Source: a virus. Taken from it: a stretch of DNA of 33,570 nucleotides. A model generated the notes under the pieces. That model was not told the origin of the DNA, made no database searches, and was given only the letters and a program-made list of their open reading frames with translations. Both the position numbers and the translations under genes were made by a program. Location: the IMG/VR virus record IMGVR_UViG_3300004829_000003; one strand, written 5' to 3'. Positions 1 through 33,570 of this stretch are shown here, in pieces. The first letter of the stretch is position 1, and each line of letters starts with the position of its first letter.

Positions 1-123
1 CTAACAATGAATAAGCCATTTGTTTTCTTTTTTGAGACATGCCTCTTTCTTTTAATTTTCTTGATAACAAAGAAACTTCATCAGTAACAGTTGGCTGGTC
101 TTCTCTTTTTTTAACAACAGCAA
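1..123. repeat. 123-bp terminal direct repeat (identical copy at 33448..33570); marks circular closure or terminal redundancy of a ~33,447-bp phage genome
   Basis: Read directly: bases 1-123 (ctaacaatgaataagcc...ttaacaacagcaa) are reproduced exactly as the last 123 bases. The repeat lies inside an ORF that reads through the junction. Confidence 0.95.
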
Positions 124-277
124 CTACATTCTTTGCATCTTTTTTTAATTGTGCCAATGATGGTGGCCCTTGTTTTTGAGGTACATTGCCAAACATAACT
201 TGCAATGCTTTGGCAATGCTTACCCTTGGCTGGTTTGGGTCTATAGAACCATCCGCTAATCTTTTTTGTTCAGCCAT
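1..277 (-). CDS. Hypothetical protein, 5' part of a 121-aa ORF broken by the window edge (continues 33570..33359)
   Basis: Hand translation from ATG 277..275 gives MAEQKRLADGSIDPNQPRVSIAKALQVMFGNVPQKQGPPSLAQLKKDAKNVVAVVKKREDQPTVTDEVSLLSRKLKERGMSQKRKQMAYSLL-, open to base 1. There is a TAATG overlap with the stop of the 114-aa ORF. It is absent from the track because it is truncated. Confidence 0.6.
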   Translation of the reverse strand, partial: MAEQKRLADGSIDPNQPRVSIAKALQVMFGNVPQKQGPPSLAQLKKDAKNVVAVVKKREDQPTVTDEVSLLSRKLKERGMSQKRKQMAYSLL

Positions 278-621
278 TATTTTTTCTTCCTCTTCTTTGC
301 GGCTTGATACCTAGCCAATAAACGGCGACCTTTGGCTACCGCAGATGCCTTGTCACCAGAGTGACCCCATGCGACCAGTGATAGCTTCAAACGTGTCGGT
401 CTGCCCTTCTCGTCTTTCAGTGGTCCTTTTGCTGAACCCATGCGTACAAGGAACGAACCCTTCCTTCTTAGCTTCTCTGGTGTATTTGCTGCGCCCTTGA
501 CTGGTGCTTTTAGATTGCCCTTCTTGCCAGACTTCGTTCTGTACGATGCCCTGCCCTTTGCATTCAATCCGCCTTTTGGATTCTGACCTGCTTTGCGTGT
601 CCATGCTGGTGACTTTGCCAT
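277..621 (-). CDS. Highly basic 114-aa protein (possible nucleic-acid-binding or virion-internal protein)
   Basis: Track ORF; roughly 30% Lys+Arg by hand count, ending AKKRKKK. One-nt start/stop overlaps on both sides (621 and 277) place it in the late operon. Confidence 0.7.
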   Translation of the reverse strand: MAKSPAWTRKAGQNPKGGLNAKGRASYRTKSGKKGNLKAPVKGAANTPEKLRRKGSFLVRMGSAKGPLKDEKGRPTRLKLSLVAWGHSGDKASAVAKGRRLLARYQAAKKRKKK

Positions 622-1832
622 TATGCTGCTGGCCCTTCAAATGCAAAATCTCCTTGCGCCTCTTGTATGTCTCTCATTGTTGGGCGTGATGTTGGGGTTG
701 CTACATCAACAGTTTTTGCTGGGCGTGGTGCAGGGATTGGAATGGTTGGAACATTTGCCTCTGCTCTTCTAATAAAGAAATCGAACAACCCTTTGCGTTT
801 ATTTGTCATTGGGCCAGCAAAAGCATAATTACTAGCATCTTCTGGAATGTCATCATCATAGTCTGTGTTTAATGTTTTTTCTTTATATAATTTTATATTT
901 GTAGGGCGAGGCAATGAGCCAGCTATACTTTCATCAGCATGAACAACAGGGCCAAACCCATCATGGGATATAACTAAATCCTTAAATGCATCTACATAAG
1001 CACCTTGTGCAAAATCTAAATCTGGGTTGCCAATATTAATTCTGACTTCTCTACCAACATCTTTGCTATCATTTACATAATCACGACTACCTATAAGAAA
1101 AGATAAATTATGAAGACGCTGAAATTTTGTAAACCCTTCTGCAAATAAGGTTTCTTTCATTGCTTTCATTAAGCCAGCATTTCCCTGATATATTTTTTCA
1201 AACTCTTCTGTCTCTAAAAATTTACCAGTAGGAGGTTTATATCCATTTTGATCAAACCTATCTTCAAAAATTATGTCGCCATTTTCAGCTTGGATAAATT
1301 TACCATATCCAGTTGTAGCTCTCATGCGTTCATTAGGCTCTAAACCCAATAAATCTTCGTCCTTAATAACATTTTTGCCGCTTATTCTAAAAGCAGTTCC
1401 TCCATAATCATGTTCAGTTATATCCCCTAAACCTTTTTGTAAATAAAGTTGACGCATAAATTCAAGCTCTGGCTTATCTATAGAACCTTCTGTAATAGGG
1501 AAAAACTTTTTTAATGTGTCTGGTAAAAGAACATCAATAGTTGCAGCTTTTGCTGGCGTGCTAGTAATTAACTTTGCTATATCAAAGCCAGTGCCAAGAT
1601 AATCTCCAACACTTGCAAACAACGGACGCGGCCTATCCCCTTGTTTAAGGTCAGGGTGCAAACGATTAGCTGCTGTTTCTAACAATGCAACCGTTTCGCC
1701 AGCTATGTTTTCTTCTGTCGTTTGTGGTTCTGTTGGGTCTAAAAAGGTAGACAGCAATGGGTTTGTAATAGCACGCATGTAGAAATTAGCGTGCTGGTCA
1801 AAGTTATTCGCTATTTGGTCAAGACTAGGCAT
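621..1832 (-). CDS. Hypothetical 403-aa protein
   Basis: Long uninterrupted ORF on the operon strand, coupled to the downstream gene at 621. No motif I recognise. Confidence 0.75.
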   Translation of the reverse strand: MPSLDQIANNFDQHANFYMRAITNPLLSTFLDPTEPQTTEENIAGETVALLETAANRLHPDLKQGDRPRPLFASVGDYLGTGFDIAKLITSTPAKAATIDVLLPDTLKKFFPITEGSIDKPELEFMRQLYLQKGLGDITEHDYGGTAFRISGKNVIKDEDLLGLEPNERMRATTGYGKFIQAENGDIIFEDRFDQNGYKPPTGKFLETEEFEKIYQGNAGLMKAMKETLFAEGFTKFQRLHNLSFLIGSRDYVNDSKDVGREVRINIGNPDLDFAQGAYVDAFKDLVISHDGFGPVVHADESIAGSLPRPTNIKLYKEKTLNTDYDDDIPEDASNYAFAGPMTNKRKGLFDFFIRRAEANVPTIPIPAPRPAKTVDVATPTSRPTMRDIQEAQGDFAFEGPAA

Positions 1833-1864
1833 GGTGTCACTATGTACAAACTCGTTTAATTAAT

Positions 1865-2389
1865 TCAACGCACAAACTTGTATTCAACCCAATAAGGATG
1901 CAACCAGCCTAAGTCCTGCAACCCAGCAAAGATCGCTTCATTAATGAATAGAAAATCTGCTGCATGATTAGAATATTTGACATGCACCTTGATTGTGCAA
2001 TGCTCTTTATCGCACCGCAACCCACCACCACCAAGAGCAAGCGTGGTTCGTAAGTCATCCATGCGCACTGGCCCTATCGGAACTCTACCGCCAGAATAAT
2101 TTTTGACCATGTTCTGTATGCGCTCAGACTTTAGCGGAAAGTCGCTGTCAATTTTGTAAACAGTGTTAGGCTTCTTCGGCACAGCCAGCCAGAGCGTTTC
2201 TGCCGCTGCCTCTGGTGCGCCTATGATTAGCCCACCCACAGCCATAGGGACATTGAATAGCCAGATGCCAACTCTATCAACTATATGCAAACTATCCGCG
2301 CCGTGGGTGCGGATGCGTTCACCAAGATAGTCTATGCGGAAACAGAACAGTACAAACACTGCGCACAGTGCGATTAATGCTTTCTTCAT
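1865..2389 (-). CDS. Membrane-anchored or secreted 174-aa protein of unknown function
   Basis: Track ORF 1865..2470 trimmed to ATG 2389, preceded by GGAGG (tggaggttgcaATG). N-terminus MKKALIALCAVFVLFCF is hydrophobic; a second hydrophobic segment is VGIWLFNVPMAVGGLIIGAP. Confidence 0.7.
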   Translation of the reverse strand: MKKALIALCAVFVLFCFRIDYLGERIRTHGADSLHIVDRVGIWLFNVPMAVGGLIIGAPEAAAETLWLAVPKKPNTVYKIDSDFPLKSERIQNMVKNYSGGRVPIGPVRMDDLRTTLALGGGGLRCDKEHCTIKVHVKYSNHAADFLFINEAIFAGLQDLGWLHPYWVEYKFVR

Positions 2390-2490
2390 TGCAACCTCCA
2401 TTGCATTTATGCTACAGAACCTTTGTGGCAATAATGTGTTGATAGGACGGGTCGAGGGTAGCACGACCAACTTTTTGACCCACCCCCCGT

Positions 2491-2877
2491 CTACGTCAAA
2501 TCTATACTGACCGATATGTCGCCAGCGTGCAGGTGCATGTGACGCTCTGGGGCCTTGAACCCAGCTCTGTCTAAGATATCCTTGCTCGCTTCTAACTGCA
2601 CGTACTCACTCTTGGCCCCACGAGCTAACTGCACCAGTCTAGCGGCGGCTATCGTAGCACTCACGCCCATAGTCTCACCAATCCTCTGCATCATATACGC
2701 TTGCACATGTGGCAGCCGCAAAGCCTTGCTGGCTGTCACTCTCCCACTCTCACCAGAAGCATAACCTGCCAAGCCAGCCGCTTCCGTTATGCTACATCCA
2801 TTTGCTACAAGCGCATCAACCAACGCGGTCTGCTTGGTGGTTAGCTTCTTCTCACCAGCCGTTATTACAGCACTCAT
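2491..2877 (-). CDS. Terminase small subunit-like HTH protein (Terminase_2-like pattern)
   Basis: KLTTKQTALVDALVANGCSITEAAGLAGYAS...ASKALRLPHVQAYM plus C-terminal LEASKDILDRAGF match the pattern I know from phage small terminases. It is the first gene of the minus-strand operon and is GC-rich relative to terL. Confidence 0.55.
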   Translation of the reverse strand: MSAVITAGEKKLTTKQTALVDALVANGCSITEAAGLAGYASGESGRVTASKALRLPHVQAYMMQRIGETMGVSATIAAARLVQLARGAKSEYVQLEASKDILDRAGFKAPERHMHLHAGDISVSIDLT

Positions 2878-2901
2878 TACACACCCTTGCGATTCTCATA
2901 A

Positions 2902-2921
2902 CCCCCCCTGTAATCCCCCCC
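2902..2921 (-). other. Potential G-quadruplex motif G7-ATTACA-G7 on the minus strand
   Basis: Plus strand reads ccccccc tgtaat ccccccc (2902-2908, 2915-2921). The minus strand can be parsed as G3-N1-G3-N6-G3-N1-G3, 25-44 nt upstream of the TerS-like start. Confidence 0.4.
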
Positions 2922-2951
2922 TACATACACGCTGCTCAACCCCCTTGTCAA
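2922..2951 (-). promoter_or_regulatory. Candidate sigma70-like promoter for the minus-strand operon
   Basis: Minus strand: TTGACA (2951..2946), 18-nt spacer, TATGTA (2927..2922). Host unknown and the -10 is weak. Confidence 0.2.
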
Positions 2952-3113
2952 CGCACAACATACGCCTGTCACACGCACACTGCCGCGAGCAAGGCGCAGT
3001 CCGCACCAGCGACCGTGACCGACCTTGCTCTCGGTGGCTTGCGCCAGCGAAGCCAGTGTGGTGTGACCGCCCGTTACTTATCAGCAAGAGAACTGCAACA
3101 CGACAATACATGC

Positions 3114-3128
3114 ATGCACGCAGTGCAT
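3114..3128. promoter_or_regulatory. 15-bp palindrome ATGCAC-GCA-GTGCAT (near-copy at 3425..3441)
   Basis: Perfect 6-bp arms around a GCA centre. It differs from the second copy only by one extra G:C pair per arm. Confidence 0.6.
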
Positions 3129-3148
3129 CAGTGTTGTCACACTGCTAG

Positions 3149-3197
3149 CTAGAACCACTACCAGAACCATAGGTTCTATCATAATTAGTGGTTCTAG
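3149..3197. repeat. Nested inverted repeat with four AGAACC/GGTTCT half-sites
   Basis: CTAGAACCACT (3149-3159) is the reverse complement of AGTGGTTCTAG (3187-3197). These enclose AGAACC-ata-GGTTCT (3163-3177). Confidence 0.8.
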
Positions 3198-3231
3198 TTA
3201 TGCAGACCAACTGGCCGTTGCGTCACTGGCT

Positions 3232-3246
3232 CTGGTCGCAGACCAG
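3232..3246. repeat. Palindrome CTGGTC-GCA-GACCAG
   Basis: Perfect 6-bp arms with the same C-GCA-G centre as 3114-3128 and 3425-3441. Confidence 0.6.
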
Positions 3247-3250
3247 TTGC

Positions 3251-3310
3251 GGATAGTCGAGCTGGTGCTATCGCCATGGGCGATTAGCGCACTAATAGCT
3301 CTGACTATCC
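3251..3310. repeat. Extended two-tier hairpin (12-bp outer helix, 9-bp inner helix)
   Basis: GGATAGTCGAGC (3251-3262) pairs with GCTC-t-GACTATCC (3298-3310). Inner GCTATCGCC-atg-GGCGAT(t)AGC spans 3267-3288. Confidence 0.65.
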
Positions 3311-3408
3311 GTAGCGTGGCGTAACGGACGTTGCAGTTGGATGTGCGGCGCAAGACGAGCTTGCGAGTCTTCACGCTGATAGGAGAACACACGCCGCACA
3401 AGTTACGG

Positions 3409-3509
3409 CCCAGCATAGCTGGGAATGGCACGCAGTGCCATGCATCTCCCAGATGCAGTAACTGGTGCTAGGCGGCATCGAGCCGCCTGCGAGTGTGTAC
3501 TCTACACAC
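3409..3509. repeat. Run of five consecutive short hairpins
   Basis: CCCAGC-ata-GCTGGG (3409-3423), ATGGCAC-gca-GTGCCAT (3425-3441), TGCATCT-ccc-AGATGCA (3441-3457), AGGCGGC-atcga-GCCGCCT (3470-3488), GTGTGTA-ctc-TACACAC (3493-3509). Confidence 0.75.
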
Positions 3510-3537
3510 ACACACGATGAGCGAATGTTATCACACA

Positions 3538-3556
3538 GTTCATGCCACGCATGAAC
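3538..3556. repeat. Hairpin GTTCATG-ccacg-CATGAAC
   Basis: Perfect 7-bp arms, read directly. Confidence 0.6.
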
Positions 3557-3578
3557 GGTGTGCCAGCACGCCCACTCG

Positions 3579-3667
3579 GTCAAGAGGTGCGATTCTTGCG
3601 CAGACATGCAAATGTCTGCGGTGCGCAAGAATAGCGACACCGCAAGTGCGGTGCTTCGCCTCTTGAC
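3579..3667 (+). ncRNA. Candidate cis-acting structured leader element (closing helix plus two hairpins, one GNRA-capped)
   Basis: GTCAAGAGG (3579-3587) pairs with CCTCTTGAC (3659-3667). Hairpin 1 is 3592-3632 with a GCAA loop (GNRA on the plus strand only). Hairpin 2 is 3634-3659. The element ends 90 nt upstream of ATG 3757. Confidence 0.4.
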
Positions 3668-3756
3668 TTTCGTGTCGGTCGTGATGGCCTCGATAACATA
3701 TTCGCACATAGTGTGTATGTGTGACGTTTTAGTGCTTAACTTATGGAGATTGTATT

Positions 3757-4380
3757 ATGGCACAAAAGAAGAAAATGACTGTAACTAAGATCGAAACTCC
3801 TGTACGTGATGCTGGATATGCAGAGCATATCGCAGCAGCGCATGACGCAGTGTTGAACTTGGTGGATATGAACATGACCGATGACTTTGATTCGCGCTTC
3901 GCGAATCAGGTATCGGGCGAGGAGAATCCCAAGTTCAACTCGTCAGCGCACTTCACATTTGGCTCACGTGCCAAAGCATCAGGTGTTGCGCTGCGCAAGA
4001 AGCGTGAACGCTTCTTCGAACTCGAGCATCAGTATGATGCTGAGGTCGAGCGCAACGGACCTGAGTCTGCAAAGCTCATCAACCTTGGCGCAAACAAGAA
4101 CAAGGCAGAAGCAGAGTGGCACACTCTGGATGCCTTGCACCAGATGGACGTTGACTTGTACAACACGATGCACAGCGTTGGGTCCATACTTGGACGCAAC
4201 GGTGCAGAGGCAAGTCAACCTCGCATCTGGAATGACGGGAAGCACACCGAGGACCACGGCGAAGCATGGTTCGAGCAGGTGTGCGAGCGCATCCTTGAGC
4301 GCAAGGTGTTGTCGCCGCAGGCGAACACACCGAAGGTTGACCCAGCTGAACTGCTAGCGAAGCTCAAGCGTTCAGCGTAA
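3757..4380 (+). CDS. Hypothetical 207-aa protein, first gene of the plus arm
   Basis: ATG 3757 is preceded by GGAG (3745-3748). The gene is GC-rich and is followed by an intrinsic terminator. No motif recognised. Confidence 0.75.
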   Translation: MAQKKKMTVTKIETPVRDAGYAEHIAAAHDAVLNLVDMNMTDDFDSRFANQVSGEENPKFNSSAHFTFGSRAKASGVALRKKRERFFELEHQYDAEVERNGPESAKLINLGANKNKAEAEWHTLDALHQMDVDLYNTMHSVGSILGRNGAEASQPRIWNDGKHTEDHGEAWFEQVCERILERKVLSPQANTPKVDPAELLAKLKRSA

Positions 4381-4409
4381 CCTGACACATAGTTTCCTCC
4401 CCAACTGGT

Positions 4410-4441
4410 GGTGGCTTCTACGGAAGCTGCCACCTTTTTTT
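4410..4441 (+). terminator. Rho-independent terminator
   Basis: GGTGGCTTC-tacg-GAAGC(tg)CCACC stem followed by a T7 run (4435-4441), 30 nt after the stop of the 207-aa gene. Confidence 0.75.
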
Positions 4442-4517
4442 GTGCAGTTATAAACCCAGACAAACTTGCGCACACTCCCATCAACTAGATGATAGTTGCG
4501 CTAGCGATGGTAAAACT

Positions 4518-4754
4518 ATGGAGACAAAAATGTTTCATGCTCATCCAAAAACTATAAGCAAACGATTGATTGTTTTATTCTCAATGATACTCATTTGTGC
4601 AATCGGCATTGCAATCGGCGGCTTGGTAATCATTCAAGAATCAGCAGGCATTCACAACTTTATTGGCTTGCTAATGGTGTTCATATCAGTGTTCACAAGC
4701 TTTTGGGCAACGTTAGGAATCATAATAAATGTAAGTGAATACAACAACTTATAA
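4518..4754 (+). CDS. Small two-TM membrane protein (78 aa)
   Basis: Track ORF 4440..4754 trimmed to ATG 4518 (METKMFHAH...). Two hydrophobic spans: LIVLFSMILICAIGIAIGGLVII and FIGLLMVFISVFTSFWATLGIII. RBS is weak and the start is uncertain. Confidence 0.55.
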   Translation: METKMFHAHPKTISKRLIVLFSMILICAIGIAIGGLVIIQESAGIHNFIGLLMVFISVFTSFWATLGIIINVSEYNNL

Positions 4755-4829
4755 TTTATTTGATTACTGCACTTGCAGAAGTGCAACAAATATGATATTA
4801 GTACAGAGTATCTGATGATGGAGGTCAAC

Positions 4830-5660
4830 ATGTACGCAGATATTACACAACAGATAATCAAAAAGATAGAGGATGGATGCCCACCGTGGTTGCGTCCATA
4901 CAACAAGTTTGGTGGTGGATTACCACTAAGACACAACGGCATACCATACAGAGGCATGAACATCATCATGCTATGGATGTGTGACTACGACAATCCATAC
5001 TGGATGACTTACAACCAAGCGCAACAGCTTGGCGGCAACTTGAAAGGTCAGAAGTCACCAACAAAAGTCTTTCACTTTGGCACAGCTAAAGACAAAGACA
5101 AAGAAGACAGATTCTATTCGTATGCCAAAGCATACTCTGTCTTCAATGCATCGCAGATAACTGGTTTGCCATCGCATTACTATCCAAAGCAAGAACTGTA
5201 TATCAATGCAGACAAACCTGTCGCATCTATCGACAAACAACTTGCTGATATCCCAGCTAAAGTTGTTGAGGTTGATGGATGCACACCTTGCTACCGTCCA
5301 GCAACAGATGAAGTCAAAATGCCACCGTGGTCTGACTTTGTTGATGGCCTTGCATATTACAGCACAAAGATACATGAACTTGTCCATTGGACAGGTCACG
5401 AATCCAGACTTGACCGCCTTGGTCTGAAGAACAAGAAAGGCTATGCCTTTGAAGAACTTGTTGCAGAGATGGGCGCGTCATTTATGATGGCACAACTCGG
5501 GCTAGAACCAACAGCACGAGATGACCATGCACAGTACATCTCATCATGGTTGCAAGCATTGAACAATGATGTGAAGTACGTGTTTGAAGCGGCGAAAGTC
5601 GCACAACAAGCTGTGGAACTACTCAATAGTCACACAGCGCAAGATGTAGCTATAGCATAG
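4830..5660 (+). CDS. ardC: ArdC-like protein: N-terminal ssDNA-binding (DUF1738-type) domain plus C-terminal zincin-like HExxH domain
   Basis: Start trimmed to ATG 4830 after GGAGG (gatggaggtcaacATG). Motifs: MYADITQQIIKKIEDGCPPWLRPY...GIPYRGMNIIMLW...WMTYNQAQQLGGNLKGQK, and HELVHWTGHESRLDR. Confidence 0.75.
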   Translation: MYADITQQIIKKIEDGCPPWLRPYNKFGGGLPLRHNGIPYRGMNIIMLWMCDYDNPYWMTYNQAQQLGGNLKGQKSPTKVFHFGTAKDKDKEDRFYSYAKAYSVFNASQITGLPSHYYPKQELYINADKPVASIDKQLADIPAKVVEVDGCTPCYRPATDEVKMPPWSDFVDGLAYYSTKIHELVHWTGHESRLDRLGLKNKKGYAFEELVAEMGASFMMAQLGLEPTARDDHAQYISSWLQALNNDVKYVFEAAKVAQQAVELLNSHTAQDVAIA

Positions 5661-5672
5661 GAGGTATATGTG

Positions 5673-6122
5673 ATGAGCATCTTTAATACAAAAGACCCAG
5701 TAGTTGAAGAAAATGTTATGCGTCAAAAGATTGAGCTTGTTCTCAATCGACAGACTGAGACATTGCATCAGCTAGTTGCAATCACCAAACAAATTGAGCA
5801 AGTAATGAAAGTTCTTACTCGTGTAGCATTAGATGTTTCATCCAAGGCAGCCAAGCCAGATGAAACAAAGCAACTAACTTTTGCGCCAATCAAACGCACA
5901 TATATTGCTGGCAAAAAAGACCTTGCTCGGTTGCAGCAACTGCATGACTTCATGTCTGGTGATATCCCCGTCAACTTGCCAACCCTGCAAGGTATATGGA
6001 GCTGCACAGAAAAAGCAGCATCAGGCACAATCTGGCGGTTTGATAAAGATGAACGATACATTGTAGAGCGCATCAAGATACAAGGGCAGCCTACATTGTT
6101 TACAATCAAGGAGGCATTATGA
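5673..6122 (+). CDS. Hypothetical 149-aa protein
   Basis: AGGAGG at 5659-5664, then ATG 5673. ATGA overlap with the next gene. Confidence 0.7.
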   Translation: MSIFNTKDPVVEENVMRQKIELVLNRQTETLHQLVAITKQIEQVMKVLTRVALDVSSKAAKPDETKQLTFAPIKRTYIAGKKDLARLQQLHDFMSGDIPVNLPTLQGIWSCTEKAASGTIWRFDKDERYIVERIKIQGQPTLFTIKEAL

Positions 6123-6400
6123 CCTTACCTACCTACCTTACAGCACAGCAGGGCATGTTCGATGCCCTGCAAGTGCAGAAGCACCACCAAACAACCATTG
6201 ATTTGGTGAAGGTTGGCACAGCACTTGGCAACAAGTTATGGCCCAACGAAATCATGACTGTTGCCGAATGCATTGTTGGCAAAGACACACCAGCATTCAA
6301 CCATCTCATCAAGCATGCGATGGAAGAATACGAAAGACTAGCAGATGCAGAAATGGAGGTAATCGCAGATGGATACTGCACAAATCAACACATCGCCTGA
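6119..6400 (+). CDS. Hypothetical 93-aa protein
   Basis: AGGAGG precedes ATG 6119. ATGA coupling to the upstream gene. Confidence 0.7.
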   Translation: MTLPTYLTAQQGMFDALQVQKHHQTTIDLVKVGTALGNKLWPNEIMTVAECIVGKDTPAFNHLIKHAMEEYERLADAEMEVIADGYCTNQHIA

Positions 6401-6596
6401 GATGTCATGGTCACAGGCTCATGGGATTATACAAACCCTTGTAATCGCTAAGATTGTTGCTCTTGAGAGCAAAGCCAAATCGCATGAAGAAGAACATGAA
6501 GAAGAAGACTACTCTCATGCAGAGGCGGCAAAGGTATATCGTCGTGAAGCAGAAGTTTTACGTGAAGCACTCTTTGTTTTAGCAAGAGGCGTATAA
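6369..6596 (+). CDS. Hypothetical small acidic protein (75 aa; alternative start ATG 6402)
   Basis: Track ORF with a glutamate/histidine-rich centre (SHEEEHEEEDYSH). The start is ambiguous between 6369 and 6402. Confidence 0.5.
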   Translation: MDTAQINTSPEMSWSQAHGIIQTLVIAKIVALESKAKSHEEEHEEEDYSHAEAAKVYRREAEVLREALFVLARGV

Positions 6597-6602
6597 AACA
6601 TA

Positions 6603-6645
6603 GCGTCAAGGCCAGAAAGCCATCAATACTGGATGGCCTTGACGC
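6603..6645 (+). repeat. 11-bp perfect inverted repeat (stem-loop; possible weak terminator or operator)
   Basis: GCGTCAAGGCC (6603-6613) and GGCCTTGACGC (6635-6645) with a 21-nt loop and no trailing T-run. It lies between the 75-aa gene and the HTH pair. Confidence 0.6.
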
Positions 6646-6649
6646 ATTT

Positions 6650-6877
6650 ATGCTACACAGTTATATGTACTATATGATTACATATTTAGAACAATTAAAT
6701 AATGCAGCTGCGCCAACTGGCATAAAGTTAGTTGAGTTTTTCAAGCAAGCAAAAATACCTACGTCAACATACTATCGTGCAATCGGGGGTCAAGATTTGC
6801 GTCTGTCAACAGCAACAAAGGTTGAAGATGCGATCCAAACTTACTCATTACACAAATCCCAAAGTGAATACGAATAG
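6650..6877 (+). CDS. Small HTH-like DNA-binding protein (start 6650, 6665 or 6674)
   Basis: IKLVEFFKQAKIPTSTYYRAIGG resembles a helix-turn-helix. Confidence 0.5.
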   Translation: MLHSYMYYMITYLEQLNNAAAPTGIKLVEFFKQAKIPTSTYYRAIGGQDLRLSTATKVEDAIQTYSLHKSQSEYE

Positions 6878-7079
6878 TTGGCAAGATTTAGTAGCAACTC
6901 TTGTGGCTATTAGAAACAAACGTGGCTATAGTCAAGAAGAGTTGGCGCACCGCATTGGATGTGCTGCATCTTTGATACACAAATGGGAACAATACAAAAG
7001 AGTTCCGTCAGGATTTATGTTTGTCTGCTGGCTGGATGCGCTCGAAGCGCAAATCGAAATCAAAGAAACTACAGGATAG
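6828..7079 (+). CDS. XRE/Cro-family HTH regulator
   Basis: RGYSQEELAHRIGCAASLIHKWEQYKRVPS is a classic Cro/C1-type HTH. The start is uncertain (ATG 6828 overlaps the upstream ORF; GTG 6864 is possible). Confidence 0.65.
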   Translation: MRSKLTHYTNPKVNTNSWQDLVATLVAIRNKRGYSQEELAHRIGCAASLIHKWEQYKRVPSGFMFVCWLDALEAQIEIKETTG

Positions 7080-7347
7080 CAGAGGAAAACCTGCCGCATG
7101 TGAACATTGTGGAAGCACATCGCACTGGTTTTCAGTGATGGCAAGCGGCTCTATTTGGTGTGATGATTGTTTGGAGTATTACGGATGGGAACATCTAGCC
7201 GCAACAAAGGCAGCTACCACGAACGATGGTGGTGTAACTGGTTCAATGAGAAGGGGTGCGAAGCGAAACGCCAACCGCTATCTGGCGCGTTGGGAGGTGA
7301 GTGGAAGTCCGATATCTCTATCGCCACCAGACAAGGAAGATTGGTAG
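7021..7347 (+). CDS. Possible zinc-ribbon ORF overlapping neighbours in another frame
   Basis: CEHCGSTSHWFSVMASGSIWCDDC gives a CxxC...CxxC pattern. The distal half overlaps the resolvase gene out of frame and looks like noise, so the extent is uncertain. Confidence 0.3.
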   Translation: MSAGWMRSKRKSKSKKLQDSRGKPAACEHCGSTSHWFSVMASGSIWCDDCLEYYGWEHLAATKAATTNDGGVTGSMRRGAKRNANRYLARWEVSGSPISLSPPDKEDW

Positions 7348-7523
7348 CTGAATCAAAGTATCAAGCTACTGGACGTGGCTTCTCGTTTCTTACCAAGACA
7401 CACAAGACACAACCAGCAGACATCTATCTTCTCAAACAGAAGACAGGGCCAAACTTTATATGCATTGAAGTCAACAACCCGTTGGCTGAAAAAATAGCGC
7501 GATGGCTAGCTGGAGGTGACTAA
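7185..7523 (+). CDS. Hjc-like PD-(D/E)XK Holliday-junction resolvase / endonuclease
   Basis: Trimmed to ATG 7185 after GGAG. NKGSYHERWWCNWFNEKGCEAKRQPLSG...SDISIA...VAESK matches the KGxxxER...R.P.SG...DI...E.K pattern of archaeal-type resolvases. Confidence 0.65.
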   Translation: MGTSSRNKGSYHERWWCNWFNEKGCEAKRQPLSGALGGEWKSDISIATRQGRLVAESKYQATGRGFSFLTKTHKTQPADIYLLKQKTGPNFICIEVNNPLAEKIARWLAGGD

Positions 7524-7579
7524 CCATCGCGCCGCGCATTTGGAGGTCTGACTGCGCACGACACAGAATACTTTTATTC

Positions 7580-7608
7580 TTGATACTGTCAAGGCACACT
7601 GCTAGACT
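7580..7608 (+). promoter_or_regulatory. Candidate sigma70-like promoter
   Basis: TTGATA (7580-7585), 17-nt spacer, TAGACT (7603-7608), in the 100-nt gap after the resolvase gene. Confidence 0.25.
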
Positions 7609-7627
7609 ATTCGATACGGAGGTCAAT

Positions 7628-7855
7628 ATGAAACAGCGTGATCCAAACTACAGGCTGCCGCGCAATCAGGTTATACCTGACAAGCGACAGTCTCTCATTG
7701 AAAGCATGCATGAACAGGAGGTTTTAGATGCAAGCATTGACAACAGAAATCAAAGCCAAAGCACTGGCTCGTCTAACAGACGCAGCTACCAAGCCAATGC
7801 TAGTGACGAGCATGATAGAAGATGGCGTGAGTTCATTAGTTCCATTGGAAACTAA
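7628..7855 (+). CDS. Possible small ORF (75 aa) overlapping the next gene
   Basis: GGAGG plus 7 nt precede ATG 7628, but the last ~128 nt overlap the 7728 gene and translate to low-complexity sequence. Confidence 0.35.
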   Translation: MKQRDPNYRLPRNQVIPDKRQSLIESMHEQEVLDASIDNRNQSQSTGSSNRRSYQANASDEHDRRWREFISSIGN

Positions 7856-8252
7856 GCTGAACAAACATTACGAACTTGTCTTCTATCGTATTGATCGTGA
7901 CGCCCCACTACACAGATTGCATGAAGCATACGAGATGGTGCAAAAAGCCCTAGTACCTTTGCCTGTTAAAGATATTGAAGAGCGTATTACTATGCTTTGT
8001 GCGTTGATTACTTTAGCAAAGGACTTCAGCCCAAAGGTGCTTGACATGAAGCGCAAAGCTCTTGCATCTAAGCTGGCAGAATATCCAGCTGACATTGTGA
8101 TTGATGCATTTGGTTACATCGAGCGCAATGTCAGGTTTTTTCCAACACTAGCAGAGTTTATCAACGAAGCTGGCATTGGCTGGAAGTCTAAGCCACGGTT
8201 CATGTTACGTGATGAGTTGCAGAAATGCATTGATTACCAAGAGGCGGTGTGA
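7728..8252 (+). CDS. Hypothetical 174-aa protein (weak resemblance to phage helicase-loader / replisome-organiser C-terminal pattern)
   Basis: AGGAGG precedes ATG 7728. LAEYPADIVIDAFGYIERNVRFFPTLAEFI resembles the 'yp..v..A...y.......fPt.aei' pattern of G39P-like loaders. This is from memory only. Confidence 0.6.
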   Translation: MQALTTEIKAKALARLTDAATKPMLVTSMIEDGVSSLVPLETKLNKHYELVFYRIDRDAPLHRLHEAYEMVQKALVPLPVKDIEERITMLCALITLAKDFSPKVLDMKRKALASKLAEYPADIVIDAFGYIERNVRFFPTLAEFINEAGIGWKSKPRFMLRDELQKCIDYQEAV

Positions 8253-8256
8253 TACG

Positions 8257-8355
8257 ATGGACGAAGATGAATTAGAAGATGACGGCCAGCCAAGCTGGGA
8301 GCAAGAGTGGGAGGATTTTGGCGAAGTCTACGATGACGAGCCAACCCACATATAA
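8257..8355 (+). CDS. Possible 32-aa highly acidic micro-ORF
   Basis: Hand translation MDEDELEDDGQPSWEQEWEDFGEVYDDEPTHI (15 of 32 residues are D/E). It fills the gap between genes, has a weak RBS and is below the track cutoff. Confidence 0.3.
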   Translation: MDEDELEDDGQPSWEQEWEDFGEVYDDEPTHI

Positions 8356-8372
8356 ATAGATGGAGGTCTATC

Positions 8373-9155
8373 ATGGAAAGAAAAGGTTTTATCGGCGGCT
8401 CCGATATGTATTCAATCGTTCGTGGCGATTGGAATACGCTATGGCATGTCAAAACTGGACGCACTGAACCAGAAAATCTGAGCGATGAATTCAATGTGCA
8501 GCTTGGCATTCGCACTGAATCATTCAACATGGAGTGGCTTGCCAAGTGTACTGGCTGGGATGTAATGACAAGCCCAGATATTATACGCAAGAAAATATCT
8601 GGCGTTCCCTATCAAGCAAGAGCAGATGGCATAGCTTACGACAAAGATGGCGTAGCTATGATTGTCGAGTGCAAACATACAGCAAGCTACCGCAGCATGT
8701 CAGATATGTTGGATGCATATCTACCACAAGTACATTTGTATATGCGCATACATGAACTAGACAAAGCTGTATTCTCTGTCATCTTTGGCAATCAATGGGA
8801 ATATTGTGTAGTAGATTTCAACAAAGATTATTGGAAAGAGGTTAGTACACAAGCGTATCAATTCTGGCAAATGGTAGAGTCTGACGTTGAGCCAGTACAA
8901 AATCATGCCAACAAAGTTGATTGGGCAAACGTCAAGATTGATGGTCTTGTTATGCGTGATGCAAGCAAAGACAACGAGTTTATGGACGCTGCTCACAGAT
9001 TTGTGAATAGTTCACAGACAGCCAAGGAACATGAGGCCGTCAAAAAAGAATTGCGGTCAATGGTAAAAGACACAGAACGTGAAGTCTATTGTGATCTATT
9101 GACCATAAAGCGTGACAAGCGTGGTGCTTGTCGTATCACAATCAACTCTGACTAG
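8373..9155 (+). CDS. YqaJ-like / lambda-exonuclease-type PD-(D/E)XK recombination exonuclease
   Basis: GGAGG RBS; GFIGGSDMYSIVRG...ADGIAY...MIVECKHT pattern. It sits immediately upstream of the annealing protein. Confidence 0.7.
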   Translation: MERKGFIGGSDMYSIVRGDWNTLWHVKTGRTEPENLSDEFNVQLGIRTESFNMEWLAKCTGWDVMTSPDIIRKKISGVPYQARADGIAYDKDGVAMIVECKHTASYRSMSDMLDAYLPQVHLYMRIHELDKAVFSVIFGNQWEYCVVDFNKDYWKEVSTQAYQFWQMVESDVEPVQNHANKVDWANVKIDGLVMRDASKDNEFMDAAHRFVNSSQTAKEHEAVKKELRSMVKDTEREVYCDLLTIKRDKRGACRITINSD

Positions 9156-9164
9156 GAGGTAACA

Positions 9165-9611
9165 ATGGCAGAGAAAAAACAAACCATCGCTGATGCATTT
9201 ATTTCATGGCATGCAGAAGAAGTAAAGGCTAGCAAAGACGGCAAGAACCCACACTTTCGTTCAACATATTCTACGTTAGAAGAAGTGATTGCTGCTTGCC
9301 GCAAAGCAGGTCAACATGGCCTGACGTTTACACAGCTAATTGATATGGATGATACTGGTCGCATGTTTGTCAAGACTATTGTCATGCATGTCAATGGCGA
9401 AGTGTTGACAAGCCGCACACCCATCGTGTCACAAGACTTGACTAATCCACAAAAGATGGGGTCAGGCATTACCTATGCTAAACGCTATGGTTTGCAAGCT
9501 GCGTTTGGTCTACCGTCAGAAGATGACGATGGAAATAAAGCAGCAGAACCAAAGACTTACAAAGAACCAATGCCACACAACACACCAACAGACCAACCGT
9601 CAGAATATTAG
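9165..9611 (+). CDS. erf: ERF-family single-strand annealing protein
   Basis: AGGAGG RBS; NPHFRSTYSTLEEVIAACRKAGQHGL...NPQKMGSGITYAKRYGLQAAFGLPSEDDDG is the ERF signature as I know it. Confidence 0.7.
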   Translation: MAEKKQTIADAFISWHAEEVKASKDGKNPHFRSTYSTLEEVIAACRKAGQHGLTFTQLIDMDDTGRMFVKTIVMHVNGEVLTSRTPIVSQDLTNPQKMGSGITYAKRYGLQAAFGLPSEDDDGNKAAEPKTYKEPMPHNTPTDQPSEY

Positions 9612-9620
9612 GAGCAATAC

Positions 9621-10055
9621 ATGGACAACAAACTTAGTCATAACAAAGGCAGAGTCTTTCCTATTACAGAAAAAGATGAACAATACATTGGCAAGCCAAT
9701 TTTGTCAGGCAAGCTCAACATTGAAGAATGGGCAAAACAAATAGATGATGAGTACGAACCACGTTGTGTGCTGTTCAAAAAAGAAATAAACGGACAGCGC
9801 AAATTAGCTGTCTTTATAGAAATTGGTTTGATGCATGACAACGGTCCTGATGTGCCAGAGGGCAAGCCCAACTATGGCGGCAAGATTGGTCAGCAGAACA
9901 TATCTGCGTACAAAAACAAATCACAGAATGGCTCAGATTACATGGGGCTTAGTGTCTACACACCAAACAAAGACCCAGAGCCAACAAGACAAGAACAGGT
10001 TATCCAACCAGCAACAGTCGATGGGGGAACAATCGATGACGACATCCCGTTCTGA
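9621..10055 (+). CDS. Atypical single-stranded DNA-binding protein with a canonical acidic tip
   Basis: The C-terminus is DDDIPF and the gene follows exo and erf. The N-terminal ~120 aa do not resemble a bacterial SSB OB fold by eye. Confidence 0.55.
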   Translation: MDNKLSHNKGRVFPITEKDEQYIGKPILSGKLNIEEWAKQIDDEYEPRCVLFKKEINGQRKLAVFIEIGLMHDNGPDVPEGKPNYGGKIGQQNISAYKNKSQNGSDYMGLSVYTPNKDPEPTRQEQVIQPATVDGGTIDDDIPF

Positions 10056-10263
10056 TCGCACAACGACAGCCAACCCATACAACGCAACGCCCTACAAAGT
10101 AGGCGTTGTTGTTGAACACTTTGTTGAGTTTTGCTTTGCTGCCCAAAATACAGCAGAAGCAAAACTCATAGTAGAAAACAAACTGCGAAAGTTTAAAAAC
10201 CCTACACAACTACAAAAAGCAGTAATAGGTGATATACATTTTATTGAAGTCAAAGAAGTTTGA
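10036..10263 (+). CDS. Hypothetical 75-aa protein
   Basis: Track ORF 9835..10263 trimmed to ATG 10036 (alternative 10021), a 20-nt overlap with the SSB-like gene. Confidence 0.5.
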   Translation: MTTSRSDRTTTANPYNATPYKVGVVVEHFVEFCFAAQNTAEAKLIVENKLRKFKNPTQLQKAVIGDIHFIEVKEV

Positions 10264-10412
10264 TGACAACAAAAACCTATACCGTCACCCTTACAGGCAA
10301 ACAAGTAAAGCTATTGTTAGAGCTTACAAAACATCCTGCACTAGCAAAAGCAGTACAAGCTAAACACATTGTAAACCTACAATCTATTTGCAGAAAGATA
10401 AAAGAAACATGA
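10263..10412 (+). CDS. Hypothetical 49-aa protein
   Basis: Hand translation MTTKTYTVTLTGKQVKLLLELTKHPALAKAVQAKHIVNLQSICRKIKET. There is a TGATG overlap upstream and an ATGA overlap downstream. Confidence 0.4.
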   Translation: MTTKTYTVTLTGKQVKLLLELTKHPALAKAVQAKHIVNLQSICRKIKET

Positions 10413-10936
10413 TGCGTAAATGGAAAATCAAAAGAGGCGAGATGCTTGAAGATTTAATAAGCCTCCTACAATTAAGAGCCTCATCAACAGGCAAACAAAA
10501 AAAAGAAATTGATGACCAAATTATAGAACGACATGCAATGCCGTGGTATGAAGAAGGTTATGTTGATAGCGAAAGAAAAATAAAGTTTGTTAAAAAGGCA
10601 AAAAAATTAATCCAAAAGATATCTCATCTTATTAACCAACCACACGAACTATCACAAAAATGGATGAGTGGCATATCAAATATAGATGAAGGATATGGGC
10701 CACATGCGCCAAATCCACCTTCAATATTAAATGAAGAATCAATAAAAGAGCAATTTAGAATATGGCATTGGACAGGTGGCGCACAAGGCCACAAAGGCCA
10801 ACAAGGTTATGCTATGTCTAAAGCTATTAAAGATAGATTAGATAAAACTAGATTAGACATAGAAACTTATCAAAGAAGGTTACAAGACAATGCTGAAGAA
10901 AAATTTTTGGCAGAAAAAAACAGAGAGATAAATTAG
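10409..10936 (+). CDS. Hypothetical 175-aa protein (AT-rich gene)
   Basis: Track ORF trimmed to ATG 10409. No motif recognised. Confidence 0.6.
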   Translation: MMRKWKIKRGEMLEDLISLLQLRASSTGKQKKEIDDQIIERHAMPWYEEGYVDSERKIKFVKKAKKLIQKISHLINQPHELSQKWMSGISNIDEGYGPHAPNPPSILNEESIKEQFRIWHWTGGAQGHKGQQGYAMSKAIKDRLDKTRLDIETYQRRLQDNAEEKFLAEKNREIN

Positions 10937-10938
10937 AC

Positions 10939-11253
10939 ATGAATCGTGCAGATATATTATCTAAAGCACACGATGCTGTGCAATCAAGAGGCACAGACTA
11001 TGGCTCACCAGCAGAAAACTTTGAACGCATTGCAGCAATCTGGTCAGCGTATGCAGACACAGAGTTTAGTGTAGAGGATGTTGGCATAATGATGATGATA
11101 GTAAAGATATCACGTCTGATGGAAACACCAGCACACGAAGATAGCTGGGTAGACTTAGCTGGCTATGCTGCTATTACTGCCGAAGCGATAGCAGATAGTC
11201 AAGATAATCTGCACCTGCTTGCGGATCAACAAAACATTGAACCCAAGAAGTAG
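10939..11253 (+). CDS. Conserved phage protein (DUF6378-like pattern)
   Basis: RGTDYGSPAENFERIAAIWS...DVGIMMMIVKISRL...HEDSWVDLAGYAA matches a widespread phage family from memory. The last 80 nt overlap the convergent gene. Confidence 0.55.
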   Translation: MNRADILSKAHDAVQSRGTDYGSPAENFERIAAIWSAYADTEFSVEDVGIMMMIVKISRLMETPAHEDSWVDLAGYAAITAEAIADSQDNLHLLADQQNIEPKK

Positions 11254-12166
11254 GTGAATCAGATTGAGGGTCTATCAACTGAAAGATAGCTTGTCCAAAG
11301 TTTTGCTGGTCAAAACCTTTGACCATGGCGTAAGTGTCATGGAATTTATAACCACGACATCTGGCAAGCCACGCTGTACTTTTCTTTTCCACGTCTTCAA
11401 TTTGCGCCAAGCCCCAGTTATGCCTGTGTCCACTTATGTACAACTCGGCATGACCTTTAAACCTAGCCATTTTGTTTTGGGCGTGAAGCGAGTTCCATTG
11501 GCTATGGCCCGACATGTCGTGAGCCGCGTGTATGCGGCACTGCCGTCCATTTGGAAACCGAAGGTTGACTCTGGCCTCCCAGTCTTCACGAATGGTGTGA
11601 CCACTAGCTATCCATTTCAACGGGTCGCCAGCACCAGACCACATGTCATGGTTGCCGCCAATGAGAACAAGCGGATTCATCTCGCCTATCAACCATTCAA
11701 CTAACTTCCACGCTGTTTTATGGGATGTGTCCTGTTCGCCGTACAATCGCCCCAGACGGCCAACCCAGTTATTCTGGTAGTCACCTACCGAACAGCCATA
11801 GATGTGCGTGTGTGAGGCTATTATGGACAAATGAGAGCGTAATGAATCCCAATCGCAGTAATTGTCATCAATATGTGGGTCGCCTAACCACAAAAGCCCG
11901 ATGGGATCATCGGACTTCATCTCAATATTATACCAACGTGTAGCTTCTTTGAATTGTTTGCGCTTCTGAAAGCGGTTATGAAGATGCTTGACTATCTCTT
12001 CGACAGGCAAATCATCTTCTGGTATCTCTGGCAGAATGTATGATTGGTTCTTGACTTCGTTAAGTCTGCGATGAAACTCGCTCTTTGAGATGCCTAATGA
12101 TTTTGCCGCATCTCTAATGTTACCGTATGTATCGTATGCCGCTTCAATTTCAGCTTTCTTTTCCAT
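11174..12166 (-). CDS. HTH domain fused to a calcineurin-like metallophosphoesterase
   Basis: N-terminal YGNIRDAAKSLGISKSEFHRRL (HTH), then GDPHIDD, GDYQNN, GGNHD and GHRH, which together form the D..H/GD/GNHD/GHxH metallophosphoesterase motif set. Confidence 0.7.
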   Translation of the reverse strand: MEKKAEIEAAYDTYGNIRDAAKSLGISKSEFHRRLNEVKNQSYILPEIPEDDLPVEEIVKHLHNRFQKRKQFKEATRWYNIEMKSDDPIGLLWLGDPHIDDNYCDWDSLRSHLSIIASHTHIYGCSVGDYQNNWVGRLGRLYGEQDTSHKTAWKLVEWLIGEMNPLVLIGGNHDMWSGAGDPLKWIASGHTIREDWEARVNLRFPNGRQCRIHAAHDMSGHSQWNSLHAQNKMARFKGHAELYISGHRHNWGLAQIEDVEKKSTAWLARCRGYKFHDTYAMVKGFDQQNFGQAIFQLIDPQSDSPTSWVQCFVDPQAGADYLDYLLSLRQ

Positions 12167-12572
12167 TACATTCTAACATCATGTCACGCAATTCCTTGCC
12201 ACGATTCCCTACTTGATTAAACCAAAGTGAGTCTTCCATTTCATGTGCAGCTTTATCCCACATGCGGTCTTCCAACGCCCCGATAAACTTTTTAAATTGG
12301 GAAAACCTAGGCCAGCCCATGTTAAATACCATAGATGCGATAACCATTTGTGCTTGTTCTGGCAAATCACGCCACCAATCCATGCGGTCATCTAATTCTT
12401 TAAACACAATCTCAACATCATCTTGAAGAATAACCATTGCCGCTTCTGCTGATATAGGCATCATCATATTGTGACCATACCCAATAGTCGGCACACCTAC
12501 TGTGTCATGGTACATCTCAAGACGCAGCCCTTCGTGCTTGGCAACAAGTTCTAAAAATTTAGATTGGTTCAT
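12150..12572 (-). CDS. Endolysin, T4-type lysozyme (GH24)
   Basis: HEGLRLEMYHDTVGVPTIGYGHN parallels T4 lysozyme [22 protein letters not shown] (catalytic E, D, T). Confidence 0.85.
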   Translation of the reverse strand: MNQSKFLELVAKHEGLRLEMYHDTVGVPTIGYGHNMMMPISAEAAMVILQDDVEIVFKELDDRMDWWRDLPEQAQMVIASMVFNMGWPRFSQFKKFIGALEDRMWDKAAHEMEDSLWFNQVGNRGKELRDMMLECNGKES

Positions 12573-12913
12573 TTTTTAAACATCTTAGTCAACTGCTGTA
12601 CCCCAAATGACGCAGCAAATACCACGCCAACCGCAGTCTTATAAAAATCCGGCATCGTGTCAAGTGCAGCAAATCCACGCTCAACAATGTCTTCATTGCC
12701 AGTAAAGGCTAATATCAATGGAATGCTTACAAGAATTGTAAGCCACTCGTCTTTCCACGATGATGAAGAGTTCTTTGCCTGTTCAAGATTCCATTCTTGT
12801 TCGCCAGCAGCAACACGCTTAGCAACAGCAGCTTTGGCTTTCTGTGTTTCAACTTTGGACTCAACCCATGAACCAGCGATATTAGCTATCGGTGCTATCA
12901 ATGCTTGCAACAT
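12569..12913 (-). CDS. Holin (GTA-type 3TM-holin-like)
   Basis: Trimmed to ATG 12913. N-terminal MLQALIAPIANIAGSWVE, a charged helix, then hydrophobic WLTILVSIPLILAF and TAVGVVFAASFGV. ATGA overlap with the endolysin. Confidence 0.5.
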   Translation of the reverse strand: MLQALIAPIANIAGSWVESKVETQKAKAAVAKRVAAGEQEWNLEQAKNSSSSWKDEWLTILVSIPLILAFTGNEDIVERGFAALDTMPDFYKTAVGVVFAASFGVQQLTKMFKK

Positions 12914-12914
12914 A

Positions 12915-13064
12915 TTATTTACCCCAATATAAACGCCAAAGTTTCCAGCCAACATAAATAATTGACAATACGCCAAGCACCAGCGTTACCCACATATTTA
13001 AAGTGGGTAGCCATAGCGGAGCCGATACACCACCTGTCGCTATGATAAGATCATCAGGTTTCAT
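12915..13064 (-). CDS. Small single-TM protein (49 aa), possible second holin/antiholin
   Basis: Trimmed to ATG 13064 (TAATG overlap). TM segment WVTLVLGVLSIIYVGW. Confidence 0.5.
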   Translation of the reverse strand: MKPDDLIIATGGVSAPLWLPTLNMWVTLVLGVLSIIYVGWKLWRLYWGK

Positions 13065-13435
13065 TATGCGTATGGGCTTGCGCCAAGAAGGTCTGTATCC
13101 CATGCTGCCTTTAATTCAGCAATGGTTGAAGCTGACCCAATAGCAGATGCCGCTGGTGCGTCACGCAAAGCATTCTTCTTTGTTACAGAAGCTGTCTTAG
13201 CAGACGCATCATCTGCTTCCATCGCTTTCATATACACAACGTCTTCTGCCTCAAGCAGTGGGCCGCGCACCTCACGAATTTTGTCCTTAAATATCTCCTT
13301 GGCTTTGGTCAGGTCTTCACTAATTACAGTGCCTGACAGTGACCATGCCTCTCTAAAGTCTCTGTTTGCTGGAACGGTAACTTCTGACGCATTAGCCTGA
13401 TTACCGTCTTTATCGATAATATATGTATCAACCAC
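13064..13435 (-). CDS. Hypothetical 123-aa protein (possibly tail-fibre-assembly/chaperone-like)
   Basis: Track ORF located after the fibre-tip genes. The KDKIREVRGPLLEAEDVVYMKAME...LRDAP pattern is reminiscent of DUF4376-type proteins, from memory only. Confidence 0.6.
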   Translation of the reverse strand: MVDTYIIDKDGNQANASEVTVPANRDFREAWSLSGTVISEDLTKAKEIFKDKIREVRGPLLEAEDVVYMKAMEADDASAKTASVTKKNALRDAPAASAIGSASTIAELKAAWDTDLLGASPYA

Positions 13436-13448
13436 GTTTAGTCTCCTA

Positions 13449-13907
13449 TCATGCGGCTAGTTCATCAGAGATACGCCAAGCGTTTCTCCACTCTCTTGTC
13501 TTCGGTAACTGCTCTTTCTTACAGATTACCATCTTCGGGCGGTTGCCCTCATCCCACGACTGCCATACAGACTGTGGTATGTCCTTTTGAATTAAGTATT
13601 CGATTGCTTCTTCTTCTGTCATAGCTGGCATCGGCTCAGTGTTATGCAACAGATAGCCGCGTGTGTGCCTCTTAAAGTCTGGCTGTGCTTCATCTTTTGC
13701 CAGCTCCCAATACACCCAAACAGGAGGAAGTATGCCGCCCTGCATAGCCGCTGCCATCCAGTTAGGGTCAGGAACAAGTATCTTAGCGCACTCATCAACG
13801 CTGTCTTCGTACACCACACGATAGTCTGACTGCACACCGTCTAGATTTTTTTTAGCCCAGCACAGTCTAGTCCAGAGATGTGTATTTTTAAACTTAGGTG
13901 TTTGCAT
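13449..13907 (-). CDS. Hypothetical 152-aa protein
   Basis: Track ORF, coupled at 13907 to the upstream gene. It shares an R-x-x-W-R/REAW-like motif with the 123-aa neighbour. Confidence 0.65.
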   Translation of the reverse strand: MQTPKFKNTHLWTRLCWAKKNLDGVQSDYRVVYEDSVDECAKILVPDPNWMAAAMQGGILPPVWVYWELAKDEAQPDFKRHTRGYLLHNTEPMPAMTEEEAIEYLIQKDIPQSVWQSWDEGNRPKMVICKKEQLPKTREWRNAWRISDELAA

Positions 13908-14296
13908 TAAGATAATTCTCCATGCACTACCATTTGAGATAATGAAACATCTATTCTACCAGCACTCGCGTTAAAAGTGCTGACAGTCACTGTTCCTGTG
14001 CTGAAATCAGAACTGTTGTCATATCCTGTAACTATACTAGCAGAATTTCCCCCCGGCTGATTATGGCTTCCCGAAACTATATATACTGCATTAGCCATAT
14101 TAGTCGTGTAACTTGTTTGCGCCATTCCTGTACCCACGTCACTAATACTGCTTACGTTAAACGAATCTGATATTGCAGTAGTGCTAACTCCTGTATAATT
14201 ATTCCAAGCCTTTGCACTACCATTCACAATGAAGTTAGTGGCAAGTGACCCTGCGGTCGAATGGGTTAGTGTATCCGCTGCGATTGTACCTGCCAT
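13907..14296 (-). CDS. Fibre-tip-like small beta-rich protein, paralog 3 (129 aa)
   Basis: Trimmed to ATG 14296 (TAATG overlap). Motifs MAGTIAADTL, AKAWNNYTG, FNVSSISDVGTG; C-terminus HGELS. Confidence 0.7.
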   Translation of the reverse strand: MAGTIAADTLTHSTAGSLATNFIVNGSAKAWNNYTGVSTTAISDSFNVSSISDVGTGMAQTSYTTNMANAVYIVSGSHNQPGGNSASIVTGYDNSSDFSTGTVTVSTFNASAGRIDVSLSQMVVHGELS

Positions 14297-14703
14297 TATG
14301 CTAAATCTCCAGTCCAATTTGCGTAAACATCGACATCTTGGTAAGCACTAGAACCATATTTATAATTACCCATACCGCTTGTTGATGTTGTATAAGAACC
14401 CCATTGACAAGTTGTAGTAATTAAAACATTAGTACCATTTGAACCTGTTCCTGTATGGTCTGCCGCAGAGAACGGATTTGTAAAGGTAATTGGGTAGTAT
14501 ATACCTGCTCCGCCGTCTGTAACGCTACTTATGTTAAGGCTTCTTACAAAAAAACCTGAAGTTGTAGTGCCGCCGCTAAAGTCACCTGACAAAGAACACT
14601 TTACCAATCCATTTTGCAGTTGCATTGTTATAGAGCCATCAACAACATCCACATCACCAGCGGAAGTCGTGCCTGTGAGTTTGTTTGTTTTTACCTCACT
14701 CAT
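14296..14703 (-). CDS. Fibre-tip-like small beta-rich protein, paralog 2 (135 aa)
   Basis: Trimmed to ATG 14703 (ATGA overlap). Motifs MSEVKTNKL, LNISSVTDGGAG; C-terminus WTGDLA. Confidence 0.7.
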   Translation of the reverse strand: MSEVKTNKLTGTTSAGDVDVVDGSITMQLQNGLVKCSLSGDFSGGTTTSGFFVRSLNISSVTDGGAGIYYPITFTNPFSAADHTGTGSNGTNVLITTTCQWGSYTTSTSGMGNYKYGSSAYQDVDVYANWTGDLA

Positions 14704-15059
14704 GCTAAATCCCCCCATGCAGTAATATAATTTCTGCCAGCATCAATTGCGCTATTAGTAGAGTGGTATGTGCCAAGTCTAAAAGCTGAAGCTGTAGGTG
14801 TATCATTTTGAATACTATGATAAGAATTTGAAGAGACTTGTACACTAAGGTCAGTAGAATTAGTTAGCGCATTAGTTGCGTTTATCCGCGAAAATCCTGT
14901 GCTAACGTCATCAAGGCTGCTTACATTAAAACTGCCAAAAAGACTTGCAGTGCCACTCATAGTAAAATATGACCATACCTTACATGCGCTTTGTTTAGTC
15001 AGTGTTACAGGGCTACTGCCATCTGACGCTACAAGTGTGTCTGCTTTTAATGTACTCAT
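14700..15059 (-). CDS. Fibre-tip-like small beta-rich protein, paralog 1 (119 aa)
   Basis: Starts directly after the tail-fibre stop. Motifs MSTLKADTL, CKVWSYF, FNVSSLDDVSTG; C-terminus AWGDLA. Confidence 0.7.
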   Translation of the reverse strand: MSTLKADTLVASDGSSPVTLTKQSACKVWSYFTMSGTASLFGSFNVSSLDDVSTGFSRINATNALTNSTDLSVQVSSNSYHSIQNDTPTASAFRLGTYHSTNSAIDAGRNYITAWGDLA

Positions 15060-17129
15060 TTAAACCACCGTCCAAGTTTCACCAGTGCCAACGGTTACGG
15101 TAACGCCAGAGTTTATGGTTATCGGGCCAGCACTCATTGCGTTCTTTCCGTTTGTGATTGTGTAGTTTGTTGTCACCGTCTGACCGTTCTCATAAAATAT
15201 CTCATCACTGCCACCGCCTGTTGCGCCAGCCGCAGCCGCCGCTTCCAGAGAGATGTGACCAGTGCTGTTATTATAGGTCAGCACATAATCATCTTGTCCA
15301 GAGCCTACACTCTGGTCTGCATCAAACTCATAGTTGCCTATAAGCACATTGCCTGTGCCGTTGGGGTTGATAGTAATGTCACGATTGCTTGTGCTAACAA
15401 TAGAATGTGTAACAACATCCAAGTTGCCACCAAGTTGCGGTGTGGTGTCGCCTGACAAGTCTGTTGTTACAGTAGCAAAAGATAGATTACCGCCACCATC
15501 TGTTTTCAAGAACTGACCAGCAGAACCATCTGACGTTGGGTGTGACAGGCCATCAAGAATGACTTTACCAGAACCGTTTGGTGTGATGCTAATGTTACCA
15601 TTGGAGACAGAAACAATCGAGTTGCCATTAACATCTAAATTACCGCCAAGTTGAGGTGTTGTGTCACTTACAACATCAGTTATTCCGGGCGAAATAGCTT
15701 CCCAACTAGAGCCATTATAATATTTTAATTGATTAGATGTGCTATTATACGCCAAATCACCTTCATCAAGTGACGTAGTTGGGTCAGAAGAACCAACACG
15801 ATAACGTTCAGCAAAACTGTTTACACCTGTTATGTTTGACGCAACGGTTGTAACATTAGCGTTATTTGTAGCTACTGTTGTTACATTGCTAGATATACCA
15901 GCTACCGTTGATATATCTGCCGCATCCCCAGCAACAGTAGTAACATCGCTCGCAATTCCAGCTACTGTTGTCACATTTGCGCTAATACCAGCAACCGTAG
16001 TTGTGTTTGCAGATATGCCAGCAACAGTAGTTACATTAGAAGCAATACCAGCAACAGTAGTAACATTTGCTGCAATATTTTCTACAGCCGCAACGTCACT
16101 AGATATGCCAGCAACGGCAGTTACATCAGATGCAATGCCAGCTACTGTTGTTACATTTGCAGCAACGCCAGCAACTGTAGTTACATTACTTGATATACCA
16201 GCAACTGTAGTTATGTTCGAGGTTATATCACCAAGAGCATCAATCTCTGTTGCAAGATTAGCAAGAGCATCAAGGTCTGTAACAATAGCAGATGTTGCCA
16301 AAGTATTCATATCAGCAACAACATCAGCAGTTCCAAGAATAGCCATATCAGCTACTGCATCAGCAGTGCCTAATCTTCCAATCTCAGTTGCTTTTGCAGC
16401 AACAGCACCAATATCAGTGGCATCTGCCGCAACAGCACTAACATCACTAGCAATACCAGCTACAGTGGTGACATTACTTGAAATGCCAGCCACAGTAGTA
16501 ACGTTAGAATTAATTCCAGCAACAGTGGTGACATTAGCGGCAATCCCTGCAACAGTATCAATATCTGTAGATATAGCAGCAATAGTATTTACATTGCCAG
16601 TTTGTGGACCAGCTTCTGCTGCGCCTGTTGTTGAGTTAAACGCAAGCACTGTACCTTTGCGAGAATCAACAGCAGGTAATGTAAGTGTTGCATCAAGGTC
16701 AAAGTCAGTTAAGCGTAACGAACGGCTAATGTCATCTTGCAAATCAGCTTGGATGGCAATAACTTTATCGAGTGCAGTGTTTAATGCGCCAACATCGAAA
16801 GGCCCAGAAGAAGGGAAGTCAGTAGTTCGTTCAATATCGATGGAGCGAGTAATAACAATTTTGATATCAGCCCCAGAAGCTGTTGGCACGTTTCCAGTAG
16901 TGAAGTGGATAAAGCCTGTAGTTCCTGAAGTGTGTGCGACTCTTGCTGCTGCATCATTATTATCCGCCGTTAAATAGTGTGTTGTCAGCGTTTTTAATGT
17001 GCCATCCTGATAGACATTCAAATCACCATCATCAAAGAACTCAAACGGCACAGTAAATACTTGCTGCGAATTGCCATCCGCAACCGTGTATTCAATCCGT
17101 GGATCATTATCTGCTAGATTAATAGTCAT
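15060..17129 (-). CDS. Tail fibre protein (689 aa)
   Basis: The N-terminus (IEYTVADGNSQQVFTVPFEFFDDGDLNVYQDG) is typical of podovirus fibre adaptor domains. It has a long decapeptide-repeat shaft and follows the internal virion proteins. Confidence 0.8.
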   Translation of the reverse strand: MTINLADNDPRIEYTVADGNSQQVFTVPFEFFDDGDLNVYQDGTLKTLTTHYLTADNNDAAARVAHTSGTTGFIHFTTGNVPTASGADIKIVITRSIDIERTTDFPSSGPFDVGALNTALDKVIAIQADLQDDISRSLRLTDFDLDATLTLPAVDSRKGTVLAFNSTTGAAEAGPQTGNVNTIAAISTDIDTVAGIAANVTTVAGINSNVTTVAGISSNVTTVAGIASDVSAVAADATDIGAVAAKATEIGRLGTADAVADMAILGTADVVADMNTLATSAIVTDLDALANLATEIDALGDITSNITTVAGISSNVTTVAGVAANVTTVAGIASDVTAVAGISSDVAAVENIAANVTTVAGIASNVTTVAGISANTTTVAGISANVTTVAGIASDVTTVAGDAADISTVAGISSNVTTVATNNANVTTVASNITGVNSFAERYRVGSSDPTTSLDEGDLAYNSTSNQLKYYNGSSWEAISPGITDVVSDTTPQLGGNLDVNGNSIVSVSNGNISITPNGSGKVILDGLSHPTSDGSAGQFLKTDGGGNLSFATVTTDLSGDTTPQLGGNLDVVTHSIVSTSNRDITINPNGTGNVLIGNYEFDADQSVGSGQDDYVLTYNNSTGHISLEAAAAAGATGGGSDEIFYENGQTVTTNYTITNGKNAMSAGPITINSGVTVTVGTGETWTVV
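15822..16595 (-). repeat. About 25 tandem 30-bp (decapeptide NVTTVAGIxS) repeats inside the tail-fibre gene
   Basis: Residues ~179-436 parse into 10-aa units (NVTTVAGINS, NVTTVAGISS, NVTTVAGIAS, DVTAVAGISS...). A degenerate block at residues ~231-303 interrupts them. The repeats generate the antisense 381-aa track ORF. Confidence 0.85.
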
Positions 17130-17171
17130 TCTAGTCCCCTATCATACAAACTATAACAGCTCTACGCACAT

Positions 17172-20100
17172 TTAATAACGTCCTGTGCCAATCATTAACT
17201 CACGCATATCGTTTTTTATCGGCAAAACACCAAGAAACGGCGCAGAATAAAATGCGCCTTGAGCAGCATCATTGTAATTACCATTCAAGAAATCATTAGC
17301 AATTCTATAATAATCCAAAGCAAGCCCAACAGGTGCGCCAAATGGCTCTGTCAAGCTATCAGCTAAACGCTCATCGGGGTCAGGAGATACAAACTTTGGC
17401 GGTATAACAAAATCTTCTGGATTGTCAGATATACCAGCAGCAATACTTAATCCCATATATCCAAGCTCTCCATAAAAACCAACAAGCCCAGAATGATCTA
17501 TGAGTCTAGCCATCATTTCTGGTGAATCTGCCCAGTTTTCTTTTGCTCTCCTCCACCAAAATTTGTCTTTAATGTTAAGAGAAAGATAGCTTAAACCAAT
17601 TAAAGCAACAGCACCCTGTAACCTAAATCTACGGTCAGGGTCTATAACAGCAGACATTATTTTATTGTTTGCGCCAAAAATAAAATTCATAAATGTAAAC
17701 GGTAACGACATTGTGCCAGATTCCATGCGAACCATCTTTACGCCATCAGATGATGCACGTTGATCAATCTCGTACAGTTTAGGAAACTTTTTTCGCATAG
17801 CTTGTGTGTATGCATTGTCCTTTATATAAGCAACGCCATCCATAATAAGCGGTCTATCAAATGCTTGCCCCATAACGACAGCATTGTCTGCATGTGCGGC
17901 TGTTGCGGCTTGATAGCGGCGCAGCATGTCACGCTCTCTAGCTGTAGATGAAGGCCAAGCATCTGTATTGGCTAACAAAAAGTCATCACCTTCAGCGTTC
18001 TGTGTTGGCATGTCATTAACATAATTAGCTAGGTCTTCATCAAAGCCATATCTAAATAAATATTCTTTATCTCTTGCGTCTATTGTGCCATCAGCAAGTT
18101 GTTTAGATAGACGAATAAACTTATCATTTACAAGTATTTGGTCTAAAACCTTAAGAGCAGTTGTAATCGGGCCAAGAAAGTTGGCTGTATAAAAGAAACG
18201 ATTGCCAATCTCTTGCGTTCTTTCCATGCGTGTTGCCTGTACACGTTTTACACTGTCGCCTAGCAACTTACGCATAACAACATTACGAGCCATGTCTAAA
18301 GCAACACCAGCATTTCTTGCTTCTTTAAACACTTGCCCTCGTGTAGTTGAGTCAAGAGCAGCCCATGATGCACGCAACACATCTTTCATGCCGTGAGACA
18401 ATACAATAGTACCTAAGTCAGCTATTGCATTAATACCTGCTTCACCAAGATATGTTACACCAGCCCAGAACTGAGCAAACTTTGATGATGCGTTATCAAA
18501 TCTATCAGGATTGCGAACAAGAGAACCCATAACTCTGTCATATTCACCAGTAAATGCTGCGCGTACATCAGCTATTTGTTCTTCAGTATTGCCATTACGC
18601 CGCATTTCTTTTGCTATATCGCTTAGAACCTCATCTACATCACGCCCCTCAAAAGCACGATGAAACTCTATCTTACGACCAGCACGTTCTGCATAAGTGT
18701 AAAAGACATCCATGTTTTTAACCATGAAGTCATTAATCATCCACTCATCTATATCTGTCTTACGTTTACGCAAATGCTTAGAATTACCAGCAACACCAGT
18801 AGGACGAGCATCTTCCATATCGTCAGCAGACTCTTCCATAATTCGTCTTAATGTTTTTTCTGCGCTTGTTCGTGGCAAAAGCACGCCTTTTTTATCATAA
18901 TGATCAGCAAAGATTTTTGTTAATGCCTCTCTATCTTCTTTACTTTTAAGTTTTAGCTTGTCGTAATAAATAGAGAACACATAATTTTTGCGTGTAGGGC
19001 TATCAAGCAAGTCTTCTAGTTTGCTAATACGGACATCAATATCGTCCATTTCATCGCCAAGAGTTGCTAGTTTACTGGCTTGATTCTTGGATTGACTACC
19101 GCGTGCTTTTACATTGTCTTCAATATCTGCAACAAGTTGAGCCTTTTTAGCTTTAGCTGCCTGTAGTCTAGTAACCTCTGTATTAATTCTTGCATCATCC
19201 ATAAGCAAACCAACATCACGAAAGTCTGCATCGAACTTTTGATAAAAATCTCTAATAAGAGTCGCTGCTTGCTTCTGTTGATTGTCCATAACATCAGCAC
19301 CAAAACGTGGCGTAGGTGCAGTAGAATCAATATGCTTAGTTATTGTGTCTTCAATCCAGTTGTCAAAATCTTTATTAAACGGATTAAAGTCTGCTGCGTA
19401 TGCACCGAAGACTTGTCTTGCTTTCTTGCGTCTGCCATTAGTTATAGATTGTATATGCAAGTCACGAAGACGCTCTTCTAACTGACGAGCAATACCAGTA
19501 TATACAAATGAGCGTTGATACACAGATTGCGTGCCACCTTCAGTTCCCTGCCCACGTAAGCCGATAGAAGAGTTATAAGCAAGTTTAGTTAGTTTCTCTT
19601 TGATGCCAGCACCCAACCACTTTTTGCTGAGTAGACGCTGTATAGGTGAGCCAAAAGGGTTAATTGACTTTGGATTGTATTTATCTTCTGGGTTGATTTT
19701 GAGTTCACCAGTTTCAGAATCAACAAATTGTGCTGGTCTTTCACCTTTTGCGTGTTGTCCTGACTTGCGTACAGTAGAACGCAAGAATGGCATAATGTGT
19801 GGCGCACCCTTGATGACTGGCCCTAACGCTGTTGATAGTGCTGTTGTTGCGCCAATATTCCACGCTGCTTCCCATTCCTCATCAGCTACAGCAAATGGCG
19901 CACGCCTTGCTTCTGATGCAACACCATAAGCAAAACCAGCAGCACCTAATCTACCAGCAGCAGATAAAGCTGTTGCACCAAGACGAGTTACATTAAGCAT
20001 AGGAACAAAAGCAGTAAAGAAAAGTGGGTCAGCAAACCCAGAAGCAAGACTAGCTGTAAATGCACCACGCTCTAAATCGCTACGCCTATCCAAAACATTT

Positions 20101-20384
20101 TGTACTCTTTGTTCTAAAAACCGTAGATGCTCTAAATCTTTTGCTCTTGCTAAGTCATCAAAGTATGGCAGGTATTTATCTTGCACATGGTCTTCAATCT
20201 TAAACGATGGGTCAAAACCTCTTTCACCAAAACGGTATTCCTCTTGCACAGTTTCAATAAGAGGCATGTTGTTGTAAGCAACGCCAGAAGAAAATGTCTT
20301 CCACCAAGTAGGCGTTGTCTCATAACGCATCTCGTTTGGCACAGGTATAAGAAAGTCTTTGCGTGTAGGTTCAAGTTCAATCAT
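17172..20384 (-). CDS. Internal virion / ejection protein (T7 gp16 position, 1070 aa)
   Basis: Size and synteny: the largest gene, between the gp15-position gene and the tail fibre. No catalytic motif recognised. Confidence 0.65.
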   Translation of the reverse strand: MIELEPTRKDFLIPVPNEMRYETTPTWWKTFSSGVAYNNMPLIETVQEEYRFGERGFDPSFKIEDHVQDKYLPYFDDLARAKDLEHLRFLEQRVQNVLDRRSDLERGAFTASLASGFADPLFFTAFVPMLNVTRLGATALSAAGRLGAAGFAYGVASEARRAPFAVADEEWEAAWNIGATTALSTALGPVIKGAPHIMPFLRSTVRKSGQHAKGERPAQFVDSETGELKINPEDKYNPKSINPFGSPIQRLLSKKWLGAGIKEKLTKLAYNSSIGLRGQGTEGGTQSVYQRSFVYTGIARQLEERLRDLHIQSITNGRRKKARQVFGAYAADFNPFNKDFDNWIEDTITKHIDSTAPTPRFGADVMDNQQKQAATLIRDFYQKFDADFRDVGLLMDDARINTEVTRLQAAKAKKAQLVADIEDNVKARGSQSKNQASKLATLGDEMDDIDVRISKLEDLLDSPTRKNYVFSIYYDKLKLKSKEDREALTKIFADHYDKKGVLLPRTSAEKTLRRIMEESADDMEDARPTGVAGNSKHLRKRKTDIDEWMINDFMVKNMDVFYTYAERAGRKIEFHRAFEGRDVDEVLSDIAKEMRRNGNTEEQIADVRAAFTGEYDRVMGSLVRNPDRFDNASSKFAQFWAGVTYLGEAGINAIADLGTIVLSHGMKDVLRASWAALDSTTRGQVFKEARNAGVALDMARNVVMRKLLGDSVKRVQATRMERTQEIGNRFFYTANFLGPITTALKVLDQILVNDKFIRLSKQLADGTIDARDKEYLFRYGFDEDLANYVNDMPTQNAEGDDFLLANTDAWPSSTARERDMLRRYQAATAAHADNAVVMGQAFDRPLIMDGVAYIKDNAYTQAMRKKFPKLYEIDQRASSDGVKMVRMESGTMSLPFTFMNFIFGANNKIMSAVIDPDRRFRLQGAVALIGLSYLSLNIKDKFWWRRAKENWADSPEMMARLIDHSGLVGFYGELGYMGLSIAAGISDNPEDFVIPPKFVSPDPDERLADSLTEPFGAPVGLALDYYRIANDFLNGNYNDAAQGAFYSAPFLGVLPIKNDMRELMIGTGRY

Positions 20385-22477
20385 GGAACCATCTTAACTC
20401 CGCCAGTGCCTTGCTGTGATTGCTGATATCTGTCAGCAGCAGCACGTAAATCTGAAATGTGGTCATTCTGTGATTTTTGATAAGCAAGCTCCATAGCCCT
20501 AGAAACAGACATACCTCCAACAACAAGCGGCCTGTTGTTGCGCATAACAGGAGAGCCATCTGTCTTAACAACATAGTAATATGGCATCTGTGTGCCGCCT
20601 CGTGGGTCTGGAATCAGCTTAACACGCCCACTCTTTAGTGTAAGTGATGGATCAATAGCATTCAGTGCTGCGTCAACATGTAATTCAAAGGTAGGATAGT
20701 ATGCACCATATCTAGCTTCTGGCGAATAACGTGATGTTGCATCAGCATCACCAGTTGGTGAATAGATATGTTTTGACTTAGCAAATATCTTATTCTTTGA
20801 TTGATTTAAAATATCTTTTGTCTTTGCTGAACCGTGTGTGTAAAGCAAAACAGGAATCAAATCTTGAAAGAAAGCTATCTCTTCTCCTGACTTCGCCCCT
20901 GTTTTATTCATAAACGTGTCCATAGTATCACTACCCATAATGCGCTTTACCGCATCACCACGTTCATTAGAAGACATACGCATAAACTCGGCACGTTTTG
21001 TAGCAAAGGTATTCAAGTCCATTGATTGCAATGAACCTGAGTAGGTACGCAACGCTTCCATCTTTACAATAGTTTGATCATCAAGACCGCGTGATGTAAA
21101 CACACCATTTTGAAATGTCATGTTTTCATACAAGCTAAGAAGCTGGTCTGCTTTACCTGATGCGATAGCCATATCATAAAGAGCATCATCTTCAAAAACA
21201 TCACGCAACGGCTTTGGTAAAGGCGAATTACTCATTGCAAGTTGTTCTAAAAGTGTAGTCTTGTCATCAAAAAAGTTAAGCTCAGTGTTAAGTCTATTTA
21301 CGATATCTGCGCCACTCTTAATTCCTTGCTCTTGTAACAACTGTTCTGAACGAGCAGTAGACAAAACACCACCTTCTTGAAAATGGTTGAGCGATACAGC
21401 ATTTTGAAAACGTGTTTTGTTAGTGTTGAATATTTTTTCTCTGTCATTTGCGTATGTACGCAATTCAGTTTTTAACTTACTTCGTACAGCAGCCATATCA
21501 GGGTTAGCAGCAAAGTCTTGTGTAAATCCAATTTGTTCTAACTTTTGTCTGGTATCCGCAGGCAGGTCTTGAATTGTTTCTGGTGATTCCAAAACAGACA
21601 ACATGCTGCGTAACAAGTCTTGCTCTTGGTTGTAATCAGCATACGGATTCAAACTATTCATGTAATCAGCAGCAATCTGACTGGCTATATTTTTTATCTT
21701 GCCGCCATGATATGCAAGTTTAACTGCATTACGCAGTTCTGTTTGTTTACCAAGCTCAAGTCTATTGCCATGTAAATCAATAAATTCTTCGACACTTTCT
21801 TCAATTCTCTGTCGCATTACATCAACAGGAGTTGTTGCTATCAATCCTTCTAAATCTGAATCATCAACCATAATAGGTTGTGACCCAGCGTCAGAAGACG
21901 CTAGTGAAGACATGTGTGCTATAGCTTCATCAAGTTCTGCTGCTTTATTTTTAAAATCAGCTTTCATAGCCGCGTCATACGCTTTGACGCGAATATCAGT
22001 TAAATGTTCAGCTATAGTTGGAGCAGCTATTTCTCTTATATATGCTTCATATCTGGGGTTAAGTTCGGCTGTTTTATCAACCCAACCTTTCATGTCTGCA
22101 TCATATTGGTCTGCTGTAGCAGGGCTGCCATCAGCACGCACTCTCGCTGTTTTAGCTTTGCTCAACAAATCAAGCTTGATTGATGTTTGATATTTTGAAT
22201 CTACAAGCCCTTTGGCTTCACGTTTTGCAACAGGAGACATTGCGTCTGGAATAGCTTTGTATTCAACACGGCCCTCTTCATTACGTGTTTGCAACTGTAC
22301 AGCATACTCACGACCAACCTCTTGCTGTTCGGCTACTGCAAGTTTGTAACCTTGTTCAGCAAGATTGTACCCAGTTTGTTGTAACTGTTGCGCAGCCCTA
22401 ACACCAGCCATGCTTGGCTGGACAATACCAATAGGAGAGACAAGAGGTGTTTGCACTTGGAACTTTTTAATAGCCAT
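20381..22477 (-). CDS. Internal virion protein (T7 gp15 position, 698 aa)
   Basis: Size and synteny; ATGA coupling to the downstream gene. Confidence 0.6.
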   Translation of the reverse strand: MAIKKFQVQTPLVSPIGIVQPSMAGVRAAQQLQQTGYNLAEQGYKLAVAEQQEVGREYAVQLQTRNEEGRVEYKAIPDAMSPVAKREAKGLVDSKYQTSIKLDLLSKAKTARVRADGSPATADQYDADMKGWVDKTAELNPRYEAYIREIAAPTIAEHLTDIRVKAYDAAMKADFKNKAAELDEAIAHMSSLASSDAGSQPIMVDDSDLEGLIATTPVDVMRQRIEESVEEFIDLHGNRLELGKQTELRNAVKLAYHGGKIKNIASQIAADYMNSLNPYADYNQEQDLLRSMLSVLESPETIQDLPADTRQKLEQIGFTQDFAANPDMAAVRSKLKTELRTYANDREKIFNTNKTRFQNAVSLNHFQEGGVLSTARSEQLLQEQGIKSGADIVNRLNTELNFFDDKTTLLEQLAMSNSPLPKPLRDVFEDDALYDMAIASGKADQLLSLYENMTFQNGVFTSRGLDDQTIVKMEALRTYSGSLQSMDLNTFATKRAEFMRMSSNERGDAVKRIMGSDTMDTFMNKTGAKSGEEIAFFQDLIPVLLYTHGSAKTKDILNQSKNKIFAKSKHIYSPTGDADATSRYSPEARYGAYYPTFELHVDAALNAIDPSLTLKSGRVKLIPDPRGGTQMPYYYVVKTDGSPVMRNNRPLVVGGMSVSRAMELAYQKSQNDHISDLRAAADRYQQSQQGTGGVKMVP

Positions 22478-22926
22478 TAGTCAATAGTCCCTGTAGGTGT
22501 AACCTGATGCATTTTCATGCCAACATTAAGGAAGTTTTGCATTGTTTTGTTTCTAGCACTTCTTTTCGCAAAATCTCTATCCATACGAGCTTGTTCTGCT
22601 GCTGTGGCAAACCTTGCCTGTTGACCCAAAGCTCTAATTTCTGAAGCAGCCATACCTTTTCTTGCTTTACCTTTTGCGGTTTTTGTAATTGATTTTATTG
22701 AACGGTCTTGTCTTGCTGTTGTAAGAAGAACAGATTGTTCATACTCATCAAATGCTGCTACTCGTGCATTATGATCTTGCAATGCGCCAAGCTGTGAGCG
22801 TTTCATCTCTTCATAATTTTGACGTTCACGAGAGTTAGCCGCTCCTACAAGTGCAGCTTTTTCATCTTGTATTCCTTTTTGAGTTAGCAGAAAACCTGCT
22901 GCCATCACTGCAATTTCAAAAGCCAT
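22477..22926 (-). CDS. Internal virion protein (T7 gp14 position, 149 aa)
   Basis: Hydrophobic N-terminus MAFEIAVMAAGFLL and a helical, charged remainder. Synteny after tubular protein B. Confidence 0.55.
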   Translation of the reverse strand: MAFEIAVMAAGFLLTQKGIQDEKAALVGAANSRERQNYEEMKRSQLGALQDHNARVAAFDEYEQSVLLTTARQDRSIKSITKTAKGKARKGMAASEIRALGQQARFATAAEQARMDRDFAKRSARNKTMQNFLNVGMKMHQVTPTGTID

Positions 22927-25139
22927 TAAAACGCCACCTCAATAACCATACCGTTGATTTGCAAATCCAACGGTGCTGATTGTGATATAGTTACCCGTGG
23001 GTCTTTGCTAAAACCCAACGGCCTAAACTCTTCTTTGCCTGTTTGTTTAACACGCGGCTGTGAAGGATCAAAGTTTACATTACGAATAATCATATCAGTT
23101 CCGTTAACAGAAACAGATAATGTGTCGTTAAGGTCAAGGTCAACTAACGAAAGTCTACGTGGCCTTGCAGTCAAAGGCCCACCTTGCACGCCAGCATCAA
23201 TAGGCAGTGTCTTTAACTCTGGCGTAAACTTGTAACCAATCTCAGCAGACGTAGCTGTTGCGTCAACAGCAGATACATCTGCATTGCTACTAGCAACAGT
23301 AAATGCGCCTAAGTATTCTGTGCCTTCAACAACATCAACAGATGCACCATTGGCAAACACAGAAGATACATCAAAGACACCAGCAGTGCCTGTGTAATCC
23401 TTACTGCAATCAAGCTGAAAGTCAGTATCAAACTGTTCAAGATACAGCTTTGTTGTGCCATCACCTTGGTCACGCGACACAACAGCAAACAAGTTATTAT
23501 CTGTAGAGCCAACAGAAACGTAGTTACCGTTTGTTGTCCAGTTCATCCAACCCAGCTTTTTTTCATTACGAATGTGATAGAATACAGATATGTTGCCATC
23601 ACCATTTAAAAAGAAGCCATAAGCCCCAGACCTGTTTAATGAGCCTTTAACGACCGCTAGTTGCTTTGGATTGCTTATTAGGTGGGATGATAGCAGAGAT
23701 ACCATACCGCCAACGTAGGCCCCTTCAGAGTCCGCAAATACGTATTCCCTAACAGCAGTACCAGTTGACTGCACAAACAGTGTTGCACCATCAATAGATT
23801 GTGGTCTAACAAAGCCAGTACCAAATGGAGTCTGCGCAGATATCTTTGCGTTAGCTGGTGTCAATGGCTGTGTTGTTGAACTGGGAACAAAGAACTCACC
23901 TTGCGATGCAAACACTTGCAAGTCTCTGTTTGACACAAGATGACGAATGCGATTAGTTACACCAGCAGCAGCATCAAAGTCTATAGAGTCTGTGTCTTCG
24001 CCTTTGCCAACATCAAAATTAAAATACTCAGCAGTCTTAGAACCCCAGATACCATCAGGCTGGCTATCTGTTCCGCCAAACCATAAACGATTTTCATGGA
24101 ACGTAATTGCAGATGGGAAGCCACGGTATGTGGAATAAGACTGTTCATACCATTCTGTTGTCGCTGCTGTAGATTCAATAGTTACAGAACCACCGCCAAT
24201 ATCTTCTGAGTTGGCATTGTGACCTGTAGCAACTTCATACCTGTTGTCATCAATAACACGAGCAATGGTTTGCGCACCATTAATGTTGCTTGCAGATATG
24301 CCACCTACACCACCAGCATTTGCTATTGTTATTGATGCACCAGCAGCAAGGCCATGATTAACATGTATGATTTCAATTTCATCAACATCTTTCTTTGTTT
24401 TAATAGCATCAATATCTAACTGTTTTCTAATCGTGCCTTTAATGTTTCCAGTAACATTTTGCGCATCTGTAAAAGCAGTAATAACAACTTCTGTCTCACC
24501 AATTAATAATCTTGTGCCGACCATTGCACTATTAAAATAATCAGCACTTGTTGTAAAAGTTCTGCCAGTACCAGATGTGTGAGATGGCGTAATTGTTACG
24601 CCTGTGGCTTGGAAGTTATAGTATGGTTGATATGTTTTATTGCCATCAAGAGATGTATCAAACGCAAACTGCTCTCTAACAAATGTATCCAATGCAGTAC
24701 GTTTTAATATAACGGGAAAGAAATCTGAATGACAAAAGAACATAAAGTCACCAGATTGAGCAAATGTAATCTGCGGTATGCGTGCGCTTGTTATCTCAGA
24801 AAAAGCAACAGTTGTGCTTAATGATACTGCACCAGTAGTCGGGTTAATAAAGAACGCATCGATGTTTCCATTACGAAGAGCAATGATGTACTTCTCATCA
24901 TCAGAAAAAACAAACGGCTCAATCCTTATCTGTTGCGTTAAGGAACTGTCGTAAGTGTCTGAAAACTTATGGATAAATTTAGAGCCGGGCCTTTTTATAA
25001 CGCCACCTTCAGAACGTATAAAGAAGTTAGTAACCTTCTCCGCAGCGTTTTGATACACCTGCGAATCAGTCCTTGATGTTAAAGAAGGGCTGACTTCACC
25101 AAAAGAAAAGTTGTTTAAAGGTACACGAATGCGTGCCAT
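22926..25139 (-). CDS. Tail tubular protein B (T7 gp12-like, 737 aa)
   Basis: Size and position directly after the gp11-like gene; 1-nt overlaps on both sides. Confidence 0.7.
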   Translation of the reverse strand: MARIRVPLNNFSFGEVSPSLTSRTDSQVYQNAAEKVTNFFIRSEGGVIKRPGSKFIHKFSDTYDSSLTQQIRIEPFVFSDDEKYIIALRNGNIDAFFINPTTGAVSLSTTVAFSEITSARIPQITFAQSGDFMFFCHSDFFPVILKRTALDTFVREQFAFDTSLDGNKTYQPYYNFQATGVTITPSHTSGTGRTFTTSADYFNSAMVGTRLLIGETEVVITAFTDAQNVTGNIKGTIRKQLDIDAIKTKKDVDEIEIIHVNHGLAAGASITIANAGGVGGISASNINGAQTIARVIDDNRYEVATGHNANSEDIGGGSVTIESTAATTEWYEQSYSTYRGFPSAITFHENRLWFGGTDSQPDGIWGSKTAEYFNFDVGKGEDTDSIDFDAAAGVTNRIRHLVSNRDLQVFASQGEFFVPSSTTQPLTPANAKISAQTPFGTGFVRPQSIDGATLFVQSTGTAVREYVFADSEGAYVGGMVSLLSSHLISNPKQLAVVKGSLNRSGAYGFFLNGDGNISVFYHIRNEKKLGWMNWTTNGNYVSVGSTDNNLFAVVSRDQGDGTTKLYLEQFDTDFQLDCSKDYTGTAGVFDVSSVFANGASVDVVEGTEYLGAFTVASSNADVSAVDATATSAEIGYKFTPELKTLPIDAGVQGGPLTARPRRLSLVDLDLNDTLSVSVNGTDMIIRNVNFDPSQPRVKQTGKEEFRPLGFSKDPRVTISQSAPLDLQINGMVIEVAF

Positions 25140-25723
25140 TAACTTCTCCTTTCAGTAATGAACCTCGATGTTGTCAGCTTGCGTGTTGTTTGTTGCTGTG
25201 CATCAAGTGTCTTTGCTTGCTGCATTAGCAACTGAGCCTTACGCTCCATCATTTGAGCCATCTGCTCATCTCTAGCAATAGCCAATGCAAAACTTGCAGC
25301 CAAAGAATATTGAACAGCTAGTGTAAAGTAGCTTGGAAAGTCCAGTTCTCTTGCGCGAAAAGTATAATCAATAACTAATGTTGATGTATCTGATTCGTTA
25401 CAAAATATCTTATCGCCATATATCGTGTAAGCAATTAGTTGATCGTCTACCGTAACTGCATGCACCATAAGGTTGTCAGATGGCACTTGATATGCCGCAT
25501 CAAAGCGTCCAGTAGGAGCATTAGTTAATCTGTTTAACTGCGCCTGATTAGTCGCAAAACGCCAGCGTGTTGTACACAATGCTGTACGTACAGTATCCTC
25601 ATAAATATTATCCGCAACCAGTGCTTCTGTACTGTCTGCGGAAAACGAAGTAATAGGGTTCGCGCCAATAAGTATTAGGCCGCGAGACGCAATATCAATA
25701 TCTGAATTAGCTACACTACTCAT
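25139..25723 (-). CDS. Tail tubular protein A (T7 gp11-like, 194 aa)
   Basis: Size is nearly identical to T7 gp11 (196 aa). It sits after the capsid module, and the TTRWRFA region is typical of this family. Confidence 0.7.
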   Translation of the reverse strand: MSSVANSDIDIASRGLILIGANPITSFSADSTEALVADNIYEDTVRTALCTTRWRFATNQAQLNRLTNAPTGRFDAAYQVPSDNLMVHAVTVDDQLIAYTIYGDKIFCNESDTSTLVIDYTFRARELDFPSYFTLAVQYSLAASFALAIARDEQMAQMMERKAQLLMQQAKTLDAQQQTTRKLTTSRFITERRS

Positions 25724-25730
25724 GTGGTTA

Positions 25731-25750
25731 TGGGGGGCTTACGCCCCCCA
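25731..25750 (-). terminator. GC-rich hairpin after the capsid genes (attenuator/RNA-stabiliser candidate; no U-run)
   Basis: TGGGGGGC-ttac-GCCCCCCA. On the transcribed minus strand the loop reads GTAA (GNRA). It lies in the 32-nt gap between the 87-aa gene and the gp11-like gene. Confidence 0.45.
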
Positions 25751-25755
25751 CTTCC

Positions 25756-26019
25756 TTAGTCGGTGTCTGAAACTGTCAGAGCAGTACCGTCAGCAATGTC
25801 GACAACGCCGCTTGCATTAGACAGAACTACAGATATGCCCATTGTAGGAGCATCTGAGTCATAGACAAAAACAACGTCACCAACATTCATCATTGTAGAT
25901 GCGTCATTGAAGTAGCCAGATACACGAACTGCTGAAAGTGCATCTGTTGAGGTGTAGAACCACAGATTGTGACCGCCACCAGTAGCCATATTAGTTAGGC
26001 CAGAAGCTGAAAAAGCCAT
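25756..26019 (-). CDS. Small 87-aa protein downstream of the capsid gene (possible capsid-associated protein)
   Basis: Track ORF 10 nt after the capsid stop. Function is inferred from position only. Confidence 0.6.
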   Translation of the reverse strand: MAFSASGLTNMATGGGHNLWFYTSTDALSAVRVSGYFNDASTMMNVGDVVFVYDSDAPTMGISVVLSNASGVVDIADGTALTVSDTD

Positions 26020-26029
26020 GCTCTACTCC

Positions 26030-26845
26030 TTATGTGTTGTTATCAAGGACTTCATAGATACCATTGTCATCAATAACAGTAGCACCCATTGACATCATTG
26101 AAGTTGCAAGGTGTGCAGCTTTTTGCGGCACATAATTAATTTCAGTTTGAACATCTGAGTTGATGCCCAAGCCGACAGCAGATGTGTGGTAAGCCATGTT
26201 CTTACCAGCAGTAATTGCTGATGTAGAGAAAATCTTGAAGCCAAGAAATTCTTTCATGGTCATGCCACCTGCGTATGGCAGGTTCTGCTCACCAACAAAA
26301 TCGCTTGAAGCAAATTCGTTAATCAAGAACAGATCAGCATATCCCTTCGGATGCATAGCCAAGTAGCGACCACCATCTTCTGGGATATTTGCAGAGCCAA
26401 ATGTTTCAAACAATGACAGCAAGTCTGCCTTTTCAAGAGCAGATGATGTGTCATGGATTTGAGTTGAGTTAGCACCTGAATCCATTGCACTATAAAGAAT
26501 CTCGTCAGTCTTACGACCAAGAGCAGCAGCAGCAGATTGTGCTACAGCTTGACGTTCATCAATATTAGTCTTTAGTTCATCGAGCTTGTCGATGTACTCA
26601 GCCGCGTAATGGTCAGCCATAGTTGCCTCAACCTGTGTGTGGGTGAGTTCCATAGCGGTAATGTCACCATTGCGTGACTTTGTAGAAGCAGAACCAGTAC
26701 CGATTTTTTGGAAGCGAACAGTGCTACCAGCGACATTGCCAACTGTGCGTACAGTGTTACGCAACTTTGAACCCATGCGCTGATAAGCCATGTGAACTTC
26801 TGACTCGAACTGCTTGATAAATGCGACATCAATAGTATTCGCCAT
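26030..26845 (-). CDS. Major capsid protein (T7 gp10-like HK97 fold, short 271-aa form)
   Basis: FIKQFESEVHMAYQRMGSKLRNTVR...VRFQKIG...ATMADHYAAEYIDKLDELKTNIDERQ...LGRKTDEILY follows the T7-like capsid N-terminal pattern. It is preceded by a 100-nt gap with an AAAGGA RBS. Confidence 0.75.
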   Translation of the reverse strand: MANTIDVAFIKQFESEVHMAYQRMGSKLRNTVRTVGNVAGSTVRFQKIGTGSASTKSRNGDITAMELTHTQVEATMADHYAAEYIDKLDELKTNIDERQAVAQSAAAALGRKTDEILYSAMDSGANSTQIHDTSSALEKADLLSLFETFGSANIPEDGGRYLAMHPKGYADLFLINEFASSDFVGEQNLPYAGGMTMKEFLGFKIFSTSAITAGKNMAYHTSAVGLGINSDVQTEINYVPQKAAHLATSMMSMGATVIDDNGIYEVLDNNT

Positions 26846-26947
26846 TTTATCAGTCCTTTCAAAAGAGGTTTACGTTTACTACACAGTTGTCCGTTACATC
26901 GCGTCAATCGGTTATCCCGTAGGGCCGTCAGCTAGAAACAGGCTGTA

Positions 26948-27493
26948 TTAATCAAATCTCACTTCTATCTCTGGTTGGCAACGCACAAAACGTAAACAAT
27001 GATAACCATTTATAACGGTAGGTTGATTTGAAAAAGAATATCCCAACCAATCAAGCCACTTGATTGTGCGCTCGTGTTCAATAGGAACAAGGTTTTCTAC
27101 CCAATCATATTGGTTGCAAAGCCAATCAGACATTAACTTTGATGTTGTAAGAAACTTACGCGGCTGCTCATCCAATACATTAGAGCCTAGCAACCATATA
27201 TGCCCAGAAGAAAGATTGGCTGTGTTTTCAAAGGGATAAACACCAAACATACATACAGGCTCATCTTTGTATAAACCTGTCCAAGTTTTTGCATGTTTGC
27301 TAGATAAAGGTACGTGGAGCGCACGCCACGGTGTTGCGCCGTGAATCATGCACTCCCGTATATCGGTGTCTCGAAGATGATGTTGTAAATATCCAGCATG
27401 TTCTATTGTTGCTGTTACAATCTTTACATCACCGTCTTCATGGAAGGCGTTAATTGAAGACTTTGGAAAAGCCTGCTTGGACTTCCTTGACAT
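26948..27493 (-). CDS. Hypothetical 181-aa protein between scaffold and capsid
   Basis: Track ORF overlapping the scaffold 3' end by 44 nt. HLRDTDIRE and the overall pattern are vaguely like a phage DUF family with a GNAT-like fold, from memory, unverified. Confidence 0.55.
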   Translation of the reverse strand: MSRKSKQAFPKSSINAFHEDGDVKIVTATIEHAGYLQHHLRDTDIRECMIHGATPWRALHVPLSSKHAKTWTGLYKDEPVCMFGVYPFENTANLSSGHIWLLGSNVLDEQPRKFLTTSKLMSDWLCNQYDWVENLVPIEHERTIKWLDWLGYSFSNQPTVINGYHCLRFVRCQPEIEVRFD

Positions 27494-28163
27494 AGGCTGG
27501 GTCTCTTTTCGCTGGATTCCAGTAACGCTCGTCAGTCATCATAGAGCGCAGTTTATCCTCTGTCATCCCAGTAGGTAAGCCTGCATCAGCAGACATTTGC
27601 GCACCACCTACTTTAGACATAATAAACTCAAGAGCCTCAATGCCCTTTGCCGTTTGCCCAATCTGCAAGATAGCATCAGCATGTTCTTCTGGGAAAAACT
27701 TGTTTGCCCATAGGTCAACAGCCTCAATACGTGCATCAGCATTGTCACCAAGATTAGCACGCTCTTGTTGCAGGTCAGGTGTTTGTGAATTGATAAACTC
27801 TGCATATTGCGCAATGCCAGATTCAAACTCTTCTTGGCTGTACGCATTTTCAAATGCATGATCAGCCCACCATTGGAACAGTGGATTATCAACAACCATT
27901 TCTGCATCAACAGATTCTGGTATCTGATAATCACCAGCAGTAGCTGGCCTGTTTTCATAGGCAGCAGCTTCAAACTCCTGTATGATTTGCTGCCGCAGTT
28001 CTTCTTGACCAGCACCAAGTTTCTGCTCAAGGGATTGATAAGAAGACGCAAGGTCTTCTGGTGTATTAAATTTTTCTGGTAGCCATTCTGGACGTTCAGC
28101 TACAGGTGCTTCAGTTGTGGCTGTGGCTTCAGCCGCTACTTCTACATTATCTGCTTCGCTCAT
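27450..28163 (-). CDS. Scaffolding protein
   Basis: Acidic and helical; PEWLPEKFNTPEDLASSYQSLEQKLG motif. It lies between portal and capsid. Confidence 0.7.
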   Translation of the reverse strand: MSEADNVEVAAEATATTEAPVAERPEWLPEKFNTPEDLASSYQSLEQKLGAGQEELRQQIIQEFEAAAYENRPATAGDYQIPESVDAEMVVDNPLFQWWADHAFENAYSQEEFESGIAQYAEFINSQTPDLQQERANLGDNADARIEAVDLWANKFFPEEHADAILQIGQTAKGIEALEFIMSKVGGAQMSADAGLPTGMTEDKLRSMMTDERYWNPAKRDPAYVKEVQAGFSKVFN

Positions 28164-28411
28164 TTCTTTGCCTTTTCTGCTTGTTTAAATCGCCTCTCTA
28201 TGAGGCCCACTAAATAACGCTGACCTTCTAAATGACGTAGTTCAGCGTCAGATATGTTCGCGCCACTTACAGATTCAATAGTGATAGAGCGTAAATACTG
28301 CATCACTGCCTTACCATTGGGTGTGCGGAACAAACTGTTTATGTTCTGGGATATTCTATCGTCTTCTTCCTTGGGGCGTGGAAACCCATCAAGGCCTAAG
28401 TTGAGTGACAT
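28160..28411 (-). CDS. Bbp19-like small conserved protein (83 aa)
   Basis: Trimmed to ATG 28411. LFRTPNGKAVMQYLRS...LEGQRYLVGLIE matches the Bbp19-type pattern from memory. Confidence 0.5.
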   Translation of the reverse strand: MSLNLGLDGFPRPKEEDDRISQNINSLFRTPNGKAVMQYLRSITIESVSGANISDAELRHLEGQRYLVGLIERRFKQAEKAKK

Positions 28412-29930
28412 CTGGTACTTCACCTCTTTGCTGTGCTTGTTGGTATCTTTGCGCTGCTTCCGCAAGCTGCTGTCGCTCTACGCTATCACGCACAAGACTA
28501 TCAGGCACACCAAATTTTTCAGCCAAATGTACTGCAACATCTTCAGATTTGATAAGCAAATTCAAAATCTCAGGCCCGAATGTACCACCAACAAGCTGTA
28601 AATATCTTGATATAGAAGTAATATCTTGATTTGCTTGCGCTTGTGCAAGGGGCGAAACTGAACGAACTTTAACTTCTCTGCCATTAATAACAGGAACCTC
28701 AATGCGCCCCTGCTTTTTCAAAATGTACACAACACGTTGAAGTATTGGTTGAACCATCTCAGCCTGTAGTCTACCAAAGGCAGACCCAATCCTTCTTGAT
28801 AAATCAGCCATGCGTTCTGCAACTTCAGTGGCTGATGCTGGTGTTTTGTTTGGGTCGCCAAGCATATCATTATACAAAGCTCTCTTTATATTGTTGCGCA
28901 TATCATTGAGAATAAGATTAGCAACATTAAAGTCACCAGCAGCACGTATTGGCTGCAATCCCATTGAACCCATCGCCTTTGGGATGATAGTCCCCGGAAC
29001 AAGATTGATTGTATCTGTGTTCATAACGCCATCATCATCCATCTGATAGATGCCTGAGATAGCCATTTGTGCATTTTCAAGAACAAGCTCGATTGTTAAA
29101 TTAGTTGTCTTGATTGCGCTAAGGGCGTTGACAAGAGGGCCACGCCCATAAATTTCGCCACTAGCTTTAGACCAACGGAAACATATAAATGGATTTGAGC
29201 CAGTGCCTTTAAACTGTTCGTAATAAATTATTTCTTCGTTGGCAATATCGATGACATAATAGTCATAACGCTCTTCATTACGTTTTTCATAATTTCTACA
29301 AACCAGTTCCAGAATCTTACACTCTGCTTCTGGCTGTGTTGCAATAGCTTTAGCAAGTCGTTCTGAAACGACAGCACGCTCATAGGCAACAGGAATCGAA
29401 CGGTTCTTAAGAGTCCTCTCTCTAAACACATGGTCAATCGAGCCATCTGCACCTGCGTCCAGCACGACAGACGGAAGCGGTATCGCGTTAAAGCGTACTG
29501 GATTGAGAGCATCACCTTCTTCAACAAGCAACACACCTGTTCCAACAGCCAAGTCCATAAATGATTCATGTATTTCTTGACCAAAATTAGAAGATTGCAG
29601 AACTTCAAAAACATAATCAGTCACCACATCAAGTTGATTATTTACTTGGTCGACCTGTTCATCTGGTATTTCAGAACCAGCAACAAAGTCTGCCCAACGT
29701 GCAAAGTTTGGCACAAGACCAGATTGTAGACGAGACGCAAACTCTTGCGTTCCTACAACGGCAGTTTCGTCAAAGATTTTATCATCACGGCGTTGACCAG
29801 CAACTTCATAATAAAAACCTTGCCGCATAGGTAGTGCATATTCATAGCACTCGTCAAACAATGGCTCAAAGTTTAAGCGTTTTTCTTTAGCACGCTCATA
29901 CTTTTCCAACATCATTTTTGTCTGATGCAT
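28389..29930 (-). CDS. Portal (T7-type head-to-tail connector)
   Basis: 513 aa, downstream of terL. The N-terminal RLNFEPLFDECYEYALPMRQ matches the 'R.p.e..w.e...Y.lP' connector pattern. Confidence 0.8.
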   Translation of the reverse strand: MHQTKMMLEKYERAKEKRLNFEPLFDECYEYALPMRQGFYYEVAGQRRDDKIFDETAVVGTQEFASRLQSGLVPNFARWADFVAGSEIPDEQVDQVNNQLDVVTDYVFEVLQSSNFGQEIHESFMDLAVGTGVLLVEEGDALNPVRFNAIPLPSVVLDAGADGSIDHVFRERTLKNRSIPVAYERAVVSERLAKAIATQPEAECKILELVCRNYEKRNEERYDYYVIDIANEEIIYYEQFKGTGSNPFICFRWSKASGEIYGRGPLVNALSAIKTTNLTIELVLENAQMAISGIYQMDDDGVMNTDTINLVPGTIIPKAMGSMGLQPIRAAGDFNVANLILNDMRNNIKRALYNDMLGDPNKTPASATEVAERMADLSRRIGSAFGRLQAEMVQPILQRVVYILKKQGRIEVPVINGREVKVRSVSPLAQAQANQDITSISRYLQLVGGTFGPEILNLLIKSEDVAVHLAEKFGVPDSLVRDSVERQQLAEAAQRYQQAQQRGEVPDVTQLRP

Positions 29931-30181
29931 TATAGAGTCTCGTCAAAATAACCCATGCCGCCTCTGCCGCCTGTAAGCAAAGAGGTTGCACCAGTGCCAC
30001 GGCGTTGTTGCTTTACCGTTTTTTCTAAACGCTCTTCTCGTGTTCTTGCCTGCTCTCTTCTTTCTTGAGCTTCGGCCTCTTCACGAGATTGTTTTTCTCT
30101 TGCCTTTGCAGCTTCTTGTTCAGCCTTTTCTTCTGCTGTTAAGCCTTGAACCTGCGGCCTTGCTGGTCTACCTACACACAT
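29930..30181 (-). CDS. Hypothetical 83-aa charged protein upstream of portal
   Basis: Trimmed to ATG 30181, 7 nt after AGGAG. Glu/Arg/Lys-rich helix, then RRGTGATSLLTGGRGGMG. Confidence 0.6.
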   Translation of the reverse strand: MCVGRPARPQVQGLTAEEKAEQEAAKAREKQSREEAEAQERREQARTREERLEKTVKQQRRGTGATSLLTGGRGGMGYFDETL

Positions 30182-30238
30182 AAGCAATCTCCTTTAGTTT
30201 TTCATACAGTTGCTTTTGCATATAAAGCAACGCACATT

Positions 30239-31777
30239 TTACATTCTAGCCCATAAGCCTTTGCGCTTCTGGCGTGGTTTTCTTGTAAAAACATCAAAAT
30301 TACGCTCTGCTTGAAACGGTTTAGGCGCATGCTGCATATTCGTCAAGATTGCACGCCCCTCGCCAGAACCAAGCATTAAATACTGCAAAGCGTCATGTAT
30401 ATGTGAAAAATGATTTTTATCTGGCTTATCCATGTAACGCTCACCAGATACTTGCAACCGTCTGTATTGATAGCCGCCCTCAAAGCCCTTGATTATATTA
30501 CGACACCTAAAGTCAACCAATAATCCTGAACTACCATCAACCATGCGATTGAGTGCTGAATTAACTGATTCAATCCTAAGAGATACATCATTAGACGGGG
30601 CTGGACGTGCGTTAAGACCTGCGCCGCGTAGTATCTGAAATGGAGTTGACTCATCAGTTTGAGCGCGGAAATCACCTGCTGGATCACCGAAAATGATAGC
30701 TTCATTAGTTGCATATTTTGTAGATAGTTCTTGTCGGAGGACTTCGGTAAACTTAACGATGCCCATATCAAACGCTACTATCTCCTGTAATATCAACCAA
30801 CGTCCACGCACTTTTTGTGCAACTACCCCAGCAGGAGTAAGGCCAAAATCAAGACCAATATAAACAGGTAGTCCTGCGGCAACAGGTATTTCTTCTTTGG
30901 CAACATGGACATCTGCTGCAAAATTGGCATAAACGGGTTTACCATCTTTGATACTCCCAAGGCGATTCATCACATATACATCTATCCAACTCTTCGTCTT
31001 CCCTTGTACAATGTTCGGATAGTAGTCGGCTCTCATATTGTTTACGTTTTCTGCGTTCTTGTTTAGCACGTAACCTGTAATGATCCCTTCTTCGTCCTTT
31101 GTTTCCAGCATGCCTGCTGGTTGTGTGTAGAAATTCCAGTTGTCTGGCTTGACCAACATCTTCGCTTCTTCTTTGGGAATATGATCTGGAACGGGAACTT
31201 CGCCTGACATTATAGGCCACCAGTGATCTTCTTCTGGCGCGTTTGTGTCGGCTATAACTCCTGTCCATGTGCATCCACCATCTTTCATTGAAGGAAAACG
31301 ACCTACACGCATAGAGCATGCGTCAATAATAGATTTGGGTATCTCCCTCGCCTCGTTAATCCAGATACCTGTCAATTCTAGGGAGAGGAGTTTCTTGACA
31401 TCTTCTGGTCTGTCGAGAGCGAGGAAGATAACTTCAAGGTCTAGGTCTGCTTTTTTAATGTGATGTGTATATGGCACAGACCAATGGAATTTGCCCCAGT
31501 CCTCTTCTGGAAACCAATCCAACCAAGTTTTAATAGTGGTAGTTTTTAACTGTGGGTTTGTGTTTCTGATAACAGCCCAGCGTGATTTGCGTACACCATC
31601 TGCACCTTTCTCTTGCTGCACAGCACGCCTAAACAATTCAACGCAGCAACAAACAGACTTGCCTGACCCGACAGGGCCACGCAATGCACGAAAGAACGAG
31701 TCGTCTTTCATAAAAGATTTTAGGACTTCGCCATCAGGTTTGTATTTAAATTTGGTCAATCTTGTGATCCTTACCAA
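30239..31777 (-). CDS. terL: Terminase large subunit
   Basis: Walker A GPVGSGKS, Walker B-like LELTGIWINEA, 512 aa, immediately upstream of portal. Confidence 0.85.
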   Translation of the reverse strand: MVRITRLTKFKYKPDGEVLKSFMKDDSFFRALRGPVGSGKSVCCCVELFRRAVQQEKGADGVRKSRWAVIRNTNPQLKTTTIKTWLDWFPEEDWGKFHWSVPYTHHIKKADLDLEVIFLALDRPEDVKKLLSLELTGIWINEAREIPKSIIDACSMRVGRFPSMKDGGCTWTGVIADTNAPEEDHWWPIMSGEVPVPDHIPKEEAKMLVKPDNWNFYTQPAGMLETKDEEGIITGYVLNKNAENVNNMRADYYPNIVQGKTKSWIDVYVMNRLGSIKDGKPVYANFAADVHVAKEEIPVAAGLPVYIGLDFGLTPAGVVAQKVRGRWLILQEIVAFDMGIVKFTEVLRQELSTKYATNEAIIFGDPAGDFRAQTDESTPFQILRGAGLNARPAPSNDVSLRIESVNSALNRMVDGSSGLLVDFRCRNIIKGFEGGYQYRRLQVSGERYMDKPDKNHFSHIHDALQYLMLGSGEGRAILTNMQHAPKPFQAERNFDVFTRKPRQKRKGLWARM

Positions 31778-31940
31778 ACTTAATCATACGTTCCACAACC
31801 TCTGGCCCGATAACAGCAATAACTTTGTCTGCTTCTCTGTCAGTCTGGAACTGTTTAGGATGGTAAGCAAGATGCACTTTCTTGACAATCTGGCGCAGCA
31901 TATCGCGCTCTTCACGCTTTAGTGTGTGTAGGAAGCTCAT
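31746..31940 (-). CDS. Hypothetical 64-aa protein
   Basis: Track ORF. It overlaps terL by 32 nt and the upstream gene by 4 nt. Confidence 0.5.
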   Translation of the reverse strand: MSFLHTLKREERDMLRQIVKKVHLAYHPKQFQTDREADKVIAVIGPEVVERMIKFGKDHKIDQI

Positions 31941-32188
31941 CTGTATCTTTTGGTTTTAGCTGATATCTTTTTAGGTTGTTTGGAGAACTGCTTACCAGCA
32001 CGAGTTGCTCTTCTTTTAGCAGCAGTGGACGCTGCATATTCTTGCGGCGATAACGCCTTGATTGCGGCTGATGGTAGATAACGCTCACCTGTGGCTTTTG
32101 GTCCTTGTGTGGATGGCTTGCCACTTTTGGTTCTCCATTTTTGTTTTGTCCACTTCCGTAAAGAAGCCTGTGACGGTCTTAAAGCCAT
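31937..32188 (-). CDS. Basic 83-aa protein
   Basis: LRKWTKQKWRTKSGKPS...GERYLP...KRRATRAGKQFSKQPKK; Lys/Arg-rich. This motif type is seen in small phage and giant-virus proteins, from memory. Confidence 0.6.
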   Translation of the reverse strand: MALRPSQASLRKWTKQKWRTKSGKPSTQGPKATGERYLPSAAIKALSPQEYAASTAAKRRATRAGKQFSKQPKKISAKTKRYR

Positions 32189-32619
32189 AGTTTCTTTCTC
32201 GCTACAATATAAAAAAAGCCAGCAAACATAAACAAAATAGCAAGAGATAAAGAAACAATGCCGATAACTTCAATCATCTTCTCTCTTTTTAGCCGCGCCT
32301 CTTTTATTTGTCTTTGTCTTTTAGCCCTAGCATCTGCTTGGAACTTAACCCAATCTTCCCACAGACCATAACGTCCGTAAAGGTACATCATGCTTTTAAG
32401 TTCAGCCTCTTTTCTTTTAATCTCTTCAAGAGCCATAAACTCTTGTAGGTCGTTACCAAATGTACTGTTACGCTTCTTGCTTGCTTTGGATTGCAGGTCT
32501 TCCTTTGCAAATGCAAAATCCGCAATCGCTTGCCCTGCCGATGCAAGTTCCTTCCCGTTTGCAATCGTTGTCTTGATGATTGCAAATGCACCGTTTATTG
32601 CCGCAAGCTCTGCTAACAT
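32179..32619 (-). CDS. Coiled-coil protein with C-terminal TM anchor (146 aa)
   Basis: Charged helical centre (KRQRQIKEARLKREK) and C-terminal VIGIVSLSLAILFMFAGFFYIV. Confidence 0.6.
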   Translation of the reverse strand: MLAELAAINGAFAIIKTTIANGKELASAGQAIADFAFAKEDLQSKASKKRNSTFGNDLQEFMALEEIKRKEAELKSMMYLYGRYGLWEDWVKFQADARAKRQRQIKEARLKREKMIEVIGIVSLSLAILFMFAGFFYIVARKKLWL

Positions 32620-32786
32620 TAGTTTCTATAACCGCCACCCTTTGCTTTATAAGCTTTCGCTAACATTTGCGCTTTCCTTGCTGACCACTGACCACTGCGG
32701 CCACCCTTGTTGCCAGCCTTGATGCGGTTAAACAATGCTTTACGCATTGCAGGTTTGGTGTAATTACCAGCAGCATTGACAGCCAT
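32619..32786 (-). CDS. Basic 55-aa micro-protein
   Basis: Hand translation MAVNAAGNYTKPAMRKALFNRIKAGNKGGRSGQWSARKAQMLAKAYKAKGGGYRN. TAATG overlaps at both ends; below the track cutoff. Confidence 0.6.
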   Translation of the reverse strand: MAVNAAGNYTKPAMRKALFNRIKAGNKGGRSGQWSARKAQMLAKAYKAKGGGYRN

Positions 32787-32941
32787 TACTTACCTACCTT
32801 CTTTTGTGCTTCTTTATGAGCAGCGGTAAATGATTTTCCATTTTTCATTAACTTACGCATCAACTTCATGTGCTTGGCTGTATGATGAACAGAGTGTTTT
32901 TTTAATGTGCTTGTTTGTCTCTTGGTCAACATAGAAGCCAT
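32786..32941 (-). CDS. Basic, His-rich 51-aa micro-protein
   Basis: Hand translation MASMLTKRQTSTLKKHSVHHTAKHMKLMRKLMKNGKSFTAAHKEAQKKVGK. TAATG overlaps at both ends. Confidence 0.55.
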   Translation of the reverse strand: MASMLTKRQTSTLKKHSVHHTAKHMKLMRKLMKNGKSFTAAHKEAQKKVGK

Positions 32942-33144
32942 TATACCTTACCCTCTTTTTGTTGTATGCACTCTTTTGCTGTTATTTTAGATAAAGGAAT
33001 CTTTTGATGAATAGTAAATTCCATTTCCTTTAACCTATTTAAGCATTGCTCTTCTTTAATGTATGGCCCTTCTGTGTCTTGGGCAATGAGACATTGTTGC
33101 CCACCAAAAGCAACCCAACAAAAAAGAAGAGATGCATAAAACAT
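32941..33144 (-). CDS. Small Cys-containing protein with hydrophobic N-terminus (67 aa)
   Basis: Track ORF with MFYASLLFCWVAFGG leader and four Cys. TAATG overlaps at both ends. Confidence 0.55.
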   Translation of the reverse strand: MFYASLLFCWVAFGGQQCLIAQDTEGPYIKEEQCLNRLKEMEFTIHQKIPLSKITAKECIQQKEGKV

Positions 33145-33251
33145 TAATAACCGCGAGAATAGTTGCCAGCAGCAGGTTTACGCTTGGCTGGCATTTTCTT
33201 TTTAGGAGGTGCTTTTTTGACCATTGGCTTTTTGCCTTTTCCCATTGGCAT
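33144..33251 (-). CDS. Extremely basic 35-aa micro-ORF
   Basis: Hand translation MPMGKGKKPMVKKAPPKKKMPAKRKPAAGNYSRGY (12 K/R, no acidic residues). The stop overlaps the next ATG (TAATG). Confidence 0.45.
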   Translation of the reverse strand: MPMGKGKKPMVKKAPPKKKMPAKRKPAAGNYSRGY

Positions 33252-33252
33252 C

Positions 33253-33357
33253 TTACTTACCTTTCTTCTTTGCTTTCATAATTCTAGCTTGCAATGCTTT
33301 AGGCAGTGTCTTTTGTTTTGCCGTAAGCGGTGACTTAGCTGCTTTCTTTTTCATCAT
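33253..33357 (-). CDS. Extremely basic 34-aa micro-ORF
   Basis: Hand translation MMKKKAAKSPLTAKQKTLPKALQARIMKAKKKGK (13 K/R). It starts 1 nt after the upstream stop and ends 1 nt before the next ATG. Confidence 0.45.
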   Translation of the reverse strand: MMKKKAAKSPLTAKQKTLPKALQARIMKAKKKGK

Positions 33358-33358
33358 T

Positions 33359-33570
33359 TTAATATCCTTTAAACATGTGACGAATTGCTCTTGCTATGCT
33401 AGGGCCACGCTTACCTTCAGCGGCAACTCTGCTTCCAGACACGCCACCTAACAATGAATAAGCCATTTGTTTTCTTTTTTGAGACATGCCTCTTTCTTTT
33501 AATTTTCTTGATAACAAAGAAACTTCATCAGTAACAGTTGGCTGGTCTTCTCTTTTTTTAACAACAGCAA
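33359..33570 (-). CDS. 3' part of the junction-spanning 121-aa ORF (see 1..277)
   Basis: In frame with 277..1 through the repeat. It ends ...MAYSLLGGVSGSRVAAEGKRGPSIARAIRHMFKGY, with TAA at 33361..33359. Confidence 0.6.
   Translation of the reverse strand, partial: AVVKKREDQPTVTDEVSLLSRKLKERGMSQKRKQMAYSLLGGVSGSRVAAEGKRGPSIARAIRHMFKGY
33448..33570. repeat. Second copy of the 123-bp terminal direct repeat
   Basis: Exact match to 1..123. Confidence 0.95.

Follow-up and report, generated by a model that had tools for sequence, protein, structure and literature searches.

What is encoded in the 879 nt that separate the first leftward and first rightward genes of a marine phage genome? The window analysed here is the whole 33,570-nt stretch of IMG/VR record IMGVR_UViG_3300004829_000003, which comes from a podophage of ~33.4 kb within a large family of ~33-kb marine podophages. 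Its closest cultured relative, EXVC031P, infects SAR11 (portal identity, 62%). Positions 2878 to 3756 are both the largest noncoding region and the most G+C-rich part of this genome. A first-pass annotation made from the letters alone proposed a hairpin-packed structured RNA or a novel origin, packaging, or control element. A literature search on hairpin-rich regions in related phages, and on EXVC031P, turned up nothing relevant. The flanking features are as follows.

2491 to 2877, minus strand: TerS-like gene (128 aa), first gene of the leftward late/structural arm
2902 to 2921, minus strand: twin C7 tracts (G7-N6-G7 on the minus strand) in the TerS 5' UTR, directly downstream of the -10 hexamer
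2922 to 2951, minus strand: probable sigma-70-type promoter of the TerS operon (-35 TTGACA, 2951-2946; 18-nt spacer; -10 TATGTA, 2927-2922)
3757 to 4380, plus strand: ORF207, first early gene, a conserved orphan protein (Shine-Dalgarno GGAG, 3746-3749)
3815-3831, 3888-3908, 3997-4016, 4025-4041, and 4112-4128, plus strand: hairpins inside the ORF207 coding sequence, perfect 7- to 9-bp stems
4407 to 4441, plus strand: strong intrinsic terminator after ORF207 (also delimited as 4407-4434; 12-bp stem with 7 G-C pairs; T7 run)

Composition and hairpin content of the divergence region

The region has a G+C content of 54.5% (48 to 67% in 60-nt windows), whereas the genome has 43.1% and its structural genes 42.6%, in line with the first-pass description. 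The stems picked out by hand in that annotation were all present, including 2987-2994/3023-3030 (8 of 8 pairs), 3035-3040/3050-3055 (6 of 6), 3149-3159/3187-3197 (11 of 11), 3251-3262/3298-3310 (paired with one bulge), 3267-3288 (four outer pairs around an inner hairpin, 3270-3284), and a three-helix element at 3579-3667 closed by a 9-bp helix. A total of 15 perfect hairpins (stem of at least 6 bp, loop of 3 to 5 nt) were counted in the 879 nt, whereas 1,000 dinucleotide shuffles averaged 0.87 and never exceeded 5, which bears out the earlier estimate of less than one by chance. Hairpin density was 17 per kb, compared with 1.3 per kb elsewhere in the genome. The single-span hairpins have perfect stems of 6 to 8 bp and loops of 3 to 5 nt. 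With RNA parameters, the minimum free energy (MFE) was -399.6 kcal/mol on plus and minus strands alike, with z scores of -15.1 (plus) and -10.9 (minus) relative to dinucleotide shuffles, so that the region stood apart from shuffled controls on both strands. With DNA parameters, the plus strand gave a z score of -19.5. The stems are strictly Watson-Crick, and allowing G-U pairs in the core gained 31.6 kcal/mol on the plus strand versus 4.5 on the minus strand.

The region does not read as protein-coding sequence. Mechanical ORFs of 46 to 147 aa overlap it and speak for hidden small protein genes. However, substitutions among relatives fell on the three codon positions in ratios of 12:14:13 and 79:83:75, showing no 3-nt periodicity; indels of 1, 4, 5, 8, 16, 17, and 23 nt are not multiples of 3 and break the frames; and no ORF within 2878-3756 was kept open across relatives. 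The first-pass view that it holds no credible ORF was therefore upheld. Hidden genes, or palindromes that accumulated without function, are an extremely unlikely explanation, the latter because the compensatory and loop-restricted substitutions described below indicate selection on pairing.

Selection on pairing and domain architecture

Among ~25 related contigs, substitutions concentrate in loops, and compensatory double changes, which the first-pass annotation had proposed to look for in homologues, occur in 22 of 191 consensus pairs. Column shuffles yielded 12.5 ± 2.1 such pairs, with none of 500 reaching 22, and controls with slid partners yielded 0 to 5; 99% of cells were paired in the consensus. 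Long-range helices spanning 70 to 200 nt close five multi-branch domains (D1 to D5), with covariation in both the outer helix of D1 and the junction of D5. Pairing in the region is thus under selection and, since it has been kept by evolution, the element is a real folded one. Covariation, loop-restricted substitutions, and conserved multi-branch domains rule out palindromes by chance and agree with the earlier statement that this is not a simple operator array. The structured units are listed below.

2964 to 3070, plus strand: domain D1, outer helix 2964-2982/3054-3070 around 2983-2995/3022-3034 and a small hairpin, 3035-3046
3114 to 3144, plus strand: two adjacent hairpins with perfect stems, 3114-3128 (loop GCA, GTA, or GAA) and 3129-3144
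3146 to 3200, plus strand: variable module of nested hairpins, with 3163-3177 inside the 11-bp stem 3149-3159/3187-3197
3215 to 3327, plus strand: domain D3, three-way junction with closing helix 3215-3226/3316-3327 and inner hairpins 3232-3246 (loop GCA, GTA, ACA, or ATA) and 3246-3315 (long, with apical 3270-3284)
3342 to 3400, plus strand: 9-bp helix 3342-3350/3392-3400 and perfect hairpin 3349-3365, alternative pairings (inverted repeat I15)
3387 to 3496, plus strand: domain D4, multi-way junction supported by pair counts and by the consensus structure; helices 3387-3394/3489-3496 and 3396-3406/3458-3468 surround hairpins 3409-3423, 3425-3441, and 3441-3457, plus 3470-3488 with conserved loop ATCGA
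3498 to 3728, plus strand: domain D5, closed by a CA-repeat/GT-repeat helix (3498-3515 with ~3711-3728; inverted repeats I1, I4, I5, I10, and I13) and containing hairpin 3532-3562 and a three-way junction, 3579-3667 (outer helix 3579-3587/3659-3667, hairpins 3589-3635 and 3638-3653)

In the RNAalifold consensus of alignment A2, D1 carries three compensatory pairs in its outer helix and five in its inner hairpin, with 98 to 99% of cells paired. Hairpin 3129-3144 changes from CAGTGT/ACACTG to GAGCGC/GCGCTC in the L092/L097 lineage (three compensatory pairs). The module at 3146-3200 is present in the window, L081, L082, L089, and L090 and absent as a unit from L083 to L087. In D3, five compensatory pairs fall in the long hairpin, and hardly any junction or loop residue varies. 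D3 in the L115 lineage has the same architecture, with a shorter outer stem and with GCACA/TGTGC in place of GAGCT/AGCTC; a covariance model of D3 (R1) matched only the window, L130, L092, and L115, that is, the known clade. In the L092 lineage, the unit at 3342-3400 gives way to a different 8-bp hairpin, GCGGCGGG-GAACA-CCCGCCGC. In D4, hairpin 3425-3441 changes from ATGGCAC/GTGCCAT to ATGGCGC/GCGCCAT in relatives, and in both L099 and L115 the ATCGA loop is kept while its stem changes from AGGCGGC/GCCGCCT to AATCGGC/GCCGATT. The D5 three-way junction recurs with different helix sequences in L083/L084, L092, L099, and L115, and the unalignable L079 leader has an analogous junction with outer helix GTCAA...TTGAC. 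The leader of the L115/L099 lineage, in which ORF207 is ~50% identical, is alignable only in patches and keeps D3, the ATCGA-loop hairpin, and the D5 junction.

The first-pass annotation likened the region to a folded RNA. A selected, folded nucleic acid element is indeed present, but the argument from a GNRA loop did not hold: relatives have GTCA, GCAT, or a TGT triloop in place of the GCAA at 3608-3611, which is thus not a conserved GNRA. A match to large RNAs of the GOLLD/ROOL type, also suggested there, was not obtained. Rfam families (including GOLLD, ROOL, OLE, HEARO, raiA, group I/II introns, tmRNA, and riboswitches) gave no match to the whole window at the gathering threshold, only chance-level matches (E ≥ 1.1) to 2700-4500 at E-value thresholds, and no match to 11 related loci. 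A tRNA/tmRNA search found nothing, and a nucleotide search of the region against 50,697 GenBank phages returned no match. The known distribution is narrow (~25 contigs in 4 to 5 lineages); pattern scans of IMG/VR and GTDB genomes added one lineage (L115) and found no bacterial copy in GTDB. A family-wide sliding MFE profile showed recurrent structure ~200 to 400 and 700 to 1,000 nt upstream of TerS, with a signal blurred by variable gap lengths. The element is therefore an undescribed family that no known RNA family matches and, as the first reading had it, annotated features do not explain it.

Flanking genes and inheritance of the leader

The TerS-like protein matched Pfam Terminase_2 (2e-7; 32.1 bits, with a cut-off of 26.1) and PHROG 51, terminase small subunit (1e-12). 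Its relatives number >596 in IMG/VR, and those in GTDB lie within MAGs of conflicting taxonomy (archaea, Gammaproteobacteria, and Rhodobiaceae), so no host can be inferred from them. The sequence at 2922-2951 is probably the leftward sigma-70-type promoter of the TerS operon. It was assigned by eye; with an A at position 6 of its -10 hexamer, it fails a consensus scanner. Both hexamers are invariant and the spacer is variable in alignments A1 and A2; distant relatives have TTGACA-N18-CATAAA or TATAAA at this place, and Pelagibacter phage Hodr has TTGACA-17-TATACT. The twin C7 tracts are invariant in all close relatives and take the form G6-8 N5-6 G6-8 across the family.

Proximity to TerS had suggested a packaging (pac or cos) recognition region, and four short public contigs begin at 2919-2928. 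However, TerS-side contigs cross 2919, so these starts were discarded as evidence for a transcript start or genome end. Where relatives have complete contigs, these begin at positions that bear no relation to it. In L131, the TerS protein is 100% identical and the first 80 nt are 96% identical; beyond that point lies a structured leader of unrelated sequence, with another first gene. Repeated binding boxes are absent, and a repeat search found no repeat family, only short two-copy chance repeats. Since an identical TerS protein stands beside an unrelated leader, and the leader covaries with ORF207 rather than with TerS, the element is not a TerS or pac site on this evidence, and we regard a packaging role as very improbable.

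The leader instead travels with the first gene. L038 shares ArdC with the window from position 4818 onward, but the 1.6 kb that separate ArdC from the leftward promoter are different. All nine ORF207-family lineages (down to ~27% identity) have a leader of 400 to 930 nt with z scores of -7 to -12, and in nine of nine the plus strand folds better than the minus strand relative to shuffles, by 2 to 29 kcal/mol. The element is inherited with the first gene, not with TerS.

ORF207 is a real gene, with substitutions biased to the third codon position (from 4:2:18 up to 27:23:92). Homologues were found at 48 to 51% identity by sequence search and at ~27% by tblastn or HMM; there was no match in Pfam, PHROG, or PDB, and an AlphaFold model (pLDDT 54) was too poor for a fold search. 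A basic RKKRER helix is conserved. The first-pass annotation had bounded the element at 3756, but the hairpin field runs ~375 nt into ORF207, with five more 7- to 9-bp hairpins between 3815 and 4128. Among these, 3815-3831 changes from GATATGC/GCATATC to GACATGC/GCATGTC in relatives, the palindrome at 3888 is rebuilt in L092 and L097 with other codons for the same residues, and 4112-4128 has loop GCA, GGA, or GAA. The terminator at 4407-4441 forms the right end of the G+C-rich unit, and ORF207 homologues in L099 and L079 likewise have long G+C-rich hairpins directly 3'. Downstream early genes encode ArdC-like, RecE-like exonuclease, and Erf proteins, and no promoter-like site was seen between the terminator and the ArdC-like gene.

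RNA and DNA readings of the leader

Our tentative best guess is that the element is a cis-acting, single-strand-folding leader that acts as the plus-strand RNA of the first early gene cassette. We infer both that the leader is transcribed and that the plus strand is the functional one. The transcript would comprise ~0.8 kb of leader plus ORF207 and end at the terminator (4407-4434). During transcription, the leader RNA would fold into five multi-branch domains, each closed independently and assembled from short hairpins of very high stability, and structured stretches would extend into the first third of the ORF207 coding sequence. We favor RNA because of the selection on pairing, the nested multi-branch domains with long-range covarying helices, the linkage to ORF207 and its terminator, the slightly better folding of the plus strand, its larger gain from G-U pairs and its strand-asymmetric triloops, the compensatory hairpins that run into ORF207 within a unit ending at the terminator, and the occurrence of a G+C-rich island in an A+T-richer genome.

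Speculatively, such a leader might regulate or stabilize early operon expression. One option, by analogy, would be processive antitermination of the lambda N/nut or HK022 put type, an idea raised by a protein with a basic helix directly preceding a strong terminator and by the lack of a visible promoter before the downstream early genes. Both known systems share with this locus structured hairpins in an early operon leader, a small basic-motif protein as the first gene, a strong terminator after it, and recombination genes further downstream. In contrast, boxB-like pentaloops are absent here, as is boxA (YGCTCTTTA-like, ≤1 mismatch, in 2878-3756; genome-wide matches at chance level), which also counts against the RNA reading in general. 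The leader is 10 to 20 times longer than nut or put, and ORF207 has no detectable similarity to N.

Compared with GOLLD and ROOL (also OLE and HEARO), the element has a similar size class (0.6 to 0.9 kb), phage context, many helices in multi-branch domains, and covariation, and like them it is a G+C-rich island in an A+T-richer genome. Like HEARO, it lies directly upstream of, and is co-inherited with, a protein gene. It differs in having no covariance-model match to these families even at E = 10, in its narrow distribution, in its short, perfect, Watson-Crick-only helices with mostly triloops, and in lacking GNRA/receptor-type features, with few conserved unpaired blocks except in D3.

Several observations weigh against RNA: the strictly Watson-Crick stems with equal MFE on both strands, the absence of RNA-type loops, and the promoter search. 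One-sided stem changes showed no preference for G-T over A-C (25 versus 33 and 15 versus 21), although these pair sets are noisy because replaced modules misalign. GNRA and UNCG tetraloops were not enriched on the plus strand (GNRA, 2 plus versus 7 minus; UNCG, 1 versus 1), and loop and unpaired bases were not A rich (A, 427; T, 395). No rightward sigma-70-like site scoring at least 8/12 was found in 2860-3800, and none was conserved across the window and six related leaders, though the leftward promoter is plainly sigma-70-like. A hand-picked rightward candidate, TTGCGA-16-TGTAAT (2887-2914), was dropped because it is not conserved in relatives. The L079 leader, alone among those examined, has a plausible mid-leader TTGGGC-17-TATAAT.

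Triloops are the dominant loop class (9 of 15 hairpins, stems of 6 to 8 bp). On the plus strand they are of the R-N-A type and almost never of its complement; they comprise cGCAg (three times), cGTAg, cGAAg, and cANAg variants. Seven or eight distinct plus-strand hairpins have C-G-closed GNA triloops, whereas the complementary TNC type was not found, and across GNA triloops, including those in the coding sequence, the middle base is free and the G and A are kept. The cGNAg and cANAg triloops are the hyperstable DNA mini-hairpin type (PMC13037366). Only GNA loops give extraordinarily stable DNA mini-hairpins, which occur at the G4, St-1, and alpha3 origins, RSF1010 ssiA, and N4 promoters (PMC13037366, PMC4496689).

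Somewhat less probable than an RNA leader is a strand-specific array of DNA mini-hairpins that would fold whenever the plus strand becomes single stranded. That strand could be extruded by negative supercoiling, either between the divergent transcription units or just after injection of the DNA; it could be displaced in an R-loop or D-loop; or it could be exposed as lagging-strand template. The SSB-resistant cGNAg hairpins would then give host primase or PriA structure-specific points of entry, as ssi signals and G4-type origins do, or would be control sites that depend on hairpins, as at N4 promoters. Such an array would let a phage without replication genes recruit the host replisome. Apart from the triloops, it is consistent with perfect Watson-Crick palindromes and equal MFE on both strands, the strong z score with DNA parameters, substitutions without G-U tolerance, loops that are neither RNA-type tetraloops nor A rich, the absence of an upstream rightward promoter, and the absence of a polymerase, primase, helicase, or initiator from every scanned ORF (Pfam and PHROGs). 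The field also sits at the cumulative GC-skew minimum of the circular map and at the divergence point of all transcription, although GC skew is confounded with gene orientation. Against a DNA array, the covarying long-range helices and three- and four-way junctions require an uninterrupted single strand of 100 to 230 nt, which RNA provides naturally and which is not documented for duplex-DNA cruciforms. The swap of the leader together with the first gene between identical-TerS phages is unexpected for an essential origin, and the region has no iterons, DnaA boxes, or A+T-rich unwinding element.

Comparison with known hairpin systems is similarly mixed. N4 promoters share with the nine triloop hairpins here 5- to 7-bp stems, 3-nt loops, a position at the start of the early region, a hairpin type that supercoiled DNA extrudes, and greater stability of the hairpin on one of the strands (PMC4496689). 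All N4 promoters have further features in common: a purine at the loop center (-11), G at -10 and -8, C at +1, and a flanking sequence (PMC4496689). In contrast, this field has ~20 hairpins with unrelated stems and no shared flanking consensus or +1 sequence, and the loop centers in the window (C, T, T, T, C, C, T, and A) are mostly pyrimidines. A virion RNA polymerase was not found either: no ORF of this ~33-kb genome has an RNA polymerase domain (Pfam and PHROGs), and the largest proteins (1,070, 737, 698, and 689 aa) are a tail protein, a tail fiber, and two orphans in the position of internal proteins. The ssi and primosome systems considered (G4, St-1, and alpha3 oric; the phiX174 n' site; ColE1 pas; RSF1010 ssiA) resemble the plus strand here in having one-strand clusters of SSB-resistant hairpins with GNA loops (PMC13037366), and this phage has no detected initiator. 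However, ssi signals span 50 to 150 nt with one to three hairpins in replicons with an obligatory ssDNA stage, whereas this element spans 0.8 to 1.2 kb with ~20 hairpins in a dsDNA podophage and is swapped with a gene. We consider it unlikely, but worth stating, that the region is a new kind of dsDNA-phage origin or entry site, in which ~20 plus-strand cGNAg mini-hairpins over ~1.2 kb would fold once unwound, recruit host primase, PriA, or SSB-dependent machinery, and replace a phage initiator. In a related variant, the ORF207 protein family may work in complex with the folded nucleic acid.

Action as duplex DNA without strand preference, either as a supercoil sink or cruciform field that would buffer or couple the two divergent promoters or as palindromic protein sites, is improbable. 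The field does lie between the leftward promoter and the early genes, its short-spacer palindromes are the most easily extruded kind, and folding is nearly equal on both strands. Yet stem sequences vary freely while complementarity is kept, which argues against half-site recognition by proteins, and strand-asymmetric loop types, covarying nested long-range helices, and hairpins that extend into coding sequence also oppose it.

A stretch of similar length occurs at the T7 left end, where ~0.9 kb of noncoding early control region precedes the anti-restriction gene 0.3. That region is full of strong sigma-70 promoters plus an RNase III site, not hairpins. The phage described here has T7-like structural genes and an ArdC-like anti-restriction function among its first early genes, but such promoters are undetectable.

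All transcription diverges from the site of this element, whose structure is clearly under selection. To our knowledge, hairpin-based recognition has so far been limited to ssDNA phages, plasmids, and N4. If the element acts as DNA, an ordinary dsDNA phage would use such recognition at large scale, and an abundant lineage of marine podophages would have carried the G4/N4 logic over to replication or early control. If it acts as RNA, it would represent a new family of large multi-domain phage RNA, tied to an orphan early protein and a gated terminator, and a tractable candidate for a new mechanism of antitermination or RNA-protein takeover.

A structured element between the TerS-like gene and ORF207

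The hairpin field at 2878 to 3756, which lies between the terminase small subunit (TerS)-like gene (minus strand, from 2877) and the first early gene, ORF207 (plus strand, 3757 to 4380), is a real, selected, and hitherto undescribed structured non-coding element of 0.8 to 1.2 kb. All stems listed in the first-pass annotation were recovered at their coordinates, and a systematic count (stem, ≥6 bp; loop, 3 to 5 nt) yielded 15 perfect hairpins, compared with 0.87 ± 0.90 (maximum, 5) in 1,000 dinucleotide shuffles, bearing out the claimed excess over chance. Hairpin density was 17 per kb versus 1.3 per kb in the remaining genome, and the field was G+C rich, as reported (54.5% versus 43.1% for the genome). 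With RNA parameters, the MFE was −399.6 kcal/mol on both strands (z against shuffled controls, −15.1 for plus and −10.9 for minus); with DNA parameters, the plus-strand z was −19.5. The absence of coding sequence also held: substitutions relative to four homologues lacked 3-nt periodicity, and gap indels of 1, 4, 5, 8, 16, 17, and 23 nt among homologues broke every mechanical ORF. Hidden genes or junk are scarcely credible here. The proposed extent stood up to 3756 but its end there did not, with five further hairpins of 7 to 9 bp at 3815 to 4128.

ORF207 itself is a genuine gene: its substitutions are biased toward third positions (4:2:18 up to 27:23:92), and it has motifs conserved at 51% identity. 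Hairpins in its first 375 nt are maintained through compensatory changes, and one palindrome is rebuilt with alternative codons for the same residues. The hairpin at 4112 to 4128 has a G-N-A loop in which N opens a codon read as CAC, GAC, or AAC among sequenced relatives, and homologues carry His, Asp, Asn, or Tyr; judged from these sequences, the loop G and A appear to restrict the codon to NAC.

More than 596 TerS relatives were found in IMG/VR, and the gap was alignable in only ~25 contigs. In relatives 89 to 99% identical, substitutions were located in loops (GCA, GTA, ACA, or ATA at 3232 to 3246; CAC or ACC at 3538 to 3556), and entire hairpin modules were present, missing, or swapped for other hairpins. 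A lineage ~70% identical (L092 to L095) also carried 15 perfect hairpins, and compensatory changes there were numerous. RNAalifold applied to a nine-sequence alignment gave a consensus of 191 pairs with 99% of cells paired; double changes occurred in 22 of these pairs, compared with 12.5 ± 2.1 in column shuffles (0 of 500 reached 22) and 0 to 5 with slid partners. On this consensus and comparative structure, the field comprises five multi-branch domains (D1 to D5) plus single hairpins, and long-range helices covary too, namely the outer helix of D1 (2964 to 3070), the long hairpin of D3 (3215 to 3327), and a closing helix of D4 (3387 to 3496). Another lineage (L115/L099; ORF207 ~50% identical), alignable only in patches, retained D3, an ATCGA-loop hairpin, a CA/GT closing helix, and the three-way junction of D5 (3498 to 3728) with different helix sequences. 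The leader is mosaic among related loci: L086 and L097 share a 75-nt insertion, and L083 and L092 a 3′ block.

Genome setting and inheritance with the first early gene

The window maps as a circle of 33,447 bp, its ends overlapping by 123 bp (1 to 123 identical to 33448 to 33570); we read this overlap as an assembly circle rather than a mapped terminal repeat because complete contigs of relatives begin at unrelated positions. It carries T7-like structural genes (portal, major head protein, tail tube proteins A and B, internal proteins, and TerL). Scans of the ORFs detected no RNA polymerase, DNA polymerase, primase, helicase, or initiator. All genes outside the early arm lie on the minus strand, the TerS-like gene first.

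Features flanking the hairpin field
2951-2922, minus: sigma-70-like promoter TTGACA-N18-TATGTA, conserved family-wide
within 2902-2951, minus: G7-N6-G7 (twin C7 on plus) directly after the −10-like hexamer at the predicted transcript start, conserved family-wide
3757-11253, plus: early arm with orphan ORF207, ArdC-like anti-restriction protein, RecE-like exonuclease, and Erf
4407-4434, plus: strong terminator directly after ORF207

The hairpin field is therefore upstream of the leftward promoter. The promoter and two G6-8 tracts 5 to 6 nt apart recur in 12 related loci (L009, L012, L025, L039, L052, L054, L057, L059, L077, L079, L107, and L115), and this motif may be a site of reiterative transcription, of R-loop formation, or of regulator action. 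Independent public assemblies contain four short contigs (L122, L123, L124, and L126) that start within 10 nt of each other, at 2919 to 2928, in or just past the second C7 tract. TerS-side contigs span these positions, so assembly or sequencing probably broke off at the paired homopolymers, although in assemblies built from metatranscriptomes the starts may mark the 5′ end of a transcript.

Among cultured phages, Pelagibacter phage EXVC031P Hodr (OQ414635; portal, 62% identity; TerS, 61%) is nearest; it has the promoter (TTGACA-17-TATACT) and lacks the G tracts. Its homologous divergent gap (4637 to 4973) is just 337 nt, most of it taken up by a single imperfect ~200-bp inverted repeat, and the outer arms of this repeat include the ribosome-binding site for the first early gene. 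TerS relatives L137 to L141 sit in Tara Oceans MAGs that bear the names Methanobacteriota archaeon, Gammaproteobacteria, and Rhodobiaceae, and a homologue of ORF207 carries the label Flavobacteriaceae; the phage contigs involved have evidently been mis-binned, so MAG taxonomy yields no host.

Leader and first early gene are swapped as a cassette (L131, 1 to 606; L038, 3000 to 6400). One contig (L131) has a 100% identical TerS protein and 96% identity over the initial 80 nt of the gap, beyond which the structured leader (256 nt) is unrelated and the first gene differs; another (L038) has the ArdC-like gene in common but not the preceding 1.6 kb. On the left, the cassette joins immediately past TTGTCAACGCACA, which is the −35 region of the leftward promoter; its right junction lies within the ArdC-like gene, at the 5′ end. 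Inheritance of the leader thus follows the first early gene rather than TerS, and a TerS site, and with it the packaging (pac) site proposed from proximity to the TerS-like gene, is rejected as highly improbable. HMM search identified ORF207-family genes in seven loci (L022, L034, L041, L071, L079, L107, and L115), all with leaders of 400 to 930 nt (z = −7 to −12), and distant ORF207 homologues likewise end at long G+C-rich hairpins.

Several observations concern neighboring sequence. Mechanical ORF104 (4440 to 4754; TTG start, 5 nt past the terminator T run) lies in an indel-variable stretch and may not be a gene; near-identical contigs lack this call, and their ArdC-like gene begins ~223 nt after ORF207 (392 nt in the window). 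A strong terminator-like hairpin (7496 to 7533, minus; 15-bp stem, T6) within the plus-strand early operon adjoins promoter-like sites on both strands (7565 to 7608). An SbcD/Mre11-like metallophosphatase with an N-terminal helix-turn-helix is encoded at 11174 to 12166, minus (PHROG 7339, 4e-39; weak Pfam Metallophos_2 and HTH matches); this hairpin-processing nuclease type shares the genome with the hairpin field and the RecE-like and Erf recombination genes. Cumulative GC skew reaches its minimum in the field (~3200) and its maximum at ~11200, where gene arms converge, and is confounded with gene orientation.

Leader RNA or DNA hairpin array

The plus strand folded better than the minus strand relative to shuffles in nine of nine ORF207-bearing lineages, and G-U pairs in the core gained 31.6 kcal/mol on the plus strand versus 4.5 on the minus. 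Plus-strand triloops are G/A-N-A closed by C-G, with seven or eight distinct GNA hairpins and no TNC hairpins. Folding asymmetry, G-U gain, and triloop type favor the plus strand as the putative functional strand, and a strand-neutral cruciform or supercoil element seems improbable.

Our tentative best guess from sequence comparison is that the field would function as RNA, a structured plus-strand leader to the first early cassette, since it has closed multi-branch domains, gene linkage, continuation into mRNA, and a terminator-bounded unit. The main rival, doubtful but to be taken seriously, is a plus-strand array of DNA mini-hairpins that would serve as an entry site for host primase or PriA, or in hairpin-dependent control. 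The stems are strictly Watson-Crick with equal MFE on both strands, and one-sided changes showed no preference for G-T over A-C. The triloops are of the cGNAg type, hyperstable DNA mini-hairpins that occur at the G4, St-1, and alpha3 origins, RSF1010 ssiA, and N4 promoters (PMC13037366, PMC4496689). The loop census found no enrichment of GNRA or UNCG tetraloops and no A-rich loops; the sole GNRA loop, earlier taken as a sign of folded RNA, is not kept in relatives. No rightward sigma-70-like promoter was found in 2860 to 3800, and the phage is obliged to borrow the host replisome, both of which also favor the DNA reading.

In size and domain arrangement, the field is similar to large phage RNAs, although no Rfam family, large phage RNAs included, matched it, and its stem-loop chemistry is like that of ssi and N4 hairpins. 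An N4 promoter set was rejected, as the hairpins lack a common consensus and no virion RNA polymerase was found; an iteron- or DnaA-type origin was also rejected for the field. The layout of leader, basic-motif protein, strong terminator, and then recombination genes is like that of lambda pL-nutL-N-tL1, but a nut site was rejected, as 2878 to 3756 has no boxA and greatly exceeds nut and put sites in length. The structured element is confined to a few lineages within an abundant marine podophage family, in which a leader RNA of this kind may gate or stabilize the early operon.

Follow-up and report, generated by a model that had tools for sequence, protein, structure and literature searches.

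The 33,570-nt phage DNA analysed here (IMG/VR record IMGVR_UViG_3300004829_000003; the whole stretch is referred to as the window) contains, upstream of its first rightward gene, orf207, a plus-strand element at 3579-3667 that a preliminary description read as a domain of two hairpins closed by a 9-bp helix, and likened to the cis-acting put RNAs of HK022 or to an attenuator or riboswitch. The locus raises the question of what this element belongs to, whether it functions as RNA or as DNA, and what it might do. The explanation that we favour, with moderate confidence, is that the element forms a three-way junction at the apex of D3, the last domain of a multi-domain, plus-sense leader, in a 33.5-kb marine phage of podovirus-like type whose first early gene is orf207. 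Judged by folding and conservation, it is likely that the leader and the mRNA that it heads act in cis as a plus-sense structured RNA.

Fold and conservation of the junction

By both the repeat finder and a direct reading of the letters, the two 9-nt arms of the closing helix (3579-3587/3659-3667) are 100% complementary, as first described, and the two hairpins that this helix was said to enclose are reproduced by the minimum-energy fold of the surrounding 97 nt (3575-3671). On the plus strand this segment folds at -50.2 kcal/mol, against a mean of -29.8 kcal/mol for shuffled sequences (z -7.0; 0 of 200 shuffles match), and on the minus strand at -47.5 kcal/mol (z -6.4). Since the core pairs are all Watson-Crick, the core alone cannot discriminate between the strands. 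The junction is made up as follows.

3579-3667, plus strand: three-way junction, the element first noted; fold z -7.0, decomposed in 6 variants
3579-3587/3659-3667, plus strand: P1, the closing helix
3592-3601/3623-3632, plus strand: P2, with an apical stem (3602-3607/3612-3617) and an internal loop, GCGGU (3618-3622)
3638-3643/3648-3653, plus strand: P3, the second hairpin

The arms of the first hairpin were recovered by the repeat finder as two inverted repeats (3589-3602/3622-3635 and 3599-3607/3612-3620). Three further details of the preliminary description do not stand. The inner stem of the second hairpin (P3) is retained, but the outer tier that had been assigned to it (GCGA/TCGC) lies outside both the minimum-energy and the centroid structures, shares one base with the closing helix and is without a counterpart in L003 and in relatives of the L110 type. 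The proposed GNRA cap, GCAA at 3608-3611, is present in the window and L009 only, its place being taken elsewhere by GTCA, GCAT or a TGT triloop, and TGCGGTGC, said to be shared by both 3' arms and found here at 3617 and 3647, is missing from the second hairpin of L003 and is not conserved.

We decomposed the junction in six variants from four lineages of uncultured marine podovirus-like phages; because MAFFT misplaced the 3' arms of P1 and P3, the junction was split by hand and each string verified. The preliminary description had named loss of the structure in relatives as grounds for discarding the element. The element passes this check: compensatory changes are found in four lineages, affecting 4 of the 9 pairs of P1, 2 pairs of P2b and 3 pairs of P3, with zero pairs broken, in a sample that consists of four independent lineages and in which the structures counted were derived from those very sequences. 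The 42-nt P2 hairpin is 100% identical among types A, B and C except in its apical stem and loop, and a covariance model of the junction (R1) scores 65-126 bits on the plus strand but does not exceed 19 bits on the minus strand. Neither the P2 half-site GCGCAAGAAT nor the hairpin core GCACGCAGTGC has dispersed copies in the genome, which rules out repeated operators.

Three-way junctions are common as riboswitch cores, and the duplicated GCGGUG could alternatively pair with CACCGC (3638-3643), as might be expected of a junction that binds a ligand and switches an expression platform. However, this alternative pairing is lost in L003, and each lineage has its own sequences in the junction strands J12, J23 and J31 (UGCG, CUCG, GUCG, UGAC, etc.), with no conserved unpaired nucleotides that could form a pocket. 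Moreover, Rfam 15 returns no match at gathering scores and only chance-level ones at E<=5, no terminator adjoins the junction, and the Shine-Dalgarno sequence is open rather than sequestered. The features that the suggested riboswitch or attenuator would bring with it were thus not found, and we regard such a role as highly improbable.

Architecture of the leader and its proposed transcription unit

The element ends 90 nt upstream of the ATG at 3757, as claimed, and its assignment to the plus strand and to the untranslated leader ahead of the first rightward gene is supported. It does not stand free as a two-hairpin module: the junction is the tip of a 220-nt rod in a non-coding leader of ~790 nt (~2968-3756), which has a fold z of -14.5 (2968-3724). 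From left to right, the leader and its surroundings comprise the following features.

2922-2951, minus strand: terS-operon promoter, sigma-70-like, with -35 TTGACA (reverse complement of 2946-2951), an 18-nt spacer and -10 TATGTA (reverse complement of 2922-2927)
2958-2963, plus strand: candidate early -10, CAACAT, overlapping the terS -35 region
2968-3067, plus strand: D0, the first structured leader domain, within the probably spurious 'orf71'; 9 of 36 pairs compensatory
3114-3128 and 3129-3144, plus strand: adjacent hairpins AUGCAC-GCA-GUGCAU and CAGUGU-UGUC-ACACUG, with covariation in the second
3146-3200, plus strand: variable hairpin, in some A-type genomes only and entirely absent in L005, L003 and L110
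3207-3340, plus strand: D2, a bifurcated rod that forms the best-conserved core of the leader, with invariant G.U pairs and a compensatory middle helix
3349-3365, plus strand: small hairpin CGCAAG-ACGAG-CUUGCG, from the fold
3382-3503, plus strand: D2b, a multi-branch junction, from the fold, covariation and identity to L110
3504-3722, plus strand: D3, a rod of ~220 nt and the last leader domain; fold z -7.9
3732-3763, plus strand: small hairpin GUGCU...GGCAC, bracketing the Shine-Dalgarno GGAG (3745-3748) and the AUG (3757)
3757-4380, plus strand: orf207, the first early gene, 207 aa; coding, with an abnormally structured mRNA
4407-4441, plus strand: intrinsic terminator, 12-bp stem followed by T7, closing the structured unit

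The windowed fold z, ~0 left of ~2900, takes strongly negative values between 3000 and 4450 and returns to ~0 past the terminator; in nearly all windows it is lower on the plus than on the minus strand. At the left edge, the terS promoter is followed by G7-N6-G7 (the reverse complement of 2902-2921); L016, L089 and L126, which are distant relatives by terS, keep the layout of this promoter, and the minus-strand transcription that it directs leaves the leader. The early transcript would start near 2970, and at the position homologous to the candidate -10 L089 has TCCACA-16-CATAAT and L016 has CATAGT. Standard and relaxed scans of the window gave no good match to a plus-strand sigma-70 promoter anywhere in 2860-3760, and no pair of -35/-10 hexamers with at least 9 of 12 matches occurs in 2800-4800, the 8-of-12 matches lying outside the D3 and D2 stems.

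At the right edge, the intrinsic terminator that had been placed at 4410-4441 is present and conserved at 4407-4441, with compensatory changes in L110, L001, L009 and L108. No conserved terminator was found between the leader and orf207. Past the 4407-4441 terminator, relatives carry two different ~100-nt sequences, and no strong promoter was recognised between it and the next gene. As part of our preferred explanation, a single transcription unit of ~1.48 kb (~2968-4441) would comprise the leader, orf207 and this terminator, with selection maintaining extensive pairing throughout its RNA.

Covariation in the first domain, D0, was assessed in the window, L003, L005, L110 and L126. The 'orf71' that spans it is probably not a gene, as its frame is lost in L110, its translation is junk-like and no gene is called here in L110-L113. 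Farther on, the hairpin at 3114-3128 varies in its loop (GCA, GAA or GUA), and in the L110 type (GAGCGC/GCGCUC) compensatory changes affect 3 of the 6 pairs of the hairpin at 3129-3144. The rods of D2 are ~40 bp in length; the domain retains 81% identity even in L126, where identity of the orf207 protein is 51%, its G.U/U.G pairs are invariant in 6 of 6 sequences, and its middle helix carries compensatory changes. The small hairpin at 3349-3365 has its place taken in the L110 type by GCGAC..GUCGC and one extra hairpin. In D2b, three triloop hairpins (3409-3423, 3425-3441 and 3442-3456) stand in series, closed by 3396-3406/3458-3468 and accompanied by a further hairpin at 3469-3489; the domain is 92-96% identical to that of L110, with compensatory changes at alignment columns 499/505 and 461/563.

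The base of D3 is a (CA)n/(GU)n helix (3504-3532/3692-3722), which ends 35 nt before the AUG and whose 26 bp are interrupted by four 1x1 mismatches and one 2-nt bulge. Above it, the rod bears a hairpin on its side (3533-3561), continues as a helix (3562-3575/3672-3688) and ends in the three-way junction at its tip. This architecture recurs in single-sequence folds of L003, L110/L113/L109, L114 and L126, the sequences of the arms being different. Between D3 and the gene, the hairpin at 3732-3763 is found in the window and in the L003 and L110 types, and the Shine-Dalgarno sequence that it brackets is largely unpaired in the ensemble, whichever type is folded. Sequestration of the Shine-Dalgarno by 3366-3379/3729-3751, as seen in one fold, is absent in the other types and in the ensemble.

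The structure continues into orf207. Comparison with L110 indicates that the frame is coding (83% amino-acid identity versus 39% identity at four-fold sites), and its mRNA has a fold z of -7.8, whereas the values of 14 other genes range from -0.6 to -4.6, with 29 of 162 pairs within the coding sequence compensatory compared with 2-10 in controls. The protein has no match in Pfam, PHROGs or NCBIfam and gives a poor AlphaFold model (pLDDT 53.7); it contains an invariant basic helix, LRKKRERF.

Strand, nucleic acid and distribution

The leader fold is real and is kept by compensatory substitutions, and the strand that folds is the plus strand. Over 3100-3760, 155 pairs are 99% paired across the sequences, and 13 of them are compensatory, with slid controls giving 0-4 and shuffles 0 of 500. 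The minimum-energy fold of the plus strand contains 13 G.U pairs versus a single C.A mismatch; the consensus helices contain 8-13 G.U versus 0-1 A.C, a count that is biased by the predictor. In all 4 types folded, the whole leader is 13-29 kcal/mol more stable as the plus strand, while for D3 alone the minus-strand fold is slightly better in the window and L114. Identity at four-fold sites is 39% in orf207 and 70% in terS, and the leader blocks are 84-96% identical and P2 100%; on this comparison D2 and the P2 hairpin are under purifying selection at the level of sequence.

Several properties of the locus would suit an element that works as DNA, i.e., as folded single-stranded DNA or cruciforms serving as an origin of replication or of recombination-dependent replication, as a packaging signal near terS, or as a hairpin promoter of the Frpo or N4 kind. 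The stems are near-perfect palindromes, and many of the leader hairpins are perfect ones with 3-nt loops, two of the form C-GCA-G, a design commoner in DNA inverted repeats than in classical structured RNAs; folding with DNA parameters is likewise extreme (z -10.4). The genome encodes ERF, a RecE-like exonuclease and a RusA-like resolvase, and no DNA polymerase or replication initiator was recognised among the phage genes. The leader adjoins terS on one side, and an ArdC gene, of a family known from plasmid leading regions in their single-stranded state, lies downstream of orf207 and the terminator on the other. Related phages carry non-homologous hairpin arrays in the same place, those of the distant relatives L065 and L089 being without plus-strand bias, and in Hodr a promoter-like site lies within one arm of a ~180-nt palindrome, which fits a DNA-level role in Hodr.

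However, the limits of the structured zone match those of a transcription unit, from the divergent promoter region through a coding gene to its terminator, which would be unexpected for a DNA site, and the G.U-type pairs are strongly one-sided and invariant. No -35/-10 pair lies within any stem. With respect to packaging, the terS, terL, portal, capsid and tail genes make up virion machinery of the double-stranded DNA type, and related contigs break at arbitrary positions, so that fixed ends or a cos site here are unlikely; this suggests headful packaging rather than fixed ends at the locus. We consider a DNA-level element unlikely and retain the plus-sense RNA leader as our preferred explanation.

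The distribution of the leader is very narrow, amounting to about a dozen contigs. A blastn search with 3100-3800 gave no match in 50,697 phage records, exact patterns for the P2 hairpin and a D2 block retrieved only the same 10-11 contigs from IMG/VR, and the P2 pattern was not matched in 185,579 reference genomes. Searches based on orf207 gave 10 close loci in IMG/VR, 6 loci of no new type in JGI metagenomes and none in reference genomes, while a search of 5.8 billion proteins added the divergent types P0003 to P0005. Among ~70 related loci, R1 and the D2 model R2 match only lineages that bear orf207, with no instance in the ~60 terS-only relatives; thus the leader is co-inherited with orf207. 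R1 gives L114 only 8 bits, which is not significant, so homology in L114 rests on architecture and flanking similarity. In L089, whose orf207-like protein is 28% identical, the same order of promoter, hairpin-rich leader (~650 nt), ORF and strong terminator is found with a leader of unrelated sequence. We found no relevant described equivalent in the literature on pelagiphages or marine phages.

The leader, or pieces excised from it, might instead be a stand-alone large non-coding RNA that acts in trans, either as a scaffold or by drawing off a host nuclease or defence protein as a decoy or sponge, its proximity to orf207 being incidental. Its size, number of domains and covariation lie within the range of large ornate RNAs, the sequence conservation of D2 and P2 exceeds what pairing needs, and double-strand-specific nucleases would be expected to excise the long helices. 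Against this, no conserved terminator or obvious 3' end precedes orf207, the structure runs on through the coding sequence, leader and orf207 are strictly co-inherited, and conserved loop motifs that would hint at tertiary or quaternary contacts were not seen. We give this alternative little credence.

Possible function and comparison with known systems

As to how a plus-sense leader might function, we propose that its RNA acts in cis. Like the RNase III sites found in the leaders of T7 gene 0.3 and of lambda N, the long quasi-continuous helices of this RNA, among them the 26-bp D3 base just upstream of the ribosome-binding site, may serve as determinants of double-strand-specific processing and of stability. 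The sequence-invariant D2 and junction P2 would form a putative docking surface for the orf207 protein or RNA polymerase, and the docked factor may set the amount of transcription or translation that enters orf207 and passes the terminator towards ArdC and the other early genes, with the ribosome-binding site itself staying open. Processing or stability combined with factor binding or antitermination is our leading guess.

A rival along the lines of the preliminary description is that the junction is itself a protein-independent antiterminator of the put kind, or an N/nut-like site for orf207, allowing read-through of the 4407-4441 terminator. The layout matches the PL-nutL-N-tL1 order of lambda and is conserved even in L089, the next gene lacks a recognised strong promoter of its own, the sequence invariance of P2 suggests a putative binding site, and the invariant LRKKRERF helix of orf207 is basic. 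However, no match to boxA (GCTCTTTAACA, with up to 2 mismatches) occurs in 2878-3756, and genome-wide counts are those expected by chance; the GNRA-type loop is not conserved (GCAA becomes GUCA, GCAU or UGU); orf207 has no similarity to any antiterminator family; and the two alternative sequences beyond the terminator could hold promoters of their own. The put RNAs consist of two adjacent hairpins (~65-75 nt), with no enclosing helix, directly after the early promoter. The element studied here shares with HK022 put that it is a cis-encoded two-hairpin RNA in a phage early leader, upstream of terminators, but its hairpins are enclosed by a conserved, covarying 9-bp helix atop a 220-nt rod, so that the put-like layout of the preliminary description does not apply; the candidate start would lie ~600 nt upstream of it. 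Membership of the put, nut or riboswitch classes is not supported, and we consider this rival distinctly unlikely.

More speculatively, the ~1.5-kb unit may constitute an undescribed RNA-protein module, in which the fold is conserved even against the amino-acid sequence of orf207 and the large ornate RNA works with its own product, for instance as a self-assembling RNP, an N-like antitermination platform or an anti-defence decoy; the hairpin-array leaders of the related marine podoviruses L089, L065 and Hodr, analogous though not homologous, would then belong to the same functional class. We advance this as a tentative possibility.

A close parallel in layout to our preferred explanation is offered by the early-left module of phage lambda, in which PL is followed by the leader of N, containing nutL and a hairpin sensitive to RNase III, by N itself and by the terminator tL1. 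Here too, a structured untranslated leader with a long hairpin near the ribosome-binding site precedes the first early gene, a strong intrinsic terminator follows directly after that gene and before the other early genes, and leader and gene are inherited together. Unlike that of lambda, the putative leader here is ~3.5 times longer (~790 versus ~220 nt) and multi-domain, neither boxA nor boxB was found, orf207 is unrelated to N, and the orf207 coding sequence is itself hyper-structured. In T7, R0.3 is an RNase III processing site ahead of the anti-restriction gene 0.3, and the likeness lies in an irregular long hairpin in the leader of a podovirus first early gene with an anti-restriction function (here ArdC) in the same region. 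The T7 sites are, however, single hairpins of ~60 nt, whereas those described here are 220-nt junction-capped rods within an 800-nt fold. The quasi-continuous duplex of at least ~20 bp beside the first early gene that marks RNase III-processed leaders is present, in the 26 bp of the D3 base and also in the ~40-bp rods of D2.

Outside early leaders, comparison may be made with GOLLD and ROOL, large ornate RNAs of bacteria and phages (PMC12286853), which are likewise longer than 500 nt, multi-domain, supported by covariation and phage-associated. In contrast to these, the present RNA has no Rfam match and no neighbouring tRNA genes (no tRNA or tmRNA gene was found in the window), is contiguous with a protein-coding gene that has the same structural bias, is built mostly of perfect helices whose loops are minimal, not of stems with elaborate internal loops, and is very narrowly distributed. 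The Frpo/ssi elements, single-stranded DNA promoters of plasmid leading regions (PMC11541004), resemble this locus in their strand specificity and in having long imperfect hairpins upstream of early genes of anti-defence type, with an ArdC family member nearby. They differ in that no -35/-10 pair is found in the stems here, the packaged DNA is double-stranded and the structure spans a coding gene.

Textbook cases of structured leaders that control early transcription in phages, such as the nut site and N leader of lambda, put of HK022 and the RNase III sites of T7, come from a few coliphages and are all short. The present leader, by comparison, belongs to uncultured marine podoviruses of an abundant type, relatives of the pelagiphages, and is about four times longer than these, with more than 150 conserved base pairs, no Rfam family, and helices that continue into orf207, whose codons co-evolve so as to preserve them. 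As the unit is small and self-contained (1.5 kb, from promoter region to terminator), it could be synthesized. If confirmed as RNA, it would represent a new class of large structured RNA from marine viruses, a clean natural case of overlapping constraints from protein and RNA structure, and a handle on the timing of early expression in phages that lack a polymerase of their own.

A three-way junction in a probable folded early leader RNA

The two-hairpin element at 3579-3667 (plus strand) has the sequence given in the preliminary description, and a repeat finder recovers its closing helix, P1, as a perfect 9-nt inverted repeat (3579-3587/3659-3667), together with both tiers of hairpin 1 (P2) and the direct repeat TGCGGTGC at 3617 and 3647. 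RNA folding of 3575-3671 yields the closed two-hairpin shape, with a plus-strand energy of -50.2 kcal/mol against -29.8 +/- 2.9 kcal/mol for 200 dinucleotide shuffles (z -7.0) and a minus-strand energy of -47.5 kcal/mol (z -6.4). The outer GCGA/TCGC tier described for hairpin 2 (P3) is absent from both the optimal and the centroid fold, and it clashes by one base with the closing helix. The element forms the three-way junction at the tip of D3, a 220-nt rod within the leader of orf207, the first rightward gene. At ~33.5 kb, the window is the genome of a podovirus-like phage; among cultured phages, Pelagibacter phage Hodr is its nearest relative (portal identity 62%).

Features of the leader and its surroundings
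Leftward arm beyond terS, across the window ends: terL, portal, major head and tail genes
2491-2877, leftward arm: terS (Pfam Terminase_2)
2896-3111, minus: "orf71", 71 codons between terS and the leader, overlapping the covarying RNA domain D0
2902-2951, minus: sigma-70-like terS promoter, TTGACA, 18-nt spacer, TATGTA, then G7-N6-G7 (TATGTA/CATAAA and G7-N6/7-G7 when distant terS relatives are included)
2968-3067: D0, upstream of D3
Upstream of D3: several single hairpins
3207-3340: D2, upstream of D3
3382-3503: D2b, a junction of triloop hairpins, upstream of D3
3504-3722, plus: D3 rod, its base a 26-bp (CA)n/(GU)n helix ending 35 nt before the AUG
3757-4380: orf207, starting the rightward arm
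4407-4441: intrinsic terminator after orf207
Rightward arm after the terminator: ArdC-type anti-restriction protein, XRE-type regulator, RusA-like resolvase, RecE-like exonuclease, ERF

The "orf71" frame is probably spurious rather than a gene, as its translation is junk-like and rich in Arg, Cys and Gly and the L110 type does not preserve the frame; gene callers place no gene between terS and orf207 in L110-L113. The non-coding gap therefore spans 2878-3756 (879 nt). Folding of 3100-3760 gives -321.9 kcal/mol on the plus strand (z -14.7) and -297.4 kcal/mol on the minus strand (z -11.2), 2968-3724 gives z -14.5, and the unit 2968-4445 reaches -692.5 kcal/mol with 74% of its bases paired. A search of Rfam 15 returned 0 matches at curated thresholds, and relaxing the cut-off to E<=5 brought no meaningful hit. 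Two copies of an 11-nt hairpin core, GCACGCAGTGC (C-GCA-G triloop), lie in one orientation at 3116-3126 and 3428-3438; in related genomes the loop is GAA, GTA or ACA, on covarying stems.

Covariation across four lineages

The leader was found in 10 IMG/VR contigs among those fetched through terS or orf207, and divergent orf207 proteins (83%, 82% and 48-51% identity) led to further loci, giving four lineages.

Lineages bearing the leader
Type A: window, L001, L009, L010, L005
Type B: L003
Type C: L110-L113, L108, L109
Type D: L114, L126

Every lineage's own fold arrives at the D3 architecture with differing arm sequences. We split the junction into helices by hand, verifying each string in the sequences. 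The covariation proposed earlier as a check is present, as P1 changes in a compensatory manner with 0 broken pairs.

Changes in P1
Position 2: U-A to G.U, type B
Position 3: C-G to G-C, type C
Position 7: A-U to G-C, types B, C and D
Position 8: G-C to C-G, type D
Position 9: G-C to A-U, type B

The apical stem of hairpin 1 adds two compensatory pairs (L110) and hairpin 2 three (L003); the junction strands vary among lineages. Neither the GNRA cap nor the repeat shared by the 3' arms is upheld, the loop reading GCAA, GUCA, GCAU or UGU among lineages and the duplicated GCGGUG being unconserved. Across 3100-3760, nine sequences share 155 consensus pairs with 99.0% of cells paired. Both partners have changed in 13 pairs (0-4 with partners slid; matched by 0 of 500 shuffles), counts that come from four lineages only and from structures predicted from the very sequences counted. 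In D0, 9 of 36 pairs are compensatory. Even type D retains 81% identity in D2, with the invariant wobble pairs intact. The region has a conserved multi-domain fold, biased towards the plus strand, of which the junction is one part.

The structure extends into orf207, whose coding region folds with z -7.8, compared with -0.6 to -4.6 in 14 other window genes. orf207 is genuinely protein-coding: amino-acid identity stays at 83% where synonymous sites are saturated, and its homologues reach down to 28%. In a six-sequence alignment of the coding region and terminator, 29 of 162 consensus pairs are changed on both sides (2-10 with partners slid; matched by 0 of 500 shuffles), and some changes alter amino acids with the hairpin retained. 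The 3812-3835 hairpin changes from GGAUAUGC..GCAUAUC to GGACAUGC..GCAUGUC and is elsewhere UACGC..GCGUA, 3895-3913 forms lineage-specific perfect 8-bp hairpins at the same codons, and the terminator is conserved with compensatory changes. A small conserved hairpin carries the orf207 Shine-Dalgarno sequence, largely unpaired, in its loop. In L003 and L009 a further small ORF separates orf207 from its conserved terminator, and two alternative ~100-nt sequences lie past the terminator in different genomes.

Transcript structure or DNA element

The main rival to a leader RNA is that the region acts at the DNA level, serving as an origin, recombination site or hairpin promoter. The perfect palindromes with triloops and the lack of a recognisable replication initiator can be cited for it. 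Pairing is nevertheless one-sided, the plus-strand fold of 3100-3730 holding 13 G.U pairs against one single C.A mismatch; a C.A mismatch on one strand is a G.U pair on the opposite strand. Five or six wobble pairs of D2 are invariant in all sequences, and in each of the four types tested the plus strand gives the entire leader a stability advantage of 13-29 kcal/mol; for D3 alone, strand energies are not decisive.

The boundaries of the structured zone also speak against a DNA-level role, as does the structure of the coding sequence. Sliding-window z is ~0 over terS and leftward of it, strongly negative from ~3000 to ~4450 (plus below minus almost everywhere) and ~0 again past the terminator. 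Because the zone begins at the divergent promoter region, crosses a gene and stops at the terminator, the simplest reading makes it a feature of a transcript. The terS promoter, with a consensus TTGACA-N18-(T/C)AT(G/A)(T/A)A conserved in the window, L016, L089 and L126, fires leftwards from ~2915, so minus-strand transcription leaves the leader region. No plus-strand promoter for the leader was found by E. coli-type rules; homology with L089 (TCCACA-16-CATAAT) suggests a weak one, whose -10 would lie at 2958-2963 and whose transcripts would begin near 2970. The G7-N-G7 motif at the start of the terS leader is invariant in terS relatives down to 73-77% protein identity and could be a G-quadruplex/R-loop element, a pac-related signal or a regulatory site. 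A 2.5-kb block of 50-60% G+C (1900-4450; genome ~43%) covers orf201, terS, the leader and orf207, with abnormal structure only from ~2970 to 4441.

The fold is bounded by the divergent promoter region and the terminator and is co-inherited with orf207; among ~70 related loci, covariance models built here for the junction (R1) and D2 (R2) match only in orf207-bearing lineages. L089, whose first gene encodes an orf207-like protein of only 28% identity, has a non-homologous, hairpin-packed ~650-nt leader (z -10) and a strong terminator directly after the ORF, and long hairpins precede the first early gene in other terS relatives, including Hodr. Unrelated 560-850-nt near-perfect hairpin arrays, many of their stems G-run/C-run, occupy the same genomic position in L089 (2239-2973, minus) and, upstream of terS, in L065. 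In Hodr (L091, OQ414635), a ~180-nt palindrome (3636-3816) immediately precedes the first early gene, with the Shine-Dalgarno sequence and AUG in its 3' arm and a promoter-like TTGCCA-16-AATAAT in its 5' arm. Much of that arm may consequently be untranscribed. A promoter-like site within a palindrome arm favours a DNA-level role, and the geometry is reminiscent of single-stranded DNA promoters.

Elsewhere in the window, 5100-5299 (plus), within the ArdC coding region, is a second strongly structured stretch (z ~-10, 200-nt window). On the strand opposite the early genes, a promoter-like TTGACA-16-TATTCT (7592-7565, minus) is followed by a strong terminator-like hairpin of 15 bp and a T run (7533-7496, minus); 7496-7592 (minus) could encode a ~70-nt antisense small RNA facing the RusA-like ORF 7167-7523.

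Proposed role and known systems

We infer that the fold is an RNA leader acting in cis. Parts of it are constrained in sequence beyond pairing, since the window and L110 are 92-96% identical over 3400-3499 and 84-86% over 3200-3299 and types A, B and C share the 42-nt P2 hairpin unchanged apart from its apical stem and loop; at four-fold degenerate sites the same pair is 39% identical in orf207 (30/77) and 70% in terS (38/54). This constraint points to specific recognition. The most economical mechanism would combine two roles. The leader may undergo double-strand-specific processing and stabilisation, as the D3-base and D2 helices are ideal RNase III-type substrates, and D2 and P2 may form a sequence-specific docking site for a factor that would tune orf207 expression and passage through the terminator.

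The element as first observed stands, and its earlier interpretation is supported only in part: a riboswitch is unlikely, and the put-like reading finds none of the defining features tested, whether of put or of lambda nut/N. The object is best placed outside every described RNA family and among structured phage early leaders/mRNAs, as a new form of unusual size, its leader-orf207-terminator order having the same layout as lambda PL-nutL-N-tL1.
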